Source of the DNA: Verrucomicrobiota bacterium
GTDB lineage: Bacteria; Verrucomicrobiota; Verrucomicrobiia; JABWAM01; JAHFSZ01
DNA length: 46,065 nucleotides
Assembly: GCA_023265515.1 (NCBI GenBank)
Contig: JAHFSZ010000003.1
Location: 22,889-68,953, forward strand
Direction of reading: 5' to 3'
Part shown: piece after piece, positions 1-46,065 of the stretch
How the letters are laid out: every line of letters begins with the position of its first letter
Numbering within the stretch: the stretch's first letter is position 1
Made by a program: the position numbers and the translations under genes
Notes under the pieces: generated by a model
Database searches by the model: none
What the model saw: the letters and a program-made list of their open reading frames with translations, nothing else
Told to the model about the DNA's origin: nothing

Positions 1-10
1 CGCGAAATGA

Positions 11-87
11 GCGCCCATAGCTCAACTGGATAGAGCACCTGACTACGGATCAGGAGGTTTCAAGTTCGAATCTTGATGGGCGCGCCA
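11..87 (+). tRNA. tRNA-Arg (anticodon ACG)
   Basis: Cloverleaf: acceptor GCGCCCA/TGGGCGC, D-arm GCTC..GAGC, anticodon arm CCTGA-CT ACG GA-TCAGG, T-loop TTCGAAT, encoded CCA at 85-87. Confidence 0.97.
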
Positions 88-90
88 TTT

Positions 91-160
91 TCGTGGATCG
101 GGGATCGTGAATCGGGGTTCGGATCGCTGCGACACACGATTCACGAAATACGAATCACGC
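91..160. repeat. Heptamer-periodic imperfect inverted repeat between two tRNAs
   Basis: TCGTGGA TCGGGGA TCGTGAA TCG ... CGA TTCACGA AATACGA ATCACGC; the arms are reverse-complementary with a 7-nt period. Confidence 0.8.
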
Positions 161-165
161 ATGAT

Positions 166-239
166 GGCCCGCTAGCTCAATTGGTTAGAGCAGCTGACTC
201 TTAATCAGTTGGTTCCCGGTTCGAGTCCGGGGCGGGCCA
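166..239 (+). tRNA. tRNA-Lys (anticodon CTT), CCA not encoded
   Basis: Acceptor GGCCCGC/GCGGGCC, anticodon arm GCTGA-CT CTT AA-TCAGT, T-loop TTCGAGT; discriminator A239 is followed by CTT rather than CCA. Confidence 0.96.
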
Positions 240-240
240 C

Positions 241-365
241 TTTTTCCTGCAGATCCGCGTCGCATGCCTTCGTTCTTCCTCACTCACACCTCGGTCGAGT
301 AGGTGCATATACACTCCCTCGTGTTCGTTCGTCAGCCTCGGCCTGCTCGCGTCTCTTTGGAAAAA
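241..365. repeat. ~125-bp imperfect palindromic element (RPE/MITE-like)
   Basis: TTTTTCC (241-247) pairs with GGAAAAA (359-365), CGCG with CGCG, and GCATGCC with GGCCTGC (one mismatch); no credible ORF. Confidence 0.5.
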
Positions 366-387
366 GCTAGCCCAAGAGATCGAGAAA

Positions 388-403
388 CCGGGGTGGGCCA
401 CTT
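388..403 (+). repeat. Direct repeat of the tRNA-Lys 3' end (att-like)
   Basis: CCGGGGTGGGCCACTT (388-403) versus CCGGGGCGGGCCACTT (227-242): 15/16 identical. Confidence 0.65.
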
Positions 404-412
404 CTTTCGAAG

Positions 413-472
413 ATCGTAGGCCGAATGTCGAATGTCGTGCGGTTCTGCGATCTACAACATCCGACCTACGAT
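413..472. repeat. Heptamer-periodic inverted repeat overlapping the UGPase stop codon
   Basis: TCGTAGG CCGAATG TCGAATG TCG ... CGA TCTACAA CATCCGA CCTACGA; outer ATCGTAGG (413-420) and CCTACGAT (465-472) pair perfectly. Confidence 0.75.
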
Positions 473-1647
473 TTTTTGGCCACCAGCCGAAAATCCTCCG
501 TCAACTGATACGCATCCGAGCGCAGCAGTTCCAGGTCGGCGTTGGTTTTGACGGGAGTGAAGCGCGCTCGCGGGACCACCACGGCCCCGGCCCCTTCGAA
601 TAGCTCGATGGCGGCGCCCATCGCGGTTTCATACTGGATGACGCGAGCCGAAGCCTCGTTCTTGGGATCAACATTCTTCAGATTCCGAATCACCGGCAGA
701 GGCAAAAGACCCTCGAACTCATGCAACAGGTCTCGAAGCCGATCGAGGTTGATCCAGAGATTGTTGGTATTGAAATAGCGGTGGCGGCTGATGTCTTGAA
801 AGTGTTTCCGGTCGTCTTCATGGCACTGCACCGATTCACGAAGGATCAGCTTGCCGGATTTGGCCCTCGCGAGGTGGCCGCCCTTCTGGTCGCTTTTGGT
901 GCGCTCGGCGACTTCCATGAGGAATGGCGCGCCTGACGACGCGAAGTGGGCGAGCAGGCGCGGGGAGAGCGTGGCACCGAGGTTGTCGGCGTTGGAGACG
1001 AACAGATAGAGCACGCCCGCACCGATCAGTCGTTCGAGCAGGCCTGAGTGCTGGAGGCAAATGTAGATGTCTCCGTGGCCGGGCGGACACCATTCCAAGT
1101 CATCGTCGGAGGGATGTTCGACAGGCCGATGGTCCGCCTCATGAAATTTTGGAACTTTATTCTGGAGCAACTCAAGGTCGGGCTCAGCGGCCAGCTCCGG
1201 ATAGTGTTTTTTTAAATACTCCATGGTTTGGGCCGAGGTGTTAAAGCTGTTCATAAAGATCAGCCGGACGCGCGCCTTGTGCTTTTGATGGAGCAGGAGT
1301 GTTTGCCGGACGATGATGTCGAGAAACGTGAGGCCGTCTTTGACTTCAAGCAGCGATTTGGCGCCATCCAGACCCATGGTGGAGCCGAGACCACCGTTCA
1401 ATTTCAGGATGGCTGTTTTCGAGAAAAGTTCCGCGGCTGTTTTCTTCTCCAGGTCTTCCAAATGGATGAGATCCTTCGGATCGAGTGGCGCGATCTCCGA
1501 TTCGCGGATCCAGTGGCTTTCGGCGTTCTTCCAGAAGCGGCGGACATTGGTTTCGAACGCGCGGATCGCGATGTCGGAGAGGCCATGGGAGCGCATTTTT
1601 TTCGATGCAGCCTGGATCGAGTCTTCATGGGGTTTGGCGCGCTTCAT
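466..1647 (-). CDS. UTP--glucose-1-phosphate uridylyltransferase, eukaryote-type (UDPGP family, not GalU)
   Basis: Motifs LKLNGGLGSTMG..AKSLL, EWCPPGHGD, FVSNADNLGA, KGGHL, FNTNNLW, QYETAMG, RFTPVKT. Confidence 0.93.
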   Translation of the reverse strand: MKRAKPHEDSIQAASKKMRSHGLSDIAIRAFETNVRRFWKNAESHWIRESEIAPLDPKDLIHLEDLEKKTAAELFSKTAILKLNGGLGSTMGLDGAKSLLEVKDGLTFLDIIVRQTLLLHQKHKARVRLIFMNSFNTSAQTMEYLKKHYPELAAEPDLELLQNKVPKFHEADHRPVEHPSDDDLEWCPPGHGDIYICLQHSGLLERLIGAGVLYLFVSNADNLGATLSPRLLAHFASSGAPFLMEVAERTKSDQKGGHLARAKSGKLILRESVQCHEDDRKHFQDISRHRYFNTNNLWINLDRLRDLLHEFEGLLPLPVIRNLKNVDPKNEASARVIQYETAMGAAIELFEGAGAVVVPRARFTPVKTNADLELLRSDAYQLTEDFRLVAKKS

Positions 1648-1738
1648 GAAACACTTTTAGAACCTATCTCAAAATTATCAAGGCATGCGTTGCGAGCGCC
1701 ACGACCGATGGCCAGCGGGAAAGGAACGCCAGGAGTGC

Positions 1739-2467
1739 TCAACCCCACTTTTCAGTCCGCATTTGCGCCTTGGGAATGCCCATCTCCTCGACAACCAGCT
1801 TTTCGGTGGAAACCACCAGCTCAGTCGGACCACAGGCATAGAAGACGGTGTCGGCGAGGGAGCCAATGTGCTCGCGGATCCAGTCGGAATTGATCCGGCC
1901 GCGGTGCCCGTCCCATGCCCCGGTGTAACCGTGCTCGGGAGTCGCGCGGGTGCAGGTGACCTTGAATTTGAAGTTTGGATTGGCCAGCTCGAGCTGCTCG
2001 AATTCGCGCCGGAAAATGATGTCTTCAGGAACCCGAACGCTGTAAAGGATGGTGATTTTCGTGTCCGGCCTCTCCACGTTGCAATGCCGTACGAAGCCTC
2101 GAAATGGGGTGACGCCGCTGCCGCCGGCGATCAGGATCAGATCCCTATTGGGATCGCTGGGAAGGGTGAAATTTCCAGTAGGGGGGATCACCATCAACTT
2201 GGTGCCCACTTGGACAACTTCGTTCAGTTTGGTGCCAAAAAAACCCATTTTTTTGACCGTGATATCAAAATAGCCACGGTCAAACTGGCAGGAAGAGAGT
2301 GAGTAAGCCCTTTTGACCTTTGGGTCGTCTGCGAAATAAAGCGTGATGAATTGGCCGGTCTTGAAAATAAAATCGGTGCCCGTAGGCCATTCGAGCTTTA
2401 AGGTTTTGACATCGTGGGTTTCCTGGGTCAACTCGGTGACAGGCATTTCGGTGATGACTCGTGGCAT
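1739..2467 (-). CDS. FAD/NAD(P)-binding oxidoreductase, ferredoxin-NADP reductase superfamily
   Basis: FKTGQF, RAYSLSS (RxYS), LIAGGSGVTPF, FYACGP, aromatic C-terminus EKWG; no 2Fe-2S domain. Confidence 0.88.
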   Translation of the reverse strand: MPRVITEMPVTELTQETHDVKTLKLEWPTGTDFIFKTGQFITLYFADDPKVKRAYSLSSCQFDRGYFDITVKKMGFFGTKLNEVVQVGTKLMVIPPTGNFTLPSDPNRDLILIAGGSGVTPFRGFVRHCNVERPDTKITILYSVRVPEDIIFRREFEQLELANPNFKFKVTCTRATPEHGYTGAWDGHRGRINSDWIREHIGSLADTVFYACGPTELVVSTEKLVVEEMGIPKAQMRTEKWG

Positions 2468-2541
2468 ATTCTGTTGGTTTAAAATGTTGCGAGCAGTAAG
2501 GAAAGCATCATAAGTTCTCCGAAGCTTTACCCCTTTAGACG

Positions 2542-4326
2542 ATGGCGGAGCAAATCAAAAGAAAAACTTTGGACCAGCGCGCGCAGATGTCCGATCTGGA
2601 GCGCCTGCGTCATTCGTGCGCCCATGTCATGGCGACTGCTGTGATGCGGCTGTGGCCTGACACCAAGCTCGATGTCGGCCCGCCCACGGAGGAGGGTTTC
2701 TATTACGACTTCGACGCGACGCATCGCTTCGTTCCGGAGGACTTTGAGAAGATCGAGGCCGAGATGGCGAAAGTGGTCGCCGAGAAGCAGCTCTTCCAGA
2801 AGCATGTCATGTCGCGCGACGAGGCGCTCAAAAAAATCCGCGCGATGAATCAGCCGCTTAAGGAGATCCGTCTGGCCGACATCCCGCAGGACGAGGAGAT
2901 TTCCTTTTATCAAAATGGCGATTTCGTCGACCTCTGTGCAGGGCCGCATATCGACGACACGGCGAAGGTTCGGGCGTTCAAACTGCTCTCGATTGCCGGA
3001 ACTTATTTCAAAGGCGATGCGCGCAATCCGCAGCTTCAGCGGTTGTACGGCACGGCTTTCCCGAGCGAGAAGGAGCTGCGAATCCACTTGACTGCGCTCG
3101 AGGAAGCAAAGAAGCGTGACCACCGAAAGCTTGGCAAGGAGTTGAAACTTTTTTCGATCACGCCGTTGGTGGGGGGAGGGTTGCCGTTGCTTTTGCCGAA
3201 GGGAGGCGTCATCCGCCGCGAGCTGGAGAGATTTATCGACGAGAAGCTCGATGCCCGCGGCTACGACCGCGTCTTCTCGCCGCACATCGGAGACATTCAG
3301 CTGTACAAGACGTCGGGGCACTATCCCTATTACAAGGACAGCATGTATGAGCCGGTTCATATCGACAAGGACGAGTACCTGCTTAAGCCGATGAATTGTC
3401 CGATGCATATTCAGATGTACGACAGCGAGCCGAGGAGCTACCGCGATCTGCCGCTGCGCCTTGCGGAGTTCGGGACCGTGTATCGGTACGAACAGTCCGG
3501 CGAGCTCAACGGCCTGACGCGCGTGCGCGGCTTCACCCAGGACGACGGCCACATCTTCTGCACACCCGATCAGCTTCGCGATGAAATCAAGGACTGCATC
3601 CGCCTTGTCACCGAGGTTCTGGATGTGTTCAAGCTGCCCTATCAAACGCGTGTTTCGTTGAGCGATCCCAAGAACGCCGACAAATACGCGGGGGGCCGCG
3701 AATTGTGGGACAGGGCCGAGGCTGCGCTCCAGGAGGTCGTCGATGAATTGGACATTCCATCCACGCTCGGCGTGGGAGAAGCGGCTTTCTATGGCCCGAA
3801 GCTTGATTTCATGATCAAGGATGCGCTTGGCCGCAGCTGGCAGCTTTGCACCATCCAGGTCGATTATTCGCTGCCGGAGCGTTTCAATCTCGAGTACGTC
3901 GGCAGCGACGGGCAGAAGCACCGGCCTGTCATGATCCACCGGGCCGTTTTCGGCTCGATCGAGCGGTTCATGGCCGTGCTCATCGAGCATTTTGCAGGCG
4001 CCTTCCCGGTCTGGCTCGCCCCTGAGCAGGTTCGCCTCCTGCCGATCAGTAACGATCAGGTGGCTTACGCGGAAGAACTCGCCCGGCAGCTTCGCGCGGC
4101 GAAAATTCGCGTGACAGTGGACCACAAAGCTGACAAAATTAGCGGCAAAGTTAGAAATGCGCAGTTACAGAAAGTCCCTTACATGCTTGTCGTCGGCGCG
4201 AAGGAAGCGGCCGACCAGACTGTTTCTGTGCGGGCTCGCCAGCACGGTGATCAGGGCGCCACTCCCTTCGCTGTTTTTCTGGAACGCTTGAGCCGTGAAA
4301 TAGCTTCCCGTGCATTGCCTTCGTAA
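2542..4326 (+). CDS. thrS: Threonine--tRNA ligase (lacks N-terminal TGS domain)
   Basis: RHSCAH, DLCAGPH, RDHRKLG, LKPMNCPMH, RVRGFTQDDGHIF, AAFYGPK, HRAVFGSIERF, C-terminal anticodon-binding domain. Confidence 0.98.
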   Translation: MAEQIKRKTLDQRAQMSDLERLRHSCAHVMATAVMRLWPDTKLDVGPPTEEGFYYDFDATHRFVPEDFEKIEAEMAKVVAEKQLFQKHVMSRDEALKKIRAMNQPLKEIRLADIPQDEEISFYQNGDFVDLCAGPHIDDTAKVRAFKLLSIAGTYFKGDARNPQLQRLYGTAFPSEKELRIHLTALEEAKKRDHRKLGKELKLFSITPLVGGGLPLLLPKGGVIRRELERFIDEKLDARGYDRVFSPHIGDIQLYKTSGHYPYYKDSMYEPVHIDKDEYLLKPMNCPMHIQMYDSEPRSYRDLPLRLAEFGTVYRYEQSGELNGLTRVRGFTQDDGHIFCTPDQLRDEIKDCIRLVTEVLDVFKLPYQTRVSLSDPKNADKYAGGRELWDRAEAALQEVVDELDIPSTLGVGEAAFYGPKLDFMIKDALGRSWQLCTIQVDYSLPERFNLEYVGSDGQKHRPVMIHRAVFGSIERFMAVLIEHFAGAFPVWLAPEQVRLLPISNDQVAYAEELARQLRAAKIRVTVDHKADKISGKVRNAQLQKVPYMLVVGAKEAADQTVSVRARQHGDQGATPFAVFLERLSREIASRALPS

Positions 4327-4404
4327 ATCGCGTCATGTGCCAGCCGACTTCGCTTTCTTTTCACTTCCACTCGTGAGTTCCAAACCTAAACAGGAGGATC
4401 GTCT

Positions 4405-5064
4405 ATTCAAAAGTTCATCCGTGTGAATCATCGCATTCGTGTCCCCGAAGTGCGCGTCATCGATGCCGACGGCAAACAGGTTGGCGTGCTCTCGACCCCC
4501 AAGGCGCTCGAACTTGCGCTCCGGCAGGGTCTCGATTTGGTCGAAGTTTCTCCCACCGCGCAGCCGCCCGTCTGCCGGATCGTCGACTTCGGAAAATTTC
4601 GCTACGAGATGTCCAAGAAGGAGAAGTCGGTCAGGAGCCCGGCCGCTTCGCGCGTCAAGGAACTGAAATTTCATATCAACATCGATCCGCACGACCTGGG
4701 GATCAAAATGAATCATGCGCGCGGTTTTATCGAGAAGGGAATGCGGGTGAAGATGTCGCTCGTCTTCCGTGGCCGAGAGATGATGCATGCCTATCGCGGC
4801 GAGGGGCTGATCAACCAGATTCAGACTTTGCTCGCGGACGTTGCGTTCGCGGAAGCGCCTCCCCGGATGATTGGGCGGGCGATCCACCTGATGATGGTTC
4901 CTTCGCACGGCAAGAAGGTCGAAAAGCCGCTGCCGGTACAAGGCCTGCGCATCCCCAACCACGTGTTGGGAGGCCCCGGCTCGCGGTCGTTCGGCCAGTC
5001 GGTCGACATTTCAAAGCCGGCGGTCCCGGCCCCTCCGTTGCCCACGACGGCTAAAAAGCCCTGA
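4405..5064 (+). CDS. infC: Translation initiation factor IF-3, probable ATT start
   Basis: RVNHRIR..EVRVID, LDLVEVSP..PPVCRIVDFGKFRY, FRGRE. In-frame ATT at 4405 lies 7 nt after SD AGGAGG (4392-4397); the ORF track starts at GTG 4423. Confidence 0.95.
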   Translation: MQKFIRVNHRIRVPEVRVIDADGKQVGVLSTPKALELALRQGLDLVEVSPTAQPPVCRIVDFGKFRYEMSKKEKSVRSPAASRVKELKFHINIDPHDLGIKMNHARGFIEKGMRVKMSLVFRGREMMHAYRGEGLINQIQTLLADVAFAEAPPRMIGRAIHLMMVPSHGKKVEKPLPVQGLRIPNHVLGGPGSRSFGQSVDISKPAVPAPPLPTTAKKP

Positions 5065-5131
5065 AAGGCCATTTTCCGGAAAAAAGGTGTTGCGTCGGAT
5101 GCAGGGATGCCTTAAGAGCATCCGCTTTTCT

Positions 5132-5383
5132 ATGCAGAAAACAAACAAGGCGGCTCGAAAGAGATTTAAGATCAGCGCGCGCGGCAAGGTGATGTTCCGC
5201 GGAGCGGGCAAACGGCATCTCGCCGCGAGCAAGAATCGCAAGGCCAAACGACGGCTTGGCAAGGTTCGCAACGCCAGTCCCACCGACACCTACCGGGTGA
5301 AGGGCGCCATGCCGTTCAACCGGCGTCGCTACCGGAACCGGATCGGAAACCCGGCGCCCGAGGCGGCTGCGGCCAAGGCTTAA
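5132..5383 (+). CDS. rpmI: 50S ribosomal protein L35
   Basis: MQKTNKAARKRFKISARGKV..GKRHL; lies between infC and rplT; start moved to ATG 5132. Confidence 0.93.
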   Translation: MQKTNKAARKRFKISARGKVMFRGAGKRHLAASKNRKAKRRLGKVRNASPTDTYRVKGAMPFNRRRYRNRIGNPAPEAAAAKA

Positions 5384-5399
5384 GAAATTTTTTCATCGC

Positions 5400-5464
5400 T
5401 CCTTCCGGTAAGGAAGGATGCTGTCGGGTCAAAACAAAGTCGGTTCCAAAGGGGAGCCGCACCC
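5400..5464 (+). promoter_or_regulatory. Structured rpmI-rplT intergenic RNA (two hairpins)
   Basis: TCCTTCC-GGTAA-GGAAGGA (5400-5418); CGGTTCC/GGAGCCG (5441-5459) enclosed by GGGT (5426-5429)/ACCC (5461-5464). Confidence 0.4.
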
Positions 5465-5485
5465 AAAATAGGAAAGGGCAACACC

Positions 5486-5848
5486 ATGCCTCGCACGACC
5501 AATGCACCGGCAAGCCGCCGCCGCCGCCAGCGCGTCATCAAGGCCTCGAAGGGATATCGGGGAAACCGCAGCAAGCTTTTTCGGTATGCCAAGGACGCAC
5601 AGTTTCAAGCAAAGACCTGGGCCACCGAGCACCGTCGTTACCGCAAGCGCGATTTTCGCAATTTATGGACCGTTCGCATCAACATCGCCAGCCGCAACCT
5701 GGGTATCACTTACAGCCGCTTCATGCAGGGCCTCAAAAAGGCGGGTGTCAGTCTCAATCGGAAGGTTCTCGCGGAACTGGCCGTCCATGATGCGAACACC
5801 TTCGCCGCGCTGGTAGAGAAGGCCAAGGCAAGCCTTGGCAAAAACTGA
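5486..5848 (+). CDS. rplT: 50S ribosomal protein L20
   Basis: KGYRGNRS, RKRDFRNLWTVRINIA, YSRFMQGLKKAG..LNRKVLAELA. Confidence 0.98.
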   Translation: MPRTTNAPASRRRRQRVIKASKGYRGNRSKLFRYAKDAQFQAKTWATEHRRYRKRDFRNLWTVRINIASRNLGITYSRFMQGLKKAGVSLNRKVLAELAVHDANTFAALVEKAKASLGKN

Positions 5849-5933
5849 AGACTAACGAACATTCCACAGCAAACGTTCAACCTTCCCAGAAATGAGGATG
5901 GAAGTTTCGGGGAAAGGACGTTAGAAGGTTTCC

Positions 5934-6944
5934 ATGTCTTTCAGGCATGAGCTGGAAAAGCTTCGCGAGTCGGGTATCAGTTCCATCGCAGGCTCTGTCG
6001 ACGCCGTGTCGCTCGAAGAAGCCCGCGTGAAATATTTCGGGCGGCAGGGGCTTCTGCCTGAGCTGATGAAGAAGCTGGGGCGGCAACCTGCCTCCGAAAA
6101 ACCGGAGCTCGGCAGGCTGGCCAACGAAGTCAAAAAAGCGCTTGAACAGGCCTTCGAGGAGCGGCGGCTCAAACTTTCGGATGCCGCCGCCGTCCCATCC
6201 TATGATTGGAGCCTTCCGGGGCGCCCGGCCGGGCTGGGGCGGCTTCACCCGATCACGCAGACGACTCAAAGGATCGTCGAAATCTTTCGCAAAATTGGTT
6301 TTGAGGTGGCCGACGGCCCGGAGGTGGAAACCGAGTTTTTTTGCTTCGACGCCTTGAACACACCGCCGGATCATCCGGCGAGGGATCTCCAGGACACACT
6401 TTATCTCGCCAAGCCGGACAGCCAGGGCAACCGGCGCCTGCTGCGCACGCATACATCATCGGTCCAGATCCGGACGCTTGTCAAACAGGCGCCACCGATC
6501 CGGATCGTGGCGCCGGGGCGTGTCTACCGGCGCGACGAGGTCGATGCCACCCATGCCGCCTGTTTTCACCAGGTGGAGGGCCTCCACGTCGACCGGGGCG
6601 TCAGCGTCGCCGATCTCAAGGGCACCGTGGAGTATTTCTTCGAGGAGCTTCTTGGCCGGGGAACCCGGACGCGGCTGCGCCCGCATTTTTTCCCTTACAC
6701 GGAGCCCAGTTTTGAGATCGATTTTTCGGCGGAATCCGCCGGCATTCATAAAAAGGAATGGCTCGAAATCGCGGGATGCGGTATGGTCCATCCCAACGTA
6801 TTCAGAGCGGTCGGGTACGATCCGGAGGAATGGTCGGGATGGGCATTTGGCCTCGGCGTGGAACGGATCGCCATGGTTCTCTACGGCGTCAACGACATCC
6901 GTCTGTTTTATGAGAATGATCAGAGATTTCTTCGCCAGTTCTAA
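5934..6944 (+). CDS. pheS: Phenylalanine--tRNA ligase alpha subunit
   Basis: HPARDLQDT, LLRTHTS, PGRVYRRD..DATH, FHQVEG, FPYTEPS, GWAFGLGVER. Confidence 0.98.
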   Translation: MSFRHELEKLRESGISSIAGSVDAVSLEEARVKYFGRQGLLPELMKKLGRQPASEKPELGRLANEVKKALEQAFEERRLKLSDAAAVPSYDWSLPGRPAGLGRLHPITQTTQRIVEIFRKIGFEVADGPEVETEFFCFDALNTPPDHPARDLQDTLYLAKPDSQGNRRLLRTHTSSVQIRTLVKQAPPIRIVAPGRVYRRDEVDATHAACFHQVEGLHVDRGVSVADLKGTVEYFFEELLGRGTRTRLRPHFFPYTEPSFEIDFSAESAGIHKKEWLEIAGCGMVHPNVFRAVGYDPEEWSGWAFGLGVERIAMVLYGVNDIRLFYENDQRFLRQF

Positions 6945-6957
6945 AACAGGTCGCTCC

Positions 6958-7494
6958 ATGCTGCCCCCTGGGGTGGCGCTGGCGGCGGTCTGTCTGTTTT
7001 CCTCATGCGCGACCATGGATTCGGTCGAGCACGACGCGGAGCATCGGGCGGACCAGAGGGGCGATCAACGGACTTCTGGAAGGACCAGGGTTTACCACGG
7101 CCTGGCCTTCGACGTGATGATTCCAGCAGAGATGAAGACCAACACAAAAAAAACCGAGCGGGAGATCGCTCATTACTTTTTCACGCCCGAGATGGCCCAG
7201 CGCCGGGTTGGAATGGGAATCTACGAAGGTCTTGCGGCCAAAAGCATGGTCCGTGTGCGCAAGGACTTGATCGAGGAGGAATCGACACCCGCGGAGATCG
7301 ATTTGTTTGTCGGTAACGTACAGAGAGGTGTGACCTACAAGGGCAAGCGATGGTCGGAGTATTTTCTTTTTCCCAAGGACAGCAACTTTACGCTCCAGAT
7401 CTGGTGGTTTGATGTCGAGCCCGAGGATGAAGCGGTTTTCCGCGAAGTCATCCGCACCATTCACGGGACCTATCCGAAAAAAGTCAGGGATTAA
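6958..7494 (+). CDS. Hypothetical lipoprotein inserted between pheS and pheT
   Basis: Fills the pheS-pheT gap in the same orientation; hydrophobic N-terminus ending in lipobox-like FSSC. The ORF-track start at 6478 overlaps pheS and is rejected. Confidence 0.7.
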   Translation: MLPPGVALAAVCLFSSCATMDSVEHDAEHRADQRGDQRTSGRTRVYHGLAFDVMIPAEMKTNTKKTEREIAHYFFTPEMAQRRVGMGIYEGLAAKSMVRVRKDLIEEESTPAEIDLFVGNVQRGVTYKGKRWSEYFLFPKDSNFTLQIWWFDVEPEDEAVFREVIRTIHGTYPKKVRD

Positions 7495-7500
7495 CGAGCG

Positions 7501-9930
7501 ATGAAAGTCTCCTGCAATTGGCTGGCCGATTTTGTCGCCATACCCTGGAAGCCCGCAGAGCTGGCGGACCGGCTGACGATGGCCGGCATCGAAATTGAGT
7601 CGATCGTCCGCCAGGATGCCGGCCTGGAATCGGTCATCGTCGCCGAGATTCTCAAATCGGAACGTCATCCGGACGCTGATCGTCTTTCAGTTTGCGAAGT
7701 TTCAACCGGTGCCAGGAAACATCAGATCGTTTGCGGCGCGAAAAATTACAAGGTTGGCGACAGGGTGCCGCTCGCATTGCCCGGCGTGCGCCTGCCCAAC
7801 GGGATGGAGATCAAGGCGGCGAAGCTTCGCGGCGTTTCGTCCGGTGGAATGCTCTGCTCGGCGGCTGAGCTGGGGCTAGCGCCGGACGCCGAAGGCTTGC
7901 TGATTCTGCCGAAAGAGGCCAAGGTCGGGGCACCCTTCGCCGAAGCCTATGGCTTGGATGATACGGTCATCGACGTCGAGATCACGCCAAACCGTCCCGA
8001 TCTGCTCAGCCACCTCGGCATCGCGCGCGAAATCGCCACGCTCGCCGGCGTGCCACTGAAGGCGCCCTCAGGTTATGCAGGCAAGCCATCCGGCAACGAG
8101 ACTTTTGCAGTCGAGATCAAGGACCCGCGGCTCTGTCCCCGTTATTCGGCCCGTCTTCTCCGCAAGGTCCGCGTCAAGCCCAGTCCCGAATGGATGCAGC
8201 ACCGGCTCGTTGCAGTGGGCCAGCGCCCGATCAACAACGTGGTCGATATCACCAATTACATCATGATCGAGGTTGGCCAGCCCCTGCACGCATTCGACAC
8301 GCGTCTGCTCTCCGGTCGTAAAATCATCGTCAGGAGGGCGGAGCCAGGGGAACCTATCAGAACGCTCGACGATGCCGATGTGATCCTGGATGCCGACACG
8401 CTCGTCATCGCAGACGAAAAGCACGCGGTTGCCTTGGCCGGTGTGATGGGTGGAATTCACAGCGGCATCCAGAGCGATACCACCGAGGTTTTGCTTGAAT
8501 CGGCGACATTCCAGCCCTCGAACATCCGGAGGACTTCGAAGAAGTATCAAATCCGAAGCGAATCCTCGTACCGGTTTGAGCGAGGGGTGGATCCGAAACT
8601 GGCCGCGTATGGCAGCGACCTGGCGACGCGCCTGTTGGTGGAGCTGGCGGACGCCGAAGTCGCCGGCCCCCTTCACATGGTCGAGCCGGCAGCTCCCTCG
8701 CCCCGGCGCGTGTCGGTCCGGCTCTCGATGATCCGCCGAATGTGTGGAATCGATCTGCCCGAAAAAGAGATCGAAAAGGTTTTTGATGGACTTGGTTTTC
8801 ATGTGACCGAGCGCGCGAAGGAAACAGCGGGCATGTCGATGGTCGATTCCAGCCACGCGACGGAGCAGTGGACGCTGGAGGTTCCCTCGCACCGCCTTGA
8901 CGTGGTGGAGGAAGTGGACGTTCTTGAGGAGATCGTTCGTGTTTACGGCATCGACAAACTTCCGGCCCATCCGGTGGAAGCCCGATGGATTCCGCTGGAA
9001 GAGCCGGGGCGGTACTTTGACATGCAGCGTGTGCGCACCCTGGCCGCCGGGCTGGGTTTCGATGAGGTTCAAAACTATACCCTTGTCTCATCGAAGGAGG
9101 CGCACGCCATCCACGGAGCCGCCTTTCCGGACGACCAGATCCTGGCCAACCCGTTGACCGACGAGATGGATGCGCTCCGGGCCGACCTGTTCCTCGGCAT
9201 GCTCAATGTCATCGCCCGTAACAACGCCCAGCGCAACCTTTCACTGAAGCTATTCGAGATTGGCCGTGTCTTCGAAGGACAGCAGGAATCAACGCATTTG
9301 TCGCTGGCGCTCACGGGCAGTGCCGCGACGACCGGATGGGAGGGGGCGGAGCGGCCATACGACTTTTTCGATCTGAAGGGCGCGCTGTTCGAAATCTTCG
9401 GGGGGCTCGGCGAGCGAGATATCGTCTGGCGTCCATCCAAGCACGCGGCCTTCAGCCTCTTCCTCGAGCTCTACCATGGGGAGGAGGAGGTTGGTTTCGT
9501 AGGCCAGGTTTCGGGCCAGCTGGCGCGGTCGAAGAAAATTGAAGGGGATGTCTTCTTCGCCGAGCTGGATCTCGACCTGCTTTTGAAGCAAGGAGGTGCA
9601 ACGAAGAAATTCAAGCCCTTGCCGGGCTTTCCTGCCGTTCAGCGCGATCTCGCGTTGATTGTTCCGGAGGAGAGACGCTTTGACGAAATCATCGGCCCCC
9701 TGCGCGACATCGCGCAGAAGGCGGCAACAGGAAAAAATATTGTCTTGGAGAACATCGCCCTTTTTGATATTTTTCGTTCCAGTCAGTTGGGTGAATGTCG
9801 CAAATCGCTGGCATTTCGTTTCACCTACCGTTCTTTGGAGCGAACCTTGACCGACAGCGAAGTCAATGCGCTGCACGCGGAAGTGATTAAGGAGACGGCA
9901 GTACGTCTCAAGTGCGAAGTTCGCGTGTAG
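7501..9930 (+). CDS. pheT: Phenylalanine--tRNA ligase beta subunit
   Basis: HPDADRL, IVCGAKN, SSGGMLCS, EITPNRPD, RFERGVD, C-terminal RDLAL..KSLAF..TLTD anticodon-binding domain. Confidence 0.98.
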   Translation: MKVSCNWLADFVAIPWKPAELADRLTMAGIEIESIVRQDAGLESVIVAEILKSERHPDADRLSVCEVSTGARKHQIVCGAKNYKVGDRVPLALPGVRLPNGMEIKAAKLRGVSSGGMLCSAAELGLAPDAEGLLILPKEAKVGAPFAEAYGLDDTVIDVEITPNRPDLLSHLGIAREIATLAGVPLKAPSGYAGKPSGNETFAVEIKDPRLCPRYSARLLRKVRVKPSPEWMQHRLVAVGQRPINNVVDITNYIMIEVGQPLHAFDTRLLSGRKIIVRRAEPGEPIRTLDDADVILDADTLVIADEKHAVALAGVMGGIHSGIQSDTTEVLLESATFQPSNIRRTSKKYQIRSESSYRFERGVDPKLAAYGSDLATRLLVELADAEVAGPLHMVEPAAPSPRRVSVRLSMIRRMCGIDLPEKEIEKVFDGLGFHVTERAKETAGMSMVDSSHATEQWTLEVPSHRLDVVEEVDVLEEIVRVYGIDKLPAHPVEARWIPLEEPGRYFDMQRVRTLAAGLGFDEVQNYTLVSSKEAHAIHGAAFPDDQILANPLTDEMDALRADLFLGMLNVIARNNAQRNLSLKLFEIGRVFEGQQESTHLSLALTGSAATTGWEGAERPYDFFDLKGALFEIFGGLGERDIVWRPSKHAAFSLFLELYHGEEEVGFVGQVSGQLARSKKIEGDVFFAELDLDLLLKQGGATKKFKPLPGFPAVQRDLALIVPEERRFDEIIGPLRDIAQKAATGKNIVLENIALFDIFRSSQLGECRKSLAFRFTYRSLERTLTDSEVNALHAEVIKETAVRLKCEVRV

Positions 9931-9944
9931 CACTTGCGCGATTT

Positions 9945-10116
9945 ACCCTGCGCTGTACGTGGCTAGGAACGCTGATTCTTTGAGCCTAACATCAAATTGG
10001 AGGCTGGGCTGGGTCGTGGCCGACATGCCTTTCACAGGAAGTCGAAAGCGGTCCAGCGGTCATCCACCCTGTATCAACAGGGTTCAAAGAACGCGTTCTC
10101 ACGGCAGGCGCGGGGT
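9945..10116 (+). ncRNA. ssrS: 6S RNA
   Basis: Rod-like fold: ACCCTGCGC/GCGCGGGGT closing stem, GAACGC/GCGTTC, TTCTTTGAGCCT/GGGTTCAAAGAA, central bubble (AACATCAAATT opposite ACCCTGTATCAAC), apical CTGGGCTG/CGGTCCAG and CGAC/GTCG; ~170 nt, downstream of pheT, followed by a T-tract. Confidence 0.85.
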
Positions 10117-10152
10117 TTCTTTTTAGTCGATTTCAGGCCAAAATGAGGTATC

Positions 10153-10752
10153 ATGGGGATCGAAATGGTCACGCTACCCAGAATGATTGCATGTCTTGCT
10201 GTTCTGGTGGTTGGGGGGGTGCCCGGCCATGCCCAGCAAAAGGTTCACGGTGAGATGCCGGCGGGCGCTTTCGTGATCGATCCGGACAAGATTGCGTCCT
10301 GGAACGACAAAAGCTTTGCCACGGCGGACAAGGAATTTGCCGTTAAACAGTTTGATAGCGGGACTCTCGGCCGCTGGACCCACGAATTTCCCGCGCACTA
10401 CGCCGGCATGGCGGAAAAGAGCGTGGATCTGGAGCGCGTTGAGCTTCAGGAATGGAAAGCCGGCAAAGCCCAGGACTGGGTGGGAAAACAGGCGGAGGTC
10501 AAACAGGCCGATGTTTCCGCCAAGTCAACAAGGTCCGGCACCCTGGTCGCAAACGAAAAATGGGCAAGATCGGTGAAAAAAGCCGAAACCGGAGAGAAAA
10601 TCGAACAACCCGCTTCCGATTTTATTGTTCAAGCAACGATTCGTCCACTGGGAGTGCCTGAAGTGCAGGAGAAACTGAATGAGTACTCGAGCCCCCCTGG
10701 CGAACGGAAGAAGGAGATTCCTTCGAAACTTCAAAAGTCGTCGAAACTCTGA
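10153..10752 (+). CDS. Hypothetical exported protein
   Basis: Signal-peptide-like MIACLAVLVVGGVPGHA followed by a Lys-rich hydrophilic body. The true start may be ATG 10165 or 10183. Confidence 0.6.
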   Translation: MGIEMVTLPRMIACLAVLVVGGVPGHAQQKVHGEMPAGAFVIDPDKIASWNDKSFATADKEFAVKQFDSGTLGRWTHEFPAHYAGMAEKSVDLERVELQEWKAGKAQDWVGKQAEVKQADVSAKSTRSGTLVANEKWARSVKKAETGEKIEQPASDFIVQATIRPLGVPEVQEKLNEYSSPPGERKKEIPSKLQKSSKL

Positions 10753-11335
10753 TCGGCTTTTCCGCCGTCACGATGCCGACCAGATGGTAGCGTCCTGGCG
10801 GGAGGGAGTCGGCGCCGAGAGAGATGGGAATCAGAAGAGGATCCTGGCCGGGGTAGGTCAGCTTTTCATTCGCGTTGACGATGATGGTCGAGAGCTTTTG
10901 CGCGAACTCCTTGTCCGAAGACCAGCGGTAGAGCTCTCGATTCTGTTCATCCTGGATGATGAAGTCGAAATGCTGGGCCGTCGGGAAGCGCATGATGTAT
11001 TTGTCCCGGCCTCTGTTCTGGAGGGTCATTTTGACTTCGACGGCGTCGTCCTCGGCCGTGGAATAAACCTTCTGACCGACCTCGATATTGGCATCGAATT
11101 CGGGGGGCGCATCGACGCGTTTGCTCAGATCACTCTTGGGGAAAAGCCACTTGAAGGGGTTCTGCAGAAGGCTTGGCTTCTTTTCTTCTGCCACATGATG
11201 CTCGGCGTTGATGGTGGCGCCTCCGGCGCCTCCCTCCGCCTTGCTTGGGCTGATGTCGATGGCGTGGAGCGTGAATGCCCCGGCGATCCAGAAAATACCG
11301 TGAAGCAGAGCTGAAAAACGCCGGAAAAAGTTCAT
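10622..11335 (-). CDS. Exported BsuPI-like (intracellular proteinase inhibitor family) domain protein
   Basis: Signal peptide, then MTLQNRG..MRFPTAQHFDFII.D..N.ELYRWS.DK.FAQ..., which matches the BsuPI-family pattern F.sgQ.yD.....evwrWS....F.Q. Confidence 0.8.
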   Translation of the reverse strand: MNFFRRFSALLHGIFWIAGAFTLHAIDISPSKAEGGAGGATINAEHHVAEEKKPSLLQNPFKWLFPKSDLSKRVDAPPEFDANIEVGQKVYSTAEDDAVEVKMTLQNRGRDKYIMRFPTAQHFDFIIQDEQNRELYRWSSDKEFAQKLSTIIVNANEKLTYPGQDPLLIPISLGADSLPPGRYHLVGIVTAEKPIRVSTTFEVSKESPSSVRQGGSSTHSVSPALQALPVDESLLEQ

Positions 11336-11459
11336 GAGCCGTTATGGTTGAGGAATGGAGTTCCAGCGTCAAGACGCATTCTCTGAGTCCTCCATTCAAA
11401 AATATACGGTACCGCTGCCAATCTCGTCATTCCTTGGGCGAAATGGTCGGGTCCTCAAT

Positions 11460-11551
11460 CGTGTACGGTGTACCGTTTACTGTTTACCGCCATTCAATTC
11501 GATCAAAAGAGTTGGAAACACCGCAAACGGTACACGGTAAACGGTTCACCG
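11460..11551. repeat. Heptamer-periodic palindromic element, copy 1
   Basis: CGTGTA CGGTGTA CCGTTTA CTGTTTA CCG ... CGGTACA CGGTAAA CGGTTCA CCG; 11460-11480 is the exact reverse complement of 43776-43796. Confidence 0.9.
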
Positions 11552-11593
11552 GGGGTGGAAAAAGGTCTTTTTTGGGAGGAACAAATAGCTGGG

Positions 11594-11622
11594 TTGACAA
11601 CGTCGGCAAATCGATTTAGCAA
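11594..11622 (+). promoter_or_regulatory. Putative sigma70-type promoter of prs
   Basis: TTGACA, 17 nt, TAGCAA, ending 13 nt before ATG 11636; the -10 match is weak. Confidence 0.4.
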
Positions 11623-11635
11623 GAAGACCTCCGAT

Positions 11636-12601
11636 ATGGGTAAAAATTCCACGTTGAGCATCCTGACCGGCCGGGCCAACCCGCAACTTGCCAGGAAGAT
11701 CACCGACTGCCTTGGAGTCAAGCTGGTCGACACCACCGTCAAAGCCTTCCCCGACGCCGAAACGTTCGTCAAAATCAACGAGAACGTTCGCGGCCGGGAC
11801 GTGTTCATCATCCAGCCGACCTGTCCGCCCGCCAATGAGAACCTGATGGAACTTCTGATCATGATCGATGCGGCCAAGCGCGCCAGCGCCGCACGCATCA
11901 CGGCTGTCATTCCATTTTACGGCTACGCGCGCCAGGATCGGAAGGACCAGCCCCGTGTTTCCATCACGGCCAAGCTGGTGGCCAACCTGCTCACCTCTGC
12001 GGGCGCCAACCGCGTCCTGACCATCGACCTGCACGCGCAGCAGATCCAGGGTTTCTTCGACATTCCGGTCGACCACCTTTATTCCGCGCCGGTCATCAGC
12101 AGGCATCTTGTCCAACAAAAGGTCAATAACCTGGTCGTCGTGTCACCCGACGTCGGTGGACTCAAAATGGCCTATGCTTATTCGAATTTGCTCGGAGCCG
12201 AACTGGCAATCGTCGCCAAGCGGCGCGTCAGCCCGACGGAGACCGAGGCGCTGAATGTCATCGGCGACGTGGAGGGAAAAAACATCCTGATCGTGGATGA
12301 CATCACTGAGACTGCCGGAACGCTCACGAGCGCGGCGGCCTTCCTCAAGAAAAGAGGCGCTCTGGAGATCCATGCCGCTGTCTCGCACGCCGTTCTCAAC
12401 GAGCTGGCGATCGGGCGCCTCAAGAAATCGCCGATCAAACAGCTCGTCACCACGGACTCCGTTCCACAGAGCCAGACCAAGAAGTTCAATGTGAAAGTGC
12501 TGACCATTTCGAACCTGCTTGCCGAAGCCATCAAGCGGATTCATGACAATCAATCGGTGACTTCGCTCTTTGAAGTGAACGGCAAGACTCTCTCTCACTA
12601 A
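11636..12601 (+). CDS. prs: Ribose-phosphate pyrophosphokinase
   Basis: FPDAET, NVRGRDVF, PFYGYARQDRK, DLHAQQIQGFF, VVSPDVGG, PRPP-binding IVDDITETAGTL; start MGKNST. Confidence 0.98.
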   Translation: MGKNSTLSILTGRANPQLARKITDCLGVKLVDTTVKAFPDAETFVKINENVRGRDVFIIQPTCPPANENLMELLIMIDAAKRASAARITAVIPFYGYARQDRKDQPRVSITAKLVANLLTSAGANRVLTIDLHAQQIQGFFDIPVDHLYSAPVISRHLVQQKVNNLVVVSPDVGGLKMAYAYSNLLGAELAIVAKRRVSPTETEALNVIGDVEGKNILIVDDITETAGTLTSAAAFLKKRGALEIHAAVSHAVLNELAIGRLKKSPIKQLVTTDSVPQSQTKKFNVKVLTISNLLAEAIKRIHDNQSVTSLFEVNGKTLSH

Positions 12602-12609
12602 CCCGAGTC

Positions 12610-14889
12610 TCAAAGTTTTCTGAACGTGGTGGGCTGATTCACGCTCATTTGGGACAGGAGCGGCGACTTTTTCTTAAACGGCCACCACCAGTTCCATTCG
12701 TTGAGCAGGTGCATGGTGGTGGGAATGACGATGGTGCAAATCAACGCGGCATCCAGAAAAATCGCGAACGCCATGCCAAGACCGAATTGGCGTGTTTCCA
12801 CCGCCTGGGTGAAGGCGAAACCGAGAAAGATCGAAATCATGATCGCGGCCGCGCTCGTGATCACCTTGCCGGCGTGGGCGAGGGCGAGACCCACCGATTT
12901 CTCAGTATTGTTGTGAATCCGGTACTCCTCGCGCACGCGGCTCAACAGGAAAACCTGATAATCCATCGAAATGCCGAACAAAGCACAGTAGAGGAGCATG
13001 CATACGATGCTGTTGAGGCCGTCGGTCCGCGGAAATCCGAAGGGCACCCCGCCGCCCTGCTCAAAGATGAAGACCAAAAACCCGAAGGACGCCACCACAG
13101 CCAACAGGTTGATCAAAAGCATTTGGATCGGTATTGTAATCGAGCGATAGCCGACCATCATGATCAGGAAGTTGATCAGGAAGCTGGTGCCGATCACCAT
13201 CAGCAGGCTCCGCTGGAGAACCGCATCCACATCCATCACCTCGGCGAGGAAGCCGCCGGTCATGACGCGCGTGGGCAGGCCCGCGAAGAATTCAGACTTG
13301 ATCCGCTGGCTGAGGTTTTTAATCCAGGCGCGTGATTGGTAGCTCTGCGGGTCGTCGCGTGTGGCGACGAACATCAGCGAACGGCTGTGGTCCGGATCAT
13401 TGCTCACGATGAGGTTGTGCTTGTCGAGCTCGGCGGTCAGATTGACGAAGTCCTGGCCCTGGGCGTTCGACGGGATGCTTCTCCAAAGGGTGGAAAGGCC
13501 GCGCGCTTCGGCCACCTCGGCATCCTTGAGCAGACCCGAGATCGCATCCTCCTCAGCCTTGCGGAAAGCGGTGATATCCCCGCCATTGCGATCCAGCAGG
13601 ATGAGCGTTGGCGTGAACCAGCCGGGCTCGTACGACTTGCAGAGCGCTTCGTAGCCCTGACGCGCCTCCAGGTGCCTTGGCAGCTGGCTGGGCGTGATGG
13701 ATTGAAACTCCAGATGCGCCAGCGGCGTGCTGACGACACCGATGACCGCCAGGGCAAGGGTCAGAAAAAACCACGGTTTGCGCATAATCATGTGGGTGGT
13801 TGCCAGCCAGAAAATTTCGAGCTGGCGTTTTTCGCCCGGATCGCGCTTGAAAATTGGAAACCTTTGCAGCCAGGGGCCGACCAGCCGCACCAGCGCCGGC
13901 AGAAGCGAGAGGGTGGCCCAAACCGAGATCAGGACAACCAGGATGCCGGCCAGGGCAATTGAAACGAACAGCTCCATCCGAACCATGAAGAGCGTGGAGA
14001 AGCCGACGATGACCGTGGCGCCGGAAAACATGATCGTGCGCCCAGCCTTCTCCATCGCGCGGAAGAGCGCAACGCGGGACTTTGCGCCCAGGTTCATCTC
14101 CTCCCGGTAGCGCGCGAGCCAGAGCAGGGCATAGTCGATGCCAACGCCCAATCCAATCATCGTGGCGACGTTCTGGACGTAAATGGTTACGAACATATAA
14201 CGGCCCAGCAGGGTCATGATCGCCATCGTTGCCGTCACGCTGACGAGCGCGATGATAATGGGGAGCGCCGCGGCGAGCGGGGTTCGGAACACAAAGAGAA
14301 GAATGAGAAAGGTGATGGGTAGCGCAATTCGCTCCGCGTGGGTCAGATCAGAGGAGGCATTTTGATTCAGATCGTAATGGCTTGCCAGGCCGCCGCTGAC
14401 ATAAACTTTAAGAAAGGAGGGGAGGCGCGGCTCGCCTTGATCCAGAGACGCTTCCTGCGCCTCACGCAGCAGTTGCCGCACGCGCGGCGTCATCAGCTCC
14501 GCTTCAAAGTTGGAAGAGACGTCCAGCTCAACGAGGGCGAACGTGACGCGCGAATTTTCCGGATCCAGCGGCGTGGCGCCAAGCAAGGGGGCCCAAAAGA
14601 TGTTTTTGATCTTCGGATCCTCTGAAAGGACCTCTTTAATTTCCTGAAGCGCATCACGGACCTTGCCGCTGGCCAGCAGGTACGGTTCCTGAACCTCGAC
14701 AACGACCAAAAGGGGATAGGCGAGAGCCTTATTGAAGCCGGATTCAAGGGCTTTTCGGACCGTATCGGACTCGGTCCCCGGCATGCCAAAAGCGCCGCCG
14801 CGCATGACATGCTTCAAGCCCGGGGTGATGCACAGACTGACCAGGAGAATGCCAGTCCAAAGCAGAAGCGTGCGCAGATAATTGTTCAT
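12610..14889 (-). CDS. MMPL/RND-family transporter (YdfJ/MmpL-like)
   Basis: Two repeats of a soluble loop plus 5-6 TMs; GLGVGIDYAL..RYREE, AGRTIMFSG, LFGISMDYQVFLLSRVREE, VITSAAAIM. Confidence 0.92.
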   Translation of the reverse strand: MNNYLRTLLLWTGILLVSLCITPGLKHVMRGGAFGMPGTESDTVRKALESGFNKALAYPLLVVVEVQEPYLLASGKVRDALQEIKEVLSEDPKIKNIFWAPLLGATPLDPENSRVTFALVELDVSSNFEAELMTPRVRQLLREAQEASLDQGEPRLPSFLKVYVSGGLASHYDLNQNASSDLTHAERIALPITFLILLFVFRTPLAAALPIIIALVSVTATMAIMTLLGRYMFVTIYVQNVATMIGLGVGIDYALLWLARYREEMNLGAKSRVALFRAMEKAGRTIMFSGATVIVGFSTLFMVRMELFVSIALAGILVVLISVWATLSLLPALVRLVGPWLQRFPIFKRDPGEKRQLEIFWLATTHMIMRKPWFFLTLALAVIGVVSTPLAHLEFQSITPSQLPRHLEARQGYEALCKSYEPGWFTPTLILLDRNGGDITAFRKAEEDAISGLLKDAEVAEARGLSTLWRSIPSNAQGQDFVNLTAELDKHNLIVSNDPDHSRSLMFVATRDDPQSYQSRAWIKNLSQRIKSEFFAGLPTRVMTGGFLAEVMDVDAVLQRSLLMVIGTSFLINFLIMMVGYRSITIPIQMLLINLLAVVASFGFLVFIFEQGGGVPFGFPRTDGLNSIVCMLLYCALFGISMDYQVFLLSRVREEYRIHNNTEKSVGLALAHAGKVITSAAAIMISIFLGFAFTQAVETRQFGLGMAFAIFLDAALICTIVIPTTMHLLNEWNWWWPFKKKSPLLSQMSVNQPTTFRKL

Positions 14890-14926
14890 GTAAGCGACTG
14901 AGCGCCAAAGAATAACAAATGGTGCA

Positions 14927-15985
14927 TCACACTTGCAAGCCCGGTATCTGGGCCGCAAGGGAGCTGGGGACGGCGCCGTCATGCCCGTCCCAATCAGGAG
15001 TCAACCCCAGATCACGGATCATCTGCAGATCCCGTTTGGCGTCCGCGCCCGGCGTGGTCAGATAGTTGCCGACCATGGTCGCACTCGCGCCGGCGATAAA
15101 CATCAGCGGCTGTAGTTCGCGCAGATTCACCTCGCGTCCGCCGGCCACCATGATCTCGCGGGTTGGGAGGACAAACCTGAAGACCGCGATCGTTTTCAAG
15201 ATTTCCATCGGGGGCAGGGGCTCCTTCACTTCGAAGGGTGTCCCGGGGATCGGATTGAGGAAGTTCATCGGCACGATATCGACCTCCAGCTCCTTGAGCG
15301 CGAATGCCATCGAGATCCGATGCTCGCGGGTCTCGCCCATGCCGAAGATGCCGCCGGAGCAAACTTTGATGCCGGCCTGCTTCAGGTTTCGGATGGTGTT
15401 GACGCGGTCCTGGTACGTATGCGTGGTGCAAATTTCCGGAAAAAATTCTTCGGCGGTTTCCAGATTGTGGTTGTAGGCGTGGAGGCCGGCTTGTTTCAGA
15501 CGCTCGGCGATCTTTTGCTCCTGGATGATGCCGAGCGAGGCATCGGCCCGGACCGTGCCGCTCTTGGAGAGCTGTTCGATGCGCTCGCATACCTCGTCGA
15601 GGATCGGTCCTTCCTTGAGGCCCCACCAGGCAGCGACAATGCCAAGCGCCTGTGCCTTGTTTTCCCGGGCTTCGAGCGCGGCCTTCTCGACGGGCTCCCA
15701 GTCGAGGAAGCCGTGGCGCGGGGATTCTGTCTTGAAAAAAGAAGACTGGGCGCAAAACTTGCAGTTTTCGGTGCAGCCGCCTGCCTTGGCGTTGATGATC
15801 GAGCAAAGATGGACCTGGTCGCCTCGGAAATGCCGGCGAATGCGGTTGGCCGAGCTCATCAGGTCAAAGATGTCGGCTGAATCGGTCAGCTGAATCAGTG
15901 AGAGGGCCTCCGAATGGGCGATTTCGCCGCCTGCGAGGACCCGTTCACCGAGCTCCCGAATCTGCGTCTGAGCGTTGGAGGCCAT
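14927..15985 (-). CDS. bioB: Biotin synthase (radical SAM)
   Basis: INAKAGGCTENCKFCAQS (CxxxCxxC), YNHNLET, CSGGIFGMGET, VPMNFL.PI.GTP, AGGRE, GNYLTT. Confidence 0.96.
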   Translation of the reverse strand: MASNAQTQIRELGERVLAGGEIAHSEALSLIQLTDSADIFDLMSSANRIRRHFRGDQVHLCSIINAKAGGCTENCKFCAQSSFFKTESPRHGFLDWEPVEKAALEARENKAQALGIVAAWWGLKEGPILDEVCERIEQLSKSGTVRADASLGIIQEQKIAERLKQAGLHAYNHNLETAEEFFPEICTTHTYQDRVNTIRNLKQAGIKVCSGGIFGMGETREHRISMAFALKELEVDIVPMNFLNPIPGTPFEVKEPLPPMEILKTIAVFRFVLPTREIMVAGGREVNLRELQPLMFIAGASATMVGNYLTTPGADAKRDLQMIRDLGLTPDWDGHDGAVPSSLAAQIPGLQV

Positions 15986-16016
15986 GCCGGATATAGTTAA
16001 AAGCAATGGGAGATCG

Positions 16017-16050
16017 ATTGTCAACCCAACGCAACCTCATTCTAAACAAT
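16017..16050. promoter_or_regulatory. Candidate BirA-type operator overlapping the bioB -35 (TTGACA on minus strand, 16024-16019)
   Basis: ATTGTCAAC-N16-CTAAACAAT; the left half fits TGT(T/C/A)AAC BirA half-sites and the right half is degenerate. Confidence 0.35.
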
Positions 16051-16129
16051 TGACTTGATCGGAGCCACACCCGAAATAGGCGAAAAAGAACTGGTGTTTG
16101 CCGCCGTGATTGATCTTGAGTCGACTCTC

Positions 16130-18277
16130 ATGAGTCCGAAGCATCTTAAATTTCTTCTCGCGTTCCACTGCCACCAGCCGGTCGGCAACTACGAGCACGT
16201 TTTCGAGGACTGCTTCCAGAAGTGTTACCGCCCGCTGGTCGAGGCGCTGGCCGCTTTTCCGCAACTTCGCTTTTCGCTGCACTATTCCGGGCCGCTGCTC
16301 GGCTTCATCGAAAAAAAGCATCCTGAAAATCTTGAGCTGCTTCGCGTCATGACCGCGCGCGGCCAGGTCGAATGGATCGGCGGCGGTTTTTATGAGCCGA
16401 TCCTGCCGACGATTCCCGCTCGTGACGCCGTGGCGCAGATCCTCAAAATGCGGAAATGGATCGCGGACCATTTCAATTTTGATACGCGTGGCCTCTGGCT
16501 GACGGAGCGCGTCTGGGAGCCCGGTCTGCCGACGATCCTGCAGGAATCCGGCGTCGAATTCACCATGCTCGACGACACGCATTTCCTCAGCGCAGGCATT
16601 CATCCCCGCGACATGCTCGGATACTATCGGACGGAGGACAACGGGCACGCCGTCGACGTTTTCCCGATCGACTGGAGCCTGCGAAAATCGATTCCATTCC
16701 ATTCACTCGATGAGACGTTCGGTTATTTCTGGGAGCTGAAGGAGCGTGCCGCGGGCCAGTCCGTGACCCTCGGCGACGATGGCGAGAAATTCGGCGTCTG
16801 GCCGGGCACCCACAAGCACGTTTATGAGGAAAAATACTTGGAGCGTTTTCTCGACCGGCTCCAAAAGTCGTCGGACTGGCTCAAGACCGCGCACTTTGCC
16901 GACATCCGGGCCGCCCAGCCTCCCAGAGGCATGATCTACATGCCGACCGCCTCCTATCCGGAAATGATGGAATGGGCCCTGCCGTATGACGCGCGCGTCA
17001 CCTACGAGGAGTTGGCGAAAGAAATCAAGGGGCGCAGCGACCATGAGCGATTTGAGAGATTCATGCGCGGGGCGCACTGGCGGAATTTTTTTGCCAAATA
17101 TCCCGAGAGCAACCTGATGCATAAAAAGATGCTCTATCTCAGCGACAAGCTTAACCAGAGCAAGAGGAGCGTTTCCAAAGGCCTGAAAAACGGTGTTGCG
17201 CGCGCTTACGATGCGCTTTGGCAGGGGCAGTGTAACTGCGCGTACTGGCACGGCCTCTTTGGCGGGCTTTACCTGCGTCACCTGCGCGAGGGAATCTACC
17301 GCCAGCTTCTTGGCGCCGAACTCGAACTCAAGCGCCTCACGAAGGACGGAGGGACGGTTGCGATCGAGAGGATGGACTTCGACTGTGATGGCCGCGAGGA
17401 AATTCTGGTGTCGGGGCCGGTGATGAATCTCTACATCCAGCCGCATTATGGGGGCAGTGCCTTCGAGTTCGACGTTTTGCCGCGCCGGGCCAACCTTCTG
17501 AATGTTCTGACCCGCCGGCCGGAGCCGTATCATCTCCACATTCGTGCGGCCGAAAAATCCAGAGAGGATACATTCGGGTCGATTCACGATCTTAACCGGG
17601 TCAAGGAGAAGGGCCTTGAAAAGAAAATCGTCCACGACTGGCACCTGAAGCGCTTGTTCCTCGACCACTTGATCGCGCCTGACGTCACGCTGGAGCGATT
17701 CGCGCGAGCCGACTCAGGAGAGTACGGCGACTTCGTCAACCAGCCCTACCGGGTGCTCGAGACGTCGAACCCTCCGACGGGCGGCGCCAGAATCCGGATG
17801 GAGCGGGAGGGAGGCATTTATCGAGACGGGGTCCTTTCTCCCGTGACGATTTGCAAAACCTATCACATCCAGAGGGAGAGCGGACGCGTGGAGTACGAAG
17901 TCGTCGCGCCCGAGCCTTTTCCCGGGACCGTCCGGATGGTCTTCGGCATCGAACTGAATTTCATCCCCCCGGAGGCCATTTCAAAGGGACAGCACCTGCT
18001 GATTAACCATGACGTCCAGCTGGGTCTCGCGGACCAGAAAGAGGTTCGCGATGTCGAATCGCTTATTCTCATCGATGGGCCCGGGAAAATGAAACTTATT
18101 TTTGGGGCGGCCGAGAGGTTTCACTTATGGACTTTCCCGGTCGAGACGGTTTCGCAGTCGGAAAGCGGCTTGGAGCGCACCTATCAGGGGACATCGGCAC
18201 TTTTGTGGCGCCCTCTGGAATTAAGAGCCGAACAAAAACATAAAATCACACTTGAATTCAGGTTGGCGCTCGCCTAG
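16130..18277 (+). CDS. GH57 alpha-amylase/4-alpha-glucanotransferase (with DUF1925/DUF1926-type C-terminus)
   Basis: HCHQPVGN, GGGFYEPIL, GLWLTERVWEP (catalytic Glu), GDDGEKFG.WP (catalytic Asp), ASYPEMMEW, QCNCAYWHGLFGG, SQSE.G....YQG. Confidence 0.93.
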   Translation: MSPKHLKFLLAFHCHQPVGNYEHVFEDCFQKCYRPLVEALAAFPQLRFSLHYSGPLLGFIEKKHPENLELLRVMTARGQVEWIGGGFYEPILPTIPARDAVAQILKMRKWIADHFNFDTRGLWLTERVWEPGLPTILQESGVEFTMLDDTHFLSAGIHPRDMLGYYRTEDNGHAVDVFPIDWSLRKSIPFHSLDETFGYFWELKERAAGQSVTLGDDGEKFGVWPGTHKHVYEEKYLERFLDRLQKSSDWLKTAHFADIRAAQPPRGMIYMPTASYPEMMEWALPYDARVTYEELAKEIKGRSDHERFERFMRGAHWRNFFAKYPESNLMHKKMLYLSDKLNQSKRSVSKGLKNGVARAYDALWQGQCNCAYWHGLFGGLYLRHLREGIYRQLLGAELELKRLTKDGGTVAIERMDFDCDGREEILVSGPVMNLYIQPHYGGSAFEFDVLPRRANLLNVLTRRPEPYHLHIRAAEKSREDTFGSIHDLNRVKEKGLEKKIVHDWHLKRLFLDHLIAPDVTLERFARADSGEYGDFVNQPYRVLETSNPPTGGARIRMEREGGIYRDGVLSPVTICKTYHIQRESGRVEYEVVAPEPFPGTVRMVFGIELNFIPPEAISKGQHLLINHDVQLGLADQKEVRDVESLILIDGPGKMKLIFGAAERFHLWTFPVETVSQSESGLERTYQGTSALLWRPLELRAEQKHKITLEFRLALA

Positions 18278-18294
18278 TAAGAGGAAGGAAATTT

Positions 18295-18648
18295 ATGAAA
18301 AAAATCAGCACTCTCTTTTTGGCTTTTATTTTGACGATCGTCACATCCAGTTGCGTCACCGGGGGCGGAAAGGAAAAGGCGGCGAGCAATCCTCCTCCGC
18401 CTCCTCCCGAGGAACAGGCGCCTGCTCCGGATGGCACCGGATCATCCGCGCCGACCGAAGGCAGTGGCGCGGTGGATATCGACAAACTTCCCAAGAAGAA
18501 GGGCTATCCATATGGCATCAAGACAAGTACGACAGGCCTGGTCAAGAGCCCGTACGCTCCTGATAAGGAGCTCGTGGACGTGAGCCGCTTCCAGTCGGGG
18601 AACTTCGTCCGTTGTCCTCATACCGGAAAAATATTTGTAGTTCCCTGA
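18295..18648 (+). CDS. Small lipoprotein with Pro-rich linker
   Basis: MKK.. signal with lipobox TSSC, PPPPPP linker, compact C-terminal VKSPY..VDV...VRCPHTGKIFVVP; SD-like GAGGAAGG upstream. Confidence 0.8.
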   Translation: MKKISTLFLAFILTIVTSSCVTGGGKEKAASNPPPPPPEEQAPAPDGTGSSAPTEGSGAVDIDKLPKKKGYPYGIKTSTTGLVKSPYAPDKELVDVSRFQSGNFVRCPHTGKIFVVP

Positions 18649-18651
18649 GCC

Positions 18652-19056
18652 GTGGGAGTCAGAAAACTGCTTCACACCCGCTACCGGGTGGATGATCTGG
18701 AGAAGACGGTCCGGTTCTACAAGGACATCCTCGGCCTCGAGGAGGTTGCGCGGCACAAATCCGCTCGCGGCTCAGAGCTGGTTTTCTTCAAGGCCCCGCA
18801 GAGCGAGGAACTTATCGAGATCTGCTGTTATCCCAAGAGTGGCCCAGTCAAGGTCCAGCCGGATCTGACGCACCTGGCGTTCGAGGTCGACGACATGGAG
18901 GCCTTCGCCAAGAATTTGTCCGCCCGGGGAGTTTCGCTCTCTGAGCCGCCTTCCGCTTCATCCTCCGGAAGTGTCATCGCTTTTCTGGACGCTCCTGAAG
19001 GCTACGAGATCGAGTTGATTCAGCGCGCAAAAAAACCGAACGCGGCAAGGGTTTAG
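18652..19056 (+). CDS. VOC/glyoxalase family protein (lactoylglutathione lyase-like)
   Basis: LLHTRYRVDDLEKTVRFY..ILG, HLAFEVDD, AFLDAPEGYEIELIQ. Confidence 0.88.
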   Translation: MGVRKLLHTRYRVDDLEKTVRFYKDILGLEEVARHKSARGSELVFFKAPQSEELIEICCYPKSGPVKVQPDLTHLAFEVDDMEAFAKNLSARGVSLSEPPSASSSGSVIAFLDAPEGYEIELIQRAKKPNAARV

Positions 19057-19074
19057 CGGAGACGCGGCCCGATT

Positions 19075-19599
19075 TCAGAGGTTTCGTTGCCCGACCCCGG
19101 AAAGCTGTTTGGGGTGGCCGGTTTTGTTTGCCGGCAACTGATTGTAGCGCGACAGTTTGCCGAACAGCATCTCGTTCCGGGCCCGATAGATCCGCCTCAG
19201 GTAGCTCCGAAAGAAGAACTGGTTAAACCACATTCCGGCGCTTCCCGCGGGAAAACGGTAAAGGATGCATTCGGTGACGCGGGTCCCGCCGGGGATCGAC
19301 TCGAAATAGAAATCATGCTCCCAGCAAGGCAGCACGCTTTTTTGCCAAATGTAGGAAAAATGCCGGTTGACGCTGTAGGAATTGACATACGACACCCATT
19401 GAAGTGGGAACCCGAAAAAGCGCGCCTGGAGCGAAAGCGAACAGCCGCTCCCCAGATAACGACCCGATCTTTTCTGAAGCTTAAATCCGAGGTGACTCGG
19501 AAATAGACTCAGGAAAAAATCTGTATCTGTGAGCGACTTGAATACTTTTTCAACCGGCGAACCAAAATCGATCTTTTCACTGAAAACGCACAACCCCAT
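19075..19599 (-). CDS. SRPBCC (polyketide cyclase/START-like) family protein
   Basis: SPVEKVF..., FPLQW, WEHDFYFE...GGTRVTECILYRFP.G..G pattern typical of the family. Confidence 0.7.
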   Translation of the reverse strand: MGLCVFSEKIDFGSPVEKVFKSLTDTDFFLSLFPSHLGFKLQKRSGRYLGSGCSLSLQARFFGFPLQWVSYVNSYSVNRHFSYIWQKSVLPCWEHDFYFESIPGGTRVTECILYRFPAGSAGMWFNQFFFRSYLRRIYRARNEMLFGKLSRYNQLPANKTGHPKQLSGVGQRNL

Positions 19600-19747
19600 A
19601 CTGCTTTTCCAAACTCTGCGATGTATTGGTTAACCAGCCCGTGAACGGAAACGCTGGATATCCGCTTGTGCTATGCACAACATCCGCCTAATGGTAATGG
19701 GTTGTGATCCAATTTACAAGCCATCATATGCGGGGAGATGCCCTGTG

Positions 19748-20407
19748 ATGAAGAAAATGATCGCCGCTTCGATTCTTGCCGGCGATTTCGGCCATTTTGC
19801 CGAGGAAGCCCGGCGGGCCGAGCTTGCCGGGGCCGACTGGCTCCATCTTGACATCATGGACGGCCACTTCGTCCCGAATATCAGTTTCGGGCCGGGTGTG
19901 GCGGCCGCCGTCAAAAAAAACACCCGTCTGCCGCTCGACGTCCACCTGATGATCACGCACCCCCAGAATTACCTGGAGGCTTTCATCAAGGCTGGGGCGG
20001 CGAGCATCAGCGTCCACATCGAGGCGGAACATCCGGTCAACGAGACGCTCGGGCGGATCCGGAAAGCCGGGTTGCGCGCGGGCCTCGCGATCAACCCGGA
20101 AACGCCGATCGAGAGCCTCGCGAGCGTAGATTGGAAGCTTGTCGACATCGTGCTCTGCATGACGGTCCATCCCGGTTTTGGAGGGCAGGCGTTCCTCGAT
20201 GATGTCCTGACGAAAGTCCGCGAGCTTGCCCGGCGGCGCGACGCCGAAAAACGGCCTTACGATATCGAAGTTGACGGCGGCATCAACAATGAGACGGCCA
20301 GGCGCGCCGCGCAGGCCGGAGCCAACGTCATGGTCGCGGGAACGTCGCTTTTTTCACGCCAGGACATGAAGCAAGCGGTCGAGGAGATGCGCCGGGCGAT
20401 CGCGTGA
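19748..20407 (+). CDS. rpe: Ribulose-phosphate 3-epimerase
   Basis: IAASIL..DF, HLDIMDGHFVPNISFG, DVHLMI, MTVHPGFGGQ, EVDGGI, VAGT. Confidence 0.97.
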   Translation: MKKMIAASILAGDFGHFAEEARRAELAGADWLHLDIMDGHFVPNISFGPGVAAAVKKNTRLPLDVHLMITHPQNYLEAFIKAGAASISVHIEAEHPVNETLGRIRKAGLRAGLAINPETPIESLASVDWKLVDIVLCMTVHPGFGGQAFLDDVLTKVRELARRRDAEKRPYDIEVDGGINNETARRAAQAGANVMVAGTSLFSRQDMKQAVEEMRRAIA

Positions 20408-20438
20408 TCCGCCCGAACCTTCATCTGATCCTTTTGCC

Positions 20439-22235
20439 ATGAGCGAGCTTCCGATCCGAAATTTCTGCATCATTGCCCACATCGACCATGGCAAGACGAC
20501 CCTTTCGGACCGGCTTTTGGAAAAAACGCATACGATCGCCATGCGCGAGATGCGCGATCAAATGCTCGATGGAATGGACCTGGAACGCGAGCGCGGCATC
20601 ACCATCAAGGCCCACCCGGTCAACATGAAGTACACGGCCAAGAACGGCCGGACTTACGAACTCAACCTGATCGACACTCCCGGGCACGTCGATTTCGCCT
20701 ACGAAGTTTCGCGGAGTCTGGCAGCGTGCGAGGGCGCCCTGCTGATCGTGGACGCGGCGCAGGGCGTGGAGGCGCAGACGGTGGCCAATGTGCACATGGC
20801 GATGAAGCAGAAGCTGCCGATCATTCCGGTGATCAACAAGGTCGATCTGCCAACAGCCGATATTCCCAACGTAAAGCACCAGCTTGAAGAGATCCTGGCG
20901 ATCCCGGGCGAGGATGCAATCCTTTGCAGCGCCAAATCAGGAATCGGGATCGACGAGGTTCTTGAAGCAGTGATCGACCGAATTCCGGCCCCCGAGGACA
21001 ACCGGAAAGCGCCACTCCAGGCGCTTGTCTTCGACAGCATGTTCGATTCCTTCCGGGGTGTGGTGGTCCATGTCCGGGTCTTCGCCGGTGAGCTTGTTCC
21101 GGGCATGTCCATCCGGCTGATGGGTGCTGGAGAGAACTACGAGGTCAAGAGCGTGGGTGTTTTCACACCGAAGCCCGAAGAGCGGGAGAGATTGGGCACT
21201 GGGAGCGCCGGTTACGTCATCGCCAATATCAAGACCCCTTCCGAGGTCAGAATTGGTGAAACAATCACCAGCGTGAAGCATCCGGCAAAGCATCCTCTGC
21301 CCGGATTCCAGGAGGTTCATCCAATGGTCTTCAGCGGCATTTATCCGCTGAACACGACGGACTACGAGCGCCTCAAGGTCAGCCTGGGCAAGCTCCAGTT
21401 GAACGACTCCTCGTTTGTTTTTCAATCAGAAAGCTCGGTGGCGCTTGGTTTCGGCTACCGGTGCGGATTCCTTGGCTTGCTTCACATGGAGATCATCCAG
21501 GAGCGACTTCGCCGCGAGTTTGATCTGGACATCATTTCCACTTACCCGAGCGTTATCTATCGCGTCGTGCGCAGCAACGGTCAGGTGCTCGAGATCGACA
21601 ACCCGGCTTTCATGCCGGACCCCTCCGTCATCGATCACATCGAGGAGCCGTATGTGCGGGTCTTTCTGATGACCCCGAACGATTCGATGGGCGACTTGAT
21701 GGGTCTTGTCATGGAACGGCGCGGCGTCTGCAAGCGGACCGAGTCGATCGATTCGCACCGCGTCATGTTGACGTGCGAAATGCCGCTCAACGAAATCCTT
21801 GTCGATTTCAGCGACAAGATCAAGACGATCACTCGCGGGTATGGCTCGATGGATTACGAGCACATGGGCCACCGTGAAGGCGACCTGGTCAAGCTCGATA
21901 TCCTGGTGAACCACGAGCCCGTGGATGCCTTCTCAAGCATCGTCCATCGTGAGAAAGCGGAATACCGGGGCCGCAGGCTTGCTGAAAAGCTCAAGGAGGT
22001 GATCCCGCAACAGCTCTTTACCATCGCCATTCAGGCGGCGATCGGCGGAAAGATCATCGCGCGGGAAACCGTCAAGTCGATGGGAAAGAACGTCACGGCA
22101 AAGTGCTATGGCGGCGACATCTCACGGAAGCGAAAGCTTTGGGAAAAGCAGAAGGAAGGCAAGAAGCGCATGAAGCAAATTGGGAAGGTGAACATCCCGC
22201 AGTCGGCATTCATTGCCGTGCTTAAAAATGATTAG
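20439..22235 (+). CDS. lepA: Elongation factor 4
   Basis: IRNFCIIAHIDHGKTTL, DTPGHVDF, NKVD, RCGFLGLLH, KCYGGDISRKRKL. Confidence 0.98.
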   Translation: MSELPIRNFCIIAHIDHGKTTLSDRLLEKTHTIAMREMRDQMLDGMDLERERGITIKAHPVNMKYTAKNGRTYELNLIDTPGHVDFAYEVSRSLAACEGALLIVDAAQGVEAQTVANVHMAMKQKLPIIPVINKVDLPTADIPNVKHQLEEILAIPGEDAILCSAKSGIGIDEVLEAVIDRIPAPEDNRKAPLQALVFDSMFDSFRGVVVHVRVFAGELVPGMSIRLMGAGENYEVKSVGVFTPKPEERERLGTGSAGYVIANIKTPSEVRIGETITSVKHPAKHPLPGFQEVHPMVFSGIYPLNTTDYERLKVSLGKLQLNDSSFVFQSESSVALGFGYRCGFLGLLHMEIIQERLRREFDLDIISTYPSVIYRVVRSNGQVLEIDNPAFMPDPSVIDHIEEPYVRVFLMTPNDSMGDLMGLVMERRGVCKRTESIDSHRVMLTCEMPLNEILVDFSDKIKTITRGYGSMDYEHMGHREGDLVKLDILVNHEPVDAFSSIVHREKAEYRGRRLAEKLKEVIPQQLFTIAIQAAIGGKIIARETVKSMGKNVTAKCYGGDISRKRKLWEKQKEGKKRMKQIGKVNIPQSAFIAVLKND

Positions 22236-22267
22236 GAAGATGAAGATTTCCTGATAATAGTCCTCGC

Positions 22268-23497
22268 ATGTTCTGTTTTACTCAACGTTCAAAACTCCGC
22301 AAACAGCTCCGCGATACAGTGGCCTTCATCCACAAGCGGATCCGGATCGACCGTGACCTGATGACCGCCAAGGAGATCATTCTCCTGCACAACGCGGCCG
22401 ACGAGGCGATGATGGGCTTCCGTGAAAAAACCGTCCCCCAGATGGAAAAGGAGATCGAGCGGCTCAACCAGGTTTACCAGAAAATCTTCCCGCCGCAGCC
22501 CGACCATTGGATCCGGGAGAACGGCGAGGTGTTCCTCGTCGCAATCCTGGTGGCCATGGCTTTTCGCGCCTACTTCCTCCAGCCGTTCCGGATTCCGACC
22601 GGCTCCATGCAGCCGACGCTCTACGGGGTTTTTCTGGAACAGAGCACCGTGGCGCCTCCGCCGAAGGCGCCCATCCGGTGGCTGCAGGGAATCCTTTTTG
22701 GAAAGAAGTACGTCTATGCGATGAACGAGGAGCGTGGCAGCATCAAGACGACCTATCTCCAGTGGGGTGGAAAATTCGGGCTCGTGCCCGAGATTACCGA
22801 AAAACCAGCCTGGCCGATGTTCGGATGGTGGCGATGGCTCTTTCCCGCCTCGGAGTTTACGATGGGGGACCGGCATTTCACGGTACCTGTCACGCGCGAC
22901 CAGCTCATGGAAATGCTCAATGAGCGAATCAAGAAGAAAGGCGAGTGGAGCGAGGACCCGGTTTTCGAGAAGGGGGAGATTGTCTTGAACTATCAGGTGA
23001 TCAATGGCGACCATCTGTTTGTCGACCGCTTCTCTTATAATTTCATCAGGCCGGAACGCGGCGACATTTTCGTGTTCGAGACCAAGGGCATCCCCGTGAG
23101 CGGCGTCGGACAGTTCTACATCAAACGATGCGTCGGCCTTCCCAACGAGACCATACAGATCAGGAACGACGACCACATTTACATCAATGGGAAGGCGATC
23201 CCCTCCGAGGGACCGTTCAAAAAAATTTATTCCAAACAGGATGGTTACATGGGCCATCTCAACCTGCGACGCTTTCATGAGCTGAAGCCGGACCAGCCGG
23301 TTTCTCCGAATGAATCCCATCTTTTGGATCAGAATGACTCGTTTCGAATTCCTCCGAAGTCTTACTGGGCGATGGGCGATAACACGACCCGCAGCGCGGA
23401 CAGTCGTTACTGGGGGCCCGTTCCGGAAAAAAATCTCGTCGGTCGCGCCTTCTTCGTTTACTGGCCGTTCGGCAAGCGCTGGGGAATTCCGGAGTAA
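22268..23497 (+). CDS. lepB: Signal peptidase I, long PVC-type form
   Basis: IPTGSMQPTL (Ser), YIKRCVGLP (Lys), MGDNTTRSADSRYWG; follows lepA; ~80-aa N-terminal extension and a large insert. Confidence 0.95.
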   Translation: MFCFTQRSKLRKQLRDTVAFIHKRIRIDRDLMTAKEIILLHNAADEAMMGFREKTVPQMEKEIERLNQVYQKIFPPQPDHWIRENGEVFLVAILVAMAFRAYFLQPFRIPTGSMQPTLYGVFLEQSTVAPPPKAPIRWLQGILFGKKYVYAMNEERGSIKTTYLQWGGKFGLVPEITEKPAWPMFGWWRWLFPASEFTMGDRHFTVPVTRDQLMEMLNERIKKKGEWSEDPVFEKGEIVLNYQVINGDHLFVDRFSYNFIRPERGDIFVFETKGIPVSGVGQFYIKRCVGLPNETIQIRNDDHIYINGKAIPSEGPFKKIYSKQDGYMGHLNLRRFHELKPDQPVSPNESHLLDQNDSFRIPPKSYWAMGDNTTRSADSRYWGPVPEKNLVGRAFFVYWPFGKRWGIPE

Positions 23498-23541
23498 ATT
23501 TTTTAAGACATTCGCGCCCGCGCCTCCGTGCAGCTTTGCGT

Positions 23542-23559
23542 TTGACTTCACTTCGTCAA
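23542..23559. promoter_or_regulatory. Palindromic candidate operator TTGAC-N8-GTCAA upstream of the barrel/FecR cluster
   Basis: TTGAC TTCACTTC GTCAA in the 115-bp lepB-barrel gap; the left half doubles as a -35-like TTGACT. Confidence 0.3.
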
Positions 23560-23612
23560 GCGAGTTGAATGGCCTCCTGCATGGCTGCGGCGTCTGAAAC
23601 GGAGATGAGCAG

Positions 23613-24554
23613 ATGATCCGGAAATTTTTAAACCAAAGCACACTTACTTTTGTCGTTTTTTTGTCGCTGGCCTCAGCTTCGTTCGGCCAGTCCACCAATT
23701 ATGTGGAGAAGTCATCGATCGAGGAGGAGTTGGGGTCCGCCGCGTCCGGGGTCAACAACCCGGCTGTTAATGTCGGCTCGAGAGTCGTGGGCGCGGCCGT
23801 GGCGTCCCTCACGAGCGGGGCACCCAAGTCTCAGGGCTTCCAGTTCAAGGACCCGGTGATCTCGCCCAGCGGCACCTACCGGTATTATCACGATTCATCG
23901 ACTCCTGCGGGTTTTGGCGGCCATGACTGGAGCGCTGAGTTCAGCCTCGACGCGGACATCTACGACGGGCTGATCACGGGCGTCTTTTACCAGCGTCTCA
24001 CCCGGAACGGCCACAACAGCACGGGGACGAGCGAGGATCTCGATTCGGACTCCGTTTCGCTGTATGCGGCCAAACGCTTCATCGATTTGATCAACGCCGG
24101 CGCCGCCTACAATCTCTCCATCGCCGACCACGACCTGCAGGGCACCGCCATCGCCAGCCTGGACCGGACTTCCAACGGTTTCACCGCCTTCACCGGCGTC
24201 AGCGATAAGCTGGACGACTGGTTTCTATCGAGCACGCTGTCATTTACTTACGCCCATGACAACTACCGGGTCCAGCCATACCTGGATACGGGGCTCATCA
24301 CCCTGGCCAATGAGGTGAGCTACGACGTGGTCGACTTTTTCACCCTGGGCCTTGCGTTCAGCTACAACAACTTCGTCATCCAGGACACGTTTCCCGGTGT
24401 GACCGCGGTGGACGATGATTACTGGATGGTCGGTCCGCGTTTCCGCTTTTTTCCGACGGATGAATTGACGGTGAGCCTCGATCTCGACACGGAGGAGGGG
24501 TTCAGGCATTATGATGCTTACACCGTGCGTGTCGGGTGCAACTATGCGTTCTAA
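23613..24554 (+). CDS. Outer-membrane beta-barrel, autotransporter-beta-domain-like, without a passenger domain
   Basis: Sec signal (..ASASFG), a short segment of ~55 aa, then ~240 aa of alternating amphipathic strands; ends VRVGCNYAF (C-terminal Phe beta-signal). Confidence 0.8.
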   Translation: MIRKFLNQSTLTFVVFLSLASASFGQSTNYVEKSSIEEELGSAASGVNNPAVNVGSRVVGAAVASLTSGAPKSQGFQFKDPVISPSGTYRYYHDSSTPAGFGGHDWSAEFSLDADIYDGLITGVFYQRLTRNGHNSTGTSEDLDSDSVSLYAAKRFIDLINAGAAYNLSIADHDLQGTAIASLDRTSNGFTAFTGVSDKLDDWFLSSTLSFTYAHDNYRVQPYLDTGLITLANEVSYDVVDFFTLGLAFSYNNFVIQDTFPGVTAVDDDYWMVGPRFRFFPTDELTVSLDLDTEEGFRHYDAYTVRVGCNYAF

Positions 24555-25629
24555 AAGACCGGCCGTTGTCGGCTGGTTTTCCGCTCTGGGCATCTTTCTT
24601 TTGGCGCAGGCTTTCGCGTTGAAAGCCGAGCCGTTTGACCAGTTCACCGTCGAAAAAATCCGCGGTGACTCGTGCGACATCAAGGCCAAAGGCGCGCAGG
24701 ATTGGGGGAAGGCCGCCGAGGGCGCCGTCCACCCGGCAGGCTCGGCGGGCAGGACGGGCGGCGGCAGCACGATCACGCTGGCGTTCGACGAGAAGAACCG
24801 CTTCCGCATCCTTCCCCACACCGAGGTTGTTGTCAGTGTTTCGACGCGCGACGCGCGATTTCGCAAGGTGATCGACCTGTCGATGAAGGCGGGCAACGTT
24901 GAAGTCGATCTGGATGCCTTTCCGGAAAACTATCAATTTAAAGTGCAAACGCCCACGGCGGTCTGCGGCGCGGTCGGCACGCGTTTCAAGGTCGAGACCA
25001 GTGCCGGCCGGAATAACTCCTTCCAGACCGAGCAAGGGTCGATCTTTGCCGGGTCGCGCGAGGACGGCAGTTTCTACGCTCCGTCGATCAAGGCCGGCCA
25101 GAAGCTCGAGGCGGATGCCGCCCCGGGCCGGGAAAACTCCTACACGCGTCTGAAGGTCGAGGGGGGCAAGATGCCGGTGGCTTTTGGCTCGCGTGACCGG
25201 AATATGGATGTCGGCGATGGAAGCGTCGTCAAGACGGCCCAGGAGCGCAGCAGCAGCACGGGCCAGGTGGCTTTGAAGGTGGAGGGCGGATCCGTCGGCG
25301 GGCGCGGGTCGGGCCAGTACGTGATGAAGGACGGCAAGATCGAGGACCTTTCCGACGATCATGCTGGCGCCGGCCTGGTTGACGATTATGTCTCGCTGGC
25401 GGAAAAGGAAGGCGCCCTCCAGGCAAGACTCGAAAAGGCGAAGGCTGCGGGGGCTTCCGCATCCGAAATTTCGGGTTTGGAACAGGAGTTGAACGAGGCG
25501 GCGCAGAAAGCGACTGAAAAGCGCAAGGCGCTCTTCCAGCACCGGGATGTGATCCGCCGCGCGGTCCGCAGCGGCGTCGACGCCATCCGCAACCGGCCGG
25601 CCCAGGCTCCCCGCAGTCCCAGCCACTGA
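24544..25629 (+). CDS. Exported FecR-domain protein with C-terminal helical/coiled-coil region
   Basis: Signal peptide (..AQAFA); RTGGGSTITLAFD..RILPHTEV, L..G.V, FKVQTPTAVCGAVGTRFKV (FecR signature). Start ATG 24544 overlaps the barrel stop by 11 nt. Confidence 0.85.
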   Translation: MRSKRPAVVGWFSALGIFLLAQAFALKAEPFDQFTVEKIRGDSCDIKAKGAQDWGKAAEGAVHPAGSAGRTGGGSTITLAFDEKNRFRILPHTEVVVSVSTRDARFRKVIDLSMKAGNVEVDLDAFPENYQFKVQTPTAVCGAVGTRFKVETSAGRNNSFQTEQGSIFAGSREDGSFYAPSIKAGQKLEADAAPGRENSYTRLKVEGGKMPVAFGSRDRNMDVGDGSVVKTAQERSSSTGQVALKVEGGSVGGRGSGQYVMKDGKIEDLSDDHAGAGLVDDYVSLAEKEGALQARLEKAKAAGASASEISGLEQELNEAAQKATEKRKALFQHRDVIRRAVRSGVDAIRNRPAQAPRSPSH

Positions 25630-25646
25630 GACCGGGACTTTTCACC

Positions 25647-26489
25647 ATGCATCGAGCCTTTTGCGGGCTGTTCTTTTTGCTATCCACCAGCGGGTGGAAC
25701 ACACGCGCGGCTGAACCCGGCGACTACCGCTTCGCCCAGCCGGTCCGGGTCGCCACGGCCAGCTGCACGCATTTTGAATGGGTGAGCGACCTGCCGGTTT
25801 GTCTGGAAACGGCGAGGCTTCTCGAGCGCTCGGCGACCGGAAAGTTCGGTCTTCCCGCCGACCGCATTGAATCCTGGACCAACGGGACCTCGGAGGAATT
25901 TCTGGGCTGGCTCAAAACGGTTGAGGATAAGGGCGCTCCCGACGCCTCGTTGATTTTTTACTTCGTCACGCATCAGCAGAAAGACGGAAGCTTCAGATTT
26001 TCCAAGGGGGCCGATCTCTCTCCAGCGCGCTTCGTCGAGGCGGTCAACCATTTGGCTCGCCGCTATGACCGCGTGGTGCTGGTCAACGACTGCTGTTATG
26101 GCGCGGTCCTGGAGGGCGGCGGAAAGTTTTATCAAAATGTCATTCGCGTCTACGCCGCTTCCGAAGAGGAACAAGCCTTCAATCTCCGGTTCGGAAAAGG
26201 GCCTTATGGAATGGAGGAATTTTTGAAGGAAGGGCGCGCCTATCTGAAGAAACGCATGAGCTGGGACCCGCCGGGCATGACTTTTCTCGGCATCGTGGGG
26301 CTCAAGGCGGCGCTGGAAATGTCGAAAGATGCGGGCTCCCCGGTGGATCTTCAGACCTTCTTCCGCCGTTTGACCACTGCCCGGGATTTGTACGACACCT
26401 CCATCCGGCAGAAAAATGTCCAGCACATCGTTCTGGTGCCGGCGACAGCCAATTTTGAGATTCTAGTCAGGCAAGGCCGTGGCTCGTGA
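25647..26489 (+). CDS. Exported caspase/metacaspase-fold (peptidase C14-like) protein
   Basis: Signal-like N-terminus; LIFYFVTH109Q aligns with lfYfsGHG and VVLVNDCC150YG with iilDaChSG; NGT.EEF, YAAS..EQA, GMTF, VDLQTFF and the final Q follow the C14 fold order. Confidence 0.72.
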   Translation: MHRAFCGLFFLLSTSGWNTRAAEPGDYRFAQPVRVATASCTHFEWVSDLPVCLETARLLERSATGKFGLPADRIESWTNGTSEEFLGWLKTVEDKGAPDASLIFYFVTHQQKDGSFRFSKGADLSPARFVEAVNHLARRYDRVVLVNDCCYGAVLEGGGKFYQNVIRVYAASEEEQAFNLRFGKGPYGMEEFLKEGRAYLKKRMSWDPPGMTFLGIVGLKAALEMSKDAGSPVDLQTFFRRLTTARDLYDTSIRQKNVQHIVLVPATANFEILVRQGRGS

Positions 26490-26589
26490 TTCCTGCAACC
26501 TGCGGATCAGACTGAAGGACGCGTTTTAAAAGGCGACGGCCTCGATTATCTTCTTCACCCGCGAGTCGCAAAGACGCTATACAAACCCA

Positions 26590-29004
26590 ATGCCAGGTAA
26601 GCACCGCACGACGCTTGCGATTTTGCTGATCTGCACCGTCATTGCCGTCGTCGCTTCGTTGGTCAGCTCCTCAGGTTGGCTGGAAATCTACGAGCTGAAG
26701 ATGATCAACGCCCAGTTCCAACTCCGGTACTGGCTGCGAAGCGGCCTGAATCGTGTCCGCGTGAGCGACCGGGTTGTGCTCGCCGGGATCGATGCAAAGA
26801 CTGTGGATCCGTCCTTTTCGAATTTTTCCGACCGTTGGGGAACGGGGGGGTGGTGGACAAGAGATCACTGGGTTCGCGCGATGGAATATCTGGCATATTA
26901 CAAACCGAAAGTCTTTGCATGCGATGTCTTTTTCAGTCCGCATCGGACGCGCTTTAGAGATACATCCGCCTACCAGCAGGACACCATCGATTCGGTCGAA
27001 CAAACCATCCGACAGAAGAAGGCCGGACTGCGGGATTTGGCGAAAGGAGAAAAGTTCCCGCGACTCGAGATTCTCGACATCATTGACGATTCAGGGAGCA
27101 ACACGCTCGCAAGCCGGTTTTTCGACATCGAAGACGCCCGCGCTAACGGAGAGAAGATGCCCCAGTTCGTGATCCCATTTTACTTTAATCGCAGGCAGGA
27201 GAATTCCTCGGAGCCGTGGGCCGCGGAGAAGGACTCCGAAAAAATCGACCGTTTGAAGCGTCAATCGATTCCTCCGAGTTGTCTTTCGGGCGTGCCGGCG
27301 GATTATCCTTTTGCCGACAGTGCGACGCTGCCGTTCGATTCGCTGCTGGATGCCCCAGTGACTCTGGGTTTCATCGACGTACCCCGCGATCCCGAGGACG
27401 GAAACATCCGGCGGGTTCCCCTGGTCCAGGGTTTTCGCGATCCGCGGTCGGGCACGCCTGTGTTCCTGCCGTCGTTATCGCTGGCCGCGTGCCTCTTGGA
27501 CATGGGTATCCCGCTCGAAACACTCGGCACGGAGCAACCGGGATCGGGAATCCGCGTGGAATTTGGCAAGGAAATCCATCTTTGGAACAAGGATCGCCAT
27601 CTACGCATCCCCATTGACCTGCGAGGATCCATGTTTTTGAACTTCGAGGGAAAAATCCGGGATTTTCCGCAGGTATCGTTCGTGGACATGATCCGCGGCG
27701 GCCGGGCGAAGGAAGTCCGCGACCTTCTGCAGGACCGGGTGGTGATTGCCGGCGTGACATTCACGGGCGGCACGGATGTCGGCCCGTGTGCCATCGATTC
27801 CAACGTTCCGCTGGCGTTCATTCACATGACGGCAGTCGATGATATCCTGCGGCAAAGTTTTCTGCGCCCGGCCGGCCGTTGGACTCGAACCGGAATTCTT
27901 TTCGCCCTTCTTGCGCTCGTCGGATGGATTAATTCCACCTCGCGGGCGCGAGTCAGCGGCTTCGGGACGTTTTTTCTGCTCCTGGGGTATATTACTGCCG
28001 CGTTTCTGCTCTTCTTTTCCAACATCGCCAGCCTGCCAGTGGTCGTCCCGGCCCTCTCCTTGATCATCGGGTTTGCTGCGATTTCACTCTTCCGATACCA
28101 GGTGGAGCAGAAGGGGCGGATTGATATCCGGAAAAAATTCTCCTCGATGGTTTCCGGGGATCTTCTGGAGCGGATGGAGGAGAACCCCGAAAGCCTGGCC
28201 CTTGGCGGCGAGCGGCGCGACGTGACAGTTTTCTTTTCCGACGTGGCGGGATTCACGCACGTCGCGGAGACCCTGACACCGGAGAAACTGGTCGAGGTGA
28301 TCAACACGTACCTGACGCCGATGACCGAAATCATCCTTTTGAGCCACGGGTATTTGAACAAGTTCCTGGGTGACGGGATCATGGCGGTGTGGGGCGCGCC
28401 TTTGCCGCAGGCGAACCACGCCGAACGGGCGTGCCTGGCGGCTTTGGCCCAACAGCGGAAGATTGACGAGCTCCGGCCGCTCTTCCGCGAAAAGTTCGGC
28501 GTCGAGCTGAAGGTTCGCATGGGCATCAACACCGGCCCGGTCGACGCGGGCAACATGGGCTCGCTCAACCGGTTCGAATACACGGTTATGGGCGACTCGG
28601 TGAACCTGGCGGCGCGCCTGGAGCCGGCCAACAAGGACTACGGCACCCGGATCCTGATCGGTCGGGGGACCTTCGAGCAAATCCGCGGGAAGGACTTCGC
28701 GGTTCGCCTGCTCGACCGGATTGTCGTCGAGGGCAAAACAGAGCCCGCCGAAATCTACGAGCTGTCGGGCATGGAGGGCGACCAGTCGCCGCGGGATCGA
28801 GAGGCCGTTGGGTTATTCGAGGGGGGATTGCGGCTTTACTGGGAGCGGAAATGGGACCAGGCCTTGGAGTGTTTTGAGGGTGCCCTGAAGATTGTTCCCG
28901 GCGACGCGGCGGTGGGCCTGTTCATCCGGCGGGTGAAAGCGTGCCGGCAAACGCCTCCCCCCGCGGAGTGGAACGGTGTGTACGTCAGGGAAGGAAAAAG
29001 TTAG
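26590..29004 (+). CDS. CHASE2-sensor class III adenylate cyclase with C-terminal TPR-like helices
   Basis: N-terminal TM; CHASE2 (ELK..., VVLAGID, W.RDHW, DVFF, DG.IRR.PL, SLSLA); 3 TMs; catalytic FFSDVAGFT, NKFLGDG, RMGINTG, GNMGS..RFEYTVMGDSVNLAARLE (Lys/Thr indicate ATP specificity). Confidence 0.93.
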   Translation: MPGKHRTTLAILLICTVIAVVASLVSSSGWLEIYELKMINAQFQLRYWLRSGLNRVRVSDRVVLAGIDAKTVDPSFSNFSDRWGTGGWWTRDHWVRAMEYLAYYKPKVFACDVFFSPHRTRFRDTSAYQQDTIDSVEQTIRQKKAGLRDLAKGEKFPRLEILDIIDDSGSNTLASRFFDIEDARANGEKMPQFVIPFYFNRRQENSSEPWAAEKDSEKIDRLKRQSIPPSCLSGVPADYPFADSATLPFDSLLDAPVTLGFIDVPRDPEDGNIRRVPLVQGFRDPRSGTPVFLPSLSLAACLLDMGIPLETLGTEQPGSGIRVEFGKEIHLWNKDRHLRIPIDLRGSMFLNFEGKIRDFPQVSFVDMIRGGRAKEVRDLLQDRVVIAGVTFTGGTDVGPCAIDSNVPLAFIHMTAVDDILRQSFLRPAGRWTRTGILFALLALVGWINSTSRARVSGFGTFFLLLGYITAAFLLFFSNIASLPVVVPALSLIIGFAAISLFRYQVEQKGRIDIRKKFSSMVSGDLLERMEENPESLALGGERRDVTVFFSDVAGFTHVAETLTPEKLVEVINTYLTPMTEIILLSHGYLNKFLGDGIMAVWGAPLPQANHAERACLAALAQQRKIDELRPLFREKFGVELKVRMGINTGPVDAGNMGSLNRFEYTVMGDSVNLAARLEPANKDYGTRILIGRGTFEQIRGKDFAVRLLDRIVVEGKTEPAEIYELSGMEGDQSPRDREAVGLFEGGLRLYWERKWDQALECFEGALKIVPGDAAVGLFIRRVKACRQTPPPAEWNGVYVREGKS

Positions 29005-29020
29005 CACGATAAGGTCAGGG

Positions 29021-30148
29021 ATGTTCACGCGTCGAATCACCATCTGTCGTCTGTTTGGAATCGCGATCCACATCGATATGAGCTGGCTCTTGATCGCAGG
29101 ACTCGTGATCTGGAGCTTCGCGGTGAACTATTTTCCGCAGGAAATCCGCGGCCTGCCGGCGAGCGTCTATTTGCTGATGGGCTTCGGGGTGGCGGCCGGC
29201 CTGCTTTTTTCGATCATCTTTCACGAGATGTCCCACTGCATCGTTGCCAAACAGCAGGGGATCGCGATCCAGGGCATCACCCTTTTTTTATTTGGCGGCG
29301 TGGCCGAGATGGAAGAGGAGCCGCCCAGCCCAAAATCGGAATTCCTGATGACCATCGCAGGCCCGCTCGCGAGCCTCTTGCTGGCGGCCGTTTTCTGGCT
29401 CATCGCGAGGCTTTTCCAAACGCCGGGGTGGGGCCTCATCGTCAGCAAGGTCTTTGGTTACCTGATGATGATGAATTTTGGGCTCGCCATTTTCAACATG
29501 ATCCCGGCTTTTCCGCTCGATGGGGGCAGGATCCTGCGCTCGCTGCTCTGGGGCTGGAAAGGAAGCCTGCGATGGGCCACGGGAATCGCCACCTCTCTCG
29601 GATCGGGTTTCGGGATCATCCTGATCGTCGCGGGCATGCTCCTGGTCGTCAATCAGCAGTGGGGCGGCATCTGGTGGGTTCTGATCGGCATGTTTGTGCG
29701 ATACGCCGCGCAGATGTCGTACCAGCAGATGCTGGTCCGGCGCGGTCTTGAGGGCGAGCCGGTGCGCAGGTTCATGCGGGAAAACCCGGTCACGGTTGGG
29801 CCTTCGGTGAATCTGCGCGAGTTCGTCGAGAATTACGTCTACCGGCACCACTTCAAGATGTTCCCGGTGCTGGAAAATGGACGGCTGACGGGGTGCGCGA
29901 CCACGAGCCGCCTCAAGGAGATCCCCATCGAGCAGTGGAATGGTAAAACGGTGTCAGACATCTTCCAACCCTGCTCTCAGGAGAACACAATCGATCCGGG
30001 TGCGGACGCCATGAAGGCGTTGACTCGGATGAACCGCAACCGGGCAAGTCGCCTGATGGTGGTCGAGAACGGCCAGCTCAAGGGGATTCTCTCGCTGAAG
30101 GACCTGCTGGATTTCCTCTCACTGAAAATCGAGCTCGAAGAGGAATGA
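29021..30148 (+). CDS. Site-2 (M50) intramembrane metalloprotease with tandem CBS domains
   Basis: HEMSH, LFLFGGVA, AGP, FNMIPAFPLDGGR; two C-terminal CBS repeats (FPVLENGRLTG, LMVVENGQLKGILS..DLL). Confidence 0.93.
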   Translation: MFTRRITICRLFGIAIHIDMSWLLIAGLVIWSFAVNYFPQEIRGLPASVYLLMGFGVAAGLLFSIIFHEMSHCIVAKQQGIAIQGITLFLFGGVAEMEEEPPSPKSEFLMTIAGPLASLLLAAVFWLIARLFQTPGWGLIVSKVFGYLMMMNFGLAIFNMIPAFPLDGGRILRSLLWGWKGSLRWATGIATSLGSGFGIILIVAGMLLVVNQQWGGIWWVLIGMFVRYAAQMSYQQMLVRRGLEGEPVRRFMRENPVTVGPSVNLREFVENYVYRHHFKMFPVLENGRLTGCATTSRLKEIPIEQWNGKTVSDIFQPCSQENTIDPGADAMKALTRMNRNRASRLMVVENGQLKGILSLKDLLDFLSLKIELEEE

Positions 30149-30149
30149 T

Positions 30150-30869
30150 TCAGCGCCGCAGTTTTTTCAGCTCGGCGATGAAGGCCGCGGGCCCGCCTTC
30201 CATATAGCCGAGCGTGCCGACCTGACGGCCCTGCGAGTCCAGGATGACAACCGTGGGAAACCCGGAAATGTGGTATTGTCCGGCGAGGCGGTCGTTCTGC
30301 TGCTTGACGTTCGCAGGCAGCGCCGTGTGCTTTGGAAAGTCCACTTTCAAGAGGACCAGGTTTTGCTCCGCATAGTCCTTGAATTCCTGCCTGCTGAAGA
30401 CTTCCGCATCGAGCTTCTTGCACCAGCCGCACCAGTCCGAGCCTGTGAAATCCATCAGCAGGAGCTTGTTTTCCTCCCGGGCGTACTGGGATGCCTTCGG
30501 ATGATCCTCGAGCCATTCGAAAGCGCGCGGCGGTTTCGATTTCGAGATGATGACGGGCTTGGGTCCCGACGGAGACGATGATTTGGGGGCTCGTCCCACA
30601 TCCTCGGCGCGGCACAGCCCGGTCAGGAACTTTCCGTCCTGTCCAAGGTAGCTGATATGGACCATGCCGGGGGCATCGGCGGGCTTGCCAATTTCAAGTT
30701 TGGTTCCCGCATTGAATTGGCCGATCTGCTTGTCAGGCGCGGCAACATCGAACACGCCGATGGGTTCGGTGCAGAGATACGGTTCCGCGGATGCCTCCAC
30801 GGTCGCAAGCAAAAACGCGGCTCCCATCAGCGGCAGAAATAAATTCAGATGACACACACAGCGTTGCAT
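30150..30869 (-). CDS. Exported thioredoxin-family disulfide oxidoreductase with an extra N-terminal beta domain
   Basis: Signal peptide; FTGSDWCGWC, VDFP, cis-Pro GFPT; N-terminal ~70-aa SH3-like segment. Confidence 0.87.
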   Translation of the reverse strand: MQRCVCHLNLFLPLMGAAFLLATVEASAEPYLCTEPIGVFDVAAPDKQIGQFNAGTKLEIGKPADAPGMVHISYLGQDGKFLTGLCRAEDVGRAPKSSSPSGPKPVIISKSKPPRAFEWLEDHPKASQYAREENKLLLMDFTGSDWCGWCKKLDAEVFSRQEFKDYAEQNLVLLKVDFPKHTALPANVKQQNDRLAGQYHISGFPTVVILDSQGRQVGTLGYMEGGPAAFIAELKKLRR

Positions 30870-30923
30870 TCGAACAAATTTCTAGCAGAAACTCCGGTTC
30901 GCGCCAAGGCCCGCGTAGAAGAA

Positions 30924-31619
30924 CTAATCGGCCAGTTTGGAAACCATCTCGCGGACCAGCGCATAGGTTTCCGGGAAGTGCCGGACCATCAGCTTGGCCT
31001 CGGGCGAGGGATCTGGATTGTAAATGGCCGAGAAGAGTTCGGCGAAGGCCTCCTTGCGCCCGCCGATGCTGGGTGTCAGAAAGTAGGCGAGGGATTCGAG
31101 ATGGTTTGTGTTGGGCCGGTCGGCCAGAAGCGCCGCCTTTTCGCGCTCAAACGTATTCACGAACACGCTCGCCTGGCTGAACCCCTGATGAAAATCGATG
31201 GCATGGCCGATTTCGTGGTGAAGGACCTGGGAAACCCTTGCCATATCGATCCGTTCAAGCCGCGCGTTTCCGGCTCCATTTTCAAAGCGCTTGAATTCCG
31301 GCAGATAGACCGTGCCCCGGTCGTGCAGTCCTTCGCTCATATCCCAAGTGCTGCCTTGAGGGTAACCGCGGGGCGTCAGACCTTTTAAATCAGGGCGAAT
31401 TTGTGTCAGGCAAGGCCCTGAGATCAGTTCCACGTCCTTTTTGGAGAACCAACTTTGAAGCTCACGAGGAAAATAGCCGATCGATCGGTCGATCGTCTTG
31501 GTGAACGTGGGGGAAAGATCGTCGGAAAATTGGGGCTTGAGCTGGTTTTCGGCACTCGAATCGAAGAGCGCGACCCCTAATAGCACATAGCCCAGAAAGC
31601 CCGTTAGGAACCCTCTCAC
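30924..31619 (-). CDS. Exported zinc metalloprotease, anthrax-lethal-factor/PPEP-like (M34-type)
   Basis: Signal peptide; VLHHEIGHAIDF (HExxH), S...F..EK, Y, KEAFAELF (third-ligand Glu), FPETY. Confidence 0.75.
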   Translation of the reverse strand: MRGFLTGFLGYVLLGVALFDSSAENQLKPQFSDDLSPTFTKTIDRSIGYFPRELQSWFSKKDVELISGPCLTQIRPDLKGLTPRGYPQGSTWDMSEGLHDRGTVYLPEFKRFENGAGNARLERIDMARVSQVLHHEIGHAIDFHQGFSQASVFVNTFEREKAALLADRPNTNHLESLAYFLTPSIGGRKEAFAELFSAIYNPDPSPEAKLMVRHFPETYALVREMVSKLAD

Positions 31620-31928
31620 ACTTATAATAAATACGATATTTATGGAGTATCAACATTTATGTCAAAATAGTCTTAATTAGACATTATGCTAGTTCAACCC
31701 GTATTTTCGGTTAAAAATTAGTTTTTCTGATGAAAGATGGATTCCCGCAATCTGCCGGGGGATCTGCGAGCCTCCGCATGACCTGTCTGCAAGGAAAAAG
31801 ATCGCACAACGTCCGAAGTAAAATACCTTGGACAGAAATAAGACGCCACCTTTGAGATTTGCGGACCCTTTCTGCATTTTTGAGGACAGATACCAGGTGG
31901 CCGCCAACCCACCGCCGCAAACAAAAAA

Positions 31929-32011
31929 TGCCCGAGGAGGGACTTGAACCCACACACTGTTGCCAGTACTGGATTTTGAGTCCAGCGCGTCTGCCATTCC
32001 GCCACTCGGGC
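31929..32011 (-). tRNA. tRNA-Leu (anticodon CAA), CCA not encoded
   Basis: Reverse complement GCCCGAG TGGCGGAATGGCAGACGCG CTGGA-CT CAA AA-TCCAG, long variable arm, GGTTCAAGTCC, CTCGGGC A; upstream TTGACT-N16-CATAAT (32054-32027). Confidence 0.96.
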
Positions 32012-32084
32012 GAGTGCAAACTTTTGATTATGCGATTTTTTCTGGGCGAGTCAACTGCCGCGGGTTGCCACTCAGCCTGACCGC

Positions 32085-32534
32085 TCAGACTTGCCGGACA
32101 ATGAGGTGCGTGCCCAAGACCTGAACGACGCGGATTTTTCGGCCCGCCTGGATGATCCCTGTTTCCGCTGTCACATCCACCAGTCGGCCGTCGAACTCGG
32201 CTTTGCCCGCGGGTTTAAGCATCGACAGGCTCCGGCCTTCGCGGTCCTGGAGGCCCTGTAAATCGGCAGCGATGGATGAATCGCTCGGGGTTGGTCGGGA
32301 ACCGATGCCTTTGGGCAGACTTTTAAAGCAGGCGGCCGCGACCACGCCAGCAGCGATCAAAAGGCCGGCGAGCATCGCGATCGCGGGGCCGGTTCCGAAC
32401 TGGACGAAAGTCAGGATCACCGCGACGAGCATCGATAACAAGGCCATGGCGCCGAACACAAGCCCCGGCAGGAACATTTCGACGATAACCAGGCAGATGC
32501 CGACCACCGCGAAAAATAGAATGGAGAGGGTCAT
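32085..32534 (-). CDS. NfeD-like membrane protein (short form)
   Basis: VEMFLPGLVFG plus TMs, then C-terminal OB-fold G...S.LKPAGKAEFDG..VDVTAE..IQAG..IRVV. Confidence 0.85.
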   Translation of the reverse strand: MTLSILFFAVVGICLVIVEMFLPGLVFGAMALLSMLVAVILTFVQFGTGPAIAMLAGLLIAAGVVAAACFKSLPKGIGSRPTPSDSSIAADLQGLQDREGRSLSMLKPAGKAEFDGRLVDVTAETGIIQAGRKIRVVQVLGTHLIVRQV

Positions 32535-32664
32535 GTCCGTGGCGAACCCGCCTTCGCACCTTTTACCGTGATCGCCCGGACTTTGGAACCTTTTTTCACC
32601 GGGAGGCCCAGCCGCAAAAAAATGTATATTCAACGGGCCGGTGTTTCGTTATCACAGACGGACG

Positions 32665-33975
32665 ATGAAAGTCCGGGTTCGTTTTGCGCCCAGCCCCACG
32701 GGAATGCTCCATATTGGTGGAGCGAGGACGGCACTCTTCAACTGGCTCTATGCCCGGCACACCGGCGGTACGTTCGTCCTCCGCGTCGAGGACACCGATG
32801 CGGCCCGCAACACAGCCGAGGCACGCCAGGTGATCTTCGACGGGCTGCGCTGGCTGGGGATGAACTGGGACGAAGGTCCGGAGAAGGGCGGGGATCACGG
32901 GCCGTATTTTCAGAGCCAGCGTCTCGACCTCTACCGAAGCTACGTCGACAAGCTCCTCTCCAAGGGTCTTGCCTATGAATTCGAGGGGGCAGTCAAATTC
33001 AAGATGCCGAAGGATCGCTGCGTCGTCAAAGACCTGATTTGCGGCGACGTGGCGTTCGACCGGACCCTGGAGCCCGACCTGGTGATCCTGCGCAAGGACG
33101 GCTCGCCCGTTTTCCATCTGGTCAATGTCGTCGACGACCTTGAAATGAAGATCACGCACGTCATTCGCGGCGAGGACCATCTTTCCAATACGCAAAAACA
33201 TCTGGCCCTCTTTGCCGCCTTGGGTGCCGAGCCGCCGCAATACGCCCACATCCCGCTGATCCTGAACAATGACGGCAGTAAGATGAGCAAGCGCGATGCG
33301 GGTTCCTCGATCGCCGAGTACCACGCACAGGGTTATGTCCCCGAAGCTCTGCGCAACTATCTCTGCCTGCTCGGATGGTCGCCGAAGGATGACCGGGAGA
33401 TCGTCGACATCCAGGAACTGATCCAGCTCTTCGACCTGCCGCAAGTCAACCGGCACAATGCGCGCTTCGACATGGCCAAACTCCATTGGATGAACGGACA
33501 ATACATGGCCAGGCAGTCGCTGGCTGATTTCACAGAGCACGCGATCCCGTTTTTGAAGGCGGCCGGCCAGATCGACGATTCGACCGATCGGGAGCGGCTC
33601 GGGAAAATGCTGGCGATCGTGCAGGAGAAGGTGAAACTCTTCCAGGACCTGCCGAACTGGACGATCTATCTGTTGAAGGACGATTATCCGTTTGACCCCG
33701 AAGCCGTCGCCAAGACCCTTAAAAAGGACGGTGCGGCCGGCCGGCTGGCGAAACTGCGGGAACGTTATGCAGCGCTGGCGGACTGGACCGTTGAAAAACT
33801 CGAATCGGAGCTTAAGGCGCTGGCCGCCGAGCTGTCGGTGAAAACAGGCGAACTCATCCATCCATGCCGTGTCGCGGTCTCCGGCAAGACCGTTGGTCCG
33901 AGCCTCTACCATATGCTCGAAGTGCTGGGAAAGCAGAGAGTTCTGGAGAGATTGGATCGTGCAGCGTCCTTGTGA
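32665..33975 (+). CDS. gltX: Glutamate--tRNA ligase (short, no Zn-binding insert)
   Basis: RVRFAPSPTG.LHIGG, LRVEDTD, YFQSQR, THVIRGEDH, KMSKR, C-terminal anticodon-binding helices. Confidence 0.96.
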   Translation: MKVRVRFAPSPTGMLHIGGARTALFNWLYARHTGGTFVLRVEDTDAARNTAEARQVIFDGLRWLGMNWDEGPEKGGDHGPYFQSQRLDLYRSYVDKLLSKGLAYEFEGAVKFKMPKDRCVVKDLICGDVAFDRTLEPDLVILRKDGSPVFHLVNVVDDLEMKITHVIRGEDHLSNTQKHLALFAALGAEPPQYAHIPLILNNDGSKMSKRDAGSSIAEYHAQGYVPEALRNYLCLLGWSPKDDREIVDIQELIQLFDLPQVNRHNARFDMAKLHWMNGQYMARQSLADFTEHAIPFLKAAGQIDDSTDRERLGKMLAIVQEKVKLFQDLPNWTIYLLKDDYPFDPEAVAKTLKKDGAAGRLAKLRERYAALADWTVEKLESELKALAAELSVKTGELIHPCRVAVSGKTVGPSLYHMLEVLGKQRVLERLDRAASL

Positions 33976-33977
33976 GA

Positions 33978-34051
33978 ATTTCGGAGACAGGAGACAGGAT
34001 GCAGAAGAAAAACATTCTGGGTTCCGAGTACTGAGTTCTGGGTTCTGAAAT
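33978..34051. repeat. Heptamer-periodic inverted repeat filling the gltX-pgsA gap
   Basis: TTTCGGA GACAGGA GACAGGA TGCAGAA ... TTCTGGG TTCCGAG TACTGAG TTCTGGG TTCTGAA; outer ATTTCGGAG pairs with TTCTGAAAT. Confidence 0.75.
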
Positions 34052-34639
34052 ATGACCGTGCCTAACATCATCTCGATTTTTCGCCTGCTGTTGATCCCGG
34101 CTTTCGTCATGACCGTGCTCTACTACATCGCCGGCGTGAAAGAGGGCGAGCCGGAGGACATGCTCCGCTGGTGGGCGGCGGCGATTTTTATCCTGGCAGC
34201 GGTTTCCGACGGCGTCGACGGCTACATCGCCCGCCGCTTCAACCAGCGCTCGGAGCTCGGAGGCGTACTCGATCCGCTGGCCGACAAGCTCCTGCAGGTG
34301 ACGGCGCTGATCCTGCTCAGCATCGACTTTCACCGGGCGTTTCACCGCCTGCCGATCTGGCTGCCGATCCTCGTCATCAGCCGCGATCTGTTCATCCTCG
34401 TCGGCTACCTGGTCATCAAGCTGGTCGTCGGCGTCAAGGTCGAGGTCCGAACCCACTGGTCGGGCAAGGTGGCGACCGCGCTCATCATGATGCTGATCAC
34501 CATGGTCCTCATGCAATGGACCGACTGGCGGATCTACCGGCCCATCCTTTACATCAGCGGCGTGTGCGTCCTCATTTCGCTCGTCGTTTACGTCGCGCGC
34601 GGTGTTGTGCAGATCAACCAAGCCCCGCAGAAGGGCTAG
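34052..34639 (+). CDS. pgsA: CDP-alcohol phosphatidyltransferase (PgsA-like)
   Basis: PNIISIFR, SDGVDGYIARRFNQRSELGGVLDPLADK, GKVAT. Confidence 0.8.
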   Translation: MTVPNIISIFRLLLIPAFVMTVLYYIAGVKEGEPEDMLRWWAAAIFILAAVSDGVDGYIARRFNQRSELGGVLDPLADKLLQVTALILLSIDFHRAFHRLPIWLPILVISRDLFILVGYLVIKLVVGVKVEVRTHWSGKVATALIMMLITMVLMQWTDWRIYRPILYISGVCVLISLVVYVARGVVQINQAPQKG

Positions 34640-34724
34640 CGGAATGTTCGGCGGGATCGCGTCAGCTGACGTTGGAAAAAGAGTGTTCCTGCTTTGGCGC
34701 CTTCCTGATAAGAAGAGCGCCTTG

Positions 34725-36182
34725 ATGAACACTCCGAACCCCGAATCCCAAGACGCCGCTGGCGTGGACCTTGTCCGGGTTGCCATCGTCGGCCGGCCGA
34801 ATGTCGGAAAGTCGGCCCTCTTTAACCGGATGGCGGGACGGCGGATCTCGATCGTCCACGACAAGCCGGGGGTGACGCGCGACCGAATCGCGGTCCAGGT
34901 GGAGCGGAACGGGCGGATTTACGAATTGATCGACACCGGTGGGATCGGCCTGCCCGAGGAGGGAGCTACGCATGGCATTCCGGAGGCCGTCCGGCTTCAG
35001 GCGGACCTCGGGATCGAAGTTGCCGACGTCGTTTTCTTCGTTGTCGACTCGCAGGAGGGACTGATGCCTCTGGACCGGGAAATTGCCGGTCAGCTCCGTC
35101 GTTTTTCCAAGCCGGTCTGGCTGATCGTCAACAAGATGGACCACGAGAAGCACGAGACGTTGGACGTGGAATTCACGGCGCTGGGCCTGGAGACCGAATT
35201 TCCCGTCTCCGCGGTCCACGGCCGCGGTATCGGTCCGCTCTGGGACCGGCTCGAGGAGGTGAGCGCGGGTGCAACGGCCGGACCGCGGTCCGAGCTTTCA
35301 AAACATGCGACCCGGCTCGCCGTGGTCGGCCGTCCGAACGTCGGCAAGTCGACGCTGATCAACCGCCTTCTCGGCGCCGAGCGCGTGATCGTCAGTGAGA
35401 CGCCGGGAACGACGCGCGACGCAGTGGACATTCCGATCCAGGCCGGAGGTCGCAGTTATGTTCTCATCGACACAGCCGGCATCCGCCATCAGCGCAGGCT
35501 GAGCAGTAGTGTCGAGGTTTTCAGTAAGATGCGCGCGGAACAAAGCGTTCAGCGATGCGACGTCGCGGTGATCGTCATCGACGCGCTCATGGGCATGACA
35601 CGGCAGGACAAGATGATCGGCGGCTTCATCCAGGAGGAGAAGAAGCCGTGTATGATTGTCGTCAACAAGTGGGACCTCAACGAGGAGAAGGTGGGCGGCC
35701 GGAAGCGCCGCACCATCAGCAAATCCGAATATGAAAAAAACCTGCGTATGGAGGCCCACTTTTTGGACTACGCGCCGATCCTGTTTACCAGTGCCCTCCA
35801 GGGATACCGGTCCGAGAATCTCTGGAGCTGGATTGGCAAGATCGACCGGTTCCGGCACAAACAGATCGCGACCGGGCCGCTGAACCGGATCTTTACGAGG
35901 GCCGCGGCCAAGCTGCCGGCTCCGATTCGCGGGGGGCGGCGGCTCAAAATTTACTACGTCATCCAAAAACCCGATGCGCCCGTGCCGACGTTTGTTCTCT
36001 TCATCAACGAGAAGAAGCTGATGGACGAATCATACGGGCGTTATCTGCGCAACAGCATCCGCCGGGAAGAGGAGTTCCTCGGCTGTCCGATTGTTTTCGA
36101 ACTTCGTGAAAAGAGCCGGGAGAAGAGGGGCCGTGAACGAAAACGTCCTGTGAAGGGTGAAGGGATCACCGATTACTTCTAA
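34725..36182 (+). CDS. der: Ribosome biogenesis GTPase Der (EngA)
   Basis: Two GTPase domains ([16 protein letters not shown]; [16 protein letters not shown]) and a KH-like C-terminus. Confidence 0.97.
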
Positions 36183-36194
36183 AAAGTGCGCTCG

Positions 36195-37139
36195 CTAAAA
36201 CGATCCATTGACGGAAAGCTGGACGTAAGGCGCCGGGTCGCTGGTCAGATGGAAATTGGCCCGGTAGAAATCATACCGACGGTAGATCATGTAGCCGCCC
36301 TCCAGGTTCAGGGCGATCGAGTCCATCACTTTGTACGCCAGGCCTGCGCCGGCGCGGACTTCGGTCAGGTTGAGAAGCGCGTTGTCGAGGTTGGAGCGGC
36401 CACGGGCACTGCCGAAAGAATTGCTGACCCGGGCGTTGATGCCCTTCACATCGATGCCCGTGTAGACCTGCAGGTTCTTGTCAATGGAGTAAATAATGCG
36501 TGGCTCGGGCGGCACGAGCATGAGCGTCCAGTCCTCGTCGAATTCCCAGCGGACGCCGACGCCGGGCAAGACCGGATATTCGCGGAAAAGATCGACGCTG
36601 ATGCCGGCGAACACTTGAAGGTCGTTGTCCACGAGCCAGGAGGCGCCGACGATGAATGGCACGTTGACATCGTTGAAACCGACGTCCTTGAGGTCGCTGT
36701 AGATGCCAGGCTTGGTTTCGAAGCGCAGGAGCCAGTCTTCGCTCAAGGTGGAATCAAAGCCGACGACCACAGCCGCAGATTGAAGCGTATTGGGCAGCGG
36801 GATCGTACCCGAGTGGTCAAATCCAAAGCGTTCCCAGGAGATGCCGAAGCGGGGGAGGAAGTTCTTGGAGACTTCCGGCGAAAGCACGTAGTCGATCGAC
36901 GAGTGAACCTCGGAAATGTTGCCAACACTCACGTGGTAGAGCCTTGTCTTGGCGGAATCGACGTAGCTGGCCTTTGCGTTGATTTCGTGAGTGACCTTGA
37001 TCTCCGGGTTGGTCACGAATCGGTCGATGTCGACCGGCAGTGTCTGTTCGACCACGGACTGGGCCGTGACAGCGGCGGCGCTGAGCAGCAGGGCGGCGGG
37101 GAGCAAAACGCGAAAGCGGAATGTTTGGCGGATCGTCAT
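36195..37139 (-). CDS. Outer-membrane beta-barrel protein (DUF6268-like)
   Basis: Signal peptide, alternating beta-strands, PGIYSD, PVLPGVG.RW...W.L...PP, C-terminal SVNGSF. Confidence 0.75.
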   Translation of the reverse strand: MTIRQTFRFRVLLPAALLLSAAAVTAQSVVEQTLPVDIDRFVTNPEIKVTHEINAKASYVDSAKTRLYHVSVGNISEVHSSIDYVLSPEVSKNFLPRFGISWERFGFDHSGTIPLPNTLQSAAVVVGFDSTLSEDWLLRFETKPGIYSDLKDVGFNDVNVPFIVGASWLVDNDLQVFAGISVDLFREYPVLPGVGVRWEFDEDWTLMLVPPEPRIIYSIDKNLQVYTGIDVKGINARVSNSFGSARGRSNLDNALLNLTEVRAGAGLAYKVMDSIALNLEGGYMIYRRYDFYRANFHLTSDPAPYVQLSVNGSF

Positions 37140-37148
37140 GCTGCGGCC

Positions 37149-38234
37149 CTAATGGAGGGAATCGGCTTGCGTGACGGAGGAGCCATGGGCCGCATCCGCC
37201 TGGAAGAAGCGAATGTTGTTTTTGATGTTTTTGATCATCAGCGACGCGGCGGCCATTTGCTCCACGCCCCGCAGGGAGGAGAAGGTCGGAGCCGAAACGA
37301 AGTCCGCGCGCCAGACGAGCGTGCCATTTTCCGAGCCCGCCTTCAGAGGCCAGAGCTCGTAGAGGGTGATCATGGTCAGGTAGGAATGGCTCGAATAGAG
37401 CTGGTAATCGGCCACCTGCCATCGGCTACCTTCCTGGCGGGTGTAGATGGCGCCGAGGCAGCAGGAGGCTTTCTTGTCCGAATTGAGGACTTGCCAGTAA
37501 TACGCGGCGGGCTGGACATGGGTTTTCTGCAGGACCGCCTCGCTCAGGAGAGTTTTAAAACGCGATTGTACGGCGTGATCCTGCGATAGAAGCGCGATGA
37601 TCTCGCCGTGAATGGGGATGCTCTGCTCCTCGAGATTGTAGGGAGGGAGCGCGGTGATCCCGCCACTGCGAAAAGCATCGTAGCGCTCTTGAAGCAGGGC
37701 CGACCAGAATTCTTCGGCGAGTTTACGAAATTCGGCGCTGTCCGGCTCGGCCTTGTCGACAGCCTGTTGACTGATCATTCTTCTTAAAAGGACTGCATCG
37801 GCGGTTGAAGATTGAAAGGGAAGCGTGTCGAAGACGCCTTTGCGGGTATCCTCGAGTAGACCGCGCATCGGTTCGTTAGGCGCGTCGAGGCGCAGGTCCT
37901 GGAATTTCGGTTCGCTTCCACTCTCGAATGTGTGGGAGTAGTAGATCTCAAGATCCTTGTGGACAGTCGGATTCCAGTTGGCCAGCAAGCGAACGGTCTC
38001 ATCGGGCGGCTTGCGCACGACGTAACAGGTCTGGACGTTGATGCCACGGTCGAAATTGGGCGAGGAACCGCGCTCCGAAAGAATGCCCCCTTCCACCAGC
38101 TCCGAAACATTGATGCTCTTGAAGGCGCTGAAGGAGGCGATTTCCTTTACGGGATCCGCTGCGAACGAAGTGCGCGGACAGAGCAGAAGCGCGGCTAAAA
38201 AGATGGAATGCGAGGGGCGCATCGCGGATGCCAT
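37149..38234 (-). CDS. Hypothetical exported protein
   Basis: Signal peptide M(ASAM)RPSHSIFLAALLLCPRTSFA; 9 bp upstream of the barrel gene. The ORF-track extension to 39017 runs antisense over tRNA-Phe and is rejected. Confidence 0.7.
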   Translation of the reverse strand: MASAMRPSHSIFLAALLLCPRTSFAADPVKEIASFSAFKSINVSELVEGGILSERGSSPNFDRGINVQTCYVVRKPPDETVRLLANWNPTVHKDLEIYYSHTFESGSEPKFQDLRLDAPNEPMRGLLEDTRKGVFDTLPFQSSTADAVLLRRMISQQAVDKAEPDSAEFRKLAEEFWSALLQERYDAFRSGGITALPPYNLEEQSIPIHGEIIALLSQDHAVQSRFKTLLSEAVLQKTHVQPAAYYWQVLNSDKKASCCLGAIYTRQEGSRWQVADYQLYSSHSYLTMITLYELWPLKAGSENGTLVWRADFVSAPTFSSLRGVEQMAAASLMIKNIKNNIRFFQADAAHGSSVTQADSLH

Positions 38235-38398
38235 AGATTGCCAAAAGGCACGGCCATAACAAGTTGATTTTGAGCAACATCGATGGGCTTTGTATGGCTT
38301 TTTGGACGCCGTGCGTGGCGCAGGGGTTATCGATTCAATCCTTTTTCCCATCAGAAAGCGGCGAACAATTTGTGATCGGGAGGTTTTCATGTTTTTCT

Positions 38399-38427
38399 TT
38401 GACTTTATCGTCATGGGTTTCCATCTT
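38399..38427 (+). promoter_or_regulatory. Putative sigma70 promoter of tRNA-Phe
   Basis: TTGACT-N17-CATCTT, about 65 nt upstream of the tRNA. Confidence 0.45.
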
Positions 38428-38492
38428 TTCCCCCTTCTTGCGAAGCGATCGAGGCCAGGTGTCAGGAAGAGATCACCCTGGGGCCGGATTTT

Positions 38493-38567
38493 GGCTGGGT
38501 AGCTCAGTAGTAGAGCAGGGCCCTGAAAAGGCCTGTGTCGGGGGTGCGATTCCCTCCCCAGCCACCA
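38493..38567 (+). tRNA. tRNA-Phe (anticodon GAA) with non-canonical D/T-loop bases
   Basis: Acceptor GGCTGGG/CCCAGCC, anticodon arm GGGCC-CT GAA AA-GGCCT, T-arm GGGGG-TGCGATT-CCCTC, encoded CCA. Confidence 0.92.
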
Positions 38568-38569
38568 TT

Positions 38570-39211
38570 TTATCTGCTGAGAGTCTCCGGATCGGCGGAC
38601 TTGGCGGATGCGGCGGGCGGTTCGGCTTCTGTCGCGGGCGAGGAGGAGCCACTGCTGGCGTCGGATCCAAGCAGGGCGGCCACTCGTTTCTGGATGGCGG
38701 CAATCTGGTCGAGCTTCAGGTGGGGGTCCTCGATGGTGAAGGTTTCGCCCGTTTTGGCATGTTCGTAAATGAGGATATTGCTCTGGCCGCGCCCTTGGCG
38801 AGGCTCGCTCGACTCGTCGTCGGTGGTCGGAGCAGGGCGGACGGTTTCGCGATGCTTGAAGAGGCGCTTGCGCTCGAGCATGACCGCGAGGATGTAACGG
38901 ACCTCTTTTTCCTCCGGGAGGTTTTTTTCGAGCATGGCGCGCAGAAGGCTTTCGGCATCCTCCTTCTTCAATGGCTCGGGAGATGGAGGCGCTGGCGGCA
39001 CATACGGATGCTCCCAAAAGGAAACAACCCCAGCCTTGTCGCGGGTTTGCTCGCCGCCTGCCGCCTGCCAGGCCGCCTTGCAGATGTCTTCGCGGCGGAA
39101 GCCTTCAGGGCCCATCGAGAGGATCGTGTAGACGGGTTCATCCTTTTCAAACGGCTTCTGGGTGCGGGCGCATTGATGGCCCGGGCTCTGGATGTTCCAT
39201 TCTTCGATCAT
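38570..39211 (-). CDS. Conserved hypothetical protein (PVC-type)
   Basis: Protein-like sequence WNIQS..HQC..T.KPF..., REDIC..AW, SFW, YILAVMLERKR; ends 2 bp from the tRNA-Phe CCA. Confidence 0.75.
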   Translation of the reverse strand: MIEEWNIQSPGHQCARTQKPFEKDEPVYTILSMGPEGFRREDICKAAWQAAGGEQTRDKAGVVSFWEHPYVPPAPPSPEPLKKEDAESLLRAMLEKNLPEEKEVRYILAVMLERKRLFKHRETVRPAPTTDDESSEPRQGRGQSNILIYEHAKTGETFTIEDPHLKLDQIAAIQKRVAALLGSDASSGSSSPATEAEPPAASAKSADPETLSR

Positions 39212-39266
39212 GCTCGATATCGCGAAGTATGTGGTGGGTGGACCCGCACTTGTCGAGTGTGAACTC

Positions 39267-39296
39267 TTGCCTGAAGTGAGTTTTAGAGACTAAAGT
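39267..39296 (+). promoter_or_regulatory. Putative promoter giving a leaderless mRNA
   Basis: TTGCCT-N18-TAAAGT ends 5 nt before ATG 39302; no convincing SD. Confidence 0.4.
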
Positions 39297-39301
39297 AGGT
39301 C

Positions 39302-40714
39302 ATGCACGAAATCAGTCCCGTTTGGTTTACCCCATTCGTCGCGTTGTTGCTCTGCATCGCGCTGATGCCGTTCATCCATCTGCATTGGTGGGAGAAGCAC
39401 TATTCAAAGGTGTCCGTGGGACTTGGCCTGCTCACATTCGGGTATTACGCCCTCTGGGTGAAAAACTACGAGCGGATCGAGCACACCGCAACCGAATATG
39501 TCGGTTTCATCGCCCTGGTCGGCTCGCTATTCGTCGTGGCGGGTGGTATCATCATTCGCGTTCAAGGCCAGGCCCGGCCGATTGAGAATGTTTTATTCCT
39601 GGCAGTGGGCGCCGTGATCGCCAATGTGATCGGAACGGCGGGCGCGTCGATCCTCCTGATCCGCCCCTTCCTTCGGATGAACAAATACCGGATTACGGCG
39701 TTTCACATCGTTTTTTTTATTTTCATCGTCAGCAACGTCGCCGGCTGCTTGACCCCCATCGGTGATCCGCCGCTTTTTCTCGGTTACCTCAAGGGAATAC
39801 CTTTTTTCTGGGTCGCTGAGCACCTCTGGCTCATCTGGCTGGTGGGGGTTGGCTGGCTCCTGGCCCTGTTCTTCGGATTCGACATTTTAAATTTCGGGCA
39901 GGCCCCCAAGACAATTCGCGATCACGAGACGCCAACGCGCCGCTGGCAAATCGAAGGGCTCCGGAATTTTGCCTTCATCGCGGTGATCCTGGTCGCCGTG
40001 TTCATCACCAAGCCCCCGTTTCTGCGCGAAGCAATCATGGTGGCGGCCGGTGCGGCCGGCTATTTCCTCACCAAAAAGGTCTTGCCGCATGTTCATCAGG
40101 ACAACCAGTTCAACTTTGCCCCGCTCAAGGAGGTTGCCTGGCTCTTCGTGGGGATCTTTGCCACCATGATGCCGGTGCTCGACTGGCTGGAGCACCATTC
40201 CTCGCAGCTTGGCATTTCGAGCGCCGGCTCCTTTTATTGGGGGGCAGGCGGGCTTTCGAGCGTTCTCGACAACGCCCCGACGTACCTGAACTTTCTCAGC
40301 GCCAGCGTCGGCCTCTTCGTTGACCCACACCACGTGCAGTTCATCCAGCAGTGGGTCCAGGACGGGATGAAAGCATCGCTCGAAGGTCAGCCTGACGCGG
40401 TGGTCAACACGATCAATGCGCTGAAGCAATATCATCTGGATATGCTGGAAATAGGGCGCGTGCCTCTTTCCGACATCCAGGTCTGCTACCTGATCGGCAA
40501 CCATCAGTTCAACAAGTACATCGTTGCAGTCAGCACGGGAGCGGTCTTTTTTGGATCGATGACTTATATCGGCAATGCACCCAACTTCATGGTCAAGAGC
40601 ATCGCCCAGCATCACAAAGTCCAAGTGCCGAGTTTTTTTGGTTACGTGTTCAAGTACTCGCTGCCGATTGTCCTGCCGATGCTCGTCCTCGTTTGGTACG
40701 TCTTCTTCCGCTAG
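39302..40714 (+). CDS. Putative Na+/H+ antiporter / ion-transporter-superfamily membrane protein
   Basis: About 11-12 TMs; IGTAGASILLIRP, SNVAGCLTPIGDPPLFLGYLKG, SSVLDNAPTY, TYIGNAPNFMVK. Confidence 0.85.
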   Translation: MHEISPVWFTPFVALLLCIALMPFIHLHWWEKHYSKVSVGLGLLTFGYYALWVKNYERIEHTATEYVGFIALVGSLFVVAGGIIIRVQGQARPIENVLFLAVGAVIANVIGTAGASILLIRPFLRMNKYRITAFHIVFFIFIVSNVAGCLTPIGDPPLFLGYLKGIPFFWVAEHLWLIWLVGVGWLLALFFGFDILNFGQAPKTIRDHETPTRRWQIEGLRNFAFIAVILVAVFITKPPFLREAIMVAAGAAGYFLTKKVLPHVHQDNQFNFAPLKEVAWLFVGIFATMMPVLDWLEHHSSQLGISSAGSFYWGAGGLSSVLDNAPTYLNFLSASVGLFVDPHHVQFIQQWVQDGMKASLEGQPDAVVNTINALKQYHLDMLEIGRVPLSDIQVCYLIGNHQFNKYIVAVSTGAVFFGSMTYIGNAPNFMVKSIAQHHKVQVPSFFGYVFKYSLPIVLPMLVLVWYVFFR

Positions 40715-40777
40715 AGGGATCGGGCGATTTCGCTTCACGGAGGCCCCTTGTTCAGGGTAGGCTTGGCGGTTAAATTT

Positions 40778-43711
40778 ATGCCGGAATCCTGGATCACGAT
40801 CCGCAACGCGCGGGAGCATAACCTCAAGGGGATCTCCCTGAAACTGCCGCGGGAGAAGCTCATCGTCATCACAGGGCGCAGCGGGTCGGGCAAGTCGAGC
40901 CTTGCCTTCGATACGATCTTTGCCGAGGGCCAGCGCAAATATGTCGAGAGCCTCTCCGCGTATGCCCGGCAGTTCCTCGACCAGATGCAGAAGCCTGAGG
41001 TGGATTACATCGACGGCTTGTCTCCCGCCATCGCGATCGAGCAGAGGACTTCCGCCTTCAACCCGCGCTCGACGATCGCGACGACCACCGAAATTTACGA
41101 CTACCTGCGCCTGCTCTTTGCCCACGTCGGCCAGGTCCATTGCCCGGAAACGGGCAGGACGATGAGCAGCCAGACGGTCCAGGAAATCGTCGACAGGATT
41201 CTGGAACACCCGACCGGCACGCCGCTGATCGTGCTCGCGCCGGTGGTGCGGCGCGCCAAGGGCGAGTTCCGGGACGTCTTCGAGAAGATTCGCAGGCAGG
41301 GATTCGTCCGCGTCCGGGTCGACGGCGAGTATTGCGAGGTCGACCAGCCCCAGCCGGTGAAGCTCGAGAAAAATAAATTTCATTCCATCGATGTGGTGGT
41401 TGACCGCCTGCTGATCGACCGCCGTTACAAGACCCGGCTGTCCGAATCCGTTGAGACGGCGCTCAAGTGGGGGGGTGAAATGTTTTATGCGATGACGCAG
41501 AAGCCGGGCAGGGAGACTGGAGCGCGGGAGATCGTCTCCAGGGACTGGACAGAGAAGACCTACAGCACGCTCAATTATTGCCCCGAGAGCGGCATCAGCC
41601 TCGAGAAGTTCACGCCGCGGCACTTTTCCTTCAACAGTCCGGAAGGCGCGTGTCCACGGTGCCACGGCATCGGCCAGCAGATGGACTTCGATCCGGAGCT
41701 GGTTGTGGCGCATCCGGAAAAGTCGATCAGTCAGGGTGCCATTACCGCATGGCGCCATGGCGGTCGAATGATGATTATCCACTACAAGACGATGCTCAAG
41801 CAGGTTTGCACGCATTATGGCATTGACCTGGATGCGCCATGGGAAAAAATTCCGGAGGCACTGCGGCAGAAGATTCTCTTGGGGTCCGGCGGCGAGGAAA
41901 TCACGTTTCATTTCTTTCGCAAAGGAAAGCCGCAGGCCGTGACCAGGGCGTTCGAGGGCGTCATCCCCCAACTCGCCCGATTGCAGGTCGAGACGGCGAG
42001 CGAGTTCACGCGGAAGCGGCTGCAGCGCTATCAAACCTTCCATCCCTGCCAGGTGTGCAACGGTGCCCGGCTGAAAAAGGCGAGCCTCGCCGTCACCATC
42101 GAAGATCGAAACATCATTGATGTGACGAGAATGTCGGTTCGGGAAGCCCACGCGTTCTTTTCGGCGCTGAAGCTGGACGATTTTCAACGGAAGGTGGCCG
42201 CCGAGATCATCAAGGAGATCCTGCAGAGGCTTTCGTTCCTGATCGATGTCGGACTCGATTACCTGACGCTTGATCGCGAGAACGGGACGCTTTCCGGTGG
42301 TGAGGCGCAGAGGATCAAACTGGCGACACAAATTGGGTCGAAGCTGGCGGGCGTGATCTACGTGCTGGACGAGCCAAGCATCGGCCTGCATCAGCGCGAC
42401 AACCAGCGGCTGATTCATACGCTCCGGCAGATGCGCGATCTGGGCAACACGGTGATCGTGGTCGAGCACGACGAGGAGACGATGCGCGCGGCAGACTGGT
42501 TGGTGGACCTGGGACCGGGCGCAGGCATCCATGGCGGCGAAGTGGTCGCCCAGGGCGTGCCGGAGGAATTTCTGAAGTCCCCGAAGTCGCTCACGGCCCA
42601 GTACCTTCGCGGGGAAATTGGCATTCCCGTCCCGAGGCAGCGCCGCCGGCCGGAGGAGTCGCTTGAAGTCACTGGGGCGCGGGAAAACAATTTGAAAAAT
42701 CTGACGGCGCGCTTTCCGTTGGGATTGCTCACATGCGTCACCGGAGTTTCGGGCTCGGGGAAGAGCACGCTGGTTGACGATATTCTGCGGCGGGCTCTTC
42801 AGCGCAAATTGCACGGCTCCAAGGACCGTCCCGGAAAGCACGACCGGATCGAGGGGATGAATTTCGTCGACAAGGTCATCATCATCGACCAATCGCCGAT
42901 CGGCCGGACACCGCGCTCCAACCCAGCCACCTATCTCGGCGTGTTCGCGCAGATCCGGGACCTTTTCGCCCGTCTCCCGGCATCGAAGGTGCGCGGCTAT
43001 GGATCCGGGCGGTTCAGTTTCAATGTCAAAGGCGGTCGTTGTGAAAAGTGCATGGGCGATGGCCTGATCAAGATCGAGATGCATTTTCTGCCGGACGTTT
43101 ATGTCACTTGCGGCGCCTGCGGAGGCAGGCGCTACAACCGTGAGACTCTGGAAATCACCTACAAGGGAAAAAACATTTCCGACGTGCTCGAGATGACCGT
43201 GGAGCAAGCGGCCGATTTCTTCCGGGGGTTGCCGAAGATTCACCACGACCTGGACACGCTCCACGAAGTCGGGCTTGGCTACATTCGGCTTGGCCAGCAG
43301 GCGACGACGCTGTCGGGGGGTGAGGCCCAGCGCGTGAAGCTCGCGGCGGAGCTCGCCCGCAGGGCAACCGGAAGAACAGTCTACATTTTTGACGAGCCCA
43401 CGATCGGCCTGCATGTGGCGGACATCGAGAAACTCATGGAGGTGATGTACAAACTGCGCGACGGGGGAAACACACTGATTGTCATCGAGCACAACATGGA
43501 AGTCATCAAATGCGCCGACTGGGTTCTCGATCTGGGGCCCGAAGGCGGACAGGCCGGCGGCCGGGTGATTGCCGAGGGAACACCCGAACAGATCGCGGCG
43601 TCCGAAAAATCATACACGGGGCGATTTCTGGCAAAAGTTCTTAGGCCAAAGGCGATCCAGAAGATCGATCCAACATCCGAGAAGGGTTTGGTCTATGCAG
43701 CTGAAAAGTGA
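40778..43711 (+). CDS. uvrA: Excinuclease ABC subunit A
   Basis: AREHNLK, TGRSGSGKSSLAFDTI, FSFNS..GAC..C, TLSGGEAQRIKLA, second ABC domain TGVSGSGKS..LSGGEAQRVKLA. Confidence 0.98.
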   Translation: MPESWITIRNAREHNLKGISLKLPREKLIVITGRSGSGKSSLAFDTIFAEGQRKYVESLSAYARQFLDQMQKPEVDYIDGLSPAIAIEQRTSAFNPRSTIATTTEIYDYLRLLFAHVGQVHCPETGRTMSSQTVQEIVDRILEHPTGTPLIVLAPVVRRAKGEFRDVFEKIRRQGFVRVRVDGEYCEVDQPQPVKLEKNKFHSIDVVVDRLLIDRRYKTRLSESVETALKWGGEMFYAMTQKPGRETGAREIVSRDWTEKTYSTLNYCPESGISLEKFTPRHFSFNSPEGACPRCHGIGQQMDFDPELVVAHPEKSISQGAITAWRHGGRMMIIHYKTMLKQVCTHYGIDLDAPWEKIPEALRQKILLGSGGEEITFHFFRKGKPQAVTRAFEGVIPQLARLQVETASEFTRKRLQRYQTFHPCQVCNGARLKKASLAVTIEDRNIIDVTRMSVREAHAFFSALKLDDFQRKVAAEIIKEILQRLSFLIDVGLDYLTLDRENGTLSGGEAQRIKLATQIGSKLAGVIYVLDEPSIGLHQRDNQRLIHTLRQMRDLGNTVIVVEHDEETMRAADWLVDLGPGAGIHGGEVVAQGVPEEFLKSPKSLTAQYLRGEIGIPVPRQRRRPEESLEVTGARENNLKNLTARFPLGLLTCVTGVSGSGKSTLVDDILRRALQRKLHGSKDRPGKHDRIEGMNFVDKVIIIDQSPIGRTPRSNPATYLGVFAQIRDLFARLPASKVRGYGSGRFSFNVKGGRCEKCMGDGLIKIEMHFLPDVYVTCGACGGRRYNRETLEITYKGKNISDVLEMTVEQAADFFRGLPKIHHDLDTLHEVGLGYIRLGQQATTLSGGEAQRVKLAAELARRATGRTVYIFDEPTIGLHVADIEKLMEVMYKLRDGGNTLIVIEHNMEVIKCADWVLDLGPEGGQAGGRVIAEGTPEQIAASEKSYTGRFLAKVLRPKAIQKIDPTSEKGLVYAAEK

Positions 43712-43719
43712 AATCGCCC

Positions 43720-43803
43720 CGTGGTTTACGGTGAACCGTGTACCGTTTACCGTTGCGTCCAGTTTTGAGAATGCGGTAAACGGTACACCGTACACGGTAC
43801 ACG
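43720..43803. repeat. Heptamer-periodic palindromic element, copy 2 (inverted relative to 11460-11551)
   Basis: CGGTGAA CCGTGTA CCGTTTA CCG ... CGGTAAA CGGTACA CCGTACA CGGTACA CG; fills the uvrA-TPR gap. Confidence 0.9.
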
Positions 43804-43807
43804 CCCG

Positions 43808-46065
43808 ATGAGGAATAATTTGCTATGGCTATGCGGGCTGCTTCTCCTGGTAAGCCCGCTTCAGGCGGAAGTTTCCGACGCGGAGCAGAGCCTGTTCGAC
43901 AAGGGACAAAAGGCCCTTGAAGACACGCTTTATAGTGTTGCTGAGGTCTATTTCACCAACCTCCTGAGCCAATTTCCGCAGAGCGAGCTTCGAGCCGACG
44001 CCCAGCTCGGGCTGGCTCAGGCATTTTACTATGAGAAACGCTACAAGGATGCCGTGAAAATCCTGGAAACCGCCGCAAAGTCTCCCCCCAAAAAGCTCCA
44101 GGCCGAATGCCGTTTCTGGCTGGCGGAGACCTCCTCGAAGCTCGGCAGGACGGATGAGGCCGCAAAAGGTTTTGAGCAGCTCCTGGCTGAGTCGCCGATG
44201 GACAAGCGCGCCGACGACGCCCGATACAGCCTGGCATGGATCTACTCGCAGCAGAACCGGTTTGACGAGGCGACGGTGCTCCTGAAGACGGTCCAGAAAA
44301 ACGACCGCGCCGACCTGTCCGCGCGGGCCGCTCTCGGCCTGGCGATGATTCCGTATTTTCAAAAGAACCTCGACGAGGCCGAGAAAAACCTGAGCGCGGT
44401 CGCAAATAAATTTCCGAAGACTGCCGCCGCCGTTGAGGCGAAGAATCAGCTCGCCCAAATCGCGTTTGAGAGGGGAGACGAGGCGGTTGCCATCCAGCGC
44501 TATCAGGAGATTGCCGAGAGCGATCAGCCGGGCGCCGCGGAATTCGTGGAGGAAGCGCTGCTCCGGATCGGCGACATTTACGACAAGCAGAAAAAATATT
44601 CCGACGCGATGGTGGCGTACGAGCGCGCGTTTAAGAAGACCAAGTTCGAGGCGGTGAAAATGCAGGCGCTGGAGAAGTTTGTTTCCACGGCGGAAAAAAG
44701 CGACCGCGTTGATTTTGCCGCCGATAAATTGAAGGCATGGTCGGACGATTCGAAAAATCCCCTTTCCGACGATCTTTCGCTGGCTCTGGTCAAGTTGCTG
44801 CGGAAGGCGGCAAAGACTGAAAGAGCCTCGGCTGAGCTGGACAATTTCTTTGAGCGTTTTCCACAGAGCGAACTGACCGCGGAGGCTTTGCTCGAGCAGG
44901 GGGCTCTGTTGGAGCAGGGGGGCGCTCCGGAACAGGCGATGATGGTCTATCAGAAGGTTCCGAACGCAACCAAGGTTCCGGAACTGCAGGCCGAGGCCTA
45001 TTTCAAGATCGCGGCGATCCAGCGCGCCCAGGGAAACGCGGACGAGGCGGCAAAGACCTACCAGCGGGCAGCGGCACTCAAGGGCACCGACGACCTGGCA
45101 GTCCAGGCATGGTGGGAGAATGGCCAGGCGCAAATGAAGGCGCAGAATTGGGCGGCCGCGACGGCCACTTTCGACAAGCTGATCAAGAAGTTCCCGGACG
45201 ACCCGAGAGCGCGGGAGGCAAGGCTTCAAATCGCCGCCATTGCGTTCCAGCGCGGCCAATTTGATCAGGCGATTCAGGCTTATGGCGATTTCATCCAGAA
45301 GTACGGGAATGCCGACGCGCTGACGCCGCGCGCCCTCTTCGGGAAGATCCAGGCGCTCTCCCGCAAGCCGGACTGGAACGCACTGCTCGCGTCGTCGCAG
45401 GACTTTTTGCGCGATTTTCCGAGCCATGAGAGCGCGCCGCAGGTGAAGCTCTACCGGGGATTCGCGCTGGAGGGGATCGGAAAAGCGGATGAAGCGCTCA
45501 AGGAATTCGAAAATCTCGTCAAGGAGCACCCGAACACGGAAGCCGGCGCGATGGCCCAGATGCGCAGCGCCGAGCGCTACTTTTCTCGGAAGAATTATGC
45601 CAAGGCGCAGGAGCAATTCGCGCTGGTCGGCAAAAACTTTCCCAGCTCCTCGGTCGCTTCCGACGCGGCGTATTTCGCGGCCCTCTCGGCGTACAAATTC
45701 AAGCAGGACCTGAACGATGCCAAGAAACTTGCCGCCAAATACCTGGAGCTCTATCCAAACGGCACACACAGCTTCGAAGCGCGGATGCTGCAAGGCGACA
45801 TCCTGACCGAGCAGCAGGATTACGCCGGTGCGCTGGTGGTTTACGAAAACCTGATCGGAAGCACGGACCTTGCCAAGAGGCCGGACCTGACGCCCCTCTA
45901 TCTGAGCGCCATGGGCCGGAAAGGCGAGCTCCTTCGCATCCTCGAGAAGTACGACGGCGCGATCACCGCGTTCCAGTCGATCCTCGACTTGCCGAACGTC
46001 GACCTGGAAATGATTTACAACAGCGAGGTCCAAATCGCGCGATGTTACGAAAAGAAGGGCGACCG
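43808..46065 (+). CDS. Large exported multi-TPR protein (BamD/CpoB-like repeats), truncated by the window end
   Basis: Absent from the ORF track, presumably because no stop falls in the window. ATG 43808 gives MRNNLLWLCGLLLLVSPLQA (signal), then repeated 'FPQS..ADA...LA' TPR units; the same frame reads as TPR-like at the 3' edge (>750 codons). Confidence 0.88.
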   Translation, partial: MRNNLLWLCGLLLLVSPLQAEVSDAEQSLFDKGQKALEDTLYSVAEVYFTNLLSQFPQSELRADAQLGLAQAFYYEKRYKDAVKILETAAKSPPKKLQAECRFWLAETSSKLGRTDEAAKGFEQLLAESPMDKRADDARYSLAWIYSQQNRFDEATVLLKTVQKNDRADLSARAALGLAMIPYFQKNLDEAEKNLSAVANKFPKTAAAVEAKNQLAQIAFERGDEAVAIQRYQEIAESDQPGAAEFVEEALLRIGDIYDKQKKYSDAMVAYERAFKKTKFEAVKMQALEKFVSTAEKSDRVDFAADKLKAWSDDSKNPLSDDLSLALVKLLRKAAKTERASAELDNFFERFPQSELTAEALLEQGALLEQGGAPEQAMMVYQKVPNATKVPELQAEAYFKIAAIQRAQGNADEAAKTYQRAAALKGTDDLAVQAWWENGQAQMKAQNWAAATATFDKLIKKFPDDPRAREARLQIAAIAFQRGQFDQAIQAYGDFIQKYGNADALTPRALFGKIQALSRKPDWNALLASSQDFLRDFPSHESAPQVKLYRGFALEGIGKADEALKEFENLVKEHPNTEAGAMAQMRSAERYFSRKNYAKAQEQFALVGKNFPSSSVASDAAYFAALSAYKFKQDLNDAKKLAAKYLELYPNGTHSFEARMLQGDILTEQQDYAGALVVYENLIGSTDLAKRPDLTPLYLSAMGRKGELLRILEKYDGAITAFQSILDLPNVDLEMIYNSEVQIARCYEKKGD

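Follow-up and report, generated by a model that had tools for sequence, protein, structure and literature searches.

Four adjacent genes of an uncultivated groundwater bacterium in the phylum Verrucomicrobiota probably make up a single conserved cassette that senses at the envelope and signals through cAMP. It would correspond to the NsrA/CyaK system of Sinorhizobium meliloti in a split form that is independent of sigma factors. We refer to these genes as g1 to g4 and to the gene that follows them as g5. What CHASE2 domains respond to is an unsettled question in published work (PMC5192318 and, on the plant signal, PMC7529298), and the cassette may show how this poorly understood type of sensor gets switched on. 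It is a compact, defined set of four proteins in which a recognisable candidate enzyme with two active-site residues is interposed between outer-membrane protein and receptor, so that the question of CHASE2 activation is open to testing by reconstitution.

The locus and its products

The window, by which we mean the whole 46,065-nucleotide stretch analysed, contains five genes on the + strand at positions 23613-30148. The corresponding + strand ORFs in the ORF list of the window are 23613-24554, 24511-25629, 25647-26489, 26590-29004, and 28976-30148. The g2 ORF opens at 24511, and its likely start is the ATG at 24544, where the N termini of orthologues align; the g5 ORF opens at 28976 and likely starts at the ATG at 29021. 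Using these starts, the gaps from g1 to g5 are -11, 17, 100, and 16 nt. An earlier note on this DNA had described a co-oriented five-gene run with these gaps, and the ORFs confirm both the gaps and the coordinates. Its domain and fold calls for the five products, including a His109/Cys150 dyad in g3, were likewise borne out by Pfam, AF2, Foldseek, and hhalign.

The earlier note had also raised the possibility that the cyclase is transcribed from its own promoter in the 100-nt spacer between g3 and g4 (26490-26589). A promoter/terminator scan detected neither a sigma-70-like promoter, for which the consensus may not fit this phylum, nor a terminator-like site on the + strand of the spacer. Promoter and terminator counts over the whole scanned region were close to the shuffle expectation. 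In relatives, the length of the spacer ranges from about 15 to 380 nt.

The first gene, g1 (23613-24554, + strand), encodes a secreted 313-aa protein that is modelled as an autotransporter-β-domain-like outer-membrane barrel. The AF2 model (24 sequences used, pLDDT 85.9) contains a signal peptide, helices at 33-43 and 50-67, 12-13 strands (76-312), and a C-terminal YAF. Autotransporter β-domains were the best Foldseek matches (EstA, E 4e-10, TMq 0.68; NalP, TMt 0.67-0.71), and further matches included Hbp, EspP, AIDA, and BrkA, as well as FapF and FadL. The highest TMt in this comparison was 0.73. Similar to type Va autotransporters (NalP, EspP, EstA) and FapF, a helix precedes the 12-strand barrel in the g1 model. 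Unlike type Va autotransporters, g1 lacks a passenger domain; its strands start at residue 76 of 313, only ~45 residues past the end of the signal peptide, and there is no Pfam autotransporter match. No other Pfam family and no NCBIfam family matched g1, and its own family is rare, with 22 clusters among 5.8 billion proteins. We rejected homology between g1 and the β-rich C-terminal part of P0136, a C14 protein (2.4%).

The second gene, g2 (24544-25629, + strand), encodes an exported FecR-domain protein (PF04773, 32.4 bits with a cut-off of 24, E 1.3e-7). Hydropathy and an alignment with seven orthologues revealed a hydrophobic, signal-like N terminus, the FecR domain, and a conserved basic helical C-terminal tail. 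In other respects g2 does not fit a classical FecR-type anti-sigma factor: the protein has only the signal-like hydrophobic N terminus and no cytoplasmic anti-sigma N-domain, and the contig has no match to Sigma70_r2 (0 matches versus 8 in the genome) or to a TonB-dependent receptor (0 versus 1 in the genome). The earlier note's statement that neither an ECF sigma factor nor a TonB-dependent receptor lies nearby thus holds for the whole contig.

The third gene, g3 (25647-26489, + strand), encodes a secreted 280-aa protein that resembles clan-CD cysteine peptidases and belongs to a family without annotation. It has no match in NCBIfam and falls below the Pfam gathering scores of PF00656 and PF01650, with chance matches only even at E ≤ 10. 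The AF2 model (pLDDT 89.2) matched GPI8, metacaspase-9, legumain, MALT1, and caspases in Foldseek with a probability of 1.00 and TMq of 0.5-0.57 (best E 1.7e-9; 360 chains at E ≤ 1e-3), and the nearest ESM Atlas clusters are C13 and C14. By its predicted structure, g3 is a protein of the clan-CD (caspase, legumain, GPI8) fold.

By sequence, g3 is linked to C14 only through its family profile, which reaches proteins that pass Pfam C14. With one protein that passes, P0136, hhalign gave a probability of 97.5% and placed H109 and C150 of g3 on the SGHG and DACHSG motifs, which we take to be the catalytic His and Cys sites. His109 and Cys150 are therefore a putative catalytic dyad. All 16 close homologues examined have H109, Q110, D148, and C150; across 61 representatives of the wider family, C150 and D148 are present in all 61, while H109 is present in 45 and replaced in 16. 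Clan CD peptidases (metacaspases/orthocaspases of C14, legumain/GPI8 of C13) share this fold, and their His and Cys follow the equivalent strands. g3 differs from them in its invariant Gln after His109, giving HQ where the usual residue is Gly (HG), and in being a small, single-domain protein with a Sec export signal that scores under every Pfam threshold. When the g3 sequence profile was compared to the PDB, only GPI8 was reached, below threshold (E 0.16), in an alignment that puts Gln110 on the catalytic His. The family is rare (171 representatives at E ≤ 0.001 among 1.84 billion), and g3 thus adds a rare unannotated family to clan CD.

The fourth gene, g4 (26590-29004, + strand), encodes an 804-aa CHASE2 receptor adenylate cyclase (CHASE2, 100.5 bits; Guanylate_cyc, 86.4 bits). 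Pfam and hydropathy place a transmembrane segment at 7-25, a periplasmic CHASE2 domain at 18-445, a transmembrane cluster at about 432-500, and a cytoplasmic class III cyclase domain at 543-723. In six orthologues, D551, K591, D595, D669, N672, and R676 are invariant; these residues presumably have metal, adenine, and transition-state roles.

Conservation of the four-gene set

In the sister family, g3 homologues were found in nine of ten genomes, and over several genera the barrel, FecR protein, g3, and cyclase retain 40-50% identity. Four loci from four genomes (L014-L017) have the complete set side by side on one strand, so the combination of barrel, FecR, C14-fold protein, and CHASE2 cyclase that the earlier note wished to see in other genomes does recur in relatives. 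One of these loci has a shuffled order (FecR, barrel, g3, cyclase). Three further loci are cut by contig ends (L019, L023, and L024), and the parts of the cassette that they contain are consistent with the full set. A metagenome scan with P0003 yielded one 3.7-kb locus, in which g3 is followed by the cyclase. The flanks of the cassette vary by locus and include an aminotransferase, PNPase, a restriction enzyme, an NADH dehydrogenase subunit, and an O-antigen ligase. Since the four genes are conserved amid unrelated flanks, the arrangement is far beyond chance.

Two loci contain degenerate versions. L024 has kept the barrel, FecR, and g3 but lacks a cyclase after them, and a TGA interrupts the g3 gene. 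L018 is a solitary g3 homologue in which H109 is changed to Leu and C150 to Ser.

Elsewhere in the phylum, g3-family genes adjoin a g1-family barrel (L022, hhalign 97.2%; L020, hhalign 79%) or a FecR protein (L035). These pairings suggest that the envelope proteins are direct partners of g3. The genes downstream of the barrel pair in L022 were considered as FecR or cyclase and rejected, since they are unrelated to the FecR and cyclase profiles. At the seven loci outside the order (L020-L022 and L034-L037), no CHASE2 gene was found beside the g3-family gene using Pfam on selected neighbours and a narrow CHASE2 model that detects 27 of 40 known CHASE2 ORFs. Thus, in our sample, the link between g3 and CHASE2 is lineage-restricted.

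FecR-CHASE2 pairing and known systems

CHASE2 is present in 151 of 401 sampled genomes of the phylum. To describe its neighbours, we sampled 40 CHASE2 genes, one per family in the phylum. FecR was the commonest Pfam family at positions ±1 and ±2, accounting for 16 of 152 neighbour ORFs. Farther out, at ±4 and ±5 (122 ORFs), the largest families had two members each, and FecR was none of these. FecR-CHASE2 adjacency is therefore a general pairing. Only one of the 152 neighbour ORFs encodes a CHAT protein, and our literature search for CHASE2 together with a CHAT domain found no report.

Related pairings have been described in other bacteria. In Campylobacterota, a FecR-domain outer-membrane protein clusters with a CHASE2 adenylate cyclase, and one pathway was proposed (PMC9239204). 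This cluster resembles the cassette in grouping a CHASE2 cyclase with a FecR-domain protein. Two of its members, a cAMP phosphodiesterase and another with TPRs, have no counterpart that Pfam detects among the five window genes, and its description mentions no caspase-like protein such as g3. In the Burkholderia "BiofilmReg" operon and P. aeruginosa PA4035/PA4036, the gene for a LysM-FecR protein adjoins that for a CHASE2 kinase (PMC5192318). Here too, an exported FecR-domain protein is encoded beside a CHASE2 receptor. Output there runs through a histidine kinase and a response regulator, LysM is part of the FecR protein, a DUF4136 gene comes fourth, and the barrel, caspase-like protein, and cyclase of the window cassette have no counterpart.

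In S. meliloti, the outer-membrane β-barrel NsrA is needed for signalling through the CHASE2 adenylate cyclase CyaK, whose gene follows directly (PMC7529298, PMC13001267), and the FecR protein SMc02177 is reported to be a Clr target (PMC5498481). The S. meliloti system also includes CyaD1/CyaD2 and Clr. On pSymB, a 1197-aa protein encoded directly upstream of a CHASE2 cyclase (L025) carries FecR, TPRs, and then a C-terminal barrel region, and its stop overlaps the cyclase start. This protein is likely NsrA, as its size, its position, and a barrel at aa 600-1200 fit the description available in PMC7529298.

The analogy with NsrA/CyaK drawn in the earlier note is thus closer than was claimed, since the upstream protein has FecR and TPRs before its barrel. 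As with g1, g2, and g4, FecR and a barrel are encoded directly upstream of a CHASE2 cyclase. Because NsrA likely carries FecR, the two systems would share one domain set (FecR, barrel, CHASE2, and cyclase), and the rhizobial system would be tied to the general FecR-CHASE2 pairing. The two also differ. The window barrel and FecR are separate small proteins, whereas the likely NsrA is one polypeptide, and hhalign finds no homology between the 12-strand barrel of g1 and the large barrel of the NsrA-like protein (probability 0.6%). None of the five window proteins has a Pfam TPR match, and the window cassette adds the secreted caspase-fold protein.

These comparisons narrow the earlier note's claim that the combination was novel. 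FecR with an outer-membrane protein and a CHASE2 cyclase is already in print (PMC9239204, PMC5192318), which leaves the claim to the secreted caspase-fold member. This partner appears to be the only part not in print, and an eLife paper (PMC8195603) could bear on its novelty. In Trichodesmium, the reported link between a metacaspase and CHASE2 is through fusion proteins whose caspase domain is cytoplasmic (PMC3501461, PMC2853523), an arrangement that differs from the separate, secreted g3.

Proposed mechanism and alternatives

Beyond the folds, domains, dyad, export signals, and synteny shown above, we infer contacts between the proteins, a direction of signalling, and a peptidase activity with a substrate for g3. 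In our model, g1 and g2 would relay a surface or periplasmic cue to g4, whose periplasmic CHASE2 domain would take the input and whose cytoplasmic domain would make cAMP. g3 would most likely act on an envelope neighbour, either the helical N-terminal part of the barrel or the FecR tail, and such a cleavage, of a kind the earlier note had suggested, could set or reset the CHASE2 input. A complex prediction for CHASE2 (28-445) and the mature FecR protein (40-372) gave a score of 0.02 (mark 0.32), which speaks neither for nor against contact. Possibly, and we offer this tentatively, the periplasmic caspase-like enzyme is itself the CHASE2 switch: the cue would lead to cutting of the barrel plug or the FecR tail, and the product would be the ligand or activator of CHASE2. 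If true, CHASE2 domains would have their first activation mechanism, and a caspase-fold protease its first signalling role outside the bacterial cytoplasm.

One alternative is that two modules lie side by side, with the barrel and clan-CD peptidase functioning in secretion or surface processing, FecR and CHASE2 forming a sensor, and shared regulation or history linking the two. The first pair would then resemble a 12-strand channel that is plugged and served by a periplasmic cysteine peptidase, an idea that fits the similarity of g1 to translocator barrels (autotransporter β-domains, FapF). In L022 and L020, moreover, barrel and g3 occur without FecR or CHASE2, and FecR-CHASE2 pairs are widespread without a caspase-like protein. 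We nonetheless find this arrangement rather doubtful, as the four genes remain contiguous at 40-50% identity while their flanks change, the one reshuffle leaves the set unbroken, and the g3-family protein of L035 pairs with FecR and not with a barrel. It is also unlikely that g3 serves as a scaffold without catalysis, or that it works in maturation or quality control, for example by trimming a pro-segment once during assembly, rather than as a signalling switch. All 61 representatives have Cys150 and Asp148, all 16 close homologues have the full dyad, and hhalign sets H109 on the presumed catalytic His of a C14 protein. Such a role would accommodate the presence of His109 in only 45 of 61 representatives, the degenerate copy in L018, and the Gln that replaces the usual Gly and that the sub-threshold GPI8 alignment (E 0.16) puts on the catalytic His.

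A broader reading would take in g5 (29021-30148, + strand), which encodes a membrane metalloprotease of the M50 (site-2-protease-like) type that carries two CBS domains (Peptidase_M50, 84 bits; CBS, 59.7 bits) and a HEMSH motif visible in its translation. All five genes would then form one pathway, in which regulated intramembrane proteolysis is coupled to cAMP or to sensing of adenosyl nucleotides by CBS. g5 lies 16 nt from g4 on the same strand, and CBS domains commonly bind adenosyl ligands. At the five relatives' loci that have sequence 3′ of the cyclase, however, no M50-CBS homologue was found beside the cassette, and M50 is not one of the top families listed for the 152 ORFs neighbouring CHASE2. 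The membership of g5, which the earlier note had held to be less certain, is not upheld: g5 is a neighbour gene outside the conserved cassette, and a five-gene pathway is highly improbable.

For the four-gene cassette, the genome provides a setting in which cAMP could act. It has six class III cyclase matches and seven cNMP-binding matches, and so has downstream parts for cAMP signalling. A second CHASE2 cyclase in the same genome has no adjoining partners of the g1-g3 type, indicating that CHASE2 cyclases in general can do without them.

Gene order and conservation of the cassette

Five ORFs in the window share one orientation, on the + strand: g1, an outer-membrane barrel (23613-24554); g2, a FecR-domain protein (ORF 24511-25629, with a likely start at 24544, where the N-termini of orthologs align); g3, a caspase-fold protein (25647-26489); g4, a CHASE2 adenylate cyclase (26590-29004); and g5, an M50-CBS protease (ORF 28976-30148, likely start 29021). 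Using the likely starts of g2 and g5, we reproduced the gaps of -11, 17, 100, and 16 nt that an earlier note had reported. Pfam matches were FecR in g2, CHASE2 and Guanylate_cyc in g4, and Peptidase_M50 and CBS in g5, while g1 and g3 had none in Pfam or NCBIfam. The contig contains no Sigma70_r2 or TonB-dependent receptor match, bearing out the claim that neither an ECF sigma factor nor such a receptor lies nearby; elsewhere in the genome there are eight Sigma70_r2 matches and one TonB-dependent receptor match. Directly upstream of the cassette, on the same strand, are lepA and the gene for a 409-aa S26 signal peptidase (20439-23497), and a convergent thioredoxin-like gene (30150-30869) lies downstream; none of these genes keeps company with the cassette in relatives.

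Homologs of g3 were found in nine of ten genomes of the sister family within the same order; of 50 further genomes from the class, three had weak matches. At L014, L016, and L017, genes for the barrel, FecR protein, g3, and cyclase are adjacent and co-oriented; at L015, the arrangement is FecR, barrel, g3, cyclase. Contig ends cut L019, leaving g3 and the cyclase, and L023, leaving barrel, FecR, and g3; L010 is uninformative, as the contig ends there and leaves only 67 aa of g3. On a metagenome contig (L109), g3 is followed by the cyclase, with nothing recognizable upstream. L024 carries barrel, FecR, and g3 (L024:1328-2173) with an in-frame TGA interruption and no cyclase downstream, and L018 has a solitary g3 homolog (L018:8016-8855) in which the dyad His and Cys are replaced by Leu and Ser. 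The cassette proteins are 40-50% identical to those of relatives, and flanking genes vary between loci. The conserved unit is the four genes g1-g4, and g5 is merely a neighbor.

The caspase-fold protein and its family

The g3 family is rare: a word-indexed search of 5.8 billion proteins returned 13 clusters, and a g3 profile searched against all 1.84 billion representatives reached 171 at E ≤ 0.001. The AlphaFold2 model of g3 (16 sequences) is confident (pLDDT 89.2, pTM 0.86), and Foldseek assigned it to the fold shared by caspases, legumain, and GPI8 (E 1.7e-9 to GPI8; TMq 0.57 to Arabidopsis metacaspase-9), with legumain, MALT1, and caspases among the other matches and 360 chains at E ≤ 1e-3 overall. 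Its nearest ESM Atlas feature neighbors are C13 and C14 clusters. Three proteins within reach of the family profile (P0136, P0145, and P0164) also pass Pfam Peptidase_C14, and His109 and Cys150 of g3 fall on the SGHG and DACHSG motifs of P0136 (hhalign, probability 97.5%). All 61 family representatives carry Cys150 and Asp148, and 45 of them carry His109; H109, Q110, D148, and C150 are invariant in 16 close homologs. The putative His109/Cys150 dyad is a good assignment but not a certain one, because Gln, not Gly, directly follows the His and a sub-threshold GPI8 alignment moves the register by one residue. P0136 and P0145 also have a beta-rich C-terminal region of ~200 aa that resembles a membrane barrel in appearance and has no homology to g1.

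Within the phylum, the family occurs in 8 of 401 genomes, counting the source genome. Outside the order, CHASE2 was found beside it in none of the seven loci examined. A g3-family protein adjoins a g1-family barrel at L022 (hhalign 97.2%) and L020 (hhalign 79%), and at L035 (9973-11817) one that is fused to Transglut_core2 and TPR follows a FecR gene. The same fusion was present in all six long members scanned (560-706 aa; P0058, P0071, P0077, P0080, P0090, and P0115). L034, L036, and L037 showed no recognizable partner. As its recognizable neighbors outside the order are a g1-family barrel or FecR, these loci suggest that envelope proteins are the targets or partners of the caspase-like protein; they also suggest that, in the source order, this pairing has been joined to a FecR-CHASE2 sensor. 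Downstream of the barrel and g3 pair at L022, in a distant genome, are two co-oriented genes (L022:2627-3667 and 3664-5589; 346 and 641 aa) that have no Pfam match and are unrelated to FecR or the cyclase.

CHASE2 neighbors across the phylum

CHASE2 was present in 151 of 401 sampled genomes of the phylum. At one locus per family (40 families), we surveyed two ORFs on each side (152 in total), using the 122 ORFs at ±4 and ±5 as the control. FecR was by far the commonest neighbor family (16 ORFs; 8/80 and 8/72), while the largest families among the control ORFs had two members each and did not include FecR. Because FecR tops the neighbors but not the controls, FecR adjoining CHASE2 is a general module. 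This agrees with two reports, one describing LysM-FecR with a CHASE2 kinase in Burkholderia and Pseudomonas (PMC5192318) and the other a Campylobacterota cluster in which a CHASE2 cyclase is accompanied by a phosphodiesterase, a TPR protein, and an outer-membrane protein bearing a FecR domain (PMC9239204).

Slam-type outer-membrane proteins (SlipAM, four ORFs) and Peptidase_M48 (four) also recurred beside CHASE2 genes, and OMP_b-brl (two), cNMP_binding (two), and CHAT (one) were further neighbors; our literature search found no account of CHASE2 together with a CHAT domain. Similar roles at CHASE2 loci may be filled by other barrels and other proteases. The source genome encodes another CHASE2 adenylate cyclase of 645 aa (G000:C25:22620-24557, L108:7620-9557), whose gene has a phosphorylase-superfamily gene on one side and a PtsI-like one on the other. 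A cNMP-binding protein of 556 aa is encoded 3.7 kb downstream, and the locus has no FecR, barrel, or caspase-like partner.

Envelope layout and a candidate route to cAMP

The AlphaFold2 model of g1 (pLDDT 85.9; 24 sequences) comprises a signal peptide, two helices (33-43 and 50-67), and 12-13 strands, with the C-terminus YAF. Structurally, g1 best matches the 12-strand beta-domains of autotransporters (EstA, NalP, Hbp, EspP, AIDA-I, and BrkA), from which it differs in having no passenger domain; FadL, CymA, and FapF come next. Signal-like hydrophobic segments begin g1, g2, and g3, and g4 has a single TM ahead of CHASE2 and a TM cluster behind it; the predicted layout is therefore that of the earlier note, with an outer-membrane barrel, periplasmic FecR and caspase-fold proteins, and an inner-membrane cyclase.

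We lean toward the view that g1-g4 form a single pathway from the cell surface to cAMP, similar in kind to NsrA/CyaK. In it, the barrel and FecR protein would supply the CHASE2 input, and g4 would raise cAMP, to be read by some of the seven cNMP-binding proteins of the genome. The g4 cyclase has every canonical class III residue, including the Lys/Asp pair, which we take to be adenine-specifying. A rival explanation is that the cassette consists of two separate modules held together. A five-gene pathway that includes the M50-CBS protease, whose membership the earlier note had considered less certain, is disfavored, as this gene does not travel with the cassette in relatives; lepA/lepB does not do so either. 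That g3 is an active peptidase that would cleave g1 or g2 to gate the signal is an inference that we consider less likely than not; in a further rival explanation, g3 is non-catalytic or acts only in maturation.

The core of FecR, outer-membrane protein, and CHASE2 cyclase is already published. In the part of the CHASE2-caspase literature covered, we found no secreted clan-CD member of a FecR/CHASE2 cluster in print, and the metacaspase-CHASE2 proteins described in PMC3501461 and PMC2853523 are cytoplasmic fusions.

In S. meliloti, pSymB encodes a 1197-aa protein that ends at the start of a CHASE2 cyclase gene; in it, FecR (E 1.6e-15) and TPRs precede a stretch with a TonB-dependent receptor annotation. 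This protein is very likely NsrA, since PMC7529298 places the NsrA barrel at aa 600-1200. By domain content, g1 and g2 are a split counterpart of NsrA, but they are not its ortholog, because the barrel profiles are unrelated. Immediately upstream of the pSymB FecR-TPR-barrel and CHASE2 cyclase genes, and divergent from them, is a gene for a 181-aa PycTM (Pycsar effector) domain protein (L025:114-659, - strand; E 9e-12).
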